This document shows positions 1-64,000 of a stretch of DNA of 64,000 bases, piece by piece. The notes beneath the pieces were generated by a model. The model was given only the letters and a program-made list of their open reading frames with translations, was not told where the DNA came from and made no database searches. Source of the DNA: a virus (Duplodnaviria; Caudoviricetes). Both the position numbers and the translations under genes were made by a program. Numbering within the stretch: position 1 is the first letter of the stretch; each line of letters opens with the position of its first letter. Where the stretch lies: positions 1-64,000 of the IMG/VR virus record IMGVR_UViG_3300020049_007105; one strand, 5' to 3'.

Positions 1-494
1 TACTCTACTTCCCCTTTTTGTTATTCATGTTTATGTCCAAACCTTTACTTGCTCCAACGCGTCACCATCTCTGGCGATGAATTCGACTATAGCCGCCGAA
101 AGATACTCGCTATTCTCCAGCTCAACTTGCATCCATAGCTTCGCTGCAACAGCCGCCCAGAAATTGGGGTTGGTTCTGTTTCTAGTTTGGGCCGTAGCTA
201 GGAGGGCATCCCTCGGTGCCATATACCCCATATCAGTGACCTTTCTCTAGATGCCTCACGATTTTCCTGTCAGATCAAGGTACTCTGTGAGGTCCAGTAG
301 GTGAGAGGCGGCAATAAGCGTGCTAATACGGGTCTGCATGTCTCCAGAGGCAACCTCTTGGCTCACAGTTAGGGTGCCATCCTGCTCAACACGGTAACAA
401 AGTGCATCTCCAATCATGCCATCAATGTTCCAAAGCGAACTAATAGCTCGGTCACAACGGTTTTGGTACTCCTGATCAAAGTTCACTTCGTCAC

Positions 495-866
495 TCACAG
501 CTTCAACCCCATTTTAGCGATTCCCTGAAACAAAATATCCTTCACTTTCTGCTCAGTGGGGAGCTGATAATAAGCCACCAAGCACGGGTGCTCCTTAGTT
601 GCCGGGTCCTTAACTGGTCCCCACCTCCACCCAGCGGCCATGCGCTCATTGCACCAGTGCTGGTGAAGCTTCTCAGGGGTAGTACCCTCCCAGACTTCTA
701 CAACTCCAGCCAAAGTGGACTGTTTCATGTCCTCGCTGATCTCGTCCCATGGGCCGTTAACCTCCTCCCCGGTCAGTTTTTGAAGTTCACGATTAGCCTC
801 GTGGCAAGCTTCAGCCACTTTCAATAGCAGTGGAGAGGTCTCAGGACTTACAGTAATTTCACTCAT
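495..866 (-). CDS. RyR (ryanodine receptor repeat) domain phage protein
   Basis: ACHEANR...LHQHW..ERMAAGWRWGPVKDPATKEHPCLVAYYQLPTEQKVKD matches the RyR-domain pattern (H..W......GW.(Y/W)G...D...K.HP.L.P(Y/W)..L...(E/Q)K.KD). Confidence 0.75.
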   Translation of the reverse strand: MSEITVSPETSPLLLKVAEACHEANRELQKLTGEEVNGPWDEISEDMKQSTLAGVVEVWEGTTPEKLHQHWCNERMAAGWRWGPVKDPATKEHPCLVAYYQLPTEQKVKDILFQGIAKMGLKL

Positions 867-1134
867 CGGTTCTCCTTGGAGTTGTCTACCTGTTGGATCG
901 TTTCATTACTCGGCATGTTGGCAGCCTCCAGAATTTCGGCAAGAAGGGTGGCAAAATCTGCATCTTCAACAGTTTTGACCCTCTTGCCATTCACCCAGAA
1001 ATCTACCTCGATCTCTGGCAAGCTTCCACAGGTAGGGCACTCTCCAGTATCATGAGCCCAACTATCCATTTTAACTTCATCTTTAGGCCCAGCCCCAAGG
1101 TAAGCCCTTAGTGCATCATCGTAAGAAATATTGC

Positions 1135-1845
1135 TCATTCACTTTCCTCCAAGTCTCGAAATTCCAACAACTTCTCATTTAGCCACGCCCAATCAGGTTC
1201 CGGCCTCAAATCGAAACCAGACTTCGGAATCGTATTGTCTGTCTTGCCCAAGCCATCAATAGCAACCTGCTTCGGTCGAGAAGCCAGGTGGTAGATCAGT
1301 TCACGATCGTGCTTTATTTTGAATTCGCCCCAAACAACCAAATTGAATGCGGTAAACAAAGCCCGATATCCATTGCGGATAACTTTCTCCATCTTTGGTC
1401 CGGGCTCCATCCCTTCGGCCTTATCAGCCATACCGAGACCGAGATGCCGATATGCGCTAACGAGCCTAGAGCTGATGAGTCGTTCCTGATGGTTCGCCTG
1501 TAGGTTTAGGACGAAATCAGAAGTTGGCCCAGTATGGTTGGACTGGACCAAAGACTCATGAATGTAGGGGGACTTCTCTAGGAGTCGCAAGAACTGTCCA
1601 ATTTCATGGACCTTAATTTCAGCGGGCTCTTTCCAAGAGAAAGTTTTGTCATGTTGGGCTTGCACTCCGAGAAAGAGCCTCTTTGGCTTCACATAGAAAC
1701 CAATAAAGTCCCAGTCGGAAGTTTTATTCTCCAAACCATAGGCTCGTGATCCAGCCACAGCAAGATGCTTGATTGGACCGAGATCAGTTTCGGTTGGCAA
1801 ATCCGAAGGATTCACGATGGCATCCACCAGTTTTGGATAATACAA
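1135..1845 (-). CDS. Pol beta-superfamily nucleotidyltransferase
   Basis: AGSRAYGL....SDWD = GS..(Y)G...SDxD catalytic motif. Confidence 0.75.
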   Translation of the reverse strand: MYYPKLVDAIVNPSDLPTETDLGPIKHLAVAGSRAYGLENKTSDWDFIGFYVKPKRLFLGVQAQHDKTFSWKEPAEIKVHEIGQFLRLLEKSPYIHESLVQSNHTGPTSDFVLNLQANHQERLISSRLVSAYRHLGLGMADKAEGMEPGPKMEKVIRNGYRALFTAFNLVVWGEFKIKHDRELIYHLASRPKQVAIDGLGKTDNTIPKSGFDLRPEPDWAWLNEKLLEFRDLEESE

Positions 1846-2222
1846 CCGGGATGATCTCGGTCCCTGGCAATCACGGCCATGTCTTCTGAATAAAAAATGT
1901 CGGCTACTGCACCATTATCATCCAGGATGAGGGAAACCTTCTCGGGGCGCTCGCCCACTAGATGAACATTATGGACCAAATCAGACAGCAGTACGTGTTT
2001 AGACGAGTCTGGCCCCGGTTCAAACGAACGCAGAAGTGCATCTGCGGCAGCATACCATTCGTCGGCATTTTGAACGCACCCACCGCGCACCGCATCCCTA
2101 ATCCGCAGATTCTCTGTCCAGAACTCCACATCTCGAACCGGAGTGTCCGGCACAAGAGCCCGGAGTTCAGTGATCTCAGCCTCAAGCTTTTCGACCTTCT
2201 TGTCAATTTCGTGTTGCAACAT
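1812..2222 (-). CDS. hypothetical protein
   Basis: ORF with GAAGAAGG upstream of the ATG; fits the tiled minus-strand gene arm. Confidence 0.6.
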   Translation of the reverse strand: MLQHEIDKKVEKLEAEITELRALVPDTPVRDVEFWTENLRIRDAVRGGCVQNADEWYAAADALLRSFEPGPDSSKHVLLSDLVHNVHLVGERPEKVSLILDDNGAVADIFYSEDMAVIARDRDHPGCIIQNWWMPS

Positions 2223-2604
2223 AAATGAACCTTCTTCCCTTAGTGTAATATGCTTCTAGGTGGTTGTTTGATTCGTAGGCATAGGCTTAAGTCTAGCTAT
2301 AGCCGAGCTTTGCGCTTTCCAAAGCCTCTTCGCCTGCTTCGGGGACATTCTTTCTGAACCAGCAAGGGGGCGTGTCGTGCAGAAAACACCGCCGTAGTAA
2401 AAGCAAAAAACCTTGTGTACGTGAACCAGCAGATCGCTTGAGCTAGGTCCAACGAAAAAAGTGAACCTGACTTCGAAGGGCAAGAGGAATCCATGGCCCT
2501 TCCTGTTTTGAACAGCCTGTCTCGTTGTACGCCCAGACTCTATGCTGACCAGAGCCCCACTAATGAACTTCTCTGAAACAGCCCTCTCATAAAAGGTTCG
2601 CTCT

Positions 2605-2886
2605 TTAAGACTCACCGTAAGTCCAACCGGCATACTCCATGCCTTCAATGAAAGTTAGGGCCTCCCTATAGTGCTGCACCCAATAGGCATCGCCACCTTT
2701 ATCTAGAACGCCTTTCAAAATTCCCTGGGGAGTCAGACCTGGGTGTTCCCTTGCGACACGAACAGCACTCCTCGCTGTATGACCTGGGCCTGTCGTAGCC
2801 CAACTCATTAAGGTTGCCACAGCGGCATCAACCCCTTCAGTGCCTGCAAGCCCCTCGCTCGTCTCGTCAATTTTGTGCTGTTGCAT
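2605..2886 (-). CDS. hypothetical protein (start refined to MQQHKIDE)
   Basis: Same 18-nt initiation region as the gene at 1812-2222. Confidence 0.55.
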   Translation of the reverse strand: MQQHKIDETSEGLAGTEGVDAAVATLMSWATTGPGHTARSAVRVAREHPGLTPQGILKGVLDKGGDAYWVQHYREALTFIEGMEYAGWTYGES

Positions 2887-2943
2887 AAATGAACCTTCTT
2901 CGGGTTGATGGTGTGTTCGGCGTTCGGTGCCCATCGTACACGA

Positions 2944-2989
2944 AACGCCCGTAGGATGCAAGTCTTTCGACAAGAATCCTACGGGCGTT
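2944..2989. terminator. 14-bp perfect inverted repeat (terminator or operator)
   Basis: AACGCCCGTAGGAT-N18-ATCCTACGGGCGTT in an intergenic gap. Confidence 0.5.
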
Positions 2990-3748
2990 CAGGCGACGGT
3001 CACATAAGCCCTCTGGGAGCCCCTGTGTGGCCCCCTGTTGACCTTACAGGCCCCTCGGTGGACCACTGTAGTTGGATATGGTTTGCGGCGCTCAGACGGC
3101 GCTGTGTGGGCTACTAGTCAAAGTTGGGAAGCTTGGCGGCTCTTCTATCATCTTAGACATCTGATCTAAACTGTGCTCCATCTGCTTATTAAAAGCCGCC
3201 TTGTATTCCTCCAAGTGAGTCTCAGCGATCACAAGGTATCGAAAAGCCGCTTCGGGGATATCTTCATCTTTAACAATTCCCCAATCCTTCTCAAACTCGA
3301 ACGGGTAAGCCATAGACCAGTGGTCGTCCTTAAAGGACACCTCTGACCTGTGCTCTATCAATCGAAGCCTAAGTCCAGTTTTGCGATCCTGAACCCACCC
3401 GTTGAACTCACCGTACTGGATAGCTTTTAGGTCAGGAATAATCTCTTCAATAGTGGTCATCAGTAATCTTCCGTTTGCTTAGCGGCCACTTTTTCAGTGG
3501 ACTTAGCTTTCTGAAGAAGCGCAGACAAATCATCCCAGAGGTAGTAGCGGAGTGGCCGACCTGGGACTTCAAGAGCGACGGCCACCCCTTGTGTCAAACT
3601 TGGAGGCCACTCAATGTGGCTAATCAAGTCCTGCTGGCGATTATGGTAGAAACTCCAGCCGGGGACACTGGAGACCGGTTGCCACCCATTGTTATTCAGG
3701 AGTTGGGCATATCCATCAACAATAAGACCCCGAAGCAACTCGGCGCCC

Positions 3749-4165
3749 TCACTGCTTGTGCTCCCCAGCCTGAGAGCAGTCAGTACCCCACCATGTGTAC
3801 GGCGCCAGAGTTTCGACCAGCGCCCACCAATCCTCAGCCCCTTTCTCCCCGTGAACCAACCCATCGCCGTCGATACCAATAGATTCGACTGACGTGAACT
3901 CAACCCGGCCAACTGTGGAGGTCTCCACGATCTCTGACTTGACGCATAGATCGTGACCCCTCAACCGCACCGGTAGTTCTCCCCGTTCAAACCATGTCCA
4001 CACCTGATGGAGCATCCCGACTGGAATTACGTCGTCACATAGATTGCACCGATGTGGCTTTCTGGCTCGCACGAGTGGGTAGGGCAAACCGCCGTTAACT
4101 TGGAGATACATTAACCGGGCCGATCCGCCCGAATGAGACCCTGCTAACTTACGCCTATAAACCAT
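3749..4165 (-). CDS. small Cys/His zinc-binding protein
   Basis: ARKPHRCNLC...HDLC. Confidence 0.5.
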   Translation of the reverse strand: MVYRRKLAGSHSGGSARLMYLQVNGGLPYPLVRARKPHRCNLCDDVIPVGMLHQVWTWFERGELPVRLRGHDLCVKSEIVETSTVGRVEFTSVESIGIDGDGLVHGEKGAEDWWALVETLAPYTWWGTDCSQAGEHKQ

Positions 4166-4183
4166 TCTTTAACCTCTCTCTGG

Positions 4184-4220
4184 GCAAGTGTCGAGACTTG
4201 TTTAGAGTCTCGACACTTGC
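4184..4220. terminator. intrinsic terminator-like hairpin after the GH16 gene
   Basis: 15-bp perfect stem GCAAGTGTCGAGACT/AGTCTCGACACTTGC with a 7-nt loop and a T-rich flank on the + strand. Confidence 0.65.
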
Positions 4221-4266
4221 TTTCACTTTTTACGGAACCTATTCCGTCTATCTTGTATGATGCGGA

Positions 4267-5268
4267 TTAAGACTTCTTGTAGACCCGCACATAGTCAACC
4301 TTCATCTGTGCAGGAAACACAGTTGAAGCGTCCGGGTATCCAGGCCAGGTGCCGCCGATCTGGAGGTTGAGGATGATATTCATCGGGTTACCACCATCAA
4401 ATGGGCGAGGGAAGACGCTCATTGCCCCGCTACTCGCAGGCCAGTTGGAAATCTTTGGTCCCAGATTGCCCCACTTGTAGGAACCACCATTCCCAACCTT
4501 ATAAACCTCTTTGCCGTCGATCAGCCAAGCAACCGAACCTGGGTTCCATACGAGAGTGTACGTATGCCATGCAGAGATGTCGCCACCGGTCAGCGTGTTT
4601 CCCTTACCCAGCTTGGAACAACCCCATCCACAGTTATTGTAATCCCAGTGCATGGTTGTGTTGGCCTCGTTGGGTCGATCGCCAATCGTCTCTACAATGT
4701 CAATCTCCCCAGACTTCCCATTGTAGCCATAGGGGTACTTCTCAGACAGCATCCACAGTCCGGTCCAGAGTCCTTTCCCCTTTGGCATTTTCGCTCGAAT
4801 TTCAAAGCGACCGTATGCCTGAGAGAACTTACCCTTCGTGCGAACAAGACCAGTTGAGTAGTTACGGTCTCGTCCACCATTGTTGGGGCATCGAATAAAC
4901 TCTTTGCGCCCCTCAATAACTAGAGCCCCACCAGTAACTTTCAGATTGTTCGGCGTGTTGCAATGAATGGAACCGCCGCCGTCGCCATAGGTGGAGTGCT
5001 CCGGGGTCCACTTCGACAGATCCAGGTTTGATCCCGAAAACTCGTCTGAGAAAGTGAGCTTCCAACCTGGGACTGTAGTCGGAGGTGGTTTTACCGTAGT
5101 TGTGGTTGGCTTAGTTGTGGTCGTGGTTGGCTTGGCCGTAGTCGCAGGCGGCTTAGCTGTGGTTGGTGTCGGTGGAGGTGTTCCTCCTGGGGCACAAGCG
5201 CAGGCAGCAACAAACACTGTCACAACTCCTGCAATAGCGGCCGATGTAAATCTTGTTCGCAAACGCAT
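4267..5268 (-). CDS. GH16 glycoside hydrolase, secreted/lipoprotein with Pro/Thr linker
   Basis: WKLTFSDEF, YGRFEIRAKMP.GKGLW..LW, catalytic GEIDIVE, WHTY, MKVDYVRVY; N-terminal signal ending VAAC followed by a PTT/KPTT linker. Confidence 0.9.
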   Translation of the reverse strand: MRLRTRFTSAAIAGVVTVFVAACACAPGGTPPPTPTTAKPPATTAKPTTTTTKPTTTTVKPPPTTVPGWKLTFSDEFSGSNLDLSKWTPEHSTYGDGGGSIHCNTPNNLKVTGGALVIEGRKEFIRCPNNGGRDRNYSTGLVRTKGKFSQAYGRFEIRAKMPKGKGLWTGLWMLSEKYPYGYNGKSGEIDIVETIGDRPNEANTTMHWDYNNCGWGCSKLGKGNTLTGGDISAWHTYTLVWNPGSVAWLIDGKEVYKVGNGGSYKWGNLGPKISNWPASSGAMSVFPRPFDGGNPMNIILNLQIGGTWPGYPDASTVFPAQMKVDYVRVYKKS

Positions 5269-5334
5269 TAAAAACTCCTCTGGGTAAAAAAGATCATATT
5301 CGGGTATTCGGTTTCGGTCTGTTCTTCGGTCGTA

Positions 5335-5766
5335 TCATTCATTGTAACACACCATGATAACCGAAAAACCTTCTGAAAGCTCACAGTTACAAACCATAGC
5401 TCTCAGCATATTCTTGGCATTTCCTTTGGCTAACATGTAGGCCGAGAACAATTCTCGGTATTCATGCTCATTTCTGGGCTTGTGAATGTAGTCAATACCA
5501 ATATCGACAATATGGCTGTAGTAAGTGCTATCAAAAACAGATTCTACGAGAGAAAGCTTGTTAGTCTCAAGAAGCACTACCCTTTGAGGGATTCCTTGAA
5601 TTACAGGCTTACATTCCACCCACATAGTGGCTTGCTTCTGATCTAACGTATAGTCGTCTGACACCCATTTAAAGTCAGCGTCTTGCCATTGCCTGATATA
5701 GATATCGGGAATAACCTTAAGTTGAGCCCGGTGGTCACTGTCGCTCAGTGCAGTAATTGTTGGCAT
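5335..5766 (-). CDS. hypothetical protein
   Basis: 143-aa ORF coupled (TAATG) to the upstream gene. Confidence 0.55.
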   Translation of the reverse strand: MPTITALSDSDHRAQLKVIPDIYIRQWQDADFKWVSDDYTLDQKQATMWVECKPVIQGIPQRVVLLETNKLSLVESVFDSTYYSHIVDIGIDYIHKPRNEHEYRELFSAYMLAKGNAKNMLRAMVCNCELSEGFSVIMVCYNE

Positions 5767-6407
5767 TAGAAACCCTGGTTGTTGAGATAGGCCCTAAGAA
5801 GGCTGCGGTTAGCTAGAATCAGGTTAGCCAACATGGCCTCTTTTTCCGAGTCTTGGACGGCTACAAACGTCCAATAATGGAGGGCTGTCCCCATCTCTCT
5901 CAAACTTTCTGGGCCCTGAAATGTATCCCAGGGCAGGTCGTAAAGTTCGTCCTCACAGTAGTTGTCAACTAGGTGGGACCAGTGCTCACCACCATCTCCA
6001 TCCATCGTTTCAGCCTTGGCCCTCTCAGCTTCCAAATTCTTGGAAGCACCAACCTCGTCCGCAAAAACGAGAAGTCGGTCCACATAGTCTTCTAGGGGCT
6101 CTACGTCCCCAATATCATACAGCTCAGCCTTTCCAATAGCATAGGTAAGAACCTGATAACCAGGCTCATCTGGATCGAAGTTAAACCAAGCCTTCTTGGC
6201 TGCCGAAAGCTCTACTACGTCTTCGGGAATCCTCATTTCCTTGAAATCCCTGATGGACTTTTCTGCCCAAAAGCTCCCCATGTCTTCCCAGAATGATGCT
6301 TCATTTCGCTCGATGCCTGAAATCATTTTACCGCTTTCTTTGGTTTGTTGTAAATGTTGTGTGAAATTGTAGCCAGATGGCTTACATATGTGTACATTTC
6401 TGCACAC
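5766..6407 (-). CDS. hypothetical acidic protein (true start probably MISGIERNE)
   Basis: Long ORF in the minus-strand arm; start uncertain. Confidence 0.55.
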   Translation of the reverse strand: MCRNVHICKPSGYNFTQHLQQTKESGKMISGIERNEASFWEDMGSFWAEKSIRDFKEMRIPEDVVELSAAKKAWFNFDPDEPGYQVLTYAIGKAELYDIGDVEPLEDYVDRLLVFADEVGASKNLEAERAKAETMDGDGGEHWSHLVDNYCEDELYDLPWDTFQGPESLREMGTALHYWTFVAVQDSEKEAMLANLILANRSLLRAYLNNQGF

Positions 6408-6441
6408 ATGGGCAGTTAATTACACTGTGCTGATTTGAGGA

Positions 6442-6912
6442 CTACCCGTGAATGCCAGCGAGGTCCCAGCGACCGTAAGTTATCGCAGCGTGAGTGCCAT
6501 CGTCAAGTCCACCTGCGGTGTCCTGAGTGCTTGCCCACCGGACATAGGCGCTTGCGTCGGCGTCACCAACTAGAGCGCCCCACAACAGGCCAGTTACCAT
6601 CAGAGCATGGGGGTTTGTAATCCCCATACTCTCTTCAATAAAGCTAGGCCCAGGATTGTGCCCGATTGGACCAATAACTGCCTTGCCAAAGTGGTTCATT
6701 GCCATCATTCTACTAACCGACCCTGAATTCGGACGAGCATGGGTGCTCTGAATCCAGCGGACCATAGGAGCAAAAGTCAAGTTGTAGTTCGTGGCGTCCC
6801 CTGGAGCGAAGGCAATATTTACCGTCACTCCATCGGACAGAAGGCCACTCGCCTTAGATAGCCAAGCAGTCAGGCTATCCATAACCTCTTCGATTGTGTT
6901 TTGTTTACTCAT
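6442..6912 (-). CDS. hypothetical protein
   Basis: ORF with ATGA overlap to the upstream gene. Confidence 0.55.
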   Translation of the reverse strand: MSKQNTIEEVMDSLTAWLSKASGLLSDGVTVNIAFAPGDATNYNLTFAPMVRWIQSTHARPNSGSVSRMMAMNHFGKAVIGPIGHNPGPSFIEESMGITNPHALMVTGLLWGALVGDADASAYVRWASTQDTAGGLDDGTHAAITYGRWDLAGIHG

Positions 6913-7483
6913 CCTGTAGCCTCTCCGCTTCCTGTTTGCGCCTTACTTGATAGACACTTGTCCGAATTCGGTACTGCTGAGATCGAATACGGCCAAGTCT
7001 TCGTTGCATATACTGCCGTAGTTTCATCACAATAAAAACTTACATCATCTTCTGTGATTGAATAATTTACCAACATAAGCCCAGCCATAACAGTCAATAC
7101 GTACATAATGACTACACCTTTAATGATGTCCATCGCTAGTAATCTCCATCATCGTCGTCGTTATTCGTATCTGCCGGACCGATCATATGGACACACCCAG
7201 TCGCCCACAGCTCGTCCGCAAGCCATTGCCCGTCAGGCATCTCCCAGACTGTGCGATTGACCGGCTCAAAACGGTCATCTACGACCTTACCGTCGATGAA
7301 GTTTGTGAGGCCCATGACTACCGGCGCCGAATCTCGGTGAAGAAGTTCATCACTTTCTTCGCACGTAATTACTTTATGACTCACGACCTTGCCTCTTCGT
7401 AGTCCCAGCCATCGTCGTAGCCGTCCGTCTGAGCCAACCAGTCCTCGTCGCTTTGCTTGGAATCTTCTTCCTTAGGCTTCTTT

Positions 7484-7759
7484 CTAAACATTACACTCCC
7501 TGATTTCAGAAATATCCTGACAGCAGCCGTCACACCCATGAATCCCATCCGAATCTGGTAGCCCCCGCTTCTCACGGGAGGCCAGATCAGAAGGATCAGG
7601 GTGTCCAACACCATGCTCACAGATTCGCTCTAGAATGCCACGGTCTGATCGCCAATGAAGCGGCCAGTCGATCATGTGATGATTCAGTGGCTGATGGACT
7701 GGACAGACACCCGAACAGTCGTCACCTAAATGAACACGAAGCCCGTTCCAGTCCTCCAT
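7484..7759 (-). CDS. small Cys/His-rich phage protein
   Basis: CPVH...ERICEHGVGHPDP...HGCDGCC, likely metal-binding. Confidence 0.55.
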   Translation of the reverse strand: MEDWNGLRVHLGDDCSGVCPVHQPLNHHMIDWPLHWRSDRGILERICEHGVGHPDPSDLASREKRGLPDSDGIHGCDGCCQDISEIRECNV

Positions 7760-7761
7760 GG

Positions 7762-8253
7762 TTATTGAACCCTCACTCTCTGAACAGAAGTAGCCCCGGC
7801 AATATCTTCGCTCTCACTATCAGCAGCCCAGCGCTCATGGAACACACCATAGAACACCCCGGTGTAATAGTCTTTTACAACCCACACATAGGTGTCAGGG
7901 TGAACTTCTCCCACCTCTCGGTATTCAACAATTTCCTTAGTGACAGGCTCTACAAGAACACCAACCTGCTCCTCCTCGACCTCAACGCCGATACGGGAGC
8001 CATAGTAGGCTGTATAGCGGACATAAAACGTTTCATCATCCTTCTTGGCACTAACCTTAGCAATCAATTCATATCTATCTCCCTCCCGAAATTCGTTGGG
8101 GAGGCCGCTTGCCGTAACCATAAAAGAATCTGTCATCAAAAGACCATCAACATCGGCCATGTTGTAGATAGTGTAAGGCACGCTGCCCTTCCATGTCCCA
8201 GTGGTCATGGCAGCCTCTTTGAGTTCTTTGTCAAACTTTTCAACTGTAAACAT
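7762..8253 (-). CDS. paralog family member 5 (divergent, extended)
   Basis: MFTVEKF...FYVRYTAYYGS...VEPVTKEIVEY resembles the neighbours at 8736-10210. Confidence 0.55.
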   Translation of the reverse strand: MFTVEKFDKELKEAAMTTGTWKGSVPYTIYNMADVDGLLMTDSFMVTASGLPNEFREGDRYELIAKVSAKKDDETFYVRYTAYYGSRIGVEVEEEQVGVLVEPVTKEIVEYREVGEVHPDTYVWVVKDYYTGVFYGVFHERWAADSESEDIAGATSVQRVRVQ

Positions 8254-8735
8254 ACTACTCCTTTGCTAGCAAATATGGAACGCTTGTTTCATGTCTGGAT
8301 TCAATAAAAGACTGCCCAACTGCCTTCACGACGAAGTATCATCAAATTCAACATAGTCAAGCAGCGCTTCCAGCTCTTGAATGATCTCTTTAATACACGG
8401 CGCCTGAGAGATGCAGTCCAGAAGAAACACAATAGACTTAGCGCTCTTCTTTTGGGTAAGCTTCACCGCAAAATATGGCAGCATGTATGTGCTCGTAAGA
8501 GTCCGCTCAGGGTGTAGTACAAAGTTGTGCTCCCGCAGAATTGATGCGGCGTAAACGACTAGCCATACATAGTCGGTAACGCCCTTTTCGTATAGAGCGG
8601 AAGACGCCATAAAGGCAGCTTCTTCTGGCATCTCTGACTCTTCCATGTGCCCCGAGCCTGGACAGATATCTGTATCTGCAATCTCCTTAACTCGGGCTAG
8701 AAGGGTTTCGTAGTTGCGAAAATGAGGGTCCCTCT

Positions 8736-9110
8736 TTATAGAATCTCCTCAGAAATAGAACGCCACTCCATTGTGGTTACCGGAACGCTGTGAACTTCAT
8801 AGCCGTCCTCATTCCAGTCATCATCGTCCCATGAACGGTAGACCCCATCATAACGAAAATACTGGGTGGGGCCATCACCCGATTCAAAAGAAACAACTAC
8901 CCAGAGTGGGGCTCCGTAACCTTCACCACCACCAACCGTGACCACCTCAACTACACCTTCGGGTGTAGCAGCACCAGCCTCTCTGACGTCAAGGAGGTCC
9001 AGAAGGAACTCGGGGATATCCCTACTTCCGCCGTTGTGGGGCAACTCATTGAGTCCCACCTCTGCATCCCAGGCGGCCAGGTTCTTTTCAAACTCTTCAA
9101 TCGTAATCAC
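8736..9110 (-). CDS. paralog family member 4 (GGEG-motif protein)
   Basis: MITIEEFEK...GGGEGYG...QYFRYDGVYRSWD...VHSVPVTTMEW. Confidence 0.7.
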   Translation of the reverse strand: MITIEEFEKNLAAWDAEVGLNELPHNGGSRDIPEFLLDLLDVREAGAATPEGVVEVVTVGGGEGYGAPLWVVVSFESGDGPTQYFRYDGVYRSWDDDDWNEDGYEVHSVPVTTMEWRSISEEIL

Positions 9111-9457
9111 TTTGACTCCTTTGCTGCGACATACTCAATTTTCGTGACAGGCGTTGGATGAACCTCGTAACCGTCTGCATCATCCCAGTAAAATCCGTCG
9201 TGAGAAGCGTACCAGCCATCATACCGAAAATACTGGTCTGGTGACCCATCACTGGGGGACAGCTTGGCGACAAAATGGCAATTGTCACCCTGGCCCTCCC
9301 CACCCGTGGCGTCAACTGTAAGCACCGACCCTAGTTTGGTTAACATGGGTCCGTAACAGCCTTCGAAGAAGAGGAAGGAGTGCCATTCTCCATCATCATA
9401 ACTATCGTCTAGCTTCGCTTCGTCTAGAGCCTTCTCGAATTCCTTTACAGTAACCAT
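9107..9457 (-). CDS. paralog family member 3 (GGEG-motif protein; start refined)
   Basis: AAGGAG RBS then MVTVKEFEK...GGEGQG...QYFRYDGWYASHDG...VHPTPVTKIEY. Confidence 0.7.
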   Translation of the reverse strand: MVTVKEFEKALDEAKLDDSYDDGEWHSFLFFEGCYGPMLTKLGSVLTVDATGGEGQGDNCHFVAKLSPSDGSPDQYFRYDGWYASHDGFYWDDADGYEVHPTPVTKIEYVAAKESK

Positions 9458-9467
9458 TTTATTCTCC

Positions 9468-9824
9468 TTAAATATAGTCGTACCGAATAGTGGTAACTTC
9501 TTTTGGCCTTGCCTTATGCCCCTCAGTGCCATAAGCCCAGTAGGCTCCATCCCAAGAAATCCATCTCCCTTTATACATAAAGAATTCGGGCTCGGCGCCG
9601 CTAGTAGGTGTCAGTTGAGCAACAATACGCAGTTCGTCCCCCATTCCCTCGCCACCGAACTTCTCGGCAATCGTTACAGCCCCCAGGCTGGTTTGAACTA
9701 CCTCTGGCAGGTACCAGAGCATTTCTGGAATCTCCTTGTCTGCCCCACCTCTGAGAGCCGCCCTGTGACTCTTAGCTTCGGCCGTTTCCTCGACTGCCTT
9801 TTCAAATTCCTCTACACTTACCAT
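9468..9824 (-). CDS. paralog family member 2 (GGEG-motif protein)
   Basis: MVSVEEFEK...GGEGMG...EFFMYKGRWISWDG...ARPKEVTTIRY. Confidence 0.7.
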   Translation of the reverse strand: MVSVEEFEKAVEETAEAKSHRAALRGGADKEIPEMLWYLPEVVQTSLGAVTIAEKFGGEGMGDELRIVAQLTPTSGAEPEFFMYKGRWISWDGAYWAYGTEGHKARPKEVTTIRYDYI

Positions 9825-10210
9825 TACAACTCCTTCACTGTTTTATACTCAGTACGGGTTATCTTAACCGGCTTTACCTTACGGCGATGAAAGTCACACC
9901 AGGAAGACTCGCCAGTCGATGTAAAGTCACCTTCATAATGAAAATATTCGGGTCCTCGTTCGGTAGAAAGCTTAGCAACAAAAACCAACTGATCGCCCTG
10001 CCAAAGCTCACTACCCTGCTGAGCCTCTGCCGTCACCTCACCCAGCTCCGTCTTAAGAACCCCGATCGAGCCACCTTCTACCTGCTCGAAACAGCCCCAT
10101 AGGATTTCTGGGACACTTCGCTCCAAGCGACCGTTCTTGTACCGCTTGGTCAGATATGACCCTTCTAGGGCGGCAAGAACTGCTTCCTCAAATTTTCTAA
10201 AAGTTGTCAT
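9824..10210 (-). CDS. paralog family member 1
   Basis: MTTFRKFEE...GSELWQG...EYFHYEGDFTS...VKPVKITRTEY. Confidence 0.65.
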   Translation of the reverse strand: MTTFRKFEEAVLAALEGSYLTKRYKNGRLERSVPEILWGCFEQVEGGSIGVLKTELGEVTAEAQQGSELWQGDQLVFVAKLSTERGPEYFHYEGDFTSTGESSWCDFHRRKVKPVKITRTEYKTVKEL

Positions 10211-10965
10211 GCTTCCTCCTCTAGCCGAACCAGCAGATTCTGATTCTCATTAAATTTTTGAACATACTTCACTTCTGGCATCCTCAACGCCTCCATGTTC
10301 AGCGCCACGAATAGTGCGAACCATCCCTTACTGAACGATGTGATGAGCTTCCTTAGCGCCCAACTGTAGGCTACACGAGAATTGACTCGTTGTCCAGACG
10401 GGATCACCTGACGCTCCAGAGCGGTCACATAGACCTCCTCACGGGCCACCCGAAGCTGGTCTGTGGCACTCAGGTTCAGAAACTTGTCGCGGTCCACCAT
10501 GACTCCAGCGCCGTCTTTAAGGATGGCTGTATAGAGCGGGCGATCATAGTATGCGACCGCCTTATGGATACTGTCATGGTCATAAACCCTAGTAACATTC
10601 TTGTTAAAGAAGTCTTCGGGCTCCGCATTCAAGTTGACACGCTTCTTGCCGTGCAGGTCTTCCCAGATGGGATACAAGATGTCATACAGGTCAGGGAGGA
10701 ATCGTGCTCCAGCCTGCTGCATTCTGATCAGGTAGTACTGGTGCTTGTTCCATGAACCATTCTTCATCTCCCAAAAAATGTGGGAAATCTTTATGGTGTA
10801 GAGTTCGTCCAAGGTCGCAATGTCAAGCCAATCCCAAGCTTCCAGCCGAGGGTCATAGAAGCAGTCAGCGTCCTCGAACTTCAGGTCTGAGAAGAAGTCA
10901 ACATCTTTAGGTGTTACGTCTGACAACCAGAAGTTCAGAGCCTCTGAGCCTACGAGTGTTTTCAT
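10207..10965 (-). CDS. conserved phage protein with a nucleotidyltransferase-like N-terminus
   Basis: LVGS...PKDVD (GS...DxD), plus LYTIKISH and DHDSIH blocks. Confidence 0.5.
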   Translation of the reverse strand: MKTLVGSEALNFWLSDVTPKDVDFFSDLKFEDADCFYDPRLEAWDWLDIATLDELYTIKISHIFWEMKNGSWNKHQYYLIRMQQAGARFLPDLYDILYPIWEDLHGKKRVNLNAEPEDFFNKNVTRVYDHDSIHKAVAYYDRPLYTAILKDGAGVMVDRDKFLNLSATDQLRVAREEVYVTALERQVIPSGQRVNSRVAYSWALRKLITSFSKGWFALFVALNMEALRMPEVKYVQKFNENQNLLVRLEEEA

Positions 10966-11193
10966 TCGGCCTCCTCGGGCATCGGGTTTGGGACCCTAGT
11001 AGTTGCGGCGCTGCTTGTCAAGCGATTTCTTTGGCCTGCTCAATCAGGCGCATCGCTTGGGCCACCAAATACTCGGCTTCAGTTTCTTCGTCTTCGCTGA
11101 GAGCCAAGAAGTTCTGTGCTTTTTCTAGATCACTCAGGGCTGCATTGAGCCACCCGTTAAGCTGAGACCGATACGGCTCCACTGGGTGGCGCT

Positions 11194-11796
11194 TCAACAC
11201 TGGATGCCCAGTCCCTCTTCAACACATTCGAGTACTTCTGCATAGGTGGCTTCCGGGTCTCCATCAATTACTTGTACGGGGACCCAGCGTGGATACTCCC
11301 GATGCACCTGCTCCCAATACCCACTAGCCACTCGGTCATAGAAGCTGGAGTCCTTGGACTCATAGAAGTCTTTTGTATCACGCTCCTTAAAGCCTTGAGT
11401 GCCATCTGCACGGTGCAGGAAGATTACGAGATCACCGGGTGCTTTACGGAGAGCCTTCTCGTTGATAGAACTAATCCAGTCCCATTCCAGGCCCTCCCCG
11501 TACACGTTGTAGGCAACAGAGGAGCCAATGTAGCGGTCGCACACTACATGCTGCCCAGCTTCGAGACGTGGTAGCACGTTTGTCAGAATGTTGCTCAAAC
11601 GATCCGCAGCAAAAAGCAGGGATTTAACTTCGGGGCCGCTTTCGGTGTAAAGGATTTGTTCACGAATAGCAGCACCGAGTCCTGATGCACCAGGCTCAAA
11701 AGTGTAGTAGGCACCCAGGTCCTTAGCCAACCTTTTTGCCATAGTGCTTTTACCTACACCGTCGATGCCTTCAAAGACAATGAAGTTGCCTCTCAT
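11194..11796 (-). CDS. tmk: thymidylate (dTMP) kinase
   Basis: FIVFEGIDGVGKST P-loop, TFEPG, LLFAADR, VVCDRY..SS.AY; AGGAG RBS before the ATG at 11796. Confidence 0.92.
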   Translation of the reverse strand: MRGNFIVFEGIDGVGKSTMAKRLAKDLGAYYTFEPGASGLGAAIREQILYTESGPEVKSLLFAADRLSNILTNVLPRLEAGQHVVCDRYIGSSVAYNVYGEGLEWDWISSINEKALRKAPGDLVIFLHRADGTQGFKERDTKDFYESKDSSFYDRVASGYWEQVHREYPRWVPVQVIDGDPEATYAEVLECVEEGLGIQC

Positions 11797-11880
11797 ATTA
11801 CTCCTGTCCTTAACAAAATTACGCACTATAGAAATTTACCATACACGAAGGCCAACAGCCACCAGTCTGATCGCTCCATC

Positions 11881-12915
11881 TTAATCCTTTTCTTTAGAAA
11901 GATACTTCCTAGAGATAGCCTTAAAGGTGTCGGATGAATTGTTCACATCAGGATAAGTGCCATCCAGGCTGTGCCACACGATGCCCTCTGTGAGCCGTTC
12001 TGGGACCTCCAGAGACTTGATGCCATCGGCCTGCTCCACTACCCCTTCGATGGTACCAGGCAGCTCCAGGTCGTACACATGCGCCCCCAAGTCCAAAGCC
12101 CAAGCGGGCCAAGTGTGTCGAGGGGCAGAAACCTTGTTTTTCAACAACTTGAAGATGAACGGTCGCTGCTTCTTGAGCCCCAGCTTGTTGGACTGAATGC
12201 TTGGACCAGCAATCTCCATCTGGATAGCATCGTACTCGCTGGCAAGCAGAGCCTCGTCCAAACCGAAGTCCTTGACGGCCTGAGCGTACCGATTGTCTTC
12301 CAGCGAGATTTGCCAGTTGCGAGAGCACAAGAAAAGTTCGTCACCATCTCGTGCAAGAGTGCATGAAGTCCCGTCGATCTTCTCGGTTGCAATCCAGTCG
12401 AGCTTCTGAATTTCGGCCCACTCGTCCTCAGTGAAGTTCTCCACACGAGGTGAATCGGTCTTGCTGGCAATATGAGTGGGAAACTTACCAATCTGTAGTC
12501 CACTACCGGAGTCAGGAAGTGGTGGCTCCCACTTACCGATGCCAATGTTGTCCTGTAGGGGCTGGCCGTTGCAACGGGACATTTCGATCGCAATACGAAA
12601 CTTGGACCGGGGCATAATGGTCCCCTGGCTGTATGTTCCACGAAGACGAACGGTCCTCAGGATGTGGTAGTCTTTTCCGTTAACAGTTCGCCGCCCAAAC
12701 TTAGCGTAAGACTCGAATCGTGGGTCGTCTAGGGGAAGGGCGCTATCAATTTCAAAGTAGACAACACTGTCACCAACCTGATAGTCACCCTTCCCTGAAA
12801 CCACCCACCAGTTCCGAACCTTATAGGCTTCGATATTGTCGGCGTTTTCAATTGGCCGTACTTCTTGAATTGTTTCAACCGAAACCAAGTTCCGGTCACT
12901 CTCGTAGTCAATCAT
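11881..12915 (-). CDS. RNA ligase with N-terminal OB domain (DRB0094/Rnl2-like)
   Basis: N-terminal IRPIENADNIE...YFEIDS...LRGTYSQG; motif I TEKIDGTS, EGIV, FKAIS. Confidence 0.85.
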   Translation of the reverse strand: MIDYESDRNLVSVETIQEVRPIENADNIEAYKVRNWWVVSGKGDYQVGDSVVYFEIDSALPLDDPRFESYAKFGRRTVNGKDYHILRTVRLRGTYSQGTIMPRSKFRIAIEMSRCNGQPLQDNIGIGKWEPPLPDSGSGLQIGKFPTHIASKTDSPRVENFTEDEWAEIQKLDWIATEKIDGTSCTLARDGDELFLCSRNWQISLEDNRYAQAVKDFGLDEALLASEYDAIQMEIAGPSIQSNKLGLKKQRPFIFKLLKNKVSAPRHTWPAWALDLGAHVYDLELPGTIEGVVEQADGIKSLEVPERLTEGIVWHSLDGTYPDVNNSSDTFKAISRKYLSKEKD

Positions 12916-13332
12916 TTAATCCCCTACTTTCGTAATATACGTTGGAATTCCCCGACTGATTGCCAGTTCAGCCGTGAACTTGGTTCCCTTGCTTTGACCC
13001 AAAGGCTTATCCACATAGGCGAACACAACGTCAGGCTTGTCTTCCACAACCATAACCCAGTTGCGCCTCAGTGCCGCTGCTCGACAGGTTGAACTAGGGT
13101 CGCACCGGCAAACGATTCCGGTCTCACCAGGGTCATGCGAGGCCCAGTTTGGACGACGCTTAATGATCTCCATGCCATGAATTTCAGCAGCATCGTGAGC
13201 GATCGTATCAACACCCTCAGCCATCCCACAAATCAGGGTTGGCTTAGGTGTCTTTTGCGCCAGTGCGGCCATCATCATTTCGATGTGGTAGTGGTCTTTT
13301 ACCGTTCTTGAGCCAGAGAAGAGAACTCGCAT
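12916..13332 (-). CDS. SLOG-superfamily (YspA/DUF2493-like) protein
   Basis: RVLFSGSR...LICGMAEGVDT.A...AALRRN..MV...SKGT. Confidence 0.7.
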   Translation of the reverse strand: MRVLFSGSRTVKDHYHIEMMMAALAQKTPKPTLICGMAEGVDTIAHDAAEIHGMEIIKRRPNWASHDPGETGIVCRCDPSSTCRAAALRRNWVMVVEDKPDVVFAYVDKPLGQSKGTKFTAELAISRGIPTYITKVGD

Positions 13333-13970
13333 TACTGCCCCAGTCGAGCCAGAAGCGTTTCAGCTTCCATCTGAAGCTCCTTGGTAAGGAATGGCAGATT
13401 TCGAGCCGGGTGCTCGGGGTCAGAGTCGTTCAGAAAATAAGGCTCGTCAGCAGTCACCTGATTTTCAGCAACAATAAGCTTCTTCAGTGCGTTAATGGTG
13501 TCCATAAGGGCCGCTTCGTGTACCGCACACTGAGTGGTGTAGGTATTGAGGTGCTGCTCGTCCTGAGCCTTAATGATATCAGTGGTGTCCATAATTGTTC
13601 TCCTTGTTAAAAAGTGTTAAGCCAAATGCGGTCATAGTCTGCGAAATCGTAGATTCGGTCCCAAATGAAGTTGAATGTATCAGCGACTTCATCTTCGTCA
13701 TCTTCGTCATCGAGCGTCCACTCCAACTCTTCAATGAGACTGCTCAAAGACTCACCGGAAGCGTAAGCGTCACCATCGGTTTGGTTCTTATACCAGTTGG
13801 ACCTCTTGACTATAGCAACAATCTCGCTAATTCTTTCCTTAAGTGGGACTTCCTCATTATGCCAGATGGATGTGAAGTCCAGCCTCTCCTTCCAGGATGG
13901 CTTGCCTTGAGCAATTCGCTCACGGGACAACGTGAACATATCTGCTTTGTGCTCAGGTGTGTTCGGCATT

Positions 13971-15074
13971 CTAATTCCTTTCGGGTTTATCTGTCTTGTC
14001 GGGCTCAATGAGTTTCCAGATTGGCTTTCTCAGCTCCTTGTTGTCTTCAATTGAGAATACAAGGCCAGGGTTGTCGCTATTAGCAAGGTTTAGTTCCGCA
14101 AACTCCTTGCGGTCTACAGTACCCCAACCGATTTCTTTCTTGATGGCAGCCCAGTCTTGCATTGCCTTGCAATGAATTGCATCAAACTTCTCTCCAAGTT
14201 CAATTACCTTCTTGGTAATCCAGGGTGCGAACTCTTCTGGGACGGCTGCCATGAAGTCGTTCATTTTCTCTTCACTGAGATCAGGGTCACTGAGGAGTTC
14301 CCAAACCTTACGGCTGGAGAGGCCGAAGACAAAGCGATGAAGGGCTACATATTCTGAGGATTTCATCTTGGCCCGGATTGGTGGGCCTTCCGGCTGGTCC
14401 CAAACAAGCACTACGCCTTCGGTATTGGGTCGCTCCTCGACAAGCTTACTAATGTTGCAGTCATGCGCCCACAAGGTAGCTCTGTCGAATTGGCCAACGC
14501 TTTGAAGAAGCTGCGGGACCTCACCCAAGAAAACCCGACTTCCGTCGCTGTTGTTCACGGCATCCAGAAACACGAGGCCAGAATAATCGCCATAGTCTAC
14601 AACAATACGGTTCTCTGGATAAACGATCTCGAAAAGCAGGGTGGAATTGTGGCTGATAGTATCGTCCAGCCGACCTTCCAGGAACCGGCTCGCCCAGACC
14701 GCCTGATCCGAAGTGAAGGAGCCCCGTGTCGCAATCTTCACCCCAGTTGGGCTCGGGTAAGTAATACCCAGGGACCCGTCCATCTTTTCGATGACATTGT
14801 TTGGAGGCCACTCGGGAAGCGCCCCAAGTTCAGGCTTCTGTTCATGTTCCTGCACGTTAAAGAACTTTGGGAACGGCCGGGAAACAAGTAGTCCGTTTTC
14901 ATGGTCATAAATGAGACCCCGACACATCATCGTCACATCATCCCAGTTACCTTCATACTGGCACTGAGGCGTGTAGTTCAGGATGGCCAGGTAGTCGTAT
15001 TCGGGATGGTAGCGTCGAGAAATATTGCCAGCATCTATGTGCCAGTTGATCTTTGCAACATCTAGTTCAGCCAT
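13971..15074 (-). CDS. T4 Rnl1-like RNA ligase
   Basis: CRGLI...SRPFPKFFN, motif I IEKMDGSLG, ATRGSF, LFEIV, EGVV, KMKSSEY. Confidence 0.88.
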   Translation of the reverse strand: MAELDVAKINWHIDAGNISRRYHPEYDYLAILNYTPQCQYEGNWDDVTMMCRGLIYDHENGLLVSRPFPKFFNVQEHEQKPELGALPEWPPNNVIEKMDGSLGITYPSPTGVKIATRGSFTSDQAVWASRFLEGRLDDTISHNSTLLFEIVYPENRIVVDYGDYSGLVFLDAVNNSDGSRVFLGEVPQLLQSVGQFDRATLWAHDCNISKLVEERPNTEGVVLVWDQPEGPPIRAKMKSSEYVALHRFVFGLSSRKVWELLSDPDLSEEKMNDFMAAVPEEFAPWITKKVIELGEKFDAIHCKAMQDWAAIKKEIGWGTVDRKEFAELNLANSDNPGLVFSIEDNKELRKPIWKLIEPDKTDKPERN

Positions 15075-15328
15075 ACTTTACATCTTCCTGACGAATACTT
15101 AGAACTTGAACAGTGGTCTTCATTGAAGTAATAGCTACATCCAGGTAATCCAGACCTGCGACCCCTGAGCCATCAAGGATGGCGTCCTGGTTGGCGTCGA
15201 GATACTTAGCAAGTTGATCTGCCATCTCGAAGGCAGTTCGGAACTCGTGCTTCTCTTCCATTTTACGAGTCTCTTCACTAACACTGACCATCTTGGCCTC
15301 CTTGTGGTGTTTGCTTGAAGATAGCACA

Positions 15329-15368
15329 ACAGCGGGTCCAGGTCAACCACAAACCCAGGACCCGCTGT
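15329..15368. terminator. stem-loop in an intergenic gap
   Basis: ACAGCGGGTCC...GGACCCGCTGT 11-bp stem. Confidence 0.45.
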
Positions 15369-16477
15369 GTTGCCGCCTAAGAGGCGTAATTCATCTCAGG
15401 CTATACCCGTAACCAAGCTGTACTCAGCGTGGCTCAGACGCCCACCAGTGGGCTCTCAAGCAGCTTTAGGGCTCCCAAGCTGACGTCCTCGGTCAGCTCG
15501 ATCATCGCCTGAGCGGCCCCGCTGTACTCCAGCTCCCGAATGCCATAGGTCTGAGCCAGTTCAGCCAGAAAAGCTTGGTGCTCGACCAGCTCACTACGAA
15601 GATCACGAATCACAGCCATCAAATCATCTCGGTTATTAACCACTTGCTCTCGTTTCTGTTATTGTTTTGGATATTGGTTACTACATCTTGCATGTCGTTT
15701 AGAATCTCATTTAATTCATCAATTTCGGATGGCGGTCTCTTTTCTAACTCGCCTTGATATTCAAACAAAAAATCTGCTGCAACGCTCAGCTTAAGCTCGA
15801 CTGCTTCAAAGCTAACCTGACTGCGATCTACCCGTTGAGCCAACCGAGCGCTCCCTCCTGGTCCTTCATTCGGGCCAAACTAGCAATGGCATTAGCCAAG
15901 TTAGCCTCAACCTCAGAATCCAAACCTGACTGCCACCATGCTGAGATTAGGGCAGAGACTTCAGCGTTATTCTTCGGCTCCGGCAAAAACTCACCTTTAG
16001 CACCCTCGGCCTTGTCCAGCCACCAAGTGCTGTCAGTCCGGTCCTCGAACTCAACCCCGTCTGTGAGCACCGCCCTGAGGGTATTGATAGCGTACCGGTA
16101 TTGGCGCCATGCCGAATCAGGCAGGCCGCGACAAGTAAGCTCTAGGAACTCTACGGTGCCCTCCAACTGCTTTTTGTCAACCTTCATGCTTGCTCCTTGT
16201 TTCGACTCTTAGCGAATTCAATAACAGTAGCTTTATGTGCCTCACCCTTACTACTGAACTCTTCTCGCATCTGTGTTGGATCAAACTCCATCATAGTCTT
16301 TGCCAGATTGATTTCAGCAGTAGCTCGACTCAAGTCCTCCCAGTATGTTGAAGAGTAAGCGGTGGCATGACTGAAACCGTCACCCTCATCATTATCCATA
16401 GCAAACTTGATTCGATAGATTGCGGTCTCAACCAAAGCCTTGACTACAACATCTCGCTCGTCATTAGTAACGTACAT

Positions 16478-16921
16478 TTAATCCTCCTTCTTGTGTTGGT
16501 TCTTCCAGGGCTCTAGGGCAACCACAGTGCAGCCCCGCTCCTTCGCTGCGCCCAGATACCCCTTTTCGATAATTCCCACCTCGCAAAGCACCTCCAGCAG
16601 TTTCAGGTACTGGGCCCCCAACATACCCTTGTCGATAATGAGATGATGGTGACCTGGAGTCTCAGACTCCATGAGGGCTACAGGCCAGTCGATGTCTAGC
16701 ACAGGGCGGTGGTAGCCGTCAAATCCACCGCCCTCACTGGGAGCCCCGGAAGCGAAACCCTTAATCTCGGGGAACTGATCCCCGAAAGCATCCTCGCCCG
16801 GAGGGGACCCGTAAGAGTCAGAGTTTGGGTTCGGACGAAAAGTGCCATAAGGCAATCCATTCAGCCGCCCCTCCACCTTAAAGTCTGTAGCCTTAACCTT
16901 AATTTGGGTCGTCATAACCAT
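16478..16921 (-). CDS. small protein with primase-polymerase-like motifs
   Basis: VLDID followed by SETPGHHH resembles AEP motifs I (DxD) and II (S..G.H). Confidence 0.35.
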   Translation of the reverse strand: MVMTTQIKVKATDFKVEGRLNGLPYGTFRPNPNSDSYGSPPGEDAFGDQFPEIKGFASGAPSEGGGFDGYHRPVLDIDWPVALMESETPGHHHLIIDKGMLGAQYLKLLEVLCEVGIIEKGYLGAAKERGCTVVALEPWKNQHKKED

Positions 16922-17599
16922 CCTCTTTCAACAAGATCATAATGTTGTCAATATCTTCGATAAGATCGACCGTGATATCAATGCAAGCAGTGAGGAACTG
17001 ATAGACAGTAAGACTGCGGTCATTCTGTCGCCGTGCAATTTCAGCACTGTAATAAAAGCTCCCTGAAATCATCCCCCACTCGAATTCATCGATACTAGAG
17101 TCAGGGTCAATCTCCAGTTCGTACTGTGCTAGTTCTACAGCCATAGCCTCAGTAGCCCGCCACATACGGGCATCGCTCAAGTTGGTTTGAGTGCCAACCA
17201 GAAGGAAGTAGAACTTAATGAGGTCGTCTCGAAGCTGGGCGTACTCATCCAACTGCGGTCTCTTTTTCCATGTCAACCAAAACAATTACCTCGTGAAGGA
17301 GATCCAGGGTGAGTTCAATGACCTTGGCAAGAACCTTGTGGTTGGTCCCAACTGACTCCGTAGTAATGCCGTCCAAACCATTGACACTCATAGCGAACTT
17401 GAACCCTAGGAGTGCAGCACTCCAAGCCTCATCATTAATTTGGAAGCCTCCGGGCCGTGCGTTGATTTCTAGCAGACCCTCTTCGAGCTCGTAAGCTCGC
17501 CGTTCGGTGATACTCCAAAGCTCAAAACTGAGCTGATTCTCACGGACAGAAAAAACTGCCCGAAGAAAACCGTAAACACTTGCTTCCAACTGCTCTAGT

Positions 17600-17800
17600 T
17601 CAGTAGACATCGAACCACTCCATGCAGGTCTGCACCACATGATCATAGTCGCCAGAAGTTGCCTCATCTTGGAACGCCTGAATTTCGTCAGGAGAATAAC
17701 CGTTCTCCTTGAGAACACCCCGTGCTCGACCAATAATAAAGAAGGCGTTTCCGTCCTCCCCAACCAATTGCAGCTCCGGTTTAATCTTCATATCTTCCAT
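17600..17800 (-). CDS. small conserved phage protein
   Basis: LVGEDGNAFFIIGRA...EATSGDYDHVVQTC. Confidence 0.6.
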   Translation of the reverse strand: MEDMKIKPELQLVGEDGNAFFIIGRARGVLKENGYSPDEIQAFQDEATSGDYDHVVQTCMEWFDVY

Positions 17801-18696
17801 TACTTTCCTCGCTTCCAGTTAGAATACGGTGGTGGTGAAATCTCAAAACGCTTATCTCGCCAATGCAACTTGTTGGCGTGCCAACCCTTAGCGAACGATG
17901 CCTGATGCTCCCAGGGGCTCATGTGCTGTAGGTCAGCCAGTCGGCGTCCCAGGTTCAGGGCCTTGAGCCTGTCCATCTCTAGGGGGTCGGCTTGGTAGGA
18001 GACGCTAGCAGCTCGCCCAGCAGAAATCAACTCCATGTCGCTAATTTCATAGGGCAGGGGCGCCCAGCCGCTTCGATCCACTGCGAGACCCGAAGGATCA
18101 ACGTCCTCAACGAAAGGAAGATGCTCACACTGAAAAGGGTTTGACTGAATGTAGGGCGTCTTTGAAACAGCTTCATCCACTGCCCCTTCAAGCTGAGATG
18201 CTAGAGCGATCATCTCTGGCTGCACGTCAGGGTTCAGGCGGAGGTTGAAGAAGTCCTGCCACTGAAAATACTGAGCAGTAACAACCATGGTCTGGATCAT
18301 CCAGGGCTCCAAATAGCGGTTGGCAACCTGCTTGTGCAACCCAGAGCCATCGAGAGCATCCACGCTATCAATAGCCTCCAGGCTAAGATGCAGGATTTCC
18401 TGCTCCATATCCTCTCGGGCAGTAGAGTCAACCTCTTCCTCATCATACATCTTGCCAGCAAGATTCTTGCCGTAACGAAGAGGCATTGCCGGGTTGGACC
18501 GGACCTGCTCCATCCGGTTCATAACTCCAGCCGCTCGACTACTACCGGAGTTTCGTGAGAAGGCTCGGTGAGTCAGAAGCTCAGGGAGGATGAACCGATG
18601 GAAATGGCACACTACAGTGACTAGAGTAAGGTCATCGTTGGCAAGCCGTCGTGTCGCATGAGTGTAGGTAACGCTTGGGTAAAATTCTTCAGCCAC
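17800..18696 (-). CDS. thyX: FAD-dependent thymidylate synthase
   Basis: ELLTHRAFSRNSGSSRA, HKQVANRYLEP, FFNLR...QPEM, HMSPWEHQA. Confidence 0.85.
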   Translation of the reverse strand: MAEEFYPSVTYTHATRRLANDDLTLVTVVCHFHRFILPELLTHRAFSRNSGSSRAAGVMNRMEQVRSNPAMPLRYGKNLAGKMYDEEEVDSTAREDMEQEILHLSLEAIDSVDALDGSGLHKQVANRYLEPWMIQTMVVTAQYFQWQDFFNLRLNPDVQPEMIALASQLEGAVDEAVSKTPYIQSNPFQCEHLPFVEDVDPSGLAVDRSGWAPLPYEISDMELISAGRAASVSYQADPLEMDRLKALNLGRRLADLQHMSPWEHQASFAKGWHANKLHWRDKRFEISPPPYSNWKRGK

Positions 18697-19014
18697 AGAG
18701 TGGTCCTTCTTTTAATAGGTCTCGGTATCGAGTTTCGGTTCTAAACTTGTATTCGAGTTCCTCAAACAGGCTGAGCCCACGAGCCTCATTTGTATTCTCT
18801 ACACAGATTTCAACATTGCCGTTCTCATCCAGTTGAACTGACCACTCATTCTCGATCGGCTCATAGCTGTAGGTCAAGTGGTGCCAAGTGAACGGGGCTC
18901 GGGAATGCGAGTCGTCATCGGTACAGAACACGTAGAGCATTGTTTCCAGAAGCTCTCGGTCTTCTGAGAGTCCATCTTCTAGCCGTTTCCGACCAAGAAG
19001 TTCAAAGAAGTCAC

Positions 19015-19650
19015 TCACTTCCATCCCCTTACTGCAAACATGCCGTTCTTCACCACAAATAGCAACGCCTCACCCAGGGCAAGGTCGTTAGCCTCGGAAT
19101 ACTTCTTGATTTCCTTCATAAGTGTTTGCAACTCCTTCTTGTTAACATTGTCTACGAAGTTAAGTGTTGGCTTGTACTCATTACCAATTAGATAGTCCGG
19201 TGGCTTCTCAGTACTCCCAGACTCTTTGAGACGAATCATATTAATGATACGCCTAGCCATATTCTCTGAGTAACCGAAGTCCCTCATGAGAATCTTCTCA
19301 CCTTCCTTCACCCAGTTGGTTACACCGGCCATGTCAAACAAGGTGCGATATGTCAGAGCGTTAGCTTCAGCGGACCTGCGAGTAGAGTTGGCTGCAATAC
19401 GCACAAAATAGGGGTTCTTGTCCACCTCTTGGGCGAGAATAGGAATCTGCCACTTCTCAGCTACCTGCCAGCGGAGCCGTCCATCCAGGACCACACCGTC
19501 ACTATCAACGATAATGGTGTTCTCTCTAAGTTCATTGCCAGGCTCGGGGCCACGGTCCATCATCTTCTGAAGGTCCCGATTGGTACTCTCTTCGACCAGA
19601 AAGAGTTCATCAGTTAGTTTAATCTTACTGCTTGTCAGAGCCATTCTCAA
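19015..19650 (-). CDS. ParB/Srx-like N-terminal domain protein
   Basis: IIVDSDGVVLDGRLRWQVA resembles the ParB box (DG.RR). Confidence 0.5.
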   Translation of the reverse strand: MRMALTSSKIKLTDELFLVEESTNRDLQKMMDRGPEPGNELRENTIIVDSDGVVLDGRLRWQVAEKWQIPILAQEVDKNPYFVRIAANSTRRSAEANALTYRTLFDMAGVTNWVKEGEKILMRDFGYSENMARRIINMIRLKESGSTEKPPDYLIGNEYKPTLNFVDNVNKKELQTLMKEIKKYSEANDLALGEALLFVVKNGMFAVRGWK

Positions 19651-19890
19651 TCCAATCGTTCAGCTTCTCCATAAGTACTTTTTCTGTTTCGTGCGGTAGT
19701 AAGGACAGTTCGTACCAGAAAGCCATCCAGATGTTCATAAAATAGTCACTACGCTCGTTGGTCCCGATTGGCCTGGTCTCTTTACTGTTCGCTGTGATGA
19801 ACGTAACAGTGGATTCGTCGGGGTCAACAATCAGGCTGACATTTGCACCTTTTTTCGTTTTCTTTTGAATCTGGATTTCTAGTGGCTGCA

Positions 19891-20313
19891 TTAGCTCTTA
19901 GAGACCTCGCTGTTCAACCATACCGCCAGGCTTGTAATTGCCACAGCCAACTTCTGGATGGCCCTGTTTTTCAGTGCCTGCGATCGTGTAGTTCTTGGTG
20001 GACCGGCCTCCCAGGAGACCATATCTACGGGGTTGTGGAGAACTCCGTAAAGGATCAAGTCAAGGTTATCAATGGCAAAGACAGCTTGTGCCCCACAGTA
20101 CCTCTCCGCTTCCTGCCAGGTAAGCGGCATAAGGATATTCGGAGTTTTGGGGTCGTCCAAATCGTTGTAGTCGTGAAATAGACGATTCGCTTCACGTTTA
20201 GAATGGCACACAATATAGCGGAGAGGTCCACCCACTTCTCCCTTGCGAGCCCATTCCACGATTCGTTCGGTACGCCCACTCTGTCTCTGGTTTACGTCAA
20301 TAGGGATTAGCAT
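19891..20313 (-). CDS. small P-loop-like protein (start refined)
   Basis: GAAAGGG RBS; RQSGRT...IVC...FAIDN resembles a degenerate Walker A/B pair. Confidence 0.4.
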   Translation of the reverse strand: MLIPIDVNQRQSGRTERIVEWARKGEVGGPLRYIVCHSKREANRLFHDYNDLDDPKTPNILMPLTWQEAERYCGAQAVFAIDNLDLILYGVLHNPVDMVSWEAGPPRTTRSQALKNRAIQKLAVAITSLAVWLNSEVSKS

Positions 20314-20835
20314 TTTAACAACCCTTTCGTGTTGGATTCGTATAGACGCCCCCAAGAGATTCCTTGAGGTCGGCCACCCACTTGTTACGGCTTTCAGTTC
20401 GCTTTTGTGTAGTTGTTTAAGAAATTGGTGCGTAAACGGTGCGGGCGTTAGGGTAGTCGGCGGGGTCGGCGTCACCTTCGTAATAGAACTGCCATTCGTC
20501 GGGGTAGTCGGTGTCGGGTGCGGCGATAAAGCCAACAACCTCAGCCTCCTGGGTGGTTGTAATCGTTCGACTCGGGTCCTTTGGGTCAGGCCGCTTAGTG
20601 ATAATCTCGGTCACAGTATTCCCATACAGAAAGCTTGACAAAAACTCTAGGTCTTTACAAGCAATTATCCGAGATGTTCCCCCACCAGAAATGTCGCTAA
20701 ACTGGACAACAGCTTCCTTGATTTCATGCCCCACAGGAGGGGGAACCAGCATTAGAATGGAGCCCTTCAAGGGGCGACCCCATTCATTAATGGCTACGAC
20801 TGCTCGTCCAACATGAGAGCTATCAGGAGTAATCA

Positions 20836-21312
20836 TCAGAAGTCCTCGAATTGATCTTGGCCGTAAAGCGTGTAGAGACAAGCGAGCTGCAACTGGGCGT
20901 CAGAGTTCGCCTCAGCCCAGAGCCACGCCCTCCTAAGGGCCTTGAGTTCGGCGGCTGTACCCGGTGCAGTCATTCCCGGCCATCCGGTGGGAGACCCGGA
21001 GTTCGCCCTGTCTAGCTCGGCAAACCAGCCATCCCTGGTGGTCAGGTCAGGCTTAGCGGGCTCTTCAGTTACAGGAGGGTCGATCTGGTCAGCCTCGCGT
21101 CGCAGAATCTCAGCGCTCTCTCGGTAACCATCTCCGTACATATGGCTCAGCATATCGGATGCCGCCCTCATCTTGACGGCATCACCAGGACCAGCCGTAT
21201 TTCTGAAACTTCTCTCGGCAATCTTTCCCAGTGTGTACGAGATAGCCTCGCTAGTTCGCACTAGAGCGGAGTACACCTGAAATGCTTCCTGGTGGGTGAT
21301 TGGTTCGGTCAT
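20836..21312 (-). CDS. hypothetical protein, first gene of the leftward operon
   Basis: AAGGAG RBS; lies directly downstream of a sigma70-type promoter. Confidence 0.6.
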   Translation of the reverse strand: MTEPITHQEAFQVYSALVRTSEAISYTLGKIAERSFRNTAGPGDAVKMRAASDMLSHMYGDGYRESAEILRREADQIDPPVTEEPAKPDLTTRDGWFAELDRANSGSPTGWPGMTAPGTAAELKALRRAWLWAEANSDAQLQLACLYTLYGQDQFEDF

Positions 21313-21345
21313 GTAGGACTCCTTGGTGGTTGGACGAATGAGGGC

Positions 21346-21374
21346 ACCTTACGCGTACCTCGACACCTCGTCAA
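21346..21374 (-). promoter_or_regulatory. sigmaA/HrdB-type promoter driving the left arm
   Basis: TTGACG-N17-TAAGGT on the minus strand. Confidence 0.6.
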
Positions 21375-21384
21375 CTCTGACGCC

Positions 21385-21400
21385 TGTGACGTTGGTCACA
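21385..21400. promoter_or_regulatory. CRP/GlxR-type palindrome
   Basis: TGTGA-CGTTGG-TCACA, exact TGTGA-N6-TCACA, in a divergent promoter gap. Confidence 0.55.
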
Positions 21401-21463
21401 TCTAGTTCGGCCGGATACCTATAGGTACGATATTCATAGGGAATCTCTAGAGAGGAATATCAC

Positions 21464-22639
21464 ATGAGCTGGTACCTGGCTGCCGCACCAAAGACTTACC
21501 GTTCTCAAATTGACATCAAGTTTCCTAACCGAAACAAGTCTTGGGACGGGACTATAGGGGATGCCGAACACTCTTCACGCTCCTCGGACCACAATCCTGA
21601 CAGCGATGGCTCTGTAAACGCCCTTGACATCACCCATGACCCTATCAAGGGTGTGGACTGTAGTCAACTTGCCCGTGAAACCGCTGAGCTGATGAAGACC
21701 GACTCTCGTATCGAGTACGTCATCTGGAACTGGCGGATCATCTCTCGGCAACGCCCAGTTTGGCGTGCCTACACTGGGAAGAACGGTCACACGAAGCATT
21801 GCCATATCTCATTCACTCATGGACCTGGAGAACGAGACGGCTCTCCATTCAACCTGCCGATGCTTGGTGGGGCTCCTGGGGTTACTGTTGTCCAGAAGGT
21901 TGCTAACAGCGAGTATCCAACCCTCCGACAGGGTTCCAAGGGTGACAAGGTTAAGCTGTGGCAGCAACTCATGGGCGCCAAAGTTGATGGCGAGTTCGGT
22001 CCTGCCACTAAGGCCGCTACCGTCAAGTGGCAGGCTGAGAACCATCTGAAGGCTGATGGGGTGGTTGGTAATGCTACTTGGGGCCTCGCCCTTCAGAAGA
22101 TTGCCGCTTGGACTAACTCTGAGAAAGCTAAGGACTTGGACACCAAGAAGTATCCGGCTTTGAAGAAGGGCTCTAAGGGTGAGCAGGTTAAGCTTTGGCA
22201 AAAGATTGTCGGCGTTAAGGCTGACGGAGACTTCGGAGCTAAGACTGACGACGCAACCAAGAAATGGCAGGCTGGTCAGCATCTGAAGCCCACTGGTGTT
22301 ACTGATCCTGTTTCCTGGACTATTGCCCTGGATGTTCTTGGTCGATTCTTGGAAGCGGTAGCTAAGCAGGATCAGGCCAAGAAGTCTTTTGATGCTCGTG
22401 CTAAGGCCGCTGGTTACACTGCCGCTAAGTACCCGAATCTGAAGGAAGGTTCCAAGGGTAAGTCTGTTGAACTTTGGCAGCAACTTTCGGGTGCTAAAGC
22501 GGATGGCATCTTTGGTCCTGCTACAAAGCTCTACACCATCAAGCTTCAGCGTGATAACAAACTGAAGGATGATGGTGTAGTTAATAGGGAAACTTGGGTT
22601 GTGGCTTTGGAACTTTTAGCTAAGTACCTTAAGGGTTAA
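21464..22639 (+). CDS. endolysin: zinc-peptidase-like domain plus three peptidoglycan-binding repeats
   Basis: SDHNPD...ALDI...H..H.HISF; three YP.L..GSKG..V.LWQ....A..DG.FG..T repeats. Confidence 0.85.
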   Translation: MSWYLAAAPKTYRSQIDIKFPNRNKSWDGTIGDAEHSSRSSDHNPDSDGSVNALDITHDPIKGVDCSQLARETAELMKTDSRIEYVIWNWRIISRQRPVWRAYTGKNGHTKHCHISFTHGPGERDGSPFNLPMLGGAPGVTVVQKVANSEYPTLRQGSKGDKVKLWQQLMGAKVDGEFGPATKAATVKWQAENHLKADGVVGNATWGLALQKIAAWTNSEKAKDLDTKKYPALKKGSKGEQVKLWQKIVGVKADGDFGAKTDDATKKWQAGQHLKPTGVTDPVSWTIALDVLGRFLEAVAKQDQAKKSFDARAKAAGYTAAKYPNLKEGSKGKSVELWQQLSGAKADGIFGPATKLYTIKLQRDNKLKDDGVVNRETWVVALELLAKYLKG

Positions 22640-22782
22640 CCTAGACCCTCGGCACTAAGCCGCTTGTTAACTTCATGATAAGAGAGCCCTAGCATTCGTG
22701 CCAGGGCTCTCTTGCTTGCACCCTTGATGTAAAGGTAGGACAGAATTGCCTGCTTGGTTTCTTCAGCCGGTGATTCTTCCAT
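22636..22782 (-). CDS. 48-aa helix-turn-helix protein (not in the ORF track)
   Basis: Translated by hand as MEESPAEETKQAILSYLYIKGASKRALARMLGLSYHEVNKRLSAEGLG*; ATG overlaps the upstream stop (TGATG). Confidence 0.65.
   Translation of the reverse strand: MEESPAEETKQAILSYLYIKGASKRALARMLGLSYHEVNKRLSAEGLG
22680..22713 (+). terminator. lysin terminator hairpin
   Basis: AAGAGAGCCCT...AGGGCTCTCTT stem between convergent transcription units. Confidence 0.6.
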
Positions 22783-23861
22783 CAGTCGCCAGCTTCAATA
22801 TAGCGAATTTCCTTAGGACCATTGTTGGTCAGGATACAGAAGACCTGTGCGGCAGGTGAGTACCCCATATCGTGGCCTCGTGCATACTCATCGTAACCTT
22901 TAATGGAATCGTTAACAATGAATCCAAGGTCGTAAGCCTCGTACACGAGCCGGGAATGGTAGTGTCCAATAAAACACCAGTCCGGGTACACACCGCTCTG
23001 GGTGCTGCGGATACGCTGAAACATCTTGCCGATTGACTTGATGAGTCCTGGGGCGAGACCGGAAACACCACCACCGGACGCACGGAGGTTGTCACCATGA
23101 ACAGCAACGTAAGTCTTGTTACCAACTTCGTAGATGTATTCGGGAGTTTCGGAGACCTCAATCGAAACACCACTGGAGTCTTCGAAGGCCGACTTGATCC
23201 ATGAATACATAATCCAAGAGAAAGACTCCTGGGCACGCTTCTTGAACGGGGTCTTAAGAGTGTTGCGGTCATGGTTACCGGAGATGCAGGGCACGATCAC
23301 GTTCTTGAAATTCTCTTCAAGGCGCTTGATGTGTCCGATCAACTGGTTCGTCCAGTAAACAACGGTTTCCATGGTCGTGTGCTCGTTGGTCTTGGCCAAC
23401 TCCTCGTGAATGTCACCAGAGATCATGTCTCCACCAAGGACGCAGATAAAAGTGTCCGACTTGTAGAAGGAACTCTTAGCTTCACGGATCGCCTCATCAA
23501 ACACCTTGTCGAGGCGGCGAGTAGCAATTTCACGGTCATACCGGTTGAGACCATTCATCTCATTGCTGTTGATCGTCTCATCAAAATGAGTGTCTGAGAC
23601 GAACAGGTGGGGGACACCGAAACCATCCTTAACAGGAATCGTCAGGCGCTCCTTCTTGGAGCCTTCTGAAGCAAGACCCTGGTAGCCACTCAGCAGGGCG
23701 CTAGCAAAGGTGCGAACCTCGTCCATCTCAGAGATGAGCTTCCCGTTAGCCAAACTGAGCCCACGAATCTCATTAGTCTTGGCCGCAGAACGGTTAGTCA
23801 GTTCTGCTACCCGCTTAGTGAGGTCTTTGATTTCCTGCTCTGGACTGGTCTCACCGGTCAT
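22782..23861 (-). CDS. calcineurin-like metallophosphoesterase with N-terminal coiled coil
   Basis: SDTH, GGD, SGNHD, HGD and GHYH motifs. Confidence 0.85.
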   Translation of the reverse strand: MTGETSPEQEIKDLTKRVAELTNRSAAKTNEIRGLSLANGKLISEMDEVRTFASALLSGYQGLASEGSKKERLTIPVKDGFGVPHLFVSDTHFDETINSNEMNGLNRYDREIATRRLDKVFDEAIREAKSSFYKSDTFICVLGGDMISGDIHEELAKTNEHTTMETVVYWTNQLIGHIKRLEENFKNVIVPCISGNHDRNTLKTPFKKRAQESFSWIMYSWIKSAFEDSSGVSIEVSETPEYIYEVGNKTYVAVHGDNLRASGGGVSGLAPGLIKSIGKMFQRIRSTQSGVYPDWCFIGHYHSRLVYEAYDLGFIVNDSIKGYDEYARGHDMGYSPAAQVFCILTNNGPKEIRYIEAGD

Positions 23862-24338
23862 ATTCACGCTCTTCCATTTTTTCGGAAATGTTACCAACAA
23901 GGCTACTCAGGTACTCCACCATGAACCGCAGGGACCCGTCAGAGTCACTATCGGATTCAGTGGTCAGCTCGTATCCGGCAGAATGAAAGTAAGCCTCACC
24001 CTCATGGACACCCAAACCGAACTCTTCACTTTCAAAGTAGAGAGGTTCGCCGTCTTCGATAGCCTTGATCTGCTCCAGCACCAATGACGCCTCTTCGACC
24101 AAATCAGCAATGGACTCACCGGAGTAGTCAAAATCTGATGTATTGATGACAACAGATGTCTCAGGCAATGCCATATCACCGAACAGTTCATATTGAATTG
24201 CATCAATATCAGTGACGGTAATGTCCAAAGCCAGTGGTGCTCTATGTCCTCCGCTGAACCTCTTGGACTCTTCAGACCTCATTGCCTCTACAAACGCCCC
24301 CAGGGCCTCTGTGAGCGGCGGTTGGCTCCAACGGGTAC

Positions 24339-24767
24339 TCATGCCCCACTCGATCCAAGACCACCGTTAGAACGGCTCTCAGCGGACTGTGGGCATGTGT
24401 TCATTGCAGCGGCATAAGAGAACACGATCTGAGCGATACGGTCACCGGGGTCAATCCAGAAAGTGGCGGGACCGGAATTGTGAAGAATGACTTGGAGTTC
24501 CCCTTCATACTTATTGTCAATAATGCCTGGGGCGTTCAGCACAAAAATGCCATGCTTGGCTGCCAAACCAGACCGCGAGCAAACCATTCCGAACATTGAG
24601 CCTGAGGGCATTGTAACGGATACGCCAGTCTTAATGACCTTGGTTTCTCCTGGGTTTAAGCTGGATATTTCTGATGCAGACAAGTCCCACCCAACATCAC
24701 CGTGATGTGGCGATGTTGGAAGAACTGCACCCTCAGACAGTTTATTAAACACTACTTCACTACTCAC
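24339..24767 (-). CDS. dut: trimeric dUTPase
   Basis: GWDL, RSGLA, GIIDNKYEG, GDRIAQ, RSNGGLGSSG. Confidence 0.95.
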   Translation of the reverse strand: MSSEVVFNKLSEGAVLPTSPHHGDVGWDLSASEISSLNPGETKVIKTGVSVTMPSGSMFGMVCSRSGLAAKHGIFVLNAPGIIDNKYEGELQVILHNSGPATFWIDPGDRIAQIVFSYAAAMNTCPQSAESRSNGGLGSSGA

Positions 24768-25045
24768 TTACTTACCTCCGTGGTGTTTTTTGAATTACCG
24801 GAACTTGGTTCTACTTTGACAATCTTGCCTGAACGGTGCCACGCCGTGCGGTACCCAATGTAATTGGTGCCAGGTACGACGACCCCACGCTCTTCAAGAG
24901 CGACCTGGGCTTCAGCCAGGGTGAGCCCTCCCAAGAACTCACTCTCACCCATTTGGTGGTAGATCGTTTCAACGCTAAAGGTCCTGTTGTCCATGTACTA
25001 GAGCATAGCACCTTTAGCGCCGAAACGCAAACACCAGTATAGGAT

Positions 25046-27808
25046 TTACCGAATTGGGCAAACCCCGGTCGCACAAGCATCAGCCGTGTCCAGTTCAGAG
25101 CCTTCGCCACGCTCAAAAGCATTAACCACATCCACGTCCAACATGGGCTGCAATGCCACCATCATGTCATACTGGGCCTCAGTGATTTCCTCATACGGCG
25201 CCAACTCATAGTTGCCGCCATCATGGGCGAGGAACGAGACGGCCGTGAAGTCATCCCAGCCGTCAAACACAATGCTGGAAGCGTCATCCCACTCGTCAGA
25301 CTTAACCGAGATGGTATTGCTCGCATTATGCTCGCAATAGTTCCGCTGGAACATGAAGTAGGTGTCCAACTGGCCCTGAACGCTGGAGTCATGCCGGTTA
25401 GCTGTGGGCGAGTGAACGGGGAACTCCACAACGACTGTACGGGCGTTCTCCATGCGCTCTTCATGGGTAGCACCAGGGGTACCCACCTCAGGCTTAAGAT
25501 CGAAGCCAGACGCCCTCAGGCCCTCAGCAACAGGGTCGTGAGAGGAGATGCGGATGCGACGAATGTAGTACTCGGCAAACGGATCGTGAACACCGGGTGA
25601 AACACCACCGGCAACCAGAGACAGCGTGCCTTCTGGCTTAACAGTGGTCACGAGCAGTGGACGGTTAACACCAAGCTCATCAGCGTAAAGGTCGGCTTCG
25701 TCTCGGGCAACCTTCTTAAGGATTTCGAGAAGGTTTGCTTGGAACTCAGGGCCAGCACCAACGGCAGCCATTGCATCCTGCCAACCCGTGAGAGAGAGGC
25801 CCAACAGGCGATCCCTCTGCTGAACTTCATCCCACGCTGGAAGCTCTAAGGTGGGCATTGTCATGCGGAGACCAATTCTTGCGGACATCCGCTGAGCTTT
25901 CTCCAGCTCAAACAGGTCAATGCTGTCATCCTTGACGAAAGCAGCCACGTTCACGGTGGTCAGGTTACAGACGCCCTTGGAGTCCAACAGGATTTCTGCA
26001 CACGGGTTGAGCCCCATGTTCTTGGCAAGCTCACGAATCTCTTCACCGGTAGCACTCTCACCGAGACGGCGTGAGGCAGCCTCATAAAGGTTGATAAACC
26101 CAGGCTCACCCTCAGACTGCATCAGCTCGAAGACGAAATTCAGATACTCCTTGGATGGCTTGTCAATGAAACCAATGCTGTTATTACTCATGCGGCGGTG
26201 ATGGTGCGGACGGCCGGGGTTCATGAGGACAGCATTCACCAGATTGATTGGCTGCTCCTCCATGTCGCTGGCAAGCATCACGGCACCATCTTCAAGCTGG
26301 TAGTGCCGAACCTTAATATCTTCCCACCAGCCAGGCAGTGGAACCCCAGCGGCAATAGCGGCCTCTTCAATTCGGTCCAGCTTGTCAAAACCTTCTTGAC
26401 CCCAGATACCGTTGATACCGAACTTGGCGAAGATCGACTCGTAGTCGTCAGGATCACAGATAAAGATTTCCGCAGTCCGTCTAACACCACCGACCACAAC
26501 ATTATTCCCGATGAAGTTACCAATGTCCAAAACATGGACCGGACGAAGATGAACGTAGTCTGAGTTGTTCAACACACCGGAGGGGCCAAGACCATCGTGG
26601 TGATAGAACTCACCAGTGATAATCTGAGTGATCGCTTCAAACATCTCAATGAGGGGCTGTGGGCCAGATGCTCGACCACCAAAAGTCTTCAGCTTCTCAC
26701 CTGCTGGGCGCACGTTGGACACATCAAGAATGATTCCGACTTCACCGTCAAGCCATGTCTGAGACAGAAACTGGAAGTAGTAGGTGAGAGCCTGAACCCA
26801 ACCCTCCTTGGAATCACCAACCACGATAGTCAATTCGTTGTCGTCACTGATATGGGTCTCGGTGAACTCAATGCGGTCTTCCGTGGCAGCTGGAGAGTTT
26901 GTGCTTGAATAAGAGATGTTTCGGTACAGCGGTGCCAGCTTGTTAGCCATTTCAACCGAGCAACGAAAACCAACACCAGTTCCCACCATCAGCATATAGA
27001 ACAGGTCCGAAAGGTCACCCCAGCTCTCGGTCTTCGTGTAACTACAGTTCTTGGTCAGAACGCCATTAAACAGAGCAAACGTCTCGGTCTGTGGCTCCTC
27101 GACACACCAAACATCTTCGGTCTCATAGCTGTTGTAATGCTCCTGGACAACCCAGGGGCTATCAATTAGCGGTTCGCCGTTCATCTCTGCAATGGCCAAC
27201 TTATCACCTTCATTGAGGTTAACAGTAGTACGCTCAGCCCGAGAATCATCACCGTTAGTGGTCAGCCAGCGATGATTCTCGGTAGTGCGAATGGCAATAG
27301 ACTTACCTTCACGTTCCATGCGAAGAATAACAATCTTGGCTGGACCGAAGTTGCGAACCTTCGCCTTAACCCACATGCCCGACTCATTGAGAACCTTGAC
27401 CTTAGCGCCGTCCTTAAACTCATTGAATGACTTAATGCCACCACGAGTCATGAACTGGGTGTCGCCAGTGAAGCAATTGAACTGACTGGTGGGGTGCTTT
27501 TCGGCTGCACCAGATTCTGCCCCTCCAACCCACATGGTTCGTCCAGAGGGAAACTGGTTCAGATTGTAGACCGAATGGAACATTGCTTGAGCTTCAAACT
27601 TCTTGGCTTCAAAAGTCTCGCGGTCACCAACCAGGCCAACATTGTAGTTGGTCGCCCGTGCAACAGCTTCCTTGTAAGTCTCACGGCGTTCAGAGCCTTC
27701 TTCTCCAACAACTCGGCTGTAGGTCCGAAGGAAGGTGAACTTTCCAAGCTCGGTCATGTGCTCAGGGAAATCGCTGTAGTTGTTGAGGAATTCGTTGTCA
27801 AGGTACAT
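25046..27808 (-). CDS. nrdJ: class II (B12-dependent, monomeric-type) ribonucleotide reductase, intein-containing
   Basis: FLRTYSR, PSGR..W, FN/CS, VVVGGVRRTA, NPCAEI, TTVKPEGT, C-terminal CATGVCPIR. Confidence 0.92.
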   Translation of the reverse strand: MYLDNEFLNNYSDFPEHMTELGKFTFLRTYSRVVGEEGSERRETYKEAVARATNYNVGLVGDRETFEAKKFEAQAMFHSVYNLNQFPSGRTMWVGGAESGAAEKHPTSQFNCFTGDTQFMTRGGIKSFNEFKDGAKVKVLNESGMWVKAKVRNFGPAKIVILRMEREGKSIAIRTTENHRWLTTNGDDSRAERTTVNLNEGDKLAIAEMNGEPLIDSPWVVQEHYNSYETEDVWCVEEPQTETFALFNGVLTKNCSYTKTESWGDLSDLFYMLMVGTGVGFRCSVEMANKLAPLYRNISYSSTNSPAATEDRIEFTETHISDDNELTIVVGDSKEGWVQALTYYFQFLSQTWLDGEVGIILDVSNVRPAGEKLKTFGGRASGPQPLIEMFEAITQIITGEFYHHDGLGPSGVLNNSDYVHLRPVHVLDIGNFIGNNVVVGGVRRTAEIFICDPDDYESIFAKFGINGIWGQEGFDKLDRIEEAAIAAGVPLPGWWEDIKVRHYQLEDGAVMLASDMEEQPINLVNAVLMNPGRPHHHRRMSNNSIGFIDKPSKEYLNFVFELMQSEGEPGFINLYEAASRRLGESATGEEIRELAKNMGLNPCAEILLDSKGVCNLTTVNVAAFVKDDSIDLFELEKAQRMSARIGLRMTMPTLELPAWDEVQQRDRLLGLSLTGWQDAMAAVGAGPEFQANLLEILKKVARDEADLYADELGVNRPLLVTTVKPEGTLSLVAGGVSPGVHDPFAEYYIRRIRISSHDPVAEGLRASGFDLKPEVGTPGATHEERMENARTVVVEFPVHSPTANRHDSSVQGQLDTYFMFQRNYCEHNASNTISVKSDEWDDASSIVFDGWDDFTAVSFLAHDGGNYELAPYEEITEAQYDMMVALQPMLDVDVVNAFERGEGSELDTADACATGVCPIR
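27047..27475 (-). mobile_element. 143-aa mini-intein in RNR
   Basis: Starts CFTGDT; block B TTENHRW; block F VWCVEE; ends VLTKN followed by Cys+1; no endonuclease domain. Confidence 0.88.
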
Positions 27809-27961
27809 AGAGGGGCCTTTCAGGCAAAGTAAAGGTTTGATAATTAACTAGTGAGATAGATATCGGGTCGCTTTATCTGAAGTGGATTAACCTCGGGGGG
27901 AATATGCTGGCACCCGTAGGGTTGTCAGATTCTCTTACTTTGTTTTGTATATGAGAATCTC

Positions 27962-28279
27962 TCAAGCGTAGGAGTAACAGCTAATTAAACCGTTGTCAGC
28001 CACCAGTAGGAACGGTCCAATCTTGAGATGGTAGCCATCCATATCATAGGTGTCGGGCAATTCTTTCTGAAGCCACTCTGGGCTCATTAGGGCTTGATCT
28101 GAATACGCAGCAATCTTATCCCCGACTGCCACAACTCTACCACTAGTGGTATTAATCTGGCTGAGCTGGAGATCACTGTCGGCGTAAACGAGTGACCTGA
28201 TTCCATCACATGCCTCCAGGGATGGCCAGAATAACTCTTTGTTCTCATCGGTCACTGCGACTATGGGTGTTTCATCCAC
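27962..28279 (-). CDS. hypothetical protein
   Basis: ORF directly left of the symmetric locus. Confidence 0.45.
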   Translation of the reverse strand: MDETPIVAVTDENKELFWPSLEACDGIRSLVYADSDLQLSQINTTSGRVVAVGDKIAAYSDQALMSPEWLQKELPDTYDMDGYHLKIGPFLLVADNGLISCYSYA

Positions 28280-28405
28280 TGAACTACGTCCAAACGGTCG
28301 CTGTGGACCTATTGAGGTTAAGGTGCTTTCGGGAACCCTCCATCTTACACTCTAAGCGGCTCTATAACAATTGGAGCGTGTGTGACGTGTGTCATAGCCT
28401 GTACC

Positions 28406-29240
28406 AATAAAGTGAAAGACAGTTCCACGTATCGGCCCAAGCGTTCACGCGTGGTGGGTACCACTCTCCGACGCTCCATGTGTCAAGGGCTCTGTGGTGT
28501 ATTTTGCAGTCGGCGCCAGCCGATCTGCTGTTTGAGCGTAGCGAGTACGAGGGCGTAGCCCGAGGGGTTCGTAGCCGCAGGCCGAACCCGTGTCAGTAAC
28601 AGTTAGGAGACAAGGATCAGGAGAGACAGAACAAGAACTAAGCAGGAACCTACGTCAAGCGCAGTGTGTGTTTAGGTAGTACAACCCCGGATTCCGATGG
28701 TTTATTCCAACTAATTCAAATTCTTTCTGTGACGTGGGTCACAATCTCGAAATCGACCCCGGTCTGTACGCCAGCTTGCTCTTTGATCTGGCCAGCAAGG
28801 TCAGGGTCAGTCAGTGTCCAGATGAACTGAATTCCTTGCCAGTACAGCACTGTGACGAACGACACATCAGTAATTTGAAATAACGGGAATAAAGTGACGG
28901 GATTCGGTGTTTTACTACTTATTACATCCACACGCTCGACGTATGTTCCCACACAATATTACTCTCCTGACTTTACTGCCTCTCCTAACTCTTACTGTAT
29001 GGGTTGCGGCTGCGCCTAGCAACCCCTCGGGCTGACGCCCTCGTCCCCTCCCCGGGTCGGCTGGCGCCGACCGGGGAATTGAATAAAGAACAACGCAATG
29101 GAACGCCTGCACTGCGACGACCGGGACTCAGCGGTGCGAACCTACAGCCGGTGTCCACTTACGAGAGACGTGGTGACTGGTCACAACTACAGACGCCACC
29201 CACGATGGGGGCTAAGCATGGAACTGTCTTTCACTTTATT
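28406..29240. repeat. ~835-bp degenerate inverted duplication, putative bidirectional replication origin
   Basis: At least eight nested reverse-complement blocks, including a perfect 22-mer at 28406-28427/29219-29240; lies at the coding-strand switch. Confidence 0.8.
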
Positions 29241-29323
29241 TCGGTTAGACAGAGAGGGCTTAAGTCTAAGAATTTCGATCTTGTAGTAGAACACATTTGG
29301 CCTAGAATTCTGGAGAGAACAAC

Positions 29324-29629
29324 ATGAGCGCTATCACTCTTAACCCACTTATCATTCTCGCTATTGGCTTTGTTGCCCCGCTGCTTGTTGCATTCCTGAC
29401 TAAGGAGAGTGCTTCTGGTGGCATCAAGGGCTTCCTGATGGCCTCCCTGGTTGCTCTGGCAACGATCATTGAGACTATCGTTAAGGAAGAGCCCATTATC
29501 ACTCAAGAGGTACTGGCTAACGGTCTAGCTGCATGGCTGACTGCCGCTACCGCTTACACGACTCTGCTCAAGCCATCTGGCGCCACTGAGGCTATTGCCG
29601 CCAAAACAGCAGAAAAGGGCGTAGGGTAG
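29324..29629 (+). CDS. holin
   Basis: 101 aa with 2-3 hydrophobic segments (APLLVAFLTK...IKG.L...L..L), typical actinophage holin layout. Confidence 0.65.
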   Translation: MSAITLNPLIILAIGFVAPLLVAFLTKESASGGIKGFLMASLVALATIIETIVKEEPIITQEVLANGLAAWLTAATAYTTLLKPSGATEAIAAKTAEKGVG

Positions 29630-29656
29630 CACGGGCAAAGTATAAGTAATCTATTG

Positions 29657-29696
29657 GTTTAGCGGGGAAGGCTTAGAGTTAGCTTCCTCGCTAAAC
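29657..29696. terminator. bidirectional terminator between holin and resolvase
   Basis: GTTTAGCGGGGAAG...CTTCCTCGCTAAAC stem between convergent genes. Confidence 0.6.
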
Positions 29697-30175
29697 TATT
29701 TCTGGGACTCGATTGCTTCTGCGAGAACCAGGTGTGCCCACCAGGCAACTGAAGCTGCATCAGCCAAGTCGTCGGGCCATTCAAGAAGCTCTGGCCAGCG
29801 TCCTCGCACCAACTTTACTGCGCCAGCCTTAGTCTGATTCTTCCAAGGCTTACGGTGCTGAGTGGCTTTCACACTGTGAGCGTCCAGCCCAAGTTGGTGA
29901 CAGGCCAGGAAAGCAGTCCCCCAAGCTCCACCTAATTTATTAGCTACTGCTGTGTTTCGAGCATGTGACGGGTCTTCAATTGCAGCGGTGTGGATTTCGA
30001 TTCCTTCGGCTATTTCTAGAATACCGGTAAGGATGAGATTGTAGCGTTCTCCGAGGGCTTGCTTGGAGTTAGTCTTGACGACTTTGATCTCTCGAATGCC
30101 TTCCCCTTCAAGCAGAACAATGCCTGTTGAGGTGAGAGATGGATCAATGCCGAGTGAGGTGATTTGATTGCTCAT
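29696..30175 (-). CDS. ruvC: RuvC-like Holliday junction resolvase
   Basis: LGIDPSLTSTG, AAIE and DDLADA acidic motifs. Confidence 0.8.
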   Translation of the reverse strand: MSNQITSLGIDPSLTSTGIVLLEGEGIREIKVVKTNSKQALGERYNLILTGILEIAEGIEIHTAAIEDPSHARNTAVANKLGGAWGTAFLACHQLGLDAHSVKATQHRKPWKNQTKAGAVKLVRGRWPELLEWPDDLADAASVAWWAHLVLAEAIESQK

Positions 30176-30291
30176 GGTCTCAATGATATCACTGACTGGC
30201 GATATTAGCAAATGGATTTGTTTTTTATCACTGGATGGTGTATACTGTATAAACAGACCCCGTGACTCGATAGTTTGATGGATGGAGAAAT

Positions 30292-30957
30292 ATGGCCGCT
30301 AGTTGGGATGACTTCCTGAGCAAGGGGGTTGACGCTGAACCGGATGAAGATTTCTTGGAGCTTGCTTTCGAGGCTGTGCTGCCTTCTGGTGCAGTTATGA
30401 AGGTTGCTACTGAGGCTGAGAAGGTAGAGCTTGAGAAGCTGTCTACCGAAATTATGAATCAGCATAAGTTTAGCAACCCTCTGGACTTGGAGGATGTTGA
30501 CAACATTGTACGGCTCGGTGTCCTGGCCAAGAAGTATCAGGAGTTGTTGTTGAACCCGCCGCTGGACGAGGGGTTCTCTGAGGATCGCACTCAGAAGCGG
30601 TTGAGTGACTGCATTGACACTTCTTCAAAGCTCAAGAAGGCTTTGGGGATTGATCGTGTAACGAGGGAGTCTGGGCGGAACGAGGACTTGGGGACTTATA
30701 TTGACAAGCTTCTCAGCAGGGCTCAAGAGTTCGGGATTAGGCGCAATGAGGAGGCTGCGGCAGCAATTGAATGGCTTCAGGATGTTATTGCTAAGGCGCA
30801 GGTTTGGAATAACGCTACGCCAGACGAGCGCAATGTTTTGAATGTCAACGGCGATGATATCTTGCTTTACATTCTTGAAACTGTGGAGCCCGCCTTTAAA
30901 GAGATTGACGACACATTTCGTAAAGAGAAGCAGCGCTTCTGGATTGAGGATCAGTGA
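30292..30957 (+). CDS. putative terminase small subunit
   Basis: Position upstream of terL; helical, with LKKALGIDRVTR. Confidence 0.45.
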   Translation: MAASWDDFLSKGVDAEPDEDFLELAFEAVLPSGAVMKVATEAEKVELEKLSTEIMNQHKFSNPLDLEDVDNIVRLGVLAKKYQELLLNPPLDEGFSEDRTQKRLSDCIDTSSKLKKALGIDRVTRESGRNEDLGTYIDKLLSRAQEFGIRRNEEAAAAIEWLQDVIAKAQVWNNATPDERNVLNVNGDDILLYILETVEPAFKEIDDTFRKEKQRFWIEDQ

Positions 30958-31100
30958 ACGCTTTGACGCACGACGAGAAGAAGATGAAAGCCGTGGAGTT
31001 CTTGGAGGACGAGATGCTTGCTGGGGCTTTCATTAAGCTCGCACAGGAGGCTGCCAGCTTCAGGGTCCCACTGGACTTCTTGGTGGGAAGGCTCTGGTAA
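30954..31100 (+). CDS. 48-aa hypothetical protein (not in the ORF track)
   Basis: GTG overlaps the upstream TGA, GAGG RBS, and the ORF fills the gap to terL. Confidence 0.5.
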   Translation: MNALTHDEKKMKAVEFLEDEMLAGAFIKLAQEAASFRVPLDFLVGRLW

Positions 31101-31104
31101 GACA

Positions 31105-33192
31105 ATGATTGAGCGTCCTACTGAAGAAGAAGCTTGTTTGGTAGCAATCCTCCAAGACCACTCTGGGCTTGATCAGGCTGAGTTCATGTGGGTGGATAGG
31201 TCCGACATGGAGACTGGTGCTGACGCCTGTTGGCGTGCATGGCCCTTCCAGTACAGCTGGTGGCGCTGTAAGGACCCTAAGCAGATCGAGCAGGGGGCTC
31301 GGTGCTTGGCTGAGGGCACGCCTGTAATGTACCGTACAGGCCCCACAGAGCCGTGGCAGTGGAGCCCGATCGAGGACATTGAGCCTGGCGCTTGGGTGCT
31401 CACCCATACTGGCAACTCTAAACAGGTCATTGCTGTTCACGATAACGGTGTCGAACCGACTGTGAGCGTAAGTCTGTTTAATGGTATTCGCATCCGATGC
31501 ACCCCTACCCACAAGTTCTACACGAAGGATGGGGCAGAGGTTGGCTGGAAAGACCCATTGAACTGGGACCGCCATACGAAGGTTCGGGTGTATATTAACG
31601 GTGAGTGGTCCTGGGAGAATGTTCGGACAATTGCCGAAACCCCTGACTCTTGCCGGGTTTATGACCTAGAGGTCGAGGATGACCATAGCTATGTCGCCAG
31701 TGGGATTGTGGTTCACAACTCTATTGGCAAGTCGCTGGGGATTAAGGCACGAGCCACGGCTTTTCCTTTCTGCTACCCAGGTCAGGAGATGGTTCTTACT
31801 GCACCAGAAAACAAGCATCTTTTGACGATTACTGACTCGATTGAAACTGCGTATAGTTCAAGCAAGATTCTTTCGTCCATGCTTAAGTCTGGAGTTCAGG
31901 GGATTACCCACCGGCCGTTCAAGATGAACTTCAAGAATGGTGCTCGTATTCTCGGTGCGACTCCGAACACTGACGGCTCTGGTGTGAAGGGTTTGCACCC
32001 TATCGTTCTGGAGCAGGATGAGGCTTCTGACTACCCCCATAGGGGCTGGATTGAGCTTATCGAGACTGTTAAGCAGACCAGTGGCAGGAGCGAATGGCGG
32101 GCACACGGCGTAACCAGGGGTGTTCAGGATAGATTCTGGAGCTACACTCAGCCCGACTCGGGTTGGAAGGTTCACCACATTTCAGCAATTCACCGCCCCA
32201 CTTGGACGGACGAAGAGCGTCAGTCAAAGATCAGGGACTATGGCGGTGGTGCTAGTGACCCTGAGTATTTGAGAAACGTGATGGGTCTTCACGGTAACGC
32301 TGTGAACCCTATCTTCATTAAGTCTCGTCTAGCGGAGTGCTTTAACTTCGACATGGACTCCAAGCACAACAAGGACGAGTACCAACACTATACGATTACG
32401 AGTGAGATGATCGAGGATGCTGGTGGTATCGACTTGTTTCTTGACCTGCCCTACTCACACAAGAAGTACAAGAATGTGTGGATCGGAATGGACGTTGGCT
32501 ACACTGAGGACCCAACTGAGATTTTGTGCTTCGCTGAGGTTCTAAAGGCAGGTAAGGTCACCCTGAAGTTGGTTAGCCGGTTCTCTCTTCAGAGGAATAC
32601 GGTTAACGATCAGAGTACTGCCATGATGTACCTGTTAGACTTCTATGACACGAAGGCTTTCGGTATGGACGGTACTGGTAACGGCCTGCCGCTGTATCAG
32701 AGTGTCATCCATACGGCCAGCACGGACCCTTACTACAGGGCTCAGGGCTATCAGCATATGATCCAGAGCTACAACTTCTCTCAGAAGATCATGATCGGCT
32801 ATAAGGATACTGCCCTTGAAGTGGAGTCTGAGAATCCGCTGGCTGACGACTTGAAGGACGTTGAGTACGACGAAGAAATCTTTAGGCCGGTTCTTGAGTA
32901 TAGCACAGATGTGCTCAGATACCTGGTGGACAACACGCTGCTCCAGATGCCCGGTGACAATGATGTCTACAACCACTTCCAGGCCCAGACCTACATGATC
33001 CGCAAGGCTAAGACTGATGAGTATGGCCGTTCAAGAAAGTTCTCTAGCGGTTCTTATCACACTCTGGACGCAGCGAGAATGGCAGCGCTGGCTTGGAGGC
33101 AGGCCAAGATTGCTGAGATTGAAGAGGCTCGTCGCCGTGGCAAGGAGCACGCCTTTGTCCCGGTACTATCCAGAATGACAACCCAGTTCTAA
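31105..33192 (+). CDS. terL: terminase large subunit, intein-containing
   Basis: Spliced Walker A GAR/SIGKS, Walker B LEQDEA, nuclease IGMDVG...DPT, MDGTGNG, HTLDA. Confidence 0.88.
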   Translation: MIERPTEEEACLVAILQDHSGLDQAEFMWVDRSDMETGADACWRAWPFQYSWWRCKDPKQIEQGARCLAEGTPVMYRTGPTEPWQWSPIEDIEPGAWVLTHTGNSKQVIAVHDNGVEPTVSVSLFNGIRIRCTPTHKFYTKDGAEVGWKDPLNWDRHTKVRVYINGEWSWENVRTIAETPDSCRVYDLEVEDDHSYVASGIVVHNSIGKSLGIKARATAFPFCYPGQEMVLTAPENKHLLTITDSIETAYSSSKILSSMLKSGVQGITHRPFKMNFKNGARILGATPNTDGSGVKGLHPIVLEQDEASDYPHRGWIELIETVKQTSGRSEWRAHGVTRGVQDRFWSYTQPDSGWKVHHISAIHRPTWTDEERQSKIRDYGGGASDPEYLRNVMGLHGNAVNPIFIKSRLAECFNFDMDSKHNKDEYQHYTITSEMIEDAGGIDLFLDLPYSHKKYKNVWIGMDVGYTEDPTEILCFAEVLKAGKVTLKLVSRFSLQRNTVNDQSTAMMYLLDFYDTKAFGMDGTGNGLPLYQSVIHTASTDPYYRAQGYQHMIQSYNFSQKIMIGYKDTALEVESENPLADDLKDVEYDEEIFRPVLEYSTDVLRYLVDNTLLQMPGDNDVYNHFQAQTYMIRKAKTDEYGRSRKFSSGSYHTLDAARMAALAWRQAKIAEIEEARRRGKEHAFVPVLSRMTTQF
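31303..31719 (+). mobile_element. 139-aa mini-intein in the TerL Walker A
   Basis: CLAEGT...CTPTHKFY...VYDLEV..HSYVASGIVVHN followed by Ser+1. Confidence 0.92.
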
Positions 33193-33215
33193 TAACACCT
33201 CAAGGAGATAAGTAA

Positions 33216-33587
33216 ATGCAAATGGTAGTCGAGGAAGCCCCACAGGCTTTCGTCCCTGAAACAGCGGCCATCCGTACACCCTCTAAAAGCGAATACATTG
33301 AAGACTTTGCCAACAACCTGTATACAGAAATTGAGTCGTTCTACAACATCCTGGAGCAGTTGAACAGGATGGATGAAGTCGAAAAGTTCCAGCACATCTC
33401 GGCCATGTCTGCCAGGGCGTCTCACCTGAGGAACCAGCTTACGAGGGCTGGAGCAAAGAAGGATGCGAGGCTTGATTATTGCCGCATCAACTACATCGAC
33501 CCATTCCTGAAGGAGGTGGATCGGCAGTTCAAGGTCCACTCACGGGTTTTCTCTGTTGTCGAGTCTGAGCGAGCAATGTTGGGATAA
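33216..33587 (+). CDS. hypothetical protein
   Basis: AAGGAG RBS; lies between terL and portal. Confidence 0.6.
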   Translation: MQMVVEEAPQAFVPETAAIRTPSKSEYIEDFANNLYTEIESFYNILEQLNRMDEVEKFQHISAMSARASHLRNQLTRAGAKKDARLDYCRINYIDPFLKEVDRQFKVHSRVFSVVESERAMLG

Positions 33588-33627
33588 CTCCCCAAATTCG
33601 ATATCAAAGTAAGACGAAAGGCACCAT

Positions 33628-35250
33628 ATGTCACCCATTTCTCCCAATATCATCAACGAAACTAGTATTTCGAATGAAGATGTCATGGCTGCCCTTCGGG
33701 AGCAGCAACCCCATATCATCGAAAGAATCTCTCACCTGGAGGCTGAGACGGCCTCTACTGGTGCGTATGGTGGTCGGGGTGGCGGTGGTGGGTATACGAC
33801 GTATAGGGACGCCAGCACGAGCTTTAGTCGGCCCGCTGACGGCAAGAGGACTCCCTATCAGAACATGATTCTCGCTCGTGAGGCTGCTGAGAATGATGAC
33901 ATTGTTTCTGGCCTCATGGACTCTACTGAAGCTCTTTCGATTAGGGGGCATAGTGTTGAGCTTCCTGAGTCCCAGGCGGAGGAAAACCTGTGGGTGAAGA
34001 TTCTGGATGATCTGAACCTCACAGGGTCCCTCCAGCAGCAGCGCCGGGACTGGTACCGGTTCAGTCAGGGCTATGTGGGTACATTCTGGGGGCACAAGAC
34101 GTTCACGGTTGATTCCCGTGACAAGAGCGGGGGGCTTAGGAAGAAGACTTACAAGAGGCTGAAGGTTCCCACTGACGTTACCACTTTTGACCCGCTGTCT
34201 ATCTGGCCAATGAACCGGAAGATTTCACTTCGCCACGCCAACGATTTCGCTTACCTCTGTTTCGATCGCAATGAGGCGCTGAGGATCAGGGACGTGCTGG
34301 ATGGTAAGGTTGTTGACAAGTATATCTCCAACTTCATGGTTGAGGAAATCCCGGTTACTATGGTGACCGATGATCCTGAGTCCAAGGGGATTGATACACC
34401 TGAGGCGGTCTTCATTATGAAGAACGTCTATGACTTCTCTTTGACCAAGGACGCCTACAAGCGTTTCGCTGATGTACGTATGGCATCAATCTTTGACCTA
34501 CTTGACCTGAAGTATAACCTGAAAATTAGGGACCGGGCACAACTCATTGGGTCGAGTAATGTGATCATTACGATCAAGAAGGGTTCCGATGAGCACCCGG
34601 CCGTCCAGTCTGAAATTGATCAGCTCGACAGCATGGTCAATCAGGTAGCTAGGCTACCTATCATTGTTTCTGACCATCGCCTTGAGGTGGACATTGCTTC
34701 ATACAAGGACGACAGTACTCTCGCTAGCGAGAAGTACAACAATCTTGATGCTCGTATTACTGGGCGAATGCTGCACTTGTTTGTTGCAGGTAACTATACG
34801 GCTGGGACAAGTAAGGATTCTAGTGCCACCTTCATTCAGGTTGCGGCTAGGACTCTTGAGAGCCACCGGGACCAGTTGATTGATGCGTTCAAGCGCAACA
34901 TCATTAAGAAGACGGTCGAGGCTAATAAGCAGCTTGAGTACGAGCCGACTATTACGGCTGACCCTAAGCGTATTGCTCTGGACTTTGATCCGGCTATGTT
35001 CAAGATGATTCTTGACCTTCGTGACCGTGGTGACATCAGCCGTGAAACCACCTTCAGCTTCATTGATGTGGACCAGGAGGCTGAAGCCAAGAGGCGTCAG
35101 TTGGAGAAGGATGTTTATGATGATGTCTTCACTCCTACCAACGTGCCTTTTGATTCCAAGGACGGAGTTCCGCCTAGCGTGAGCGGGCGGAAAGATGGTG
35201 GAACCAATACCGAGTCTTTTCAAGACAACGGGAATGAAAACACACAATAG
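33628..35250 (+). CDS. portal protein
   Basis: 540 aa, syntenic between terminase and protease; C-terminal LRDRGDISRET helix typical of portals. Confidence 0.7.
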   Translation: MSPISPNIINETSISNEDVMAALREQQPHIIERISHLEAETASTGAYGGRGGGGGYTTYRDASTSFSRPADGKRTPYQNMILAREAAENDDIVSGLMDSTEALSIRGHSVELPESQAEENLWVKILDDLNLTGSLQQQRRDWYRFSQGYVGTFWGHKTFTVDSRDKSGGLRKKTYKRLKVPTDVTTFDPLSIWPMNRKISLRHANDFAYLCFDRNEALRIRDVLDGKVVDKYISNFMVEEIPVTMVTDDPESKGIDTPEAVFIMKNVYDFSLTKDAYKRFADVRMASIFDLLDLKYNLKIRDRAQLIGSSNVIITIKKGSDEHPAVQSEIDQLDSMVNQVARLPIIVSDHRLEVDIASYKDDSTLASEKYNNLDARITGRMLHLFVAGNYTAGTSKDSSATFIQVAARTLESHRDQLIDAFKRNIIKKTVEANKQLEYEPTITADPKRIALDFDPAMFKMILDLRDRGDISRETTFSFIDVDQEAEAKRRQLEKDVYDDVFTPTNVPFDSKDGVPPSVSGRKDGGTNTESFQDNGNENTQ

Positions 35251-35301
35251 TATTAAATACCCTAACTCTGCGATATAGAGTCATAGAAAGGGTATCTAAC
35301 T

Positions 35302-36612
35302 ATGGACGAACCTATGCAGAACGCTAGCCTCACGTTTAAGGCTAGTATTCTTAGGCCCGCTGAAGTTGAAAAAGCCAGCTCTTGGTATCACGACCTCGTT
35401 GGTAGTGTGAACCCGACTTTCACTTGGATTGTCGGTACCTACATTGAAGCTGATGTAGCCAACGAGAATAAGCAGATGTTCCCGATGGTCGAGATCGAGA
35501 AGGCTGCTCACACGCTTCTGAACAGCCCGGTGAACATCAACCACAATAGTGCGCCTATGGGTACTTTTATTGGCTCGCAACTTGTCTTCCCTGAGGACAG
35601 TGGTCTGCCAGCGAAGCTTGAGGTTGTTTCCGCTATTTGGCCCAATGTTGATCCGGTTGCTTACCGTAAGGTGGAGCAGGCCAACGAAGAGGGTTCGCTG
35701 TATTACAGCATGGAGAACCTTCCTCGCTTCGGGAACTTTGTTTACCCAGATGGCGCAAGTGAGATTCTTGAACGTGACCCGTACAAGGCATTTCACGTCT
35801 CCTATCCAGCCCAGTATGAGGCTGCCTCTCAGGTGGAGTTCATTGATGTCACCTTTACTGGTGGCGCACTGATTGTTCCGCCTATCACTCCCGGTCTTTC
35901 TCGTGCCCGTGCGGGTATTGGAACGACCTTTACTGAGGCTGCTTCTGCGATTGTACTCGAAAGTGAAACCATGCCTGAAGATAGTGACGGGACAGTAGTG
36001 AAAGAAACCGCAGAAGATTCCGATATACCTAAAGAATCAACAAATGTCGAAGCTGACGTATTGGATGTAGCTTCTAAAGAAGGAGATAAAGTGCCTGATA
36101 TTACTATGACCGATGTGCCAGACGACGTTCAGACTCAGATCGTTGAGGCGTTCTTGAGCGCCCACGCTGTGGACGAGCAGGCTGAAGCCTTGAAGGCTGA
36201 TATTGCCGCACTTCAGACCAAGCTTGATCAGGCTGAGGCTGCTAAGGCTTCTGCTGAGTCTAAGGTTTCGGATGTTGCTAACTATCTGGAAGCCGTTAAG
36301 ACCGAGGCCGATGAGGCTGCCGCTCTTGAGGCTCGCAAGTCTGACCGAGTTGCTGAGATTGCGAAGCTGGTGACTTTCTCTGACGAGTATGTTACTGAGA
36401 ACGCTGATCGCTGGGCTGCTCAGTCGGAAGATGACTTCGCTGCGACCCTTTCGGTCATTGCTGAAGCTCATGGTACCAAGACCGAGGTTTCGGAGGACGA
36501 TGAGTCTACCGAGTCCGAGAAGGCCGCTCTGCATGTGACCCTGAACACCAGCTCGCCTGGCGCTAAGGACACCTTCCGAGATGCCCTCAAGTCCCACCTC
36601 ATCAACTCATAA
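35302..36612 (+). CDS. prohead protease-scaffold fusion
   Basis: N-terminal N.NKQ.F...PVNINH...YSME protease-like block; acidic Ala-rich coiled-coil C-terminus. Confidence 0.7.
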   Translation: MDEPMQNASLTFKASILRPAEVEKASSWYHDLVGSVNPTFTWIVGTYIEADVANENKQMFPMVEIEKAAHTLLNSPVNINHNSAPMGTFIGSQLVFPEDSGLPAKLEVVSAIWPNVDPVAYRKVEQANEEGSLYYSMENLPRFGNFVYPDGASEILERDPYKAFHVSYPAQYEAASQVEFIDVTFTGGALIVPPITPGLSRARAGIGTTFTEAASAIVLESETMPEDSDGTVVKETAEDSDIPKESTNVEADVLDVASKEGDKVPDITMTDVPDDVQTQIVEAFLSAHAVDEQAEALKADIAALQTKLDQAEAAKASAESKVSDVANYLEAVKTEADEAAALEARKSDRVAEIAKLVTFSDEYVTENADRWAAQSEDDFAATLSVIAEAHGTKTEVSEDDESTESEKAALHVTLNTSSPGAKDTFRDALKSHLINS

Positions 36613-36642
36613 TTAGATAGACCTAGGAAAGGTATAAAGACA

Positions 36643-37152
36643 ATGGCAGATGTTACGCTAAAGAGCGCAGAGTACCGAATCGCCCCCCAGATTGAGAACA
36701 TCGACGGGCGTCACGTTTCGGGCGCTGCATTTCGTCGGCTCGTTCCTGTTAAGGCTAGCACGACTGTGGAGGACGGCTTTGAGCGCTCTTCGGTTGTAGC
36801 GGCTACGGCGGCTACGGGTCCTGTGCGAGGCATGAACGGTCTCGTTGACTACGTGAAGCTTGGCCAGTCCGGCTTCGAGGACTTCCGTGGCGGTTTCGAC
36901 CGTGAAACTATTCCTGCGGGCGTGCCCGTGCAGATGGTTCAGGGTTCCGAGATGAAGGTTGCTTATCGCAACTCGGATGACGTGAAGATGGTTGCTGGAG
37001 TGACCGCTGTTGGCGCACTTGTGACCCCTCAGACTTCCCCCGACGACACTGCTGGCTACTTCGTTGTGACTTCCACTGCGGCTGAAGCCTGGGGTGTCAT
37101 TACCAACATTTCGGCTGACGGCGACATTGAAGTTCGCTTCAGCAACCTCTAA
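36643..37152 (+). CDS. head decoration/cement protein
   Basis: Position between scaffold and capsid, strong AGGAAAGG RBS, beta-rich composition. Confidence 0.55.
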   Translation: MADVTLKSAEYRIAPQIENIDGRHVSGAAFRRLVPVKASTTVEDGFERSSVVAATAATGPVRGMNGLVDYVKLGQSGFEDFRGGFDRETIPAGVPVQMVQGSEMKVAYRNSDDVKMVAGVTAVGALVTPQTSPDDTAGYFVVTSTAAEAWGVITNISADGDIEVRFSNL

Positions 37153-37183
37153 GAGAACCTAATTAGGAAAGGGTAATAAACCT

Positions 37184-38086
37184 ATGTCAGATTACACGCT
37201 AGCAGATATTGAAGCCGCAAAGGCGAAGCTTAACGCCGAGATGCGGGAGCGTTGGGACGATGCGTCGTTCCGCCGTGAATTCGCTGCTGACCTGGCCGAG
37301 AGCATTTGGCTCGGCTATTCGGATCAGTCGCTGGTAGACCTCGTTGCGGACGTTAGCCGAGTTACGCTTGACGCAAAGGTGTACGTTCGTGAGCTGAAGG
37401 GTCTTCGGGCTTTCTGGACCGCCCGTGGTGGTTTCATCGAGCAGAGCGAGCTCAGCCAGGATGAGTACGAACTGGTGCCCGATAGCCTGGGTGTCCGTGT
37501 CCGTGAGCATGAGGAGGCTATTGCGACTCGCATTGCCGAGACCGCTGTGGACCTCAAGACCCAGGGTGTGAAGCAGATTGACCTTGGTGTCAACCAGCGC
37601 TTCCTGAAGATGCTTCAGGCCGCTACGCCTTCGAACGATGCGAACGACAACTACACGTTGGTCGCTGGTGTGACGCTTGATAGCGTCCGTGACGCCCTCA
37701 TGAAGGTGGCTGACGCTACCGAGGGTTCGAAGATTTCCATTATCGGTCGCTCGACCATGGTCCATCAGGTCATGAATGCGGTCCAGGATGGTAGCTTCTT
37801 CACTCCGACGACCAACGAGAACCTGATTCAGCGTGGCCAGATGGGTACCTTTAACGGCGCTCAGCTTATCACGGTGAAGAACGTTCGTGGCGGCGCTCAG
37901 ACTATCCCGAACAACGAGCTGTATGTTGTGGCTGAGGATGCGGCTAAGGTCGCCTTCTTCGGTGACATCAAGGCCAAGGAGCGGGTTGATGACAACTGGT
38001 ACTGGCATTGGGTGACTCGCCTGGATGTTGGTATGCTGCTCCACCACACTGATCGTGTGGAGCGGATTGTTGACTCCAGCCTGTAA
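37184..38086 (+). CDS. major capsid protein
   Basis: 300 aa, strong RBS, biased codons, followed by a terminator; synteny. Confidence 0.75.
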   Translation: MSDYTLADIEAAKAKLNAEMRERWDDASFRREFAADLAESIWLGYSDQSLVDLVADVSRVTLDAKVYVRELKGLRAFWTARGGFIEQSELSQDEYELVPDSLGVRVREHEEAIATRIAETAVDLKTQGVKQIDLGVNQRFLKMLQAATPSNDANDNYTLVAGVTLDSVRDALMKVADATEGSKISIIGRSTMVHQVMNAVQDGSFFTPTTNENLIQRGQMGTFNGAQLITVKNVRGGAQTIPNNELYVVAEDAAKVAFFGDIKAKERVDDNWYWHWVTRLDVGMLLHHTDRVERIVDSSL

Positions 38087-38159
38087 AGGCAGTTCCCCGG
38101 ACCCGCTAACGCCTTAGGGCGTGCGGCCGGGGCAGTAGTACCCTTTCCTTAGGTAGATG

Positions 38160-38187
38160 GTAGCCGGGTCCTTCGGGGCTCGGCTAC
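38160..38187 (+). terminator. head-operon terminator
   Basis: GTAGCCGGGTCC-TTCG-GGGCTCGGCTAC followed by TTCTCGTT. Confidence 0.75.
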
Positions 38188-38229
38188 TTCTCGTTAGGGG
38201 CTTGACTGACCCACGGCAACCTGCTACGC

Positions 38230-40185
38230 TTGGACTCTCAACCACCGAAGGAGAGCCCTATGGCTGGACAGATGATGACCCCGAACCCCGACCTTGCAAG
38301 TCGTCTCGCCAGCGTGAGATATCTGGACGTAGACGCAAATAGGGCAACCGCTCTGGGCCAGTTGGACGCAGCGGAGCGGAAGGTTCTTTTGAGGGCGGCT
38401 AGGGGTGACGGTACCCCTGTGCCTGTGGAGGACGCTTTTGAGCTAATATACTCGTTCGGGGCTACGACTGAGTTTGTAGCGAGAATTGATGACCCAACTT
38501 TGATCGAAGACCTTTTCTCGTGGGTTGAGGAGTGCAAGGGGCCACCGATTGACGAGATCATCATTGCTCTCACCGAAGGGGTCGAGGCTTTAGTGAAAGA
38601 GCACCTTGGTGACCTCCCTGACACTCAGTTGGAGGCGATCTACGATACTTGCTATAATGCTAGCATTAGTAAGGTTCCTACTTCTGCGGATGACACAACG
38701 GCAGTAGTTATGTTTCTTGCCCGCAATGCTCGTTGGAGCCAGCCATGACTCGCCGTATTGTTTCCTGCGTCGAGTCTGACAAGCTGATTGCTGATTCACT
38801 TAGTGTCGTCGGTGGGCACCACAACTACATGAAGGGTAATCCAGATTTTACTGATCCTCGTGGTCGAGCTGAGACCGTAACCATCTGGGAGACTGCTGAT
38901 GGTGAGTGGTTGACGAACACCCTAGATGCTGATGGTTGCACTCATTATGTTGAGCCCGCCCCCCTTAATTTTAGCACTATGTCTGATGCTGAAATTGTAG
39001 GTCATGTTAAAGAGGCTGACATTGAGGGACATATTGAAACTGATTGCCACCCAGAGTATGGGTCCAGCCAACCAGGGCATGTGTATGTCTATGAGGACGG
39101 CACGGTGTCTGGTCAAGATAATGGCAACGCAGATATTCAGGTTTCCGTGTGGGTTAACACCATTGATGAAGACACATCTACTATTGAAGTCACTGATGAC
39201 ATTGAGAGGTTTGTGTGAGTGACATTATCCGAACAGCAGAGGAAGCCTGTAGGGCATACAGTCGGGTGCAGAACCGCAATCCTTATGGGCAGCCTCCGGC
39301 TAGGTCGGAACTGGAGGCCACAATGAAATTGATAAGCCCACTGTTGTCGTTGATCGCTGAGGGACGAGTGGTGGTTGAAATTTTACCTGAGTTCTGTTAT
39401 GATTGTTATGGTGACAAAGTTTCGATCTTCATGAAGGGTACCGATGATGAGTGGTGCGAACACTGTCGCCGTTGCCGTGGCACAGGGTTTGAGCCAGAGG
39501 AGGTTGAATAGTGAAGCCTGAGGCAAGCATCCAAGTACACTTGATGTCACTCAGCGAGGATTTACCCGGCTATGAGTGTTCTGGCGATTGTGGTCGCTTC
39601 GGTGGTGTCGTCCCAGGGTGGAAACTGGGGTCTTCATGGGACTGGGTTCCGTGCCCGATTCATCAAGGGCCAGCCCAAGGAGTTTCGCAGTGAAGCCTGA
39701 GACACGACAAGCATTAGCATTAACAGTGATGGATTCCTTGGACTCTACGGAGCCAACAGGGCACATCAGGAAGTGGCTAGACGGTGACAGCTATGCGGAG
39801 TTCGAGGACAGGGCCGGTCTGTTCTGGGTCAGGCTGTTCGAAGGAAATAGTTACACTGGGTGCAACTATTCTTTTGACTCTGAGGGGGCTTTTCTAGATG
39901 CCTTCCACAGTGCTGTAACAGAGCTTAATGAAACAGGCTATGGCAAGCCCATGAGGACCTAGGCGTATGAAACCACCAAACTGGATGCTGTGCTCGAAAT
40001 GTGGGGTCGGTCACGCTGAGTCCCATGTGTTAGACGCAACCTTCGCTGGACCGCAAACCGTCTACACATGTAGTAATGCGCTCTGTGAGGAGTGCTCGGC
40101 GCTGCCATTTACGCAAGACGATATCAATCGGTCCAGGGGTTGCAGAACTTGCATGGGCTTCTTAAGGCAACGCAATCCAATTTAA
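38230..40185 (+). other. block of six small non-structural ORFs inside the morphogenesis region, several with CxxC motifs
   Basis: Tiled ORFs at 38230, 38733, 39215, 39511, 39690 and 39967; CYDC/CRRC, CSGDC, CSKC/CEEC/CRTC. Confidence 0.55.
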
Positions 40186-40198
40186 CCGAGGAGAGTAA

Positions 40199-40399
40199 GT
40201 GTCAAAAGTAATTCTAACTAAGGGCCTCCCGGCATCGGGTAAAAGTACTTGGGCAAGAGGATGGGTTGCAAAGAAGCCTACTGCTCGTGTCCGGGTTAAC
40301 AAGGATGATCTCCGTGAAGCACTTCATGGAGGTAAGTTCTCTAAGGGCAACGAGAAGGACATTCTTGACGCTGAAGCGGCGGATGGGCTGTATGCCTGA
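40199..40399 (+). pseudogene. truncated polynucleotide kinase (Pnk, AAA_33-like) N-terminus
   Basis: VILTKGLPASGKSTWAR...RVNKDDLR is the Pnk kinase start; the frame stops after 66 aa, inside the dnaE start region. Confidence 0.75.
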
Positions 40400-43300
40400 A
40401 TTTGTACACCTACATCAACATACTCACCACTCCATGCTGGATGGTGCATCTAAGGCTTCTGACGCTGTTGCTGAAATTGTTCGCCAGGGTGGCAAAGGTC
40501 TTGCTATTACTGATCATGGTAATATGTTCGGCGCTGTTGACTTCTACCGGGAGTGCAAGAAGCAGGGTGTCAACCCTATTCTGGGTATTGAGGCTTATGC
40601 CGCTAAGGCTGGGGTGGGTGAACGCCCGAGTACTTCTAAGAAGGTTGGTGAGGGGGACGAGGGTGGTAACACTGCTAGCGGAAAGGCATATTACCACCAG
40701 CTTCTTTTGGCTAGGAACTATGAGGGTTTTCAGAATCTGATGAAGCTTAGCTCTAGGGCCTATACTGAGGGCTTCTATTACAAGCCACGGCTCGATCTGG
40801 CGATGTTGGAGGATCACTCCAAGGGTCTGATTGCTACTACCTCTTGCCTTGGCGGTGTTCCTCTTCAGCTCATTATGGCTGGCAAGGATCGTGAGGCTAT
40901 GAACTATGTGGCCGGTCTTAAAGATATTATGGAGCCAGGCCATCTTTTTGTGGAGCTTCAGGACCATGGCATCCTTGAACAGAAGGAGACTAACCCGACA
41001 CTTATTCAGATTGCCAGGAAGCTCGATCTCCCCCTTGTTGCTACGAACGATTCCCATTATGTTCACGCTCATGACCATGAGACCCATGATGCGCTTTTGT
41101 GCATCCAGACTCGTGCAAAGATTTCTGACACGGATCGGTTTAAGTTCCAGGGCCAGGATTTCTATCTGAAGACTGCTGATGAGATGGCACGGGTCTTTGA
41201 TGGTCTCCCTGAGGCTTTGTCTAACACCATGTTGATTAACGATATGGTGGATATTGAGCTACCCACTCAGATCAGTGGGTTGCCGCACTTTCCTTTGCCG
41301 GAAGGTTTTATTGATGAACGTGATTATCTTACCCATCTAGTAAAGCTTGGAGCCAATAAGCGCTATGCCGGAACTGATGTGGATTTTGATGCGGTGGTGG
41401 ATCGAATTGAATATGAACTGGGCGTCATTTGTGAGATGGGCTTTGCGTCCTATTTTCTGATTAACTGGGATTTGATTCGGGAGGCTCATGAGCGAGGCAT
41501 CCTCTGTGGTTTTGGCCGGGGCAGTGCGGCTGGTTGTGCTGTTGCATATTGCTTGAACATTACCAAGGTTGACCCGATTCGGCATGGCCTAATTTTTGAG
41601 CGGTTCCTGAATCCGTCCAGGGTTTCGATGCCTGATATTGATTCAGACTTTCAGGCTGACCGTCGAGATGAACTCATTCAATACCTCAAGGACACCTATG
41701 GTATTGATCATGTTGCTCAGGCGATTACTTTCGGAGTGATCCGCTCTAAGGCTGCACTGAAGGATTCGACTAGGGTCCAAGGCTATGACTACGCTGATGG
41801 CGAAAGACTGTCCAAGGCTTTCCCTGACCCCCTGTTTGGCCGTCAGGCGCCCATTGGAGCGGTGCTACACGAGGTTCCGGGACTTGAGTGGGCCTATGAG
41901 AGCGGGCAAGATTTCCGTGCCTTAGCGGGCTCCACACCGGCTATGAGCGCTATCGTGAAACTGGCTCAAGCCATTGAGGGCATCAAGCGTTCTGAGTCGA
42001 TTCACCCAAGTGCGCTTATTATTTCCGACAGGCCCCTCCTTGAGGTGTGCCCTACAGGCCGGAAGCCCGGTGGACCACTATTTACTCAGTGGGAGCAGGA
42101 TATTCTTGAAGCCCTTGGCCTCCTGAAGCTCGACATCCTTGGGTTAAAGAACTTGGACATTTTGGGAAGGTGCATTACAAGGGTTTTGGCCGCTGGCATT
42201 GAGGTCCCCGACATCTATGAATCCAACCCTCAGTTTAAGGATGAGGCTACATATAAGCTTTTAGCGGCCGGTAAGTCTATTGGCGTGTTTCAGCTTGAGT
42301 CTCCAGCCATGAGGGCTCTGCTGAGAAAGATGGTGCCGAACTCCATTGAGGACATCTCGGCAACTATCGCTTTGTATCGTCCAGGGCCAATGTCCCAGGA
42401 CTACCATAACATTTTTGCTGATAGGAAGAATGGTCGAGTCCCTATTGCAAGCATCCATGAACGACTGGAGCCGTTGCTAAAGGACTCCTACCAGCTCCCA
42501 ATCTACCAAGAACAGGTCATGACCATCAGTCGTGAGGCTGCTCAGTTTGATATGGTTGAGGCTGACAACATGCGTAAGGCCATGGGTAAGAAAGATCAGG
42601 GCCTCCTTGATTCTTTCCGTGAGAAGTTTGTTCAGGGTTGTATTGACAATGATTACACCGAGGAATTCTCTAACAGACTGTTCGATGGTCTAGAGGATTA
42701 CGCCAGCTATGCGTTTAACGCTTCTCACAGTATGGGCTATGCGTATTTGTCATACTGGACTGCATATTTCAAGGCTAACCACACTGGGTTCTATATGGCG
42801 GCACTAATGGATTATGCCGCTGACCTAGACGGTTTGAAGCCCTTGCTGGCAGAGACTCAGAGTTTGGGTGTTAAGATCATGCCCCCTACGGTCCAGTCTA
42901 AGATGAACAGCTTCACTTTTGACCCAGAGGTTAACGGCATTCACTTTCCTTTGTCTTCGATTAAGGGTGTTGGTAAGATTGGTGATATAATCTCTGAGGG
43001 CGCCCCATATGATGATGTGTGGGATTTTGCTGCCAGAGTGGCTATCAATGCTAGCGCTTTCCAAGCGGTCGCCAGGTCAGGTGGTTTTGATTCTCTGACT
43101 GACGAGACAAGGGAGACTCTGATTTTTAATCAGGATACGATACTTACACACGGAAGGTCTAAGATCAAAGACAACAAGGTTGGTGCTATGTCTCTGTTTG
43201 GGGATGAGGATTTCTATCCCGAGTTGGAACAGAACCCGGAGCCTGAGGATGAGGCGGTAACGCTTAATCACGAGAAGGATTACATAGGTGTGTTCCTGAG

Positions 43301-43619
43301 TGGTCATCCCGTGGATGGCTTCGAGGGTATTTCGGAGATGTTTATCTCTGAGATCAATGAACACGAGTTTGACGGTTCTTATATTGTTGCCGCTTATCTT
43401 GATAAGGCTACTGCCTTCAGGACTAAGAAGGGCAAGATGATGGCGAAGTTGACACTGGAGGATAGGTCGGGCTCGCTTGAGGCAGTTCTGTTTCCGAATA
43501 GTTACAAGATTTTTGAGGCTGATCTGAAGGATAAGCAGGTCTATGATTTCACTCTTAAGGTGTCTCACCGCCAAGGGGAGGTGACGATTTCGGTAGACAG
43601 TATGACGCAATTGGATTAA
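40392..43619 (+). CDS. dnaE: DNA polymerase III alpha subunit (phage DnaE)
   Basis: PHP domain FVHLHQHT.HS.LDG, AITDHG, TNDSHY; polymerase GRGSAAG, MPDIDSDF, KLDILGL; C-terminal OB fold. Confidence 0.95.
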   Translation: MPEFVHLHQHTHHSMLDGASKASDAVAEIVRQGGKGLAITDHGNMFGAVDFYRECKKQGVNPILGIEAYAAKAGVGERPSTSKKVGEGDEGGNTASGKAYYHQLLLARNYEGFQNLMKLSSRAYTEGFYYKPRLDLAMLEDHSKGLIATTSCLGGVPLQLIMAGKDREAMNYVAGLKDIMEPGHLFVELQDHGILEQKETNPTLIQIARKLDLPLVATNDSHYVHAHDHETHDALLCIQTRAKISDTDRFKFQGQDFYLKTADEMARVFDGLPEALSNTMLINDMVDIELPTQISGLPHFPLPEGFIDERDYLTHLVKLGANKRYAGTDVDFDAVVDRIEYELGVICEMGFASYFLINWDLIREAHERGILCGFGRGSAAGCAVAYCLNITKVDPIRHGLIFERFLNPSRVSMPDIDSDFQADRRDELIQYLKDTYGIDHVAQAITFGVIRSKAALKDSTRVQGYDYADGERLSKAFPDPLFGRQAPIGAVLHEVPGLEWAYESGQDFRALAGSTPAMSAIVKLAQAIEGIKRSESIHPSALIISDRPLLEVCPTGRKPGGPLFTQWEQDILEALGLLKLDILGLKNLDILGRCITRVLAAGIEVPDIYESNPQFKDEATYKLLAAGKSIGVFQLESPAMRALLRKMVPNSIEDISATIALYRPGPMSQDYHNIFADRKNGRVPIASIHERLEPLLKDSYQLPIYQEQVMTISREAAQFDMVEADNMRKAMGKKDQGLLDSFREKFVQGCIDNDYTEEFSNRLFDGLEDYASYAFNASHSMGYAYLSYWTAYFKANHTGFYMAALMDYAADLDGLKPLLAETQSLGVKIMPPTVQSKMNSFTFDPEVNGIHFPLSSIKGVGKIGDIISEGAPYDDVWDFAARVAINASAFQAVARSGGFDSLTDETRETLIFNQDTILTHGRSKIKDNKVGAMSLFGDEDFYPELEQNPEPEDEAVTLNHEKDYIGVFLSGHPVDGFEGISEMFISEINEHEFDGSYIVAAYLDKATAFRTKKGKMMAKLTLEDRSGSLEAVLFPNSYKIFEADLKDKQVYDFTLKVSHRQGEVTISVDSMTQLD

Positions 43620-43663
43620 TATCATAGGAATACGATTTACACTACAAAGGAGAGGTTTTATTT

Positions 43664-44179
43664 ATGTCTGAGGAAAAGATCGAAAACTGGGTCAACCGAG
43701 GCCCGAAGTTCCGTGTTTGGTTTATGGCCGACCTGTCTAAGCCGGGTTCGGCTTATGATCGTTTGGTTCATAACGAAGAGGGTTTCACTTTGACCCGCAC
43801 TGAGCGACTGTTTAATGAGAACAAGTTCGGTCGTCGTCCCGAGAATAACCCGTTCGCTAATGGCACGTTCACTAGTGCTGCTGAAGTGAAGGACCCTGAT
43901 GCGTCTTTGAAGACGAAGACGCCCAATACTTTTTCGGATGATGAACTTGTCAGCCTTTTGGGCGAGCACTGGAGGACCCTTCAGGAGGGTCTGGATGAGA
44001 TTACGAATCCTGTGACTCTGCGCCGAATGATTACTTTGGGTATCGATGCTGACCTTTCAGCTAAGGCTGTTGAGCGTGCCCAGAAGCGCCTTAATGAGTT
44101 GGAGCCTGAGAGTGACCAGAAGTCTGACGGTGCTTTCGATGAGGGCGATGGCGACGACGACGACGAAGACACCTTCTGA
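43664..44179 (+). CDS. hypothetical virion-region protein
   Basis: AAGGAGAGG RBS and a late-motif variant upstream. Confidence 0.6.
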   Translation: MSEEKIENWVNRGPKFRVWFMADLSKPGSAYDRLVHNEEGFTLTRTERLFNENKFGRRPENNPFANGTFTSAAEVKDPDASLKTKTPNTFSDDELVSLLGEHWRTLQEGLDEITNPVTLRRMITLGIDADLSAKAVERAQKRLNELEPESDQKSDGAFDEGDGDDDDEDTF

Positions 44180-44238
44180 GAGCCCGTACAAGGCCGTCTA
44201 ACGGCCACTAACCCACCTACTAGGGGGATCGTACCCGA

Positions 44239-44706
44239 ATGCTGCTAACGTCGCTTGTAGACGCCCTGAGGCGGGCTATCAACCCTCCCGGCGAAGAGCT
44301 ATTTCCCAACGCTAATGATCTTGTTCTCCAAGGATACTTGGCGGATGCTTTTGGTGTTGCCAGGATGAACGGTGTGATCCCCCAGAAGTGGGTTAATAAC
44401 GCTGGAACTATTGAGAACCCAGATGATGCTGCTGACGTGTTCCCTGTGGACTTGGCAACTATTATTGTGATTTATGCGAAGATTCAGATTCTGAGAAGTC
44501 GTATTATGAATATCCAGTCCAAGTTTAAGGCTAAGGCTGGACCTGTTGAGTATGAGACTCAGAATGCTGTAACGCACCTGAGGGAGTTGTTGAGGACTTT
44601 CGAGGATGAACTTGAGGAAATCAAGGACGCCTTGACAGAGAACAAAACTATTTGTAGCAAGTATATTGATGTAGGCTTGAATCGAGTCTATCCGGGCCGG
44701 TGGTAA
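44239..44706 (+). CDS. putative head-tail adaptor
   Basis: Helical ~155-aa protein with KAGPVEYE; position in the neck region. Confidence 0.45.
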   Translation: MLLTSLVDALRRAINPPGEELFPNANDLVLQGYLADAFGVARMNGVIPQKWVNNAGTIENPDDAADVFPVDLATIIVIYAKIQILRSRIMNIQSKFKAKAGPVEYETQNAVTHLRELLRTFEDELEEIKDALTENKTICSKYIDVGLNRVYPGRW

Positions 44707-44709
44707 AAA

Positions 44710-45234
44710 GTGTTTAAGAAACTCCTTTTGGGACTGGTTACGATAGCGCTGCTGGCTGGGTGCGTAGCTCCGCCGCCGAACTTCCCGGTGTATCAGGAGG
44801 GTCGGGCGTTCCCGTCGTGCACGGTCCCGATCTACGTGTCGGCGAATGTGCAGGACCGGCCGCGGGTGAAGGCCGCGGCCGCCGAGTTCGGCCGTCTGTC
44901 GGGCTACCGTTTCGCTGATTCGTCCTATGCGGATGCGTCGGCGCACGGCATCGTTGTGGTGTGGCGCGGGGGGACGGCGCCGAGGGGCGGCGGGAAAGCG
45001 AACCCGACCTACCGCCGGTCCGGTGGCCGTCTGTGGACGACATGGCGGATCGACCTCGACAACGTGGGTGCGGTCCGTCACGAGTGGGGGCACACGATGG
45101 GATGGCTGCACCCGTCCCCGCCGGTGGCTGGCAACCTGATGAGCAACAGCACGACGATCCACCCGGTACAGGCTGGGCAGGCGCGGTGGTTGCGGGCCGA
45201 GTCGGCACGGCTGAACCCTGGGGGGTGCCGCTAA
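44710..45234 (+). CDS. lipoprotein zinc metallopeptidase (metzincin-like)
   Basis: Lipobox LLAGC; VRHEWGHTMGWLH (HExxHxxGxxH) plus NLM Met-turn. Confidence 0.8.
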   Translation: MFKKLLLGLVTIALLAGCVAPPPNFPVYQEGRAFPSCTVPIYVSANVQDRPRVKAAAAEFGRLSGYRFADSSYADASAHGIVVVWRGGTAPRGGGKANPTYRRSGGRLWTTWRIDLDNVGAVRHEWGHTMGWLHPSPPVAGNLMSNSTTIHPVQAGQARWLRAESARLNPGGCR

Positions 45235-47489
45235 TGGCCGCTGTCGAAATCCCGTGGTCGCGGATCGTCACATGGTCGCCATCTAGCGCACCGTTTGGGC
45301 TCACCCCGAGCGGGGTACTCACGCTGAACCGGGTCTTACCGGGCGTTCTCACGACCGACACGGCCGTACCTGCCGGGTCAGCGTCGATCCGGGTCGCTGA
45401 ACTGCCGGGAGGCGGCGAGCTGGGACGGTACGGGTACGCTCTCCGAACCTTCGGTGGTGCGCTGCTCGTCCCGACCAACCTGGACGGCGCCACGTTAAAC
45501 GCCGGTTACGCCTACCCACGCCACAACCCCGCAGTGTGGACCCCCGAGTGGAACACCCCGGGCGGCGACATTGTGCTCGAAACACGGCTCTGGTCGAACG
45601 CGCTCGGATTGCACGCAGCGAAACTGTCGGGGCTGATCGTCGGCCCGTCCACCGTGGGCGACCTCCAGTATTGGGACAGCCTTGACCTTGCCACGACAGT
45701 GGCAGCGGGCTACGTTTTTCCGACGTGGCCCGTGTCCGGTGTCGACGGTCCGTGGGTGAGTGCGTTCGCTTCGGGCACAGTGCTCGCGGTCCGCAAGACG
45801 TGGACTGGCACCAAGACGATCACGGTCCCGCTCCGACAGACCGGCAGCACCATGACCGCCACACTCACCGCACCCGGTGGAGCGACGTTGCTGTCCGCTG
45901 GCGGGGCGACGGTCTCCGGTTCGACGTTAACAATCCCGCCCGGTGTGCAGTGCGTCCCCAAGTGGGAAGCAACCGGGGGCGCCACACTGACGCTTACGAA
46001 GGGCGCTCCGGCGATCGTCGCCAGCTACGCCCCCGTGTTCGTCGAAACGCCAGTAGTTCCGCCGACGCCGCCGACGATCACCAAACTGATCCCCACGGTC
46101 GGCCCCGACACGGGCGGCACGCTCGTCGATGTGATTGGCACCGACCTGACCGGCGCCACCGCCGTGGACTTCGGAGGCACGGCAGGCACCGGGCTGACCG
46201 TCGACCCGTCCGGCAACCTCGCCACGGTCACCAGCCCGGCACACACCGCAGGCCCCTACCCGGTGACGATCACCACCCCCGCAGGCGTGAGCAACGCCGA
46301 GACGTTCACGTTCGAGGCGCCGCCGGTTGTCACCGTCCCCGTCATTTACGCAGCGTACCCGTTACGCCTTTGTGCCGACGCCCCCGACAACCCGCAGGTG
46401 CTGATCCCCATCATCTTCCCGATCACTGACGTGGTTAGCGCCGAGGTAGGCGGAGTGGACGCCGGGGTCGGTGGGGTGCTCGACATCGGCGGGGGGGGTG
46501 GCTCCGTGTTCATATCCCCGCCATCCCTGTCGCCCGGCACCTACGACCTGATCCTCACGAACAGCGCAGGGTCGTCTGACCCGTACCCGATCGAATATGT
46601 TGACTGCGAAGGCTGCCCGCCCGACCCGACCGTCGTCGCAGTGTTCCCCGGCGCAGCGCTCCCCGGTGCCACGATCCAGCTCGTCGGCACCAACCTGACC
46701 GGCGCCACCGTCACCATGTGCGGCGATCCTGTCGCCATCGTCAGCAACGACGGCAACATCATCACCGTTGTCGTACCGCCCGGCTGCCCCGACGGGCCAG
46801 CCACTATCACGGTCACCACACCAGACGGCGAGACAACCGTCGACTTCACGGTGCTGAAACTACTGGCTCCGGTCATTGACCTGGCTACTCCAGATGAGGG
46901 GTACAACACAGGCGGAGGTGTTGTCATGCTGTCGGGTCGGAATTTCCTGGGTGTCTCTGAGGTAACCTTTGACGGCCTTCCTGGAGTTAACCTGTTTGTT
47001 CCTTCTGATGATGTGCTGATTGTTACTGCACCGCCCCATGCTGCTGGTCAGGTCAGTATTCTCGTTACGAGCCCTTCTGGGGTCAGTCTGCCTTTCGATT
47101 GGACATACATCCCAACGGATGGTCCGCCAGATATTTACGGTATTGTCCCATCTTCCGGCCCTAAAACTGGCGGCACTGAGATCACTCTGATCGGTAAGGG
47201 TTTTGTTGGTCTTACTTCTATCACGATTGAGGGCAAGGAGTGTTTTAGGGTTACTGTTTTGAGTGACACTGAGGCAACCTGTGTGACCACTTCCAATCCG
47301 GTTGGTTCAGCGCAGGTTATTGCTACCAACAGTAAGGGGGCTTCGCCTCCAGCCAATTTCACTTACTTCGAAGCTGAGGGTGGCACGGGGATTGACAACC
47401 TTGGTGCCGGTGGAATTATTTTTCAGAGCCTGAAGCTGTTCAAGAAAGTCGATATCACTATCAGGATGCCTGATCTAAGGAAACCGTAA
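45234..47489 (+). CDS. multi-IPT/TIG (Ig-like) virion surface protein (start refined to MAAVEIP)
   Basis: TAATG coupling; repeated P.I..L.P..GP..GGT.V.I.G..F.G...V.F units. Confidence 0.8.
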   Translation: MAAVEIPWSRIVTWSPSSAPFGLTPSGVLTLNRVLPGVLTTDTAVPAGSASIRVAELPGGGELGRYGYALRTFGGALLVPTNLDGATLNAGYAYPRHNPAVWTPEWNTPGGDIVLETRLWSNALGLHAAKLSGLIVGPSTVGDLQYWDSLDLATTVAAGYVFPTWPVSGVDGPWVSAFASGTVLAVRKTWTGTKTITVPLRQTGSTMTATLTAPGGATLLSAGGATVSGSTLTIPPGVQCVPKWEATGGATLTLTKGAPAIVASYAPVFVETPVVPPTPPTITKLIPTVGPDTGGTLVDVIGTDLTGATAVDFGGTAGTGLTVDPSGNLATVTSPAHTAGPYPVTITTPAGVSNAETFTFEAPPVVTVPVIYAAYPLRLCADAPDNPQVLIPIIFPITDVVSAEVGGVDAGVGGVLDIGGGGGSVFISPPSLSPGTYDLILTNSAGSSDPYPIEYVDCEGCPPDPTVVAVFPGAALPGATIQLVGTNLTGATVTMCGDPVAIVSNDGNIITVVVPPGCPDGPATITVTTPDGETTVDFTVLKLLAPVIDLATPDEGYNTGGGVVMLSGRNFLGVSEVTFDGLPGVNLFVPSDDVLIVTAPPHAAGQVSILVTSPSGVSLPFDWTYIPTDGPPDIYGIVPSSGPKTGGTEITLIGKGFVGLTSITIEGKECFRVTVLSDTEATCVTTSNPVGSAQVIATNSKGASPPANFTYFEAEGGTGIDNLGAGGIIFQSLKLFKKVDITIRMPDLRKP

Positions 47490-47490
47490 T

Positions 47491-47787
47491 ATGGCTTTTT
47501 ATAATGGCGAGACGTTCATTGTCCAGGTTGAACTTAAGGACTACCTTGGCGATCTCCTGATTGGTGGCGATCTGAGTTCCGTTGTTGGTACGGTCTATGA
47601 GTCCGATGGCGAAACTGAAGCGGTCCCTACTTTCTCTTTCGTCTATTCTGATGAGCGGGGTCGCTGTTGGGTTGGCGAGTTTGATACTGACGGTGTGCCC
47701 TATGGGAAGTATAAGCTTAAGGTTCTTGTTACCGCTAAGGATGGCTCTCAGAACTGGGAGTATTCGACTCTGACTCTGAGGCCCTAA
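47491..47787 (+). CDS. hypothetical Ig-like structural protein
   Basis: Beta-rich 98 aa with GKYKLKV. Confidence 0.5.
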   Translation: MAFYNGETFIVQVELKDYLGDLLIGGDLSSVVGTVYESDGETEAVPTFSFVYSDERGRCWVGEFDTDGVPYGKYKLKVLVTAKDGSQNWEYSTLTLRP

Positions 47788-48503
47788 TGAGCCTAGAGAT
47801 TTTAGCCCTTTTTCCTGATTCGAGCGTCGAGGCCGGTGATATCGAAGTTGCCGTGGTGGGTGACGAGTTCACTGGTGTGACTGATGTGACTTTTGACGGG
47901 GTTTCGGCTACGGACCTAGTTTTCGTTTCTGATGGTATGCTTACGGTTACTGCACCGGCTGGTGCGGGTGTGGTTGATGTTGTTGTCACGACACCCTTAG
48001 GCACTTCTTCCCCTTTTAGTTTTACTTACGTTGCGCCTCCTACGACTAATGTCATTAACAAGTCAAACCAGGGGGCTTTTAATGAGGCAGCTTTTAGGGA
48101 TGGCATTCTGTTTGCCATGAACATGGGGACGCCCAAAGAAGTTGAGGAGCGTGTAACTTTCGTTTGGGAAGCCAAAAAGGATTACCTGGCCGAGGACGGC
48201 AAGGGCGTTCCTTTCAAGCTGGATGACGCAGGCACTCTAGTTACCCCAGAGAGGACCGCTCAAATCCCTCTCGCTTTGGAGTTCATTAACCGTTCCACTC
48301 TTTCTGGTGGTACTGGACTTGAAGCTTTTGATACACCGAGGGTTGTTCTTACTGTCATGGACACTGAGTTCCCTCAGATTCAGGGCGCTGACTATATGAT
48401 CATTGATGGTGACCACTACGATATTAAGTTTGAAGCTCCCCCTGTTGGGCTCTTCAACGTAACAGTACATACCATTCATGGTCACGCTAGAGATGAGACC
48501 TAA
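47787..48503 (+). CDS. IPT domain fused to a putative head-closure domain
   Basis: N-terminal G..FTGVT.V.FDG...V.TP.GTS..F.Y IPT unit; C-terminal IDG..Y.I beta domain. Confidence 0.55.
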   Translation: MSLEILALFPDSSVEAGDIEVAVVGDEFTGVTDVTFDGVSATDLVFVSDGMLTVTAPAGAGVVDVVVTTPLGTSSPFSFTYVAPPTTNVINKSNQGAFNEAAFRDGILFAMNMGTPKEVEERVTFVWEAKKDYLAEDGKGVPFKLDDAGTLVTPERTAQIPLALEFINRSTLSGGTGLEAFDTPRVVLTVMDTEFPQIQGADYMIIDGDHYDIKFEAPPVGLFNVTVHTIHGHARDET

Positions 48504-49010
48504 ATGCCCTATGGTGGCGAACTCGTAAGACTTGTTAAGCATAGTTGTTTTAGGTATATTGAGTCTGCGCTGTCTGACTTGAATTACTTTTCTGACACTG
48601 ATGCTTATAAGGCTTGGCATTTTACTGAGGATCAGATCACTGACGATATTAAGCTGGTTACGAACACAGTTTCACTGACTGTTGAGCGGTCTTTGAGTAG
48701 CGAGCTTGAGTTGGGGTCTAACGCCACTGAGGTTGAGCGGTATGCGTATCTGGATGTGTATCCAGAGAACCGTTCCCTTGGCGAGCATATGGCTGGCGAC
48801 CTTATGGCTATTCTTGAAGGCAAGATGCCTAACATCAATATCACGAAACCTTCGTTTCCTGTGATCAATTGGTCTGTGTCTGATTCAGCTCATCTGTTTG
48901 AGGCTGACATTGAGAGCCCTATGTCCAGTCTTGAGCGGGACTATGGGAAGCCATACAAGAAGAACTGGTATACGATCGGTTTCAAGATCACCTATGGGGA
49001 CTTCAACTGA
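48504..49010 (+). CDS. putative tail terminator/neck protein
   Basis: Synteny; ELGS...YLDVY pattern. Confidence 0.4.
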   Translation: MPYGGELVRLVKHSCFRYIESALSDLNYFSDTDAYKAWHFTEDQITDDIKLVTNTVSLTVERSLSSELELGSNATEVERYAYLDVYPENRSLGEHMAGDLMAILEGKMPNINITKPSFPVINWSVSDSAHLFEADIESPMSSLERDYGKPYKKNWYTIGFKITYGDFN

Positions 49011-49272
49011 TGGTTTCCGAAATCAGTCAGGATGACCTCAAGTCTTTAGAGAAGCTGAAGAAGCGCTGTATTGGGCGCATTCTGGAAGCTAAGGATGACG
49101 CCTGCTATGACCTGAATGAAGAGGATAGCGATGCCCTTCGTTCCAGTGTCATTCATGAGGTGAATCACCTTTATGATGTGATGAAGATGTATGTGGAGCA
49201 TGGCACCAAGGTGAACCAGCTTTTCCTTCAGCGCATGGAAGAGATTCATCAAGCTGTTGTTGGTGATAAGTA

Positions 49273-49989
49273 ATGGCAACCGCAACTGTTATCTTTGGTA
49301 CTGACCCTTCGTCTATTATGGCTGGGGTTGCTAAGGCCAGCTCCAAGATGGTGGGCGAGGTTTTTAGCGAGCTGTCTAAGGACGCTCAGAGGTTCGTTAA
49401 GAACCAGAACAGAACCATTAAGCCCAAGCTTCAGGCGGTCGCTGATGCTTCCATTAGGGAGACCCTTCGGCTTCAAGAACTTAGCCGTGTTCGTCCAACC
49501 CAGCCTTATCGTCCTAATGACCGCCTAACAGGCCAACTGAGGGCCGCTCTGACTGGTGGCAATGTGGCTCGGGTAGTTAATGGACAGCTACGCTTTGGTG
49601 ACCTTGACGCCATTTACAACACTGCTAAGCATATCTATCGAATCAACTTCGGAACCACGCCCACTGATAGGGGGCAGGCTAGTGTTACGGTGGACGGGGC
49701 TAGGTTCCCTGTCCCAACAGCAGCCTTGTATGGCCAGCAAACGAAGCCTTGGGAGATGCCGAGAGGTCGGTTCTACCCTGGGGGTCGTTTCTACCCTGGC
49801 AGGGGTGAAGGTGTTCAGATTGAAGCTGGGACTCCGGCAGGTATGGCGGGCCAGTTCTTCCTGTCCGATGCTGGTGTTTTTGCTCTCAGGGGTTCCATCA
49901 AGGCTTACAAAGATCACGTCGAGGACTTGATTGACAAATCTCTCGAAACCGGCAAGCAAAAGTTCGCTACCTACAACATTGTAGTCTAG
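49273..49989 (+). CDS. neck/tail completion protein
   Basis: RLTGQLRAAL resembles the TG.L..S motif of tail-completion proteins; position before major tail. Confidence 0.4.
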   Translation: MATATVIFGTDPSSIMAGVAKASSKMVGEVFSELSKDAQRFVKNQNRTIKPKLQAVADASIRETLRLQELSRVRPTQPYRPNDRLTGQLRAALTGGNVARVVNGQLRFGDLDAIYNTAKHIYRINFGTTPTDRGQASVTVDGARFPVPTAALYGQQTKPWEMPRGRFYPGGRFYPGRGEGVQIEAGTPAGMAGQFFLSDAGVFALRGSIKAYKDHVEDLIDKSLETGKQKFATYNIVV

Positions 49990-50076
49990 GTCTCGAATAA
50001 CACCAAATACGATATACCTAAGGAACCTACCTGTTAGATGCAGCTAGCACAAATCTATTCTTAGGGAGTATCCTCC

Positions 50077-51282
50077 ATGGCAATTAAGTCCGGCAACATT
50101 ATCCATGATGTGCATGGATTCGTCATCGACCGAGTTCAGAGTGCGGGTGGGTCCATTGATGTCCCTACCACGAAGATTGATGAGCTTGGTAACTACGAGT
50201 CCGTTGCGACCATTCGTGACATTCCTGACCTCCAGTTCAACCTTGAATCCTTCGATGCTTCCACTGAGATTGAGGCTTTGATTTGCGGCTTTGATCCGAC
50301 GACCACCTCTGCGGGCCAGGCGTTTGATTTCCGTAATGCCAAGGAGTTCGGTATCCGTAGCCCGTTCAAGTCGGGTACGACCTTTACTGTTAATCATGGT
50401 GTGATCTTGCCTTGGCTGACTTTGGAGTCTGCTTCGTACAGCTTTGGTCTGGCTGACAATGCTACGCAGACGTTCAACTTCCGTGGCGACTCCATCTTCT
50501 ATGTGCCTGGTTCGCCTCGCTATGAAGAGTTCACTGTTATTGATGAGGGTCCGTACACTCTCACTGATGACCCGGCCATCAAGTTCACTCAGGCTGGCAA
50601 CTCTGTTTACGCCCTGTCGGTTGTGCTTGTGGACAGTGTTACGAAGAACCAGCGTCGTTTGAAGGCTGGCGCTGACTATGCGAGCACGGCTACCACTTTG
50701 ACTTTGACGGCTGACCCGGTTGCCGATTTCGACACGATTCGTGTGTACTACGGCTCGACTGATGCTGACACGTTCAACCAGACTGTTCACCAGGGTGTAT
50801 CTGTCAAGCCTGCTGCGGTTCGCGGCAAGGACATTGATATCTATGTCGCTAACACTGCTGGTACTGTGTGGACCCGCTGGACGAGTGTCCAGTCCTTCTC
50901 GGCTGACTGGTCTGTGAGCCTTGAGAGTGATGAGGAGTTTGGCAACACCGAGCGTGTTTCCTACGGCTACTCCGACACTCCGGCTACGACTGGCTCGATT
51001 GGTGTGAAACCTCGTGACGCCAGCGACCTGTGGGAGAAGCTGAGTGTGATCAGCGGCATTCCTACGACCGACGTGATTGGCACCCAGGCTGCTGTTGCCT
51101 TGCCAGTCCGTGCGGTTGTCCGTGAGCCTAATACGGCCAACGTCATGAAGACTCTCACGATCCCCAAGGCTCGCTTTAAGGTTCCTTCACTGGAGCCTAG
51201 CGTGAACCAGAAGCTTGAGGTCAGCTTTGAGTTTGAGTCTGATGACGGTGTGATGACGGTTACGAAGGGTATGCCCGCCTAA
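50077..51282 (+). CDS. major tail protein
   Basis: 401 aa, IDELGN/EEFGN repeats, biased codons; precedes chaperone and tape measure. Confidence 0.75.
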   Translation: MAIKSGNIIHDVHGFVIDRVQSAGGSIDVPTTKIDELGNYESVATIRDIPDLQFNLESFDASTEIEALICGFDPTTTSAGQAFDFRNAKEFGIRSPFKSGTTFTVNHGVILPWLTLESASYSFGLADNATQTFNFRGDSIFYVPGSPRYEEFTVIDEGPYTLTDDPAIKFTQAGNSVYALSVVLVDSVTKNQRRLKAGADYASTATTLTLTADPVADFDTIRVYYGSTDADTFNQTVHQGVSVKPAAVRGKDIDIYVANTAGTVWTRWTSVQSFSADWSVSLESDEEFGNTERVSYGYSDTPATTGSIGVKPRDASDLWEKLSVISGIPTTDVIGTQAAVALPVRAVVREPNTANVMKTLTIPKARFKVPSLEPSVNQKLEVSFEFESDDGVMTVTKGMPA

Positions 51283-51346
51283 TCACACTCTCCCGTTTGG
51301 GAGAAACATATCTGCCGCCTCCCTCCCTCCTCCTAGCGGCACTTGA

Positions 51347-51387
51347 GAGAGCCTTGCCGGTCTTGTGGTGTGACCGGCAAGGCTCTC
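51347..51387 (+). terminator. major tail terminator
   Basis: 16-bp perfect stem GAGAGCCTTGCCGGTC/GACCGGCAAGGCTCTC followed by GTATTTT. Confidence 0.75.
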
Positions 51388-51445
51388 GTATTTTCGATAT
51401 AGTTTGTAACACCCGTTGTACTGTAACAGAATATTGGAGACATAA

Positions 51446-52560
51446 ATGTCCGCTGCGAATTCGCTGGTTAAGAAGTCCCTGCTTGAGCTTTATACTACTG
51501 GTATGGAGTACACCATTCCTACCAACCCGGATGAGGAGTTGGCTGAAGGTGAGGAGCCTGAGGGCATCAAGGTTTGGCTCAAGAAGCTGAGCACTGTAGA
51601 GAAGCGTGAGGCTGTGAATCACGCTCAGAAGAAGTCCGCACCCCGGCAGCTTTTGAAGAAGGCTAACCGTGATGATATTGATAAGGCCCCTTATTACTCT
51701 TCGATTGCTGATCTGTCTCGTGACGACATTCTGATGTGGATTGTCGAAAAGAAGCTTGGCAACTTCGAGGATGAGATTGCTGCTGAGCTTGCTACTGAGG
51801 ACGACTGGAAGGACCATGACCTTGAGTCCCTTCTGGCAGCATGGATTGAGGATGGCCTTCGTGACCGCTTCATGGATGGTGAGGAGCTTGAGGGTGAGGA
51901 TAAGCGGGTCATTGAACTGTTGCAGCAGTTCGAGGCTGAGGTCGCCATTAAGAAGCAAGAGATTTTGAACGATCAGCGTGAGCTGTATATCAATAAGACT
52001 CAGGAAGAAGTCGAAGATGAGGTTGTTGATCTCCTGATCGAGAATGACGCTTCAGTTCTGTGGGTCGAGGAGTTCTACAACTACCGAATTTTCATGGGTG
52101 TTCGCACTCTTGAGGATCACAAGGTCAAGGTTTTTGATTCGATTGAAGAGGTTGAAGATTTGCCTAATGAACTTGTTCAGCACTTCAGCACTGGTTTTGA
52201 GCGCTTGGAGGTCGGTAACTCTACCGATGTAAAAAGCTAGGCGGCTGCAATCACTTCCTAATGCTTGCTAGAGCCGCACAGAATGGTCAGGGTGTTCCTC
52301 TTAAGCCTGACGGTTGCGACAACAACGACATCCCCTATGACTTCCAAGAAGCTGTAGACCAAGCGTACCGTATTATCTCTTGGTTGGACAACCTTCCATC
52401 TAAGGAAATTCCCCCTATTTGGATGTGGCCTTTTGACAATAAAACCAGTGAATGGTTTGATGCTGTCAAGAAGAGCCGTGATGAAGGTGGTCCAGGTCCC
52501 GGTGAAGAGGGAAATATGATGCAAAACGAGCTTACTAAGGGCCGAGGTAAGGACTCGTAG
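51446..52560 (+). CDS. tail assembly chaperone G (51446-52240) and -1 frameshift product GT (to 52560)
   Basis: GTA AAA AGC TAG at the end of ORF1; the -1 frame is open from 52219 to 52560; canonical position before the tape measure. Confidence 0.75.
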
Positions 52561-52598
52561 TAACGATATTAGGTTAGAGTCTAAGAAAAAGGGTTTAC

Positions 52599-55500
52599 AT
52601 GGCTGGTTCAGACTATCTTCTAAATTTCAGAAGTAACGTATCCCCTGTCCTTTCTGATCTTCGGAAGGTTGAAGTAGCTGCCCTTAAGGCACAGAATGTT
52701 GCCCGTGGCGCTACGAAGTCTACACCTCTCACTCCGGCTCAGCAGGCTGGTGGTGTTCTTGGTGTTGGTGTTAATCCCCAGGACACCAAGAAGTCTCTTG
52801 CTGCCACTAAGCGAGCTATTGGCGAGCAGGTTGCTGCTGCTAGAGCCCTCCAGGTGGCTCAGGGTGAAACTCTAGGGAAGCTGTCTAAGGGAAAGCCTGT
52901 TTTTGCTGGGTCTAAGAAGACTCTTGGTGAAGAATTCAATCTCAAGTCAGTGGCAGCTAGGTTTAAGGTTGATGCTGGTGAACTAGAGCGCTCTATTCTT
53001 GCCAGCTCTGCCAGGATTAGCTCAGCTTACAACAAGATGCTGTCTGGGCTCAAGCCGGGACTCGACCCCCAGGCTGCGGTAAGGGAGCGGTACCGAAAGA
53101 GGCTTGAGACAGCTAAGCCTGTTCAAGATTTGGTGCCTCAGGGTCCCAGAACTTTTACCGCCCCGACGCCGGTTTCCCCCAGGTCTACTTTTACAAGCAC
53201 AGGTCGAGCACTAGAGAATCTAAATAAGTTCTCTGGACAACCTTTAGGACTGGGTGGACCAGGAGCTAAGGCTACGGCAGCTAAGCAGAAGGAGCTTGCT
53301 GCTGCTATTGCTAGGACTACTCGTGCAACCGAGGCTGCTTCTGTTCGTATCGCTGGCCTTCTAAGTAAGGGTGAGGCCGCTGCGCTGAGTGCTAAACTCC
53401 GCAAGGTTGGTGACGGTGCGTTGGCTGGAAATATTCCTGGTCAGCTCACTGGCGTTTCACCCCAAGATCGGGTTAACGCTAAGGTTGACCGGGATTTCGG
53501 TAGCCAGCTTCGCAGCATTAATAAGAATGCTACCGCTAAGTTCGGGGCTGATGTAGCTCCTCAGAAGATTGCTGCGGAACTTCAGCGGGTTGCAGCCCTT
53601 CCTAGCGATCTTGTCGCTGATGAGATCGCTCGTTTGGACTCCGCTCTCAAGGGTGGTAGGGGTAAAACTGTTGATGCTGGTACCGCCTATGGCTCTCCAT
53701 TGCTTGCCGATGCTAGCGCTGTTGACCACAAGCGTGTCTATCAGGAGCACAAAGAGGCATATGGGGCAGTAAACAAGAGGCTTAAAGAGACGACCAAGCC
53801 CATGGAGGGCTTTAGACGTGAGGCTTCACAGCTTAATGGCGTGTTTGCTCAGAGTCGTTCCAGGATTCGTAATGGCTTTGCTGGCTTTGTAGACACTTTG
53901 GCGGGTCAGTCTAAGGTTATCGGTTCAAGCATTGGCCTAGGCGAGGGTGCTCAAGAAAAGAAGGCCCTGAATCGACAGGGTGCTGGTGGACTCAAGGGCA
54001 TGATGGGGGCAGGCATTCAGTCTGCTCTCCAGTACACTCTTCCTTCCCTCGCCCTCTTCGGTGCAGGCAGGTTCCTCAGCAACTCCTTCAAGGAGGCCGA
54101 GGAATACATGAAGGCCATGAAGCTGGTTGAGGGCCAGATTGAAAGTTTGATGGCCGCTCAGTACTCAGGCGCTGAGGCAACTCAGAAAGCCCGTGAGGGC
54201 ACCGAGAAGATGTCTAAGTCGATTCGCGAGACTGCGGCCGCTTACGGTATTGAGGCTGACATTCAGGCCAAGGTGGAGTCTCGTTACGTTGGCGCCTTCC
54301 AAGACAAGTCCATCGGTGGTTTGAGTGGCCTAAGTCTTGCAAGTGAACAAGGCAAGGGCTCCGCTAAGATGGCAGCAGTCCTTGGTATTAGCCCCGATGA
54401 GTTGACTGATGGTGTTGTTGCCATTTCTCGTGCTTACGGTATCCTGTCGGAAGATATTGGTGACACTGCATTGGAAATGCAGGAGTCTCTTGGTATTGAT
54501 GCTGGTGACACCGTGGCAGTTCTTGGTGATGTGTCCGCTGTTGCCAAGGAGGCTGGTATCGGCTTCGAGGAACTGTCAGGCATTATTGGTGTTACGCTCA
54601 AGAACTCGGGACGTCCAGCAGCGGAAATTGCTGAAGCCTATACCCGTGTCCTTCCATTCATCTCTCAGCAGAAGACCGAACTCCTTGAGATGTCTTCTGC
54701 TGTTAAGGGACTGAATACTGACACCTTCAAGATGGCTGTAGCCAATGGAGATAACCTGACTGTTCTCCAGCAGCTTGGTAAAGCCTACCAGTTGGCTAAC
54801 AAGGAGGGCCGTAAGCAGGACGCCCTTTCTATCGGTAGCATTGTTGGTGATGAGCGACAAGCCAAGGCTGTCTTTCCCTACCTGGCTGACATTAAGGGGG
54901 CAGACACTCTTACTGAACGGTTGAAGTCGGGTAGTCAAGATGGGGCACTTGAGGCCCGCTATCAAGAAATTTCTAAACTGATCACCCAGTCGATGAAGGA
55001 AACCTCAGAGTCTTTCAAGCAGCTCTCCAAGGTGTTTCTTGAGTCAGGCATTTCGGATGCCCTAGTTGCGATCATTAGGGGTTTCGGTACTCTCGCCGAA
55101 ATGCTCACTACCGTTGCCCAGAAGTTCTCGGGCGTTTTCTCAATCATGGTCAAGGCTGGCATTGCAGCAACTGCCCTTGCAGCCGCAACTTCGCTTGTAG
55201 CACAGGCACAGCTCTGGGCCACCAAGTCTACTGTCGTGAAGGGTGGCGCTGACCTTCTTTCTCGTTCGGGTAGCAGTATGCTTGCGGGTTTTGGTGCCTC
55301 TTTGAAGAGTGCTGGCCCTGCTGGTGCTGCAACAGCGAGTAAACTAAGCCTAGACCTGGCATCCGGTGCCAGTGGCGCAGCACTGCCAGCAGCCGCCAAG
55401 GCTTCTGCTCAGAAGGCTGGCGGTAAGATTGCTGCGGATGTCTCTGGAGCCGTCATACTGGGTGCTGCCCCCGCTGCTGGCGCCAGTGCGGCAACTACTG

Positions 55501-58500
55501 GCGCTAGCAGCGCCCTGGGAGCCGCTGTAGCGTCCAGGCAGGGCGGGGGTGGCCTCTTCGCTGCCTCCCGTGCTGCTGCCTCTAAGGGCTCTGTGAACCT
55601 CGCCAAGAGCTTTGTGGCACCCTTCACTGCGGGTATGGCGGGCGGCTTTAAGGCTGGCTTGAGTGCTCTCGTGGCGAGCCCTGCTGCCCCTGTGGCTATT
55701 GCTGCACTTGGTATTGGTTATGCAGCTAACAAGAAAGCTAAGTCGCTTGCCGAAGAGTCAATTAAGAGGCAGAATAAGACTTCTAATAAGATCAATGATG
55801 CCAAGACTGCTGCTGAAGCTGCACAGGGGACGGCTGCGGAGAGGGCTAGGCTGGAAGAGAGCTTCGAAAATGACATCCTGGATAGAGTTGGCCTGAACGA
55901 TACCGGCTGGATGGGTGAGGTCAACAGGATGAACCCTGTGGCGTTTGGTAGGGCTGGTATCGAGGCTGGTTGGGATTATGCTACCGGAAAGAAGGGGAAT
56001 AAGGACAGGGAGAGGGACCAGTACTTCTCTGACCTAGAGAATAAACTCGCTGGCGAAAACGAAACCTTTGAGCAGTTAGATGCCCTATTTAACAGTGAAA
56101 AGACCGAAGATTTCGCTAAAGAGATCAATGAAGTCTTTAACAGGTATGAGGGTAGGGTTAAGGACGGAAAAGTCAACACTGCCGTTCCTGAAAAGTTTGC
56201 TATTGAGCAAGCGTTGTTTGCTCAATTGTATAATGACCAGGCTGCTATTCAGGCTGGTATCATAGACAAGGTCACGGGCAAGGTCACTCTGACCCAAGAG
56301 AACCTTGAGGGCTTGGCGGCAGCGACTCAGAGTGATGACCAGCAGGAGTCTACTGCTGCACTGGCAACACTCAATCTCTTGCTGGGTTCTACTGGCAAGG
56401 CAGCCTTCAAGAATGCTGGCGATGTAGCTTCAGGTGTAGACAAGGACTTTCTTGAGGCTCTGGCTGAGGCGACGGGCAAAACTGATGAACAGAACAAGGA
56501 GATCGAGAAGATCGCCTATTCTGTTGAGGAGACTAAGGCCCTTCTCGATCAAGGTAAAATTTCAACTGCTACCTATTTAAATAAGCTTGCTGAGGCTCGT
56601 GAGGGTCTGGAGCTTCTTGTAAAAGAAGACCCAAACAACAAGCAGCTTCAGGCGGATTTGAACAAGGCTGCCACTGCTGAGAATGAAGCTAAATTGAAGA
56701 GGGCAACCGACCTCTTAGACTCTAGGATTGCGAACCTAGACACAGTTTTCGGTACTGAGGATTCTGCCGAGAAGGATTTCGCCGGTATTTCTACTGTCAG
56801 AAGGACTTTGAAAGAAAATCCAGAAATTGAAAAGAGTCCTGAAAAGTTCACTGAGCTTGCCAAGCAGCTCAATGACTACCAAAGGTCGATCGCTCAACGT
56901 ATGGTTGATAATGCCGTGGACGATGGCGACCTCAAGAAAGCTAAGGAGATTGCTGAGAAAGGCTATGAGGTTCCAAAAGAGTACCAAGAGGCAATGCTTG
57001 GTGTTGAATTTCAGAATAGTGACAACAGTAAGCTGACTTCGCTGATTGATTCTATTTCGTCTCAGACAGAGAAGAATGGGGCCATGTTCCTTGCTGGGCT
57101 TACCTTAATGAGTAACGCTCGTGCCATAGAGGCTGCCAAGGCAATGAAGAACCTCCTTGAGGCTCAGTTCATTACCAGGAATAGTGACGTACTCCTGGAA
57201 GACATGAATAAGGCTATGTCTGGAGAGGAACCCTTCTTTGCCGAGCCCGACAAGAAGAAGCCCGCTTATCAGGTTGAGTACGAGAAGGCCCAAAAGGGTT
57301 TAGATGAATTCATTAAGTCCAAGCGTGAAGGAAGTCTAGAGAAAGATTACGGGGTTACTACGCCCAAAAAGGGCGCCAAGGGCAAGGTTAAGGGGCCAAC
57401 CGACAAAGAGATTGCCGAAGACGAGAAGAAGAAGGCCGAAGAGGCAGAGAAAAAGGCCGAGGAAGCGAAGCAAAAAGCCGAAGAAGCTCGTCAGAAGGCT
57501 AAAGAGGACGCTCAATCCCGTGTTCAGAATGCCATTGACAGAGCCAAGTCTGTTTCCCGTAAGAATCCGCTGGCTTTGGCGCAATTGGATGTCCAGCAGG
57601 CCACTCAGCTTCTGGCTATCGCTAAGAGCTACGGTGACGCTTCAGAGATTGAAGCCGCCATTACTGCTTCGCTCCAGGCGCAACACGCTCGGGAAGATGC
57701 GCTAACAGCCATCGCTGAGTCCCAGCGAGATATGTCTTTTGAACTCCAGAAGCTACAGTTCCGTAAGGATGTTGTAAAGACAGCTCAAATTGACTCGCAG
57801 TCTGCTTTGGCTAGAGCTGAGGCTGCTGCAAAGACAGGTAATGTCATTGAGTACAATACCGCTATCGTTGCCTTAAGGCAGGCCGAGGCGGTTCTGAATG
57901 ATGCTATGAGTGAGCGAGCGCTGGCTGTCTACAATACGACGGTTGACTTGTGGAAGCTTGCACGGAGAGAAGACCCTGTTGCTCAAGCCTCTGGTGAGGT
58001 TTCAAAGGCACTGGCAGCCCTGAATTTTGCTCAAGCTTCTGGGAATCCAGATGAGGTTCGTGACGCTGGTCTGGCTGTGTATCAGGCTAAGGCTGAGATG
58101 GCTGATGCTGTGAGAGACGCTGGTAGGCAGCGCATCGAGGACTACTACTCTCTTCTGGAACTCCAAGCTCAGGGCGACCCTGTGGCGGTTGCGAATATCC
58201 AGATTCATAAGGCATTCCAGCAGTTGGCAATGTCTTCCCAGGCCACCATGGCTGCCGATCAACAGGCCATGATTTCTGCTCAGCAGGCCATGAAGGATGC
58301 CAATGTAGACATCATGCGTAGCACTATTGAGTTCCAGAAGGCCGCTGCTGATCCTGAGGATGCTGTGGCTCAGGCTGAACTTGACGTGAAGATGGCTGAA
58401 CTTGAGGTCGCTGTCGCTTCAGGTCAGGCAGCTAAGACTCGTGCTAGGGCAAGGTTGATTGAAGCTCAGAGGTCCCTCCAGGAGGCTAAGAAGTCTCTGA

Positions 58501-59294
58501 ATCAGGGGGAATTCGAAGCCTATATCAATCTCTTTAAAGCCTTCTATGACATGAATGACATCGCTATCGCTCAGATGGATGTAGCGCTGGCTGACAACAA
58601 GATGAAGGAAGCTAAGACTAAGGCCGAAAGGATTAACGCTCAGGCTGATAAGATTAGGGCTCAGCAAGGTCAGGCCAACGCCCTGAGGGAAATTCAAGAG
58701 GCTAATGACAATCTGGCTCAGGCCATGCTTGAGTTTGTTGGCGACTCTGTTGCGGCTTCTGATTATGCCGTAGTGGCTGCTCGCAGAAACTTGGATGACA
58801 TTCTAGCCAAGTATCGTTCAGGTAAGGCTGATGGCGGTGATGTGGCCGGTGCCAGGGCTGAGTTGACGAATGCTCTCGGTCGCCAGCGTGATTCCATTCT
58901 GAATGACAAGAAGGATCAGTACAGTTTCCTGTACGACATGGAGAAGATTTCCAAGTCTCAGTATGTGGCGTATCTTGAACAGCTCCGCCAGATGCCTGAT
59001 CTCACCCAGGACCAGCTTCGTGACATTGAGCGCCAGATCAAGGGGCTCAAGGATGACTTGGGTGCCGACCTCCAGTTCAACCTTCCGAGCATTTTGTCCA
59101 TGCCTGGCTTCTACGAGGCTCGTAGGCTTGACCAGACTGCCCAGACCCCTGGTTACAGCATTGGTTATCAGGACAACCGTGACGTTCAGATCACGTTGAA
59201 TATCTCCAACGGTATGACTCAGCAAGAGGCTACTGACATGCTGGGTGCCGCACTTAACGATAATAGAACTGGTAACAGAATCGGGAGGTACTGA
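52599..59294 (+). CDS. tape measure protein
   Basis: 2231 aa, Ala-rich helical with a central hydrophobic stretch; synteny. Confidence 0.92.
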   Translation: MAGSDYLLNFRSNVSPVLSDLRKVEVAALKAQNVARGATKSTPLTPAQQAGGVLGVGVNPQDTKKSLAATKRAIGEQVAAARALQVAQGETLGKLSKGKPVFAGSKKTLGEEFNLKSVAARFKVDAGELERSILASSARISSAYNKMLSGLKPGLDPQAAVRERYRKRLETAKPVQDLVPQGPRTFTAPTPVSPRSTFTSTGRALENLNKFSGQPLGLGGPGAKATAAKQKELAAAIARTTRATEAASVRIAGLLSKGEAAALSAKLRKVGDGALAGNIPGQLTGVSPQDRVNAKVDRDFGSQLRSINKNATAKFGADVAPQKIAAELQRVAALPSDLVADEIARLDSALKGGRGKTVDAGTAYGSPLLADASAVDHKRVYQEHKEAYGAVNKRLKETTKPMEGFRREASQLNGVFAQSRSRIRNGFAGFVDTLAGQSKVIGSSIGLGEGAQEKKALNRQGAGGLKGMMGAGIQSALQYTLPSLALFGAGRFLSNSFKEAEEYMKAMKLVEGQIESLMAAQYSGAEATQKAREGTEKMSKSIRETAAAYGIEADIQAKVESRYVGAFQDKSIGGLSGLSLASEQGKGSAKMAAVLGISPDELTDGVVAISRAYGILSEDIGDTALEMQESLGIDAGDTVAVLGDVSAVAKEAGIGFEELSGIIGVTLKNSGRPAAEIAEAYTRVLPFISQQKTELLEMSSAVKGLNTDTFKMAVANGDNLTVLQQLGKAYQLANKEGRKQDALSIGSIVGDERQAKAVFPYLADIKGADTLTERLKSGSQDGALEARYQEISKLITQSMKETSESFKQLSKVFLESGISDALVAIIRGFGTLAEMLTTVAQKFSGVFSIMVKAGIAATALAAATSLVAQAQLWATKSTVVKGGADLLSRSGSSMLAGFGASLKSAGPAGAATASKLSLDLASGASGAALPAAAKASAQKAGGKIAADVSGAVILGAAPAAGASAATTGASSALGAAVASRQGGGGLFAASRAAASKGSVNLAKSFVAPFTAGMAGGFKAGLSALVASPAAPVAIAALGIGYAANKKAKSLAEESIKRQNKTSNKINDAKTAAEAAQGTAAERARLEESFENDILDRVGLNDTGWMGEVNRMNPVAFGRAGIEAGWDYATGKKGNKDRERDQYFSDLENKLAGENETFEQLDALFNSEKTEDFAKEINEVFNRYEGRVKDGKVNTAVPEKFAIEQALFAQLYNDQAAIQAGIIDKVTGKVTLTQENLEGLAAATQSDDQQESTAALATLNLLLGSTGKAAFKNAGDVASGVDKDFLEALAEATGKTDEQNKEIEKIAYSVEETKALLDQGKISTATYLNKLAEAREGLELLVKEDPNNKQLQADLNKAATAENEAKLKRATDLLDSRIANLDTVFGTEDSAEKDFAGISTVRRTLKENPEIEKSPEKFTELAKQLNDYQRSIAQRMVDNAVDDGDLKKAKEIAEKGYEVPKEYQEAMLGVEFQNSDNSKLTSLIDSISSQTEKNGAMFLAGLTLMSNARAIEAAKAMKNLLEAQFITRNSDVLLEDMNKAMSGEEPFFAEPDKKKPAYQVEYEKAQKGLDEFIKSKREGSLEKDYGVTTPKKGAKGKVKGPTDKEIAEDEKKKAEEAEKKAEEAKQKAEEARQKAKEDAQSRVQNAIDRAKSVSRKNPLALAQLDVQQATQLLAIAKSYGDASEIEAAITASLQAQHAREDALTAIAESQRDMSFELQKLQFRKDVVKTAQIDSQSALARAEAAAKTGNVIEYNTAIVALRQAEAVLNDAMSERALAVYNTTVDLWKLARREDPVAQASGEVSKALAALNFAQASGNPDEVRDAGLAVYQAKAEMADAVRDAGRQRIEDYYSLLELQAQGDPVAVANIQIHKAFQQLAMSSQATMAADQQAMISAQQAMKDANVDIMRSTIEFQKAAADPEDAVAQAELDVKMAELEVAVASGQAAKTRARARLIEAQRSLQEAKKSLNQGEFEAYINLFKAFYDMNDIAIAQMDVALADNKMKEAKTKAERINAQADKIRAQQGQANALREIQEANDNLAQAMLEFVGDSVAASDYAVVAARRNLDDILAKYRSGKADGGDVAGARAELTNALGRQRDSILNDKKDQYSFLYDMEKISKSQYVAYLEQLRQMPDLTQDQLRDIERQIKGLKDDLGADLQFNLPSILSMPGFYEARRLDQTAQTPGYSIGYQDNRDVQITLNISNGMTQQEATDMLGAALNDNRTGNRIGRY

Positions 59295-59295
59295 T

Positions 59296-59679
59296 ATGGC
59301 TAGAGTAGCCTTTAAGCTCTATGACCCAGATAACGCCTACACTTACAACATGGAGATCAACCCGAATGACTCGGGTACTCCAACCATGAGAAATACCTAC
59401 AACTACCAGACCCCTACGGCTGGCACTAACGGTCCTATTATTTCTCAGGGTGTAAGGGAGCTTAGGAAGCTGGATTACAGTGGGACTTTGCTCACTGAGA
59501 ATCAGTACAACCAGATGTTACTGTTCTCTGCCCGTGAATATCCTTGGCATATCACTGACGATTTGGGTCGCAAGTTTGCCGTTATGTGTGAATCATTCGA
59601 GCCAAAGAGGATTCCTAGTATCTCACACCCGTGGCGTCATGATTACACTTGGAACCTTATCGTCATTAAGGCGTTCTAA
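59296..59679 (+). CDS. distal tail protein-like (start refined)
   Basis: GGAGG RBS; INPN and DDLGR motifs; directly after the tape measure. Confidence 0.55.
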   Translation: MARVAFKLYDPDNAYTYNMEINPNDSGTPTMRNTYNYQTPTAGTNGPIISQGVRELRKLDYSGTLLTENQYNQMLLFSAREYPWHITDDLGRKFAVMCESFEPKRIPSISHPWRHDYTWNLIVIKAF

Positions 59680-62672
59680 TGCGTAGCAATTACAAGGCCA
59701 ATGAGGCTCAGGGTAGGCAGGCTCTTACTGGTGACTGGGCACCCAACACTCGTGTCACGGTCCAGAAGGATTGGAAGCTTCACCCCACCGGTAAGAATTT
59801 TGGTTCCTCTAATATGGGGCCGTACAGGTGGTTTCAGAAAAAGGATAACTCTCAGAGCGAGCTTGATGTTCCCAACATTGCTTCGGTTAGCATTGATAGA
59901 AGTATTGAGGACTTCGCCGGTCAGTGCAACATTGAGATGTATAACAACAACATGCACTGGGGTGACTACCAGTACCTGCCGTTCCAGGTAGGTGAGCCGG
60001 GTTATTACACTTATGACCACGGTAACTCTGCTCACGGTGAGAATCAGTGGGAGCACGTCAGGAACGCTTGGTTTGATGTTCTGACGCCCAATGCTTTGCT
60101 GAGAACTTACCAGGGCTATGGCGGCTTGGAGAAGTCTACGGCTCAAGCTGTGACGGACGGTGATCTTCAGATCACTGGAGTGTGGTTGATTGATTCTGTG
60201 AGTATCACCGCTCAGGGCATGATTTCTATTAAGTGTCGTGATATCGGGAAGCTGCTAATTGAACAGAAGTGTTTGCCCCCGCTGGTGTCGGCCAGCAATT
60301 ACCCTTTGAAATTCTACAGGTATAAGTATGATGCTGTGGACACAAGTTTCAGAAACACTGGACCCGAACTTTATGCTATCAACAGCCAAGAGAAGTTGCA
60401 GTTCAGGGACTCGACCTCATACAGGTGGGGGATGACCCCAAATACTAGCAGTTCGGGGTCTCGGATCGAAGGCCACTGGGACTCCCATTCCATTGATGGA
60501 AGCGTGGAGAGGTTTGCTATGTCCAGGGGTGTGGACAACCCCAACTCTTCTTGGGCCTATGATTTTTGGGAGTACACTGCCCTTGGTGTTCCCGACATCA
60601 ACCAGGTGTACGTTGACCTCTGGGGAGGGGGTTATGAGGTTTACATTTCAATCTATGAGGGCTCGGGTTGGGCTGGAAACTACAGCAAGAAGATTCCTTA
60701 CAGCAACGCCGGGAACCCGGAGTCCGGTTCCGTCAACACTGGCGCTGACATCCCTTATGTGAAGAAGGTGGCCCTCAACTGGGAGGGTGGTGAATGGATT
60801 ACTCTTCCTCGTTACTATAAGGCTCATAGGGTGCGTGTCACTCTGGGTAAGCCGAAGAAGGATAATGCCCTCAGTGTCCGCAAGTATCGCTCGGGGCTTC
60901 GTCAGGTCAAGGCCAGGGCTAGCAGGCTGGCCATGGAGCCGAACCCCATCCCGTGGCAGGTGGACTTGGCTTACAATCCCGTTCAGTCAGGTTTTTGGGC
61001 CTTGAATCACCGTGGTGGGGTTGTGGCTTTGGGTCACGCTAGAACATACTCTGCAAGCACCAAGGCTATGAACTTGGGTCACCGTGCTGTTGCCATCTGT
61101 TCAACCAGCACAGGTAAGGGCTACTGGGTTCTGTATGGTAACGGCCAGATCAGTTCTCACGGTGACGCTGTTCACCATGGGAACGCTTGGTCTGATGATG
61201 ACGGCGGGTATATGGACTTCGCAAGAACCCCTGACAATGGGGGGCTGTGGGTGCTTCACGGTTCGGGCACTGTCCATGAGCTGGGTAACGCTCCTGACCT
61301 TGGTGATATCTCCTCTAGCCAGCCTTCGGGCAGGAAGGGCACTGCCATCACCGGACACCCCTCTGTGGTCGGTTTCTGGGCCTGTGACGGGGCGGGATAC
61401 GTTACCGCTAGGGGTAGCGGCGTACCGAATTACGGAGGCTTAGACGGCAGCCTAGTGCCCTTAGAATGGGTTGTGGACATTGAGTCGAACCCTGACGGTA
61501 CCGAATACCTTCTCACGGGTGGAGTCGGGTCGAGGGCGTTCAATGCTGGCGGCTCAACCTATTTCCCTAACAATGCCGCCATGTTCACTAACTTCACTCA
61601 GGACCAGAACGGTTTCAAGTCTTTGACCTGGGGGGCGGCATATGATGTTGAGCAGCCCGGTGGTTTTTGGGTGATCCATGCTGATGGAGAGATGGACGCT
61701 TTTAACGGGGCGTCTTGGTATGGCACTCCAGGTGGCGAGGGTATCCGTAGGAGCGATGGAAACTACAGGGACTATTCTGATATCGTTAGATATTTAGTGG
61801 CTATTTCTGGTTTTACCCTTTATGAACCCAGCTACCCTTCCAATAAAAAGGTTCCTATTTTCGGTAATATTGAAAACACGGGCGCTCATGGTGGTGGGGC
61901 TGACCTCGGGGAAGAGTTTTTCGATAAGAAGTCAATTATTGACATCATTAACGAGATCAAAGAGATCGTTGGTTTTGTTACCTACATTGATGAGGCCGGT
62001 GGTTTTCACTTTGAGTCACCCAACTGGTGGGAGTCGGGGAACTTCTCTGAGTCGGGGGCGGCCAATGAGTACATCCCTGTAATTCATGAGAGCACGAACC
62101 TCCTGGACAGGGAGATCACTTTCGATTCCCAGCACCTACGCTCAGAGATCATCATTGGTACGGAGTTTCCCTATAAGGACAATACTTCGACTATCACTAC
62201 TCGGGTTGTACCTCCGGGCTCAGAGTACCTAAGGGGGATGGTTAACCCAGCTATTTGGACTAACGGTCTGTTCATCAACGAGCGTGAGCAGCGCATCATG
62301 GCCGAACTGATTGCTCTCCATATCTGGTTTCAGCAAAAGGTTGGCACAGTTAGATTCCCAGCTAATCCCAATATTGGGATCAACGACCAGATCAGGTGTT
62401 TCGAGAAGTACACTGCCGACACTTACATTCATTATGTTCGAGGGTATTCATCAAAACACGATTTAGGTAGTGGAGAGTTTGTTTATGATGTAGAGACCAA
62501 CTGGCTCGGCAATGCTGAGAACTGGGTTGTTACATCTGGTAATATTTATAGTGGGAACCGTTTTCCTTTAAGTCAGTTAACACAAGATTATATTGGAAGT
62601 TTAACGAAACGTCCACGGACACCCACTTATCGTCCAAGTGGACGCAGCCAAATTATCACACCAGGAAGGTAA
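59679..62672 (+). CDS. baseplate hub/Tal-like tail protein with inserted beta-propeller
   Basis: Hub-like termini (TGVWLID...CRDIGK; YIDEAG; ANPNIGINDQI) with internal GxW repeats. Confidence 0.7.
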   Translation: MRSNYKANEAQGRQALTGDWAPNTRVTVQKDWKLHPTGKNFGSSNMGPYRWFQKKDNSQSELDVPNIASVSIDRSIEDFAGQCNIEMYNNNMHWGDYQYLPFQVGEPGYYTYDHGNSAHGENQWEHVRNAWFDVLTPNALLRTYQGYGGLEKSTAQAVTDGDLQITGVWLIDSVSITAQGMISIKCRDIGKLLIEQKCLPPLVSASNYPLKFYRYKYDAVDTSFRNTGPELYAINSQEKLQFRDSTSYRWGMTPNTSSSGSRIEGHWDSHSIDGSVERFAMSRGVDNPNSSWAYDFWEYTALGVPDINQVYVDLWGGGYEVYISIYEGSGWAGNYSKKIPYSNAGNPESGSVNTGADIPYVKKVALNWEGGEWITLPRYYKAHRVRVTLGKPKKDNALSVRKYRSGLRQVKARASRLAMEPNPIPWQVDLAYNPVQSGFWALNHRGGVVALGHARTYSASTKAMNLGHRAVAICSTSTGKGYWVLYGNGQISSHGDAVHHGNAWSDDDGGYMDFARTPDNGGLWVLHGSGTVHELGNAPDLGDISSSQPSGRKGTAITGHPSVVGFWACDGAGYVTARGSGVPNYGGLDGSLVPLEWVVDIESNPDGTEYLLTGGVGSRAFNAGGSTYFPNNAAMFTNFTQDQNGFKSLTWGAAYDVEQPGGFWVIHADGEMDAFNGASWYGTPGGEGIRRSDGNYRDYSDIVRYLVAISGFTLYEPSYPSNKKVPIFGNIENTGAHGGGADLGEEFFDKKSIIDIINEIKEIVGFVTYIDEAGGFHFESPNWWESGNFSESGAANEYIPVIHESTNLLDREITFDSQHLRSEIIIGTEFPYKDNTSTITTRVVPPGSEYLRGMVNPAIWTNGLFINEREQRIMAELIALHIWFQQKVGTVRFPANPNIGINDQIRCFEKYTADTYIHYVRGYSSKHDLGSGEFVYDVETNWLGNAENWVVTSGNIYSGNRFPLSQLTQDYIGSLTKRPRTPTYRPSGRSQIITPGR

Positions 62673-62674
62673 AT

Positions 62675-63127
62675 ATGGTTGACGCAGTTAAGATGGGGAA
62701 TCAGATTCGTAGGGATCGTCGCCGTCAGGATCAGTCTGCTTCGGATCAGGCCAGTGTTGTTGTTGATAACTATACTGTCTATGGTTCTTTTGTTGTTCAG
62801 GGTCATGGGGAAGCTGTGGTTGATATCACTTTCCCTAACCTGTTTATTAAAAAGCCCATGTTTTTTTCTGGGGCTGAGATTAGCCCTGAAACCAACCTGA
62901 CTGATGGGAACTTTCCTGAGTTCAGTGTGGCATTGTTTTCTTGGAAGATTGACGAGAGGAGTTCCAGCCAGAGGTATTGGACTGGGGCGAGGGTTGCAGC
63001 GAGACTTCTGTTTGATGATCCAAGTTCTGTAACGCACGCTAAGTTTGAGATTAATTGGCAGGTCGTTGGGAAGGCTTTAGCTAACCCTGTGTCTGGCTTA
63101 AGTATGGGAACTGGAGCTATTATCTAA
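62675..63127 (+). CDS. minor tail protein
   Basis: I.FP..F..KP pattern; synteny. Confidence 0.5.
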   Translation: MVDAVKMGNQIRRDRRRQDQSASDQASVVVDNYTVYGSFVVQGHGEAVVDITFPNLFIKKPMFFSGAEISPETNLTDGNFPEFSVALFSWKIDERSSSQRYWTGARVAARLLFDDPSSVTHAKFEINWQVVGKALANPVSGLSMGTGAII

Positions 63128-64000
63128 TGAAGAGTATCGTATTACCTAATGAGACTGTTCAAGCAACTGCGCTAGCTATCCCCGAGAAGGAACCCAAGGA
63201 GCCTGTGGGGTACCTACATACTGGTTTCCAGGGAAGCACAGACTATTTTGAAGTCCCTGATGGAGTCCAAGGACGAATTAGTTTCCCTGAATCAGCACTT
63301 TATAATGGAATGGAGAGAGTTGAGCCGGGATACCTCAAGGTCCCGGTAGATGGTCTTTACTCATTAACTGGCACTTTAAATATTATGAGTAAATATTCCA
63401 GCTCAGCGTCGGTAAACTTCGGAGCATATTACGAATTATCCTGTTCGCTGTATGGTGATTATTCGAGTGATCCACTTGGTACAAAAATGACGATATCAGC
63501 GGCTAATAGAGAAGAGTCGGGCTTTAAAGTAATTTCTGGTAACATAGTTAAAAACTATAGGAATAGTAGTAATAATACTACTGTCAGGTATAGTCTCTCG
63601 GGCACAGTGGATGACGTTGGAGGGCTTTATGAAAATTTCAGCGAAACACCTTTTTCTTGTTTCGTGACGGTTAATGGATCGCGAGTGGGACCGATGGTCT
63701 ATTTCCGAGAATCCTTAACCCCTGGTGGGGATCGGGTCTTTTCTGTTTCAGGTTCTGCTCGGTCCCTATCCATTAGACCAGATGATGAAATAGCACTTAA
63801 GGTATTGGACTACAGTGTTGGTGGTCGGTTCCTTATTTCTTCTAGTAACGATCCGGTCCAAATTGAGGTGAGCCCTCACTATAAGCACCGTATGGCTTTT
63901 TCTGTAGGGTTAACTCTCATGGGGTCTTTTGGTTGGAATCCACTTAAGGCTTCTGCCTATCAGCCAGTTTTTGATGGAAACATCAATCTTTCTTCTGTTT
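63127..64000 (+). CDS. partial tail fibre/receptor-binding protein (runs off the window)
   Basis: TAATG coupling; open frame MKSIVLPNE...LKVPVDGLYSLTG; visibly lower GC. Confidence 0.5.
   Translation, partial: MKSIVLPNETVQATALAIPEKEPKEPVGYLHTGFQGSTDYFEVPDGVQGRISFPESALYNGMERVEPGYLKVPVDGLYSLTGTLNIMSKYSSSASVNFGAYYELSCSLYGDYSSDPLGTKMTISAANREESGFKVISGNIVKNYRNSSNNTTVRYSLSGTVDDVGGLYENFSETPFSCFVTVNGSRVGPMVYFRESLTPGGDRVFSVSGSARSLSIRPDDEIALKVLDYSVGGRFLISSSNDPVQIEVSPHYKHRMAFSVGLTLMGSFGWNPLKASAYQPVFDGNINLSSV

Follow-up and report, generated by a model that had tools for sequence, protein, structure and literature searches.

What is the function of a long inverted repeat of non-coding DNA that lies where the genes of a phage diverge? 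The question is posed by positions 28406–29240 of IMGVR_UViG_3300020049_007105, a linear record of 99.9 kb that is estimated to be 73% complete; the window analysed here is its first 64 kb. The original prediction took the locus for a symmetric bidirectional origin that would launch two forks using the phage DnaE. As far as the genes are concerned, the setting agrees with that prediction. Genes point away from the locus: those from 1 to 28.3 kb run leftward and those from 29.3 to ~74.4 kb rightward, the direction turning leftward once more after that. A DnaE-type polymerase is indeed encoded at 40266–43619. The left-hand neighbours are a 105-aa gene, a class II-like ribonucleotide reductase (RNR), a dUTPase and an exonuclease. 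To the right lie a holin-like 101-aa gene, a RuvC-like gene on the opposite strand, a terS-like 221-aa gene and an intein-bearing TerL, after which come the head genes and then the polymerase. A gp4-like primase–helicase is also present, with the primase–helicase and sigma–RecA region at 69–74 kb; no RepB′-type or Prim-Pol primase was found in the phage.

Nine studies contain runs with this phage, from wastewater, activated sludge and sediment, and no cultured relative of it was found. The locus was assembled 99.8–99.9% identically in four ENA contigs and was assembled again in a 96%-identical strain; it is also spanned by one contig of a DNA run. With at least five independent assemblies crossing the locus, misassembly and a genome-end junction, the two artefacts against which the original prediction had warned, are excluded. 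Low-depth assembled metatranscriptome contigs from two runs of one study (X18 and X19) cover the RNR gene and the sequence from 29302/29309 rightward. Their coverage of 27804–29301 is zero, from which, at this depth, nothing certain follows for the arms; a common start near 29302–29309 weakly hints at a proximal rightward promoter.

The whole locus had been described as one degenerate inverted duplication, and this description is borne out. Self-BLAST aligns 28547–28743 with the reverse complement of 28851–29044 over ~195 nt at 71% identity (E 4.6e-17), and a MAFFT alignment of arm against arm gives a mean column identity of 75%. Every pair of blocks in the original prediction was recovered: the 22/22 outer block (28406–28427 / 29219–29240), the 15/15 hairpin block (28509–28523 / 29057–29071), a 23-nt block with one indel, the hairpin at 28565–28589 / 29001–29025, an AG-rich block, a GGAAC block, TTTATTCC-N6-TTCAAATT, and the palindromes at 28728–28743 / 28851–28866. 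The three inner pairs share the axis 28797, as had been claimed, and the inner ~150 nt of each arm are therefore free of indels. There is no second copy of the element in the 99.9-kb record. The features are as follows.

28361–28366, minus strand: −10-like hexamer of a candidate proximal leftward promoter of the extended −10 type (TGn plus TATAGA), read from the sequence
28381–28396: operator-like palindrome O1 (CRP-like TGTGA-N6-TCAtA), over the −35 region of the proximal leftward promoter candidate
28406–28427: left outer 22-bp block with an AATAAAG box, the reverse complement of 29219–29240
28428–28505, minus strand: left distal segment, diverged from its right counterpart; zero changes relative to strain L098
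28506–28528: left hairpin h, loop GCCA on the plus strand (GCGNNAGC motif)
28551–28561: left hairpin g1, 4-bp stem, GTA loop on the plus strand (GCGNAGC)
28565–28589: left hairpin g2, 7+3-bp stem, GCA loop on the plus strand, with compensatory changes relative to the right arm
28594–28625, minus strand: pyrimidine-rich (CUCUCCU-type) block on the outward strand of the left arm
28640–28708, minus strand: left core, with GGAAT at 28708–28704, an 18-nt spacer, GTT at 28685–28683 and ~40 conserved nt; candidate outward ECF-type promoter and initially transcribed region
28715–28722: A/T-rich block upstream of the left core, in an UP-element-like position; A/T-rich in all four copies of the core
28728–28743: palindrome O2, perfect TGTGA-N6-TCACA, centred ~61 bp upstream of the presumed left start
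28744–28850: central spacer, non-coding and fast-evolving; 9 substitutions in 107 bp relative to L098
28851–28866: palindrome O3, the mirror of O2, matching at 9/10 half-site positions
28872–28879: A/T-rich block upstream of the right core
28886–28958, plus strand: right core, with GGAAT at 28886–28890, an 18-nt spacer, GTT at 28909–28911 and ~45 conserved nt; candidate outward ECF-type promoter
28962–28997, plus strand: tandem pyrimidine-rich repeat with a period of ~18 and 1.9 copies
29001–29025: right hairpin g2, GCA loop on the minus strand (GCGNAGC)
29029–29040: right hairpin g1, loop GTCA on the minus strand (GCGNNAGC); GTA in L098
29050–29076: right hairpin h, 11–12 bp, loop GCCA on the minus strand, with no U-tract
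29077–29218, plus strand: right distal segment, with an AATAAAG box (29082) and a GTGAC-TG-GTCAC palindrome (29173–29184)
29219–29240: right outer 22-bp block; a T-rich block of similar sequence is found in L013
29246–29273, plus strand: proximal rightward sigma-70-like promoter candidate (TAGACA-16-AAGAAT) before the holin-like gene, by match to the consensus

The perfection of the outer block is a property of the window phage. In the strain L098 each 22-bp copy carries one substitution, a different one in each, and the block is absent from a relative, L102, so that its identity is not fixed. An origin as a MITE or IS-derived element is rejected: no direct duplication flanks the 22-bp ends, the element is single-copy, and homologous units occupy the same locus in relatives. 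The sequence just outside the left block is better kept. Both the TGn-TwTAGA arrangement with the following ~11 nt, which probably acts as a promoter, and the GTGAC-N4-GTCAC core of O1 are conserved in L102, and a box similar to O1 is found at 5818–5833 of the relative L012. On the right, the −10 region of the proximal candidate resembles positions 6305–6325 of L012.

Evidence for selection comes from comparison with the strain L098/L099, which is ~96% identical over the region and served as the reference for substitution rates. The arms have accumulated 0.015 (left) and 0.026 (right) substitutions per site and the 107-bp centre 0.084 (9 substitutions); the values for the 105-aa gene, the left untranslated stretch and the 101-aa gene are 0.057, 0.056 and 0.033. 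Conservation of the arms thus exceeds that of the centre by a factor of 3–5 (Fisher p 0.0017) and is also higher than that of the flanking genes (p 0.013). Constraint extends into the distal segments, the right one having 3 substitutions in 142 bp and the left one retaining in L102 the ~25 nt that adjoin the hairpin. The proposal that selection acts on two functional half-sites is supported by these rates. Slowly evolving arms and a fast centre imply two constrained units around a neutral spacer, and the freedom of the centre argues against a single machine whose centre matters. An attP reading fails on the fast evolution of the centre, and no integrase was seen.

Open reading frames are unlikely to account for the constraint. 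A 78-codon frame across the centre is rejected, being interrupted by a stop codon in L098 and having replacements for most of its changes, and a frame at 28734–28883, which has 5 conservative replacements among 11 changes, is judged non-coding since it has neither a ribosome-binding site nor relatives. A more elaborate suggestion is that the distal arms encode small proteins, of 62 residues (29098–29286, plus strand) and 44 residues (28345–28479, minus strand). Both frames start with MER and translate the 22-bp block, in a common frame, to ELSFTL, and the one substitution of the left block in L098 is synonymous. Over the frames as a whole, however, third positions account for 3/8 of the changes on the left and 0/3 on the right, which is no bias at all. 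In L013 a stop codon directly precedes the homologous block, in L102 the block is missing, neither frame has a good ribosome-binding site, and the inner indels between the arms are not multiples of three. Coding by the distal arms is very improbable.

The part of the arm that is common to all of the lineages with a unit has the anatomy of a promoter. In four copies (the left and right arms of the window, L012 and L013) the outward strand reads an A/T-rich tract and then GGAATAAA; 15 nt that are free to vary and mostly GC-rich separate this from GTT(G/T)T, and ~20–45 conserved nucleotides come after. Two invariant short motifs at a fixed distance of 18 nt with a variable spacer between them constitute, at the level of sequence, promoter anatomy. 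GGAAT-N18-19-GTT is the consensus for actinobacterial promoters of the sigma-H/sigma-R ECF group, and GGAATAA is the strong trxB1 form (PMC10012870). Motifs and spacing match this consensus exactly in all four copies, including the GGAATAA form, in a comparison that rests on 8 specified bases and on an actinobacterial consensus that may not be that of the host; a lead from the lysin points weakly to Actinomycetota. By inspection, sigma-54, SPO1-type and sigma-28 readings of the blocks do not fit. The two arms are the only good instances of GGAAT-N18-GTT in the genome, no other copy being convincing. The phage has a single sigma gene, which appears to go better with a CGATAT motif found before late genes and absent from the locus.

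In the window phage each GGAAT is preceded, at a distance of 20 nt, by a CRP-type palindrome, and the arms show no indel relative to each other here. Perfect TGTGA-N6-TCACA sites occur in the genome at 28728–28743 and at 21385–21400, where the palindrome precedes the lysin gene, and 9/10 matches occur at 28381–28396 and 28851–28866; by our estimate ~0.1 perfect sites would be expected by chance in 100 kb. A start of transcription ~11 nt beyond the G of GTT would place the centre of the palindrome at about −61.5, a classical activator position. No protein with an HTH_Crp_2 domain, and no CRP-like protein, is encoded in the record (73% of the genome). It is possible that the palindromes bind a host protein or another dimer of the phage.

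Relatives address the significance of the two-fold symmetry. Syntenic phages with a long gap at the strand switch are L012, whose TerL is 57% identical, and L013/L014, at 59%. A homologous unit is present in both L012 and L013, but the symmetry is not kept: each has a single unit, which faces its own operon. The L012 unit is on the minus strand, toward the RNR operon, and has left-type sequence after GTT; that of L013 is on the plus strand, toward the rightward genes, and is of the right type. Each core type therefore faces its own operon in both genomes that possess it, ~390–460 nt before the first gene. Since single units are found in L012 and L013, a symmetric bipartite design is not required, and in each of these phages one operon does without the module.

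The similarities among the units bear on their history. Pairs of the same type score 0.62–0.63 and pairs of different type 0.52–0.56, and the two arms of the window score 0.65. From these sequences we infer an old duplication, some homogenisation in the window lineage and the loss of one unit in each relative. L012 retains the right-arm hairpin h beside a left-type core, which is what a deletion would leave. In L102, a fourth lineage, hairpin h is kept together with the 25 nt beside it, the O1 palindrome and the candidate for the proximal promoter. Searches of viral contigs with exact and degenerate DNA patterns gave chance matches only, protein-guided scans of viral contigs for close relatives found nothing, and a metagenome scan gave two distant loci, both devoid of the element. 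In more distant TerL relatives other genes are inserted upstream, and there is no unit within 9 kb.

The reading to which we give most weight, with a probability of roughly 0.4, is that two ancient paralogous non-coding modules stand back to back as paired divergent promoter–leader units. It is preferred because the core shared across the lineages is promoter-like, because the units face their own operons, and because the classical features of an origin, considered below, are missing. The left module, facing the 105-aa gene, RNR and dUTPase, and the right module, facing the holin-like gene, the terS-like gene and TerL, would each open with an outward ECF sigma promoter, with the CRP-like palindrome at about −61 in the window phage. 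The transcript would cross the pyrimidine-rich stretch and the three conserved GC hairpins, and then pass through the distal segment into the proximal promoter–operator and the first gene, ~400 nt from the core. The hairpin part might be a leader that acts in cis as an attenuator or as an antiterminator, following the logic of nutL/nutR or putL/putR behind the divergent lambdoid promoters. One regulator could in this way set early and late transcription on both sides.

Such an arrangement has precedents. In lambda, nutL and nutR lie behind the divergent early promoters PL and PR. HK022 likewise has a pair of structured RNAs, related in sequence, behind its divergent promoters; these put RNAs are ~70 nt long with two stem-loops each (PMC9378689). 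The present elements resemble put in being inverted, related stem-loop elements, each downstream of one of two divergent (here candidate) promoters and each with its own operon. In the window phage g2 and g1 are adjacent and a third stem-loop follows, the whole lying ~90–160 nt after each candidate start. Unlike put and nut, the modules are duplicated as promoter plus leader, over ~350–390 bp per arm; the promoters look ECF-type rather than sigma-70, and there is no similarity to put or nut in sequence or in Rfam.

A pyrimidine-rich stretch, which is a tandem repeat in the right arm, lies downstream of each core, and three GC hairpins follow it in an order common to both arms. The stem of g2 is kept in both arms despite two-sided changes at pairs 132–146, 133–145 and 135–141, the loop of g1 differs in length between strains while its stem is unchanged, and L012, L102 and both arms share one identical 17-nt core in hairpin h. 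Shuffled sequences fold less well than the hairpin cluster (z from −1.9 to −4.1); the folding energies of whole arms are unremarkable except for one arm on one strand. The folds are equal on either strand, with RNA or with DNA parameters, and energy therefore does not reveal the strand. Thus the geometry fits a put/nut-type element and the stems covary between the arms, but both strands fold alike and homology is lacking. The pyrimidine block is absent from L012 and L013, and the hairpins are not conserved there apart from the core of h in L012. A rut-like, C-rich leader was also considered, because the C/G ratio on the outward strand is 3.7–3.9 in the 78-nt windows with starts 0 and 13 nt downstream of GTT (28909 onward), a value in the top 0.03% of sense-strand windows; it was set aside, the property being confined to the right arm and found neither in the left arm nor in the relatives.

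The same order of promoter-like core, ~45-nt conserved 5′ region and strong 3′ hairpin would also suit two divergent genes for trans-acting sRNAs of ~150–170 nt, running from the core promoter to hairpin h. Their seeds would be the conserved 5′ stretch or the CUCUCCU motifs, which are anti-Shine–Dalgarno-like and could act against ribosome-binding sites of host or phage, and a single copy would be enough in the relatives. Such genes are unlikely here. No intrinsic terminator is found, since hairpin h has no U-tract; an A-rich sequence follows it on the outward strand of both arms, and a weak T-run follows left hairpin h on the inward strand only. An end at h would leave unexplained the distal ~150 nt, which are equally constrained. 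The longer complementarity in the phage genome amounts to a single 13-mer, about what chance provides, the pyrimidine block is missing from L012 and L013, and a search of the locus with Rfam covariance models gave at best E >= 1, far below the gathering scores.

A further reading places the function at the level of DNA. With the terS-like and TerL genes 1 kb downstream, the locus could be a protein-binding region for packaging (a pac or cos site upstream of terminase) or for another process, with the AATAAAG boxes and the palindromes as sites. Five AATAAA(G/C) boxes are present where 0.4 would be expected, L013 has a similar layout of three boxes, and there are several palindromes. Covariation in the stems favours hairpins over recognition of half-sites in duplex DNA, at least five assemblies pass through the locus with no common break point, and the left arm points away from the packaging genes. 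We regard this as a slim prospect.

The loops of the hairpins provide a reason to think again about replication. Closed by C-G, they have the form G-N-A or G-N-N-A when read on the left arm's plus strand and on the right arm's minus strand. These are not stable classes of RNA loop, a further difference from put and nut, and all of them fit the DNA mini-hairpin motif GCGNAGC / GCGNNAGC / CCGNAGG, a match that was noticed after the fact. Four such motifs lie within 70 nt in the left arm and three within 55 nt in the right, with none on the opposite strands of the arms. Genome-wide the motif is no more frequent than in shuffles, and the arms are two of the five same-strand clusters in 99.9 kb. 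GCGNAGC and GCGNNAGC are known as extra-stable DNA mini-hairpins from the G4 complementary-strand origin, RSF1010 ssiA and the N4 virion-polymerase promoters (PMC13037366). The class of loop points to folding at the DNA level, and the strands that bear the motif would template outward synthesis.

It is possible, although the odds are against it, that the locus is an origin opened by transcription. The outward promoters would open the duplex, the mini-hairpins would serve as single-strand initiation signals for the primase–helicase, and two outward leading strands would be launched and extended by the phage DnaE. This account and the preferred one share the promoters and differ in the role given to the hairpins. 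Strand-specific clusters of mini-hairpins, together with the skew discussed below, keep an origin a strong rival to paired promoters and leaders. The motif survives the change of loop length in L098; sufficiency of one unit in the relatives is expected if either half can start replication, and no better origin candidate was seen in the record (73% of the genome). Set against this are the post hoc nature of the loop match and the behaviour of the relatives: the L012 unit has no mini-hairpin motifs, and those of L013 are on the opposite strand relative to the core. The replisome genes lie 11–45 kb away, the primase–helicase being at a distance of 40 kb.

The architecture that the original prediction could not place among described phage origins has, by analogy, a described precedent in the inverted ssiA and ssiB of the plasmid RSF1010. 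In RSF1010 oriV two inverted 40-nt repeats serve as priming sites (PMC8567376), and ssiA carries a C-GNA-G mini-hairpin (PMC13037366). The arms of the phage resemble this IncQ origin, whose primase is RepB′, in that related hairpin signals with stable mini-hairpin loops are inverted and lie on opposite strands. They differ in being ten times longer and in beginning with promoter-like cores, and the 20-bp iterons and AT-rich block found beside the ssi pair of RSF1010 are not seen at the phage locus. A previously undescribed bipartite phage origin, an iteron-free chromosomal counterpart of ssiA/ssiB with one leading strand per arm, is a doubtful but serious candidate.

Origins of promoter type offer a second comparison. 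The T7 primary origin and T4 oriF and oriG are not known to have iterons, and a transcript opens or primes the DNA behind a promoter; a clearly AT-rich unwinding block lies downstream of the promoter. The present locus is like these in having a candidate promoter, no iterons and a phage replisome with a gp4-like primase–helicase. It is unlike them in that GC-rich hairpins occupy the downstream region. We know of no description of a doubled divergent arrangement for the promoter-origins of T7 or T4.

The origin that was originally proposed has no direct support, although the mini-hairpin loops, on the strand of each arm that would template outward synthesis, speak for it. A theta origin of the iteron type, like lambda ori or a plasmid oriV, would have several direct repeats of an initiator site and a conspicuous AT-rich unwinding element. 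No family of direct repeats exists at the locus beyond two-copy chance matches, and the only k-mers repeated at least three times are the half-site of the palindrome and AATAAA. The predicted AT-rich melting blocks could not be upheld, since AT content reaches at most 70% in 40 bp and 62% in 100 bp and many windows of the genome, coding ones among them, are richer; there is no marked unwinding element, and the symmetry is dispensable in relatives. A DnaA box was sought by inspection, and the best match was 7/9, in one arm. Elsewhere in the record, an iteron-like array of 18-bp repeats at 98.5–99.0 kb encodes a hexapeptide-repeat protein, and the most AT-rich 40 bp of the genome (71547–71586) lie inside a coding region.

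A skew inflection had been named as a check on the origin. The cumulative GC skew does have its minimum at the locus (27.7 kb), but this coincides with the switch of coding strand, and the maximum at 74.5 kb is the other strand switch. Three genes run against their arm; two of them keep the sign of the arm, as replication would predict, and the lysin gene flips it. GC skew is thus ambiguous as evidence for an origin.

The case for divergent promoters with cis-acting leaders has its own difficulties in the want of another convincing copy of the core in the genome, the apparent tie of the one phage sigma gene to CGATAT, the missing U-tract of hairpin h, the DNA-type loops, the lack of an Rfam match, and the lack of conservation of the hairpins in L012 and L013, where one operon also does without a module.

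Some 730 bp of non-coding DNA more conserved than the surrounding genes, in a lineage found in nine wastewater and sludge studies, deserve attention because nearly every uncultured phage still lacks an identified origin and early control region. If the arms are promoter–leader units, a whole control cassette would have been duplicated in mirror image and would drive both gene arms, and the ECF sigma-H/R-type promoter together with the CRP-type site would provide a hint to the host. If the hairpins are priming signals, the principle of ssi sites and mini-hairpins would be extended from small plasmids and single-stranded DNA phages to large double-stranded DNA phages, and would supply a sequence signature by which origins may be found in metagenomic phage genomes.

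Two proteins of the window phage have homologues of other lengths:

Window 25046-27808: ribonucleotide reductase, 920 aa
Window 31018-33192: large terminase gene, intein-bearing

In the syntenic relatives L012 and L013 the reductase has only 775-776 residues, and the approximately 145 additional residues of the window enzyme are N-terminal to the family match. The terminase intein is recognized by an Intein_splicing match at residues 194-234; homologues of this protein measure between 540 and about 1260 aa and differ in their Hint/LAGLIDADG insertions. The leftward arm also encodes ThyX, a GH16 glucanase and two RNA ligases (window 11881-12915 and 13971-15074), one an Rnl-type enzyme with an OB-fold domain and the other T4 Rnl1-like.

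Small repeated elements occur elsewhere in these genomes. Mini-hairpin motifs (G-N-A or G-N-N-A loops closed by C-G) cluster in the 3' untranslated region of the capsid gene (window 38096-38229), all of them on the template strand; one of these is no more than a UUCG-loop terminator read on its complementary strand. At genome 98531-98985 (L100 2032-2486), an 18-bp unit is repeated 25 times. The array resembles iterons, but the repeats lie inside a 313-aa minus-strand open reading frame whose product is a hexapeptide repeat, G-N-A-x-V-x. The left distal region of L012 contains two copies of GGTGAA-N3-TTCACC (5752-5766 and 5905-5919), a palindrome of a different type, which suggests a lineage-specific operator.

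Features bearing on transcription and replication are the following:

Window 21385-21400: perfect CRP-type palindrome, ahead of the plus-strand lysin gene
Window and genome 21428, 27865 (minus), 30200, 33599, 35271, 50010, 51395, 52564, 90307 (minus): examples of CGATAT
Genome about 69.2-71.1 kb: T7 gp4-like primase-helicase frame, with a weak Toprim match and DnaB_C
Genome 72907-73116: sigma-70 region 2 domain within a 522-aa open frame

The lysin gene is surrounded by the minus-strand arm, and about 36 nt separate its palindrome from the downstream CGATAT. Many late genes have this hexamer a short way upstream, with no evident -35 element. CGATAT resembles the -10 element of sigma-28-type promoters, and may be a motif of the phage's own sigma factor.

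Follow-up and report, generated by a model that had tools for sequence, protein, structure and literature searches.

Paired hairpin clusters between the divergent gene blocks of a large uncultured phage: candidate folded single-stranded DNA start signals

For large uncultured phages, almost nothing is known about origins and early control regions. One region of such a phage offers a compact and testable element in which the problem can be addressed: two clusters of small hairpins, one in each arm of an inverted duplication, lie in the gap between divergent gene blocks. On what molecule do these hairpins fold, and what are they selected to do? The window considered here covers the opening 64 kb of a virus record of 99,899 bp, itself judged to be 73% complete; close strains of this uncultured phage reach about 120 kb, and samples that contain it include SRR17409986, ERR12510824 and ERZ28653773.

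The gap and its hairpin clusters

The genes to the left of 28.3 kb lie on the minus strand and include a class II ribonucleotide reductase (RNR), a dUTPase, an exonuclease and RNA ligases. Those to the right of the gap lie on the plus strand and include a holin-like open reading frame (ORF), an intein-bearing large terminase, a portal-like protein, a YonB-like capsid protein, DnaE and a tape measure protein; past the tape measure gene, the plus block continues with a primase-helicase and then RecA. The nearest neighbours of the gap are a 105-aa ORF and the class II RNR on the left (-) and the holin-like ORF, followed by the terminase genes, on the right (+). The clusters belong to an inverted duplication that has diverged (about 28506-28745 and 28851-29077), with arms that are 66-73% identical overall and 81% identical across the hairpin part. 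Each arm carries a cluster of about 80 nt with three hairpins (four in the left arm), placed on the strand that reads 5'→3' toward the centre. The features, with the hairpins labelled H1 to H3, are as follows.

28280-29323, no strand: non-coding gap between the divergent gene blocks, 1,044 bp
28406-28427, no strand: outer inverted repeat, left copy, outward reading GGAACTGTCTTTCACTTTATT, identical at 22/22 positions to 29219-29240
28506-28528 (core 28510-28523), +: H1 left, GCAG-TCGGC-GCCA-GCCGA-(T)-CTGC; its cap GCGCCAGC fits GCGNNAGC
28534-28546, +: GAGCGTAGCGAGT with a GCGTAGC mini-hairpin, left arm only; loop N polymorphic (T or C)
28551-28561, +: H2 left, GGGC-GTA-GCCC, which includes GCGTAGC
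28565-28589, +: H3 left, GGGTTCG-TA-GCC-GCA-GGC-CGAACCC, which includes CCGCAGG
28594-28650, +: conserved CAGTAACAGTTAGGAGA block, then a purine-rich tract; read outward, a C-rich, G-poor leader
28746-28850, no strand: central spacer, 105 nt, nearly neutral evolution
28981-28997, -: right copy of the CAGTAA.AGTTAGGAGA block
29001-29025, -: H3 right, GGGTTGC-TA-GGC-GCA-GCC-GCAACCC, which includes GCGCAGC; loop N polymorphic (GCA or GTA)
29029-29040, -: H2 right, GGGC-GTCA-GCCC; GCGTCAGC fits GCGNNAGC; GTA loop in two strains
29049-29077 (core 29057-29070), -: H1 right, TCCCCGG-TCGGC-GCCA-GCCGA-(C)-CCGGGGA; bulge base polymorphic
29219-29240, no strand: outer 22-nt inverted repeat, right copy

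The conservation of the outer 22-nt repeat far exceeds that of the remaining arm sequence, and the repeat might represent a further outward promoter or a site for a protein.

Several other features of the wider genome were recorded. The reductase (25046-27808, -) has 920 aa versus about 775 aa in the relatives L006 and L007, and the large terminase (31018-33192, +) contains an intein splicing domain that is missing from the L007 terminase. A minus-strand ORF inside the plus block (29696-30211) has a weak RuvC-like match in the precomputed strain annotation. The 2,231-aa ORF at 52599-59294 (+) has no sequence match in Pfam, PHROG or PDB and is grouped with tape measure proteins by language-model features (0.97). 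At the convergent junction of plus and minus blocks (G000 74411-74442), a hairpin with a 14-bp stem, flanked on either side by A and T tracts, resembles a terminator that works in both directions.

A number of familiar explanations for such a region were tried and rejected. A telomere-resolution site or a pair of joined linear ends is not consistent with arms that are only about 70% alike, with the lack of a perfect central palindrome or with a junction that is identical in independent assemblies. A cos or pac site at the centre would fall in the least conserved part of the region, an invertible segment is contradicted by eight haplotypes that are all collinear, and coding arms are contradicted by inter-arm indels that break any frame. 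The 78-aa ORF at 28716-28952 (-), called as a gene in public assemblies, is probably not one, as its strain polymorphisms show no bias toward the third codon position (4/17). Nor are the hairpins intrinsic terminators: they have no U tails, unlike the evident terminators of the phage, which combine UUCG or UUUC loops with U tails.

Matched stem changes and selection on folding

The bulged main hairpin was found as the earlier note had described it: the left (+) and right (-) copies of H3 differ by three C:G/G:C flips and keep the same bulge and loop, and the neighbouring GGGC/GCCC and TCGGC-GCCA-GCCGA hairpins are present in both arms. The accompanying claim that a GNA triloop is kept holds for H3 of both arms but not for H2, in which an invariant GGGC/GCCC stem carries a GTA loop on the left and a strain-polymorphic GTCA loop on the right. 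The H1 core TCGGC-GCCA-GCCGA is invariant in both arms and is accompanied by a one-base bulge; the outer stem of H1, GCAG/CTGC on the left versus CCCCGG/CCGGGG on the right, represents two further double changes. Across the 23 stem pairs of both arms, five double compensatory changes and no single-sided change are found (neutral P about 1e-9, at 34% inter-arm divergence). Four of the five are C:G/G:C transversion flips, which have no wobble intermediate, and the DNA fold z-scores of the hairpins range from -3.3 to -4.6.

Variation among strains follows the same pattern. Fourteen close-strain contigs represent eight haplotypes that are 96.8-99.9% identical over the gap, with identities of 97.4-99.2% in the arms, 94-96% in the flanking genes and 91.4% in the 105-nt centre, so that the arms, as the most conserved part, are constrained, and the centre, as the least conserved, is close to neutral. 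Among the 92 stem nucleotides only one site varies in the eight haplotypes, versus about eight expected at the rate of the centre. This site, 28528, belongs to a terminal pair, and its polymorphism leaves a G.T wobble on the hairpin (+) strand and a C.A mismatch on the other. The remaining variants of the hairpin region affect the middle loop base of right H3 (GCA to GTA), the GTCA/GTA indel of right H2, the bulge base of H1 and the loop N of the left-only mini-hairpin.

The junction is retained in only two distant relatives, L006 (portal identity 57%) and L007/L008 (49%), and H2 and H3 are absent from both L006 and L007. In L006 the H1 core recurs as CGGC-TGGC-GCCG with a different but again complementary outer stem, GGACG/CGTCC. 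In L007 a nested hairpin surrounds GCGCCAGC, and mini-hairpin motifs are found on the other strand with respect to the L007 promoter block. The more distant portal relatives L013, L015 and L075 have another gene order in which the junction is absent. A DNA search of GenBank phages gave no match to the region; viral, metagenome and genome collections scanned for the hairpin-block and promoter-block patterns yielded only chance matches, plus the identical contig L090; and viral contigs searched at the protein level, using the 105-aa ORF and the portal as queries, gave no match.

The inter-arm compensatory changes, the covarying outer stem in L006 and the avoidance of stems by strain variants bear out the proposal that folding within each strand is under selection, and selection on the hairpin structure can be taken as very highly probable. 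Quasi-palindrome template switching is nevertheless an established mutational mechanism that can yield complementary changes without selection, so that the matched changes might have arisen by such templated mutation inside a diverged inverted duplication and have no function. This process should erase bulges, yet the TA and one-base bulges persist in both arms and in all strains. It would also leave the arms more conserved than flanking coding DNA while the centre drifts, and the strand-specific G(N)NA caps described below, without explanation. An absence of function is thus highly improbable.

A second possibility that does not require a folded single strand is that a regulator binds the hairpin sequences as palindromic operators in duplex DNA, or as cruciforms. 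The 14-nt H1 core is the same in the two arms and across all strains, and 12 nt of it are found in L006, which suggests sequence-specific recognition. Symmetric flips and covarying outer stems, however, are unexpected for a duplex site read by one protein, and bulges disfavour the extrusion of a cruciform, making this explanation unlikely.

The folded molecule: single-stranded DNA or leader RNA

As the stem pairs of both arms are all Watson-Crick, the stems alone do not indicate which strand has been selected. All seven loop caps fit the consensus for DNA mini-hairpins, GCG(N)NAGC or CCGNAGG (taken from PMC13037366), with four on the plus strand in the left arm, three on the minus strand in the right arm and none on the opposite strands. 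The two arms are the densest 100-nt bins of the genome for this motif (four in 90 nt, P about 1.8e-6), and the loop variants among strains retain the G and A ends, one of them alternating between N and NN. The melting temperature of DNA mini-hairpins is about 76 C, versus 39 C for their RNA counterparts (PMC13037366). They occur in G4-type origins (G4 oric), in RSF1010 ssiA and in N4 promoters, and the mini-hairpin of phage G4 has been proposed to stay free of SSB (review, PMC13037366). The phage caps match the consensus (GCGNAGC / GCGNNAGC) but top longer, bulged stems.

The confinement of DNA-type caps to the inward-reading strand favours single-stranded DNA over RNA, as the earlier note had held. 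A comparison of DNA and RNA folding, which it had recommended, adds nothing to this, since thermodynamics alone separates neither DNA from RNA nor one strand from the other. The other part of the picture is that the clusters lie inside the leaders of conserved promoter-like motifs, so that a role in leader RNA stays a serious rival. On present evidence the balance leans somewhat toward single-stranded DNA as the selected form.

The motifs in question have the bipartite form (G/T)GGAATAAA-N15-GTT and lie centre-proximal to each cluster, pointing outward, with a spacer that is fixed in length and variable in sequence.

28683-28709, -: left promoter-like motif, TGGAATAAA-N15-GTT (= GGAATA-N17-GTT), leftward
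28728-28743, no strand: CRP-like palindrome TGTGACGTGGGTCACA, centre about -62 from the inferred left transcription start
28851-28866, no strand: CRP-like box TGTGACGAACGACACA, one mismatch, centre about -62 from the inferred right transcription start
28885-28911, +: right promoter-like motif, GGGAATAAA-N15-GTT, rightward

The motif can be aligned in four copies (both arms, L006 and L007) even though the small protein encoded next to it shares just 24-26% identity. In the relatives, copies are found at 5633-5658 (-) and 5667-5692 (+) of L006, back-to-back, and at 3606-3631 (+) of L007, and every copy points to a first gene or operon start 380-455 nt away. Left-type copies (the left arm of the window and L006) are closer to each other than are the two arms, and the same is true of right-type copies (the right arm of the window and L007), which suggests that the duplication is older than these phages. 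The motif matches the sigmaH/sigmaR consensus GGAAT-N18-GTT with exact spacing; this consensus is actinobacterial. The motif is not repeated elsewhere in the genome, and the 21 genome-wide matches to GGAAT-N18-GTT are at about chance level. A distance of about 62 nt upstream of the inferred start, at which both CRP-like boxes are centred, is the classic activator position. TGTGACG-type CRP-like palindromes also occur at 21385-21400, in a divergent gap at 21.4 kb, and at 28381-28396.

The phage has a sigma-like segment of its own that differs from the sigmaH/sigmaR (ECF) type, being of FliA/WhiG type and apparently without region 4. It is found in a 517-aa open frame (G000 72805-74358; L011:8805-10358, +), where regions 2-3, with region 4 not clear, are in frame with a full RecA and no stop intervenes. 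This frame might represent a fusion, the remains of a decayed sigma gene, or RecA with an internal start.

Given these outward motifs, the hairpins would be transcribed, at about +80 to +165 of the inferred leaders, whose starts are predicted near 28673 (-) and 28921 (+). Lying in untranslated leaders of about 400 nt behind two outward alternative-sigma promoters, they might act in the nascent RNA, where they could serve in put/nut-like processive antitermination, as a pause, or as a stability or processing element for blocks of 28 kb and 45 kb. Besides the conserved outward motif, aimed in every copy at a first gene, and the CRP-like boxes, there is the base composition of each inferred leader, whose initial 80 nt are rich in C and poor in G, as a Rho loading site is. 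There is also a precedent of similar layout in the putL and putR sites of HK022, two-stem RNAs of about 70 nt downstream of divergent PL and PR promoters (PMC9378689). With HK022 putL/putR and lambda nutL/nutR the phage element shares paired, bulged stem-loop modules of about 70-85 nt downstream of divergent promoters (promoter-like motifs in the phage) and a structure backed by left/right covariation. It differs from them in that its loop chemistry points to the antisense DNA strand and in having no Rfam or other sequence match, no boxA and no known partner.

Other details of the clusters are likewise difficult to reconcile with a function in RNA. The loops of the outward RNA would be UNC or UNNC, matching none of the known stable RNA motifs, and it is the antisense strand that carries the DNA-specific G(N)NA caps. 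Zero G.U pairs are present, and the sole wobble polymorphism becomes the C.A mismatch when read in the outward RNA. Neither U tails nor further copies of the promoter motif in the genome are available to support it, and in L006 the H1 hairpin overlaps the -10/+1 region of the rightward motif, so that the RNA of that phage could not hold the whole hairpin. Action in leader RNA is accordingly a tentative alternative, with odds clearly below even.

The position of the hairpins on the template strand for outward transcription raises one further possibility, in which a phage polymerase or another single-stranded DNA-binding factor would read the template-strand mini-hairpins and transcribe outward, as at N4-type hairpin promoters. 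The mini-hairpin to which the N4 mini-vRNAP binds is GCGGAGC, with a stem of 5 bp and a loop of 3 nt. No vRNAP-like gene is found, however, in the approximately 100 kb seen, where the 2,231-aa ORF looks like a tape measure protein, and a transcription signal of this kind is quite improbable.

Possible paired signals for the start of replication

Matched stem changes combined with a DNA-specific loop motif on one strand indicate that the hairpins are probably folded single-stranded DNA signals. As the hairpin strand of each arm is the template for outward synthesis, their most likely role would be that of paired, strand-specific start signals. The loop motif, the strand specificity and the pattern of variants favour DNA while the leader position keeps RNA alive, so that a folded single-stranded DNA start signal is ranked first, at a rough probability of 0.4, with a put/nut-like leader RNA as its main rival. 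That the pair provides the start signals for two outward leading strands in particular is a more doubtful proposition.

As start signals, the clusters might operate as follows. The small hairpins, made unusually stable in single-stranded DNA by their mini-hairpin caps, would signal priming or replisome loading on the inward-reading strand of each arm, and synthesis from primers on this strand, which bears the hairpins, would proceed outward, in the manner of RSF1010. The result would be a bidirectional origin embedded in the divergent promoter region, for which the phage would supply its own Toprim-DnaB primase-helicase and DnaE polymerase. Gene content is in keeping with such a scheme, as the phage encodes both DnaE, at 40266-43619, and a primase-helicase, at 69180-71120 of the genome (a DnaG_N/Toprim/DnaB_C protein). 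The full combination, in which a large tailed double-stranded DNA phage would have a bidirectional origin of two mini-hairpin clusters, used by a T7-like primase-helicase and DnaE and fused to divergent alternative-sigma promoters, is rather unlikely to hold in every part.

Several observations count against an origin. The centre is almost unconstrained, and the relatives L006 and L007 do not share the arrangement. No AT-rich unwinding element was found (minimum GC 0.40), and the 100 kb seen of the approximately 120-kb genome contain no iteron array, Pri-type primase or initiator, leaving without specific support the suggestion that the hairpins recruit a primase or helicase loader. GC skew tracks gene orientation, to the extent that a plus-strand lysin gene inside the minus block shows positive skew, and the skew minimum is therefore not independent evidence for an origin.

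Comparison with known systems illustrates both the attraction and the limits of the start-signal interpretation. The ssiA and ssiB sites of RSF1010 form an inverted repeat, with one site on each complementary strand (PMC8567376). The analogy drawn with them in the earlier note survives in part: both systems have a pair of similar hairpin signals, inverted and on complementary strands, from which synthesis would proceed outward, and both have C-GNA-G caps (CCGAAGG in ssiA, CCGCAGG and GCGCAGC in the phage), but no RepB'-type primase, RepC or iterons are found in the phage sequence seen. The phage arm, moreover, has three hairpins in about 80 nt where RSF1010 has one 40-nt signal, there is no sequence similarity between them, and the phage element belongs to a tailed phage of about 120 kb, inside transcribed leaders if the promoters are as predicted.

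The G4-type origins (G4, St-1, alpha3) likewise have a cluster of stem-loops in single-stranded DNA that includes a mini-hairpin, which in the present phage is predicted. The G4 origin is primed by a DnaG-type primase, and this phage encodes a Toprim/DnaG-like primase-helicase. The G4-type origins differ in that their phages have single-stranded DNA and carry just one signal, confined to one strand, and the arms of the present phage share no conserved start triplet.

A PriA-type primosome assembly site, as in phiX174 and ColE1, does not agree with hairpins on the outward-transcription template strand. The 13-mer GAGCGTAGCGAGT, which had been noted for its likeness to the ColE1 region, is a match of doubtful meaning: the right arm has no copy, and the left copy falls in an 11-nt indel between the arms. 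The 13-mer does occur in common vector sequences. In the strains L099 and L097, a change of the loop base turns the equivalent of 28534-28546 into an exact GAGCGCAGCGAGT, which is present in common pBR322-derived vectors.

The covarying stems, the polymorphism among strains and a loop motif specific to DNA all point to a folded single strand in the control region of this phage. The flanking GGAATA-N17-GTT motifs suggest, in addition, that an alternative sigma factor serves both gene blocks in these phages. If the clusters act in RNA, they would represent a new put/nut-like leader module. If they are replication start signals, hairpin-type priming would extend to large double-stranded DNA phages, with an ssi-type origin found outside small plasmids and single-stranded DNA phages and a sequence rule by which other such origins could be sought.

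Follow-up and report, generated by a model that had tools for sequence, protein, structure and literature searches.

The major capsid gene of an uncultured sewage phage is followed by a 3′-UTR block that is an exact antisense copy of the gene's own ribosome-binding site (RBS), and complementarity between the two sites is retained in two distant lineages. By analogy with characterized bacterial elements, this anti-RBS block probably works like the 3′-UTR motif of icaR in Staphylococcus aureus, and possibly like the 3′-UTR-derived small RNAs OppZ and CarZ of Vibrio cholerae. Taking action in cis and in trans together, we regard RNA pairing with the capsid RBS as rather probable. The specific form proposed here, an intramolecular occlusion of the RBS with repression and/or faster decay of the message, is put forward more tentatively, at slightly less than an even chance, and draws on the tested bacterial cases. 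The window, i.e. the whole stretch of DNA that was analyzed, is the initial 64 kb of an IMG/VR virus record of 99.9 kb (50.5% GC), for which no near relatives were found among GenBank phages.

The open reading frame at 37184–38086 on the plus strand (300 aa; TAA stop at 38084–38086) is an HK97-fold major capsid protein. The precomputed family assignment is PF27364, and a comparison with PHROGs returned a weak match (3e-4) to the major head protein family phrog_2522. A profile built from 25 capsid homologues matches the major capsid protein of PDB entry 6wkk at 9e-4, and Foldseek paired the AlphaFold model (pLDDT 82) with dozens of phage capsids of the HK97 fold at a probability of 1.0. The capsid gene is the last gene of a head module encoded on one strand, which consists, in order, of the large terminase gene (31018–33192), a 540-aa gene, a 436-aa gene (35302–36612, plus strand), a 169-aa gene (36643–37152, plus strand) and the capsid gene itself. 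Labels given earlier to two of the upstream head genes, "decoration" and "protease", found no support in Pfam or PHROGs. The capsid gene is separated by a 173-nt spacer from a different module that includes a DnaE-type polymerase.

The capsid RBS, AGGAAAGGGTA (RNA AGGAAAGGGUA; 37165–37175, plus strand), contains the Shine-Dalgarno (SD) core GAAAGG and is located 8–9 nt before the ATG at 37184. Read directly from the sequence, it is, as the sequence-only reading had reported, the exact reverse complement of TACCCTTTCCT (RNA UACCCUUUCCU; 38139–38149, plus strand). This second site is located 53 nt after the capsid stop codon. An extension of this pairing by four base pairs had also been claimed; the helper arms do pair, over 5 bp rather than 4, with the 5′ arm ACCUA (ACCTA in the DNA, 37157–37161) facing UAGGU (TAGGT, 38150–38154). 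Together, the 11-mer at 38139–38149 and UAGGU at 38150–38154 form the full anti-RBS block, UACCCUUUCCUUAGGU (38139–38154, plus strand). The extended duplex is thermodynamically plausible: it comprises 16 bp across a 3-nt bulge (AUU, 37162–37164), with a hybrid ΔG of −21.4 kcal/mol and a net energy of −8.3 kcal/mol after subtraction of the local opening costs. Allowing up to one mismatch, the 11-mer occurs in just two copies in the window, while its 9-mer core occurs at chance frequency, and a genome-wide repeat or start-associated motif was rejected on these grounds. Pairing of the block with the RBS of the downstream gene found no support, as the two do not match and this gene differs between near relatives.

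On the RNA, the anti-RBS block lies about 970 nt from the RBS and beyond the stop codon. When a 1053-nt transcript model was folded with a partition function, the predicted probability of pairing between 37165–37175 and 38139–38149 was about 1.0, in an energy model that favors closure of RNA ends and ignores ribosome traffic. From 37184 to 38139, a site scan found no terminator-like site, and the promoter-like matches that it returned elsewhere were weak. The presence of RBS and anti-RBS on a single transcript, their pairing in vivo and repression or decay as the direction of the effect are inferred. In the centroid structure of the 3′-UTR, the block is single-stranded between two hairpins, in agreement with the earlier description. 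The first is a long irregular GC-rich hairpin (38095–38132, plus strand), located upstream of the block, and the second is a terminator-like hairpin (38155–38191, plus strand) with a 13-bp core and a UUCG loop, followed by a weak U tail, CUUCUCGUU. The latter had been described as a "TTCG terminator"; the strong hairpin is present, but the tail is poor in U and the terminator scan made no call. Rfam covariance models gave no match at E-values up to 1 on either strand of 36500–39000.

The complementarity exceeds what is expected from base composition. Among dinucleotide shuffles of the window 3′-UTR, an 11-nt match was obtained in 0.06% of trials (P 0.0006), and the extended ΔG of −25.4 was reached in 0.03% (P 0.0003). 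A fairer control is a comparison across the whole 99.9-kb genome, in which 153 genes were crudely called and the flank was taken as the 173 nt after each stop codon. The capsid pair is the longest RBS/3′-flank match among these 153 genes, and a 10-mer and a 9-mer were also found. After multiple testing over the 153 genes, significance within this genome alone is borderline, at about 0.05, and the case for the capsid pairing therefore rests on the relatives.

Both blocks are kept in 23 near-identical contigs, mostly from sewage assemblies; these say little, because their coding sequences differ from that of the window by only 2–18 substitutions. One of them (L017) carries an extra C in the anti-RBS block (variant TACCCCTTTCCT). 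In the near relatives (L002–L017), identity to the window holds up to and including the hairpin that ends the capsid 3′-UTR, after which the sequences diverge completely (about 38192–38260), such that the gene downstream of the 3′-UTR encodes 187–189 aa in these relatives, compared to 162 aa in the window. Therefore, the 3′-UTR has been inherited as part of the capsid cassette. Several short Logan contigs (the end of L184, L185 and L186) stop exactly at GTACCC inside the anti-RBS block (window position 38144), and one of them runs on into an Illumina adapter. These stops likely reflect a branch of the de Bruijn assembly graph created with the L017 variant, a simpler explanation than RNA 3′ ends, which had also been considered; they may otherwise mark an abundant nucleic-acid end at 38144.

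More informative are two lineages, L012 and L013, whose capsids are 55–56% identical to that of the window and which are the only such lineages, besides the window, in 5.8 billion protein clusters. Searches for further members of this clade returned none by protein search, none in GTDB genomes (where one distant actinobacterial MAG matched), and none through the DNA pattern of the RBS region in IMG/VR (where five unrelated phages matched). The capsid of L012 shares 55% identity with that of the window, and its 3′-UTR cannot be aligned to that of the window apart from the anti-RBS block. There, GGUUGAUAGCCUUUCCUUCG pairs with UUAAGGAAAGGUUAUAAACC in a helix of 13+4+2 bp that spans from the SD to position −3 of the ATG, with a ΔG of −24.8 and a shuffle P of about 0.0007. 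The helix includes lineage-specific sequence outside the shared SD core (UUAUAAACC against GGUUGAUAG), and one difference between the two lineages preserves the pair, with G:C in the window replaced by U·G in L012. In a transcript model of about 1050 nt, the RBS:anti-RBS helix of L012 also has a predicted probability of about 1.0.

In L013 (capsid 56% identical), the capsid RBS is changed to GGAGAGAG, and the 3′-UTR carries CTCTCTCC (RNA CUCUCUCC) in a single-stranded stretch between two hairpins. This match of 8 nt is marginal, with a P of 0.024 for a 17-nt RBS window and 0.125 for a 30-nt window, and the predicted pairing probability in a transcript model of about 1050 nt is approximately 0.2. 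The two upstream head genes of L013 have kept RBSs of the AAGGAAAGG type, and the 3′-UTR block matches the divergent RBS of the capsid gene alone. When partners were exchanged between lineages, the L013 RBS formed only 5 nt with the UTRs of the window and L012 (−12.7), and the RBSs of the window and L012 formed 6 nt with the L013 UTR (−15 to −16.4); own-pair energies range from −17 to −25, compared to −12.7 to −16.4 for the cross-lineage pairs. Once opening costs are deducted, the pairings of the window, L012 and L013 each retain −8 to −10 kcal/mol; the anti-RBS blocks lie outside the terminator stems in all three, and the summed ΔG of the three lineages is 6 sd beyond the shuffles (z-score −6). 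The expectation that relatives should preserve the complementarity is thus borne out by a longer helix in L012 and by a different sequence pair in L013, with the qualification that L013 is marginal and that the lineages number three. Overall, the comparative sequence data favor the view that RNA pairing of the capsid RBS with the 3′-UTR of the gene is under selection.

The more distant capsid relatives have to be read with care. About 100 non-redundant loci with capsids 35–43% identical to that of the window often show RBS/3′-UTR complementarity of 8–9 nt, and approximately 12% of them reach at least 8 nt via terminator arms. In every case examined, the match is formed by the C-rich descending arm of a terminator and its U tail, opposite a G-rich SD such as AAAGGGGGG. 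These matches were consequently set aside as support for covariation. They show that background matches are more common than shuffles suggest and that G-rich SDs inflate them. No separate anti-RBS element was found among the approximately 100 distant loci, and the element is therefore restricted to the clade.

We propose that the 3′-UTR of the capsid mRNA acts as a dedicated anti-RBS element of the icaR kind. Once the whole gene has been transcribed, the exposed UACCCUUUCCUUAGGU block would pair with the capsid SD region (37157–37175) upstream on the same RNA, occluding the RBS in competition with binding of the 30S subunit. By analogy with tested bacterial cases, occlusion would lower translation and shorten the life of those capsid messages that lack active initiation, and the RBS:anti-RBS duplex may be a target for a double-strand-specific RNase. 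Because the polymerase reaches the anti-RBS only past the stop codon, about 970 nt after the RBS, a new message could be translated freely during its own transcription and could be closed later, whenever initiation slackens. Capsid synthesis would thus limit itself through a brake built into the message. It is counter-intuitive that the gene with the heaviest expression should carry a brake, which counts against the proposal, as do the restriction to three independent lineages and the genome-wide significance of only about 0.05.

Long-distance pairings of this general type are known from the fold-back inhibition element (fbi) of hok mRNA and from the RBS pairings of phages MS2 and Qβ, in which the ribosome-binding region is kept closed until another event opens it. 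The hok mRNA is activated by 3′ trimming, whereas in MS2 the partner forms part of an upstream coding region, and translation opens it. Unlike in MS2, the partner of the capsid RBS is located beyond the stop codon, out of reach of translating ribosomes. A close parallel in sequence features is icaR of S. aureus, in which a UCCCCUG motif in the 3′-UTR pairs with the SD of the same mRNA, blocks formation of the initiation complex and creates a substrate for RNase III (PMC3868564). As in icaR, the capsid 3′-UTR contains a pyrimidine-rich anti-SD motif complementary to the SD of its own mRNA about 1 kb away, and this motif is kept in relatives, if only marginally in L013 and across three lineages. 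In contrast to icaR, the element belongs to a phage structural gene that is the last cistron of a head operon, such that the equivalent of the 5′-UTR is an intercistronic RBS. Moreover, the duplex, here predicted from sequence, comprises 11–19 bp compared to the 7-nt icaR motif, and the 3′-UTR is about 110 nt long compared to approximately 390 nt in icaR.

In Bacillus subtilis, 8-mers complementary to the RBS, even when placed in a 3′-UTR about 830 nt downstream, lower mRNA level and translation in a context-dependent manner; their pairing with the RBS inhibits initiation and favors decay, and a depletion of such sequences was found in natural genes (Gill et al. 2025 preprint, PMC12697547). 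Those 8-mers are synthetic insertions, whereas the phage has kept a long anti-RBS in a gene for which high expression is expected, implying selection for a brake rather than against one. The hbs mRNA of B. subtilis is described as having a 5′/3′-UTR interaction through which the action of ribonucleases is controlled and the stability of the mRNA is linked to its translation (PMC5737220). The capsid mRNA would resemble hbs in that the two ends of one highly expressed mRNA base-pair, with ribonuclease access coupled to translation status; in the capsid case, the SD itself would be the paired segment.

OppZ and CarZ of V. cholerae are autoregulatory 3′-UTR-derived sRNAs that are released by RNase E, depend on Hfq and act in trans (PMC7398697). 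They share with the capsid 3′-UTR an element complementary to an RBS within the same operon, which in OppZ and CarZ results in post-transcriptional negative feedback. A corresponding mode of action for the capsid 3′-UTR is unlikely in our judgment: a fragment of about 60–110 nt, consisting of hairpin, seed and terminal hairpin, would be released by endonucleolytic processing or resist decay and would repress other capsid transcripts, pairing more weakly with the RBSs of the 436-aa and 169-aa genes. The same complementarity and conservation would serve such a fragment equally well. Its architecture, in which an unpaired C/U-rich seed immediately precedes a stable terminal hairpin, resembles that of 3′-UTR-derived sRNAs, and OppZ and CarZ set the precedent for repression of the sRNA's own operon. 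Its terminal hairpin is a strong 13-bp UUCG structure; however, the tail CUUCUCGUU, too U-poor to be called by the terminator scan, is ill suited to Hfq-type sRNAs, and intramolecular pairing is kinetically favored over bimolecular pairing. A closed-loop mRNA and a 3′-UTR-derived sRNA had both been suggested at the outset. The underlying RBS:3′-UTR pairing is backed by L012 and L013 and, at the level of sequence, fits both.

Targets in trans were a further point of that suggestion, which had the block also pairing in part with the RBSs of two upstream head genes. This is correct for the window: the RBS GAAAGGGTA of the 436-aa gene (35286–35294, plus strand) is complementary over 9 nt (duplex ΔG −17.1), and the RBS AGGAAAGGTA of the 169-aa gene (36624–36633, plus strand; coordinates derived from the string upstream of the gene start at 36643) pairs with one bulge (duplex ΔG −19.1). 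Both are possible secondary targets, and these partial matches, of 9–10 nt in the window and likewise in L012, favor action in trans. However, the L013 block matches the capsid RBS only, while the other head genes keep AAGGAAAGG. This counts against the trans reading and weakens the earlier idea of an element that balances all head proteins, as well as that of a head-gene regulon. The three consecutive head-module genes have in common an extended RBS motif, TAG(G)AAAGG(G)TA (35283–35296, 36622–36635 and 37163–37176), which sets them apart from the majority of the phage's genes, whose RBSs are of the GGAGG type; the head genes of L012 and L013 have similar motifs (AAGGAAAGG).

Two other explanations dispense with RNA pairing altogether. 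The pair could have no function and be a chance match in the window, the L012 block being kept for another reason, for example as a pyrimidine-rich binding site for a protein or RNase or as part of a 3′-end structure, and the L013 match being the coincidental meeting of a low-complexity GA-rich RBS with a CU-rich UTR. The borderline genome-wide significance, the L013 P of 0.02–0.13, the small number of lineages and the tendency of purine-rich SDs and pyrimidine-rich 3′ regions to match above random, as in the approximately 12% of distant loci, all fit this explanation. We nevertheless consider it somewhat unlikely, as the L012 pairing extends past the shared core into lineage-specific sequence (UUAUAAACC against GGUUGAUAG), an extension not expected of a motif conserved for other reasons than pairing. 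The window and L012 each independently give shuffle P values no higher than 0.0007, the z-score summed over the lineages is −6, and the blocks of all three lineages avoid the terminator stems. Alternatively, the blocks could act as DNA, since they form an inverted repeat that brackets the capsid gene, as might be bound by a late regulator or a recombinase, or the 3′ block could be the RBS of a small antisense ORF. The occurrence of a similar motif before three consecutive head genes agrees with a DNA-binding site. The 3′ copy in L013, however, follows the divergent capsid RBS and not the motif common to the other head genes, which is unexpected for a common DNA-binding protein, and the blocks coincide exactly with the Shine-Dalgarno sequence. 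As for an antisense ORF, raised earlier as a competing explanation, no ATG, GTG or TTG occurs 3–15 nt after the minus-strand block in any of the three lineages (window, L012 and L013), where the minus strand offers only CTG or ATC, followed by 5–9 codons. These DNA-level and antisense explanations are jointly very improbable.

In the literature searched, an element of the proposed kind was not found described for the capsid gene of a dsDNA phage. Phage late-gene dosage is usually ascribed to promoter strength, RBS strength and mRNA-stabilizing hairpins. If the pairing acts as proposed, the most abundant virion protein would be under self-limiting control, and the two short blocks would provide a compact, testable case for 5′–3′ communication within mRNAs of bacteria and phages. 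The capsid case also runs against the depletion of anti-SD-like sequences in expressed genes (PMC12697547).

A second late 3′-UTR shows a comparable arrangement. The 401-aa gene at 50077–51282 (plus strand; RBS 50063–50076), a putative major tail gene that has no Pfam or PHROG match, is located two genes before a 2231-aa ORF of tape-measure size. Its 3′-UTR (51283–51445, plus strand) folds into a hairpin (51313–51341, loop 51319–51335), followed by a 16-bp terminator. The 17-nt loop, CUCCCUCCCUCCUCCUA, is composed entirely of pyrimidines and contains the complement of the gene's own AGGGAG RBS as well as the canonical CCUCCU; additionally, a CCUCC in the spacer of the gene can fold back on its own GGAG. 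Four near relatives carry an identical loop, which is missing from 25 distant homologue loci of the 401-aa gene. In the plus-strand late module, intergenic pyrimidine tracts in the sense direction reach 10 nt or more at just two places, the 3′-UTRs of the capsid and 401-aa genes. The two longest late 3′-UTRs each present an exposed pyrimidine block matched to the RBS of their own gene. That the phage lineage uses 3′-UTR anti-Shine-Dalgarno modules generally, allocating ribosomes among its late genes, is a speculative and distinctly unlikely generalization. If true, abundant mRNA tails, acting in cis or after their release as fragments, would determine when and in what proportions the structural proteins are made, and self-targeting 3′-UTRs would represent a layer of control over phage late genes that is widespread but has so far gone undescribed.

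In the genome-wide control, two other crudely called genes on the minus strand, at about 28716–28952 and 78186–78416 of the genome, show RBS/3′-flank complementarity of 9–10 nt (TCAGGAGAG and CGGTAGCGGT). Just 3′ of the terminal hairpin of the capsid gene, a promoter-like sequence (TTGACT-17 nt-TACGCT) is found at 38202–38230, and the near relatives have TTGCGT-17-TACACT at the same place, despite the changed sequence in this region. Judging from its sequence, this site may be the start of the next transcription unit, which consists of small genes and the DnaE-type polymerase.
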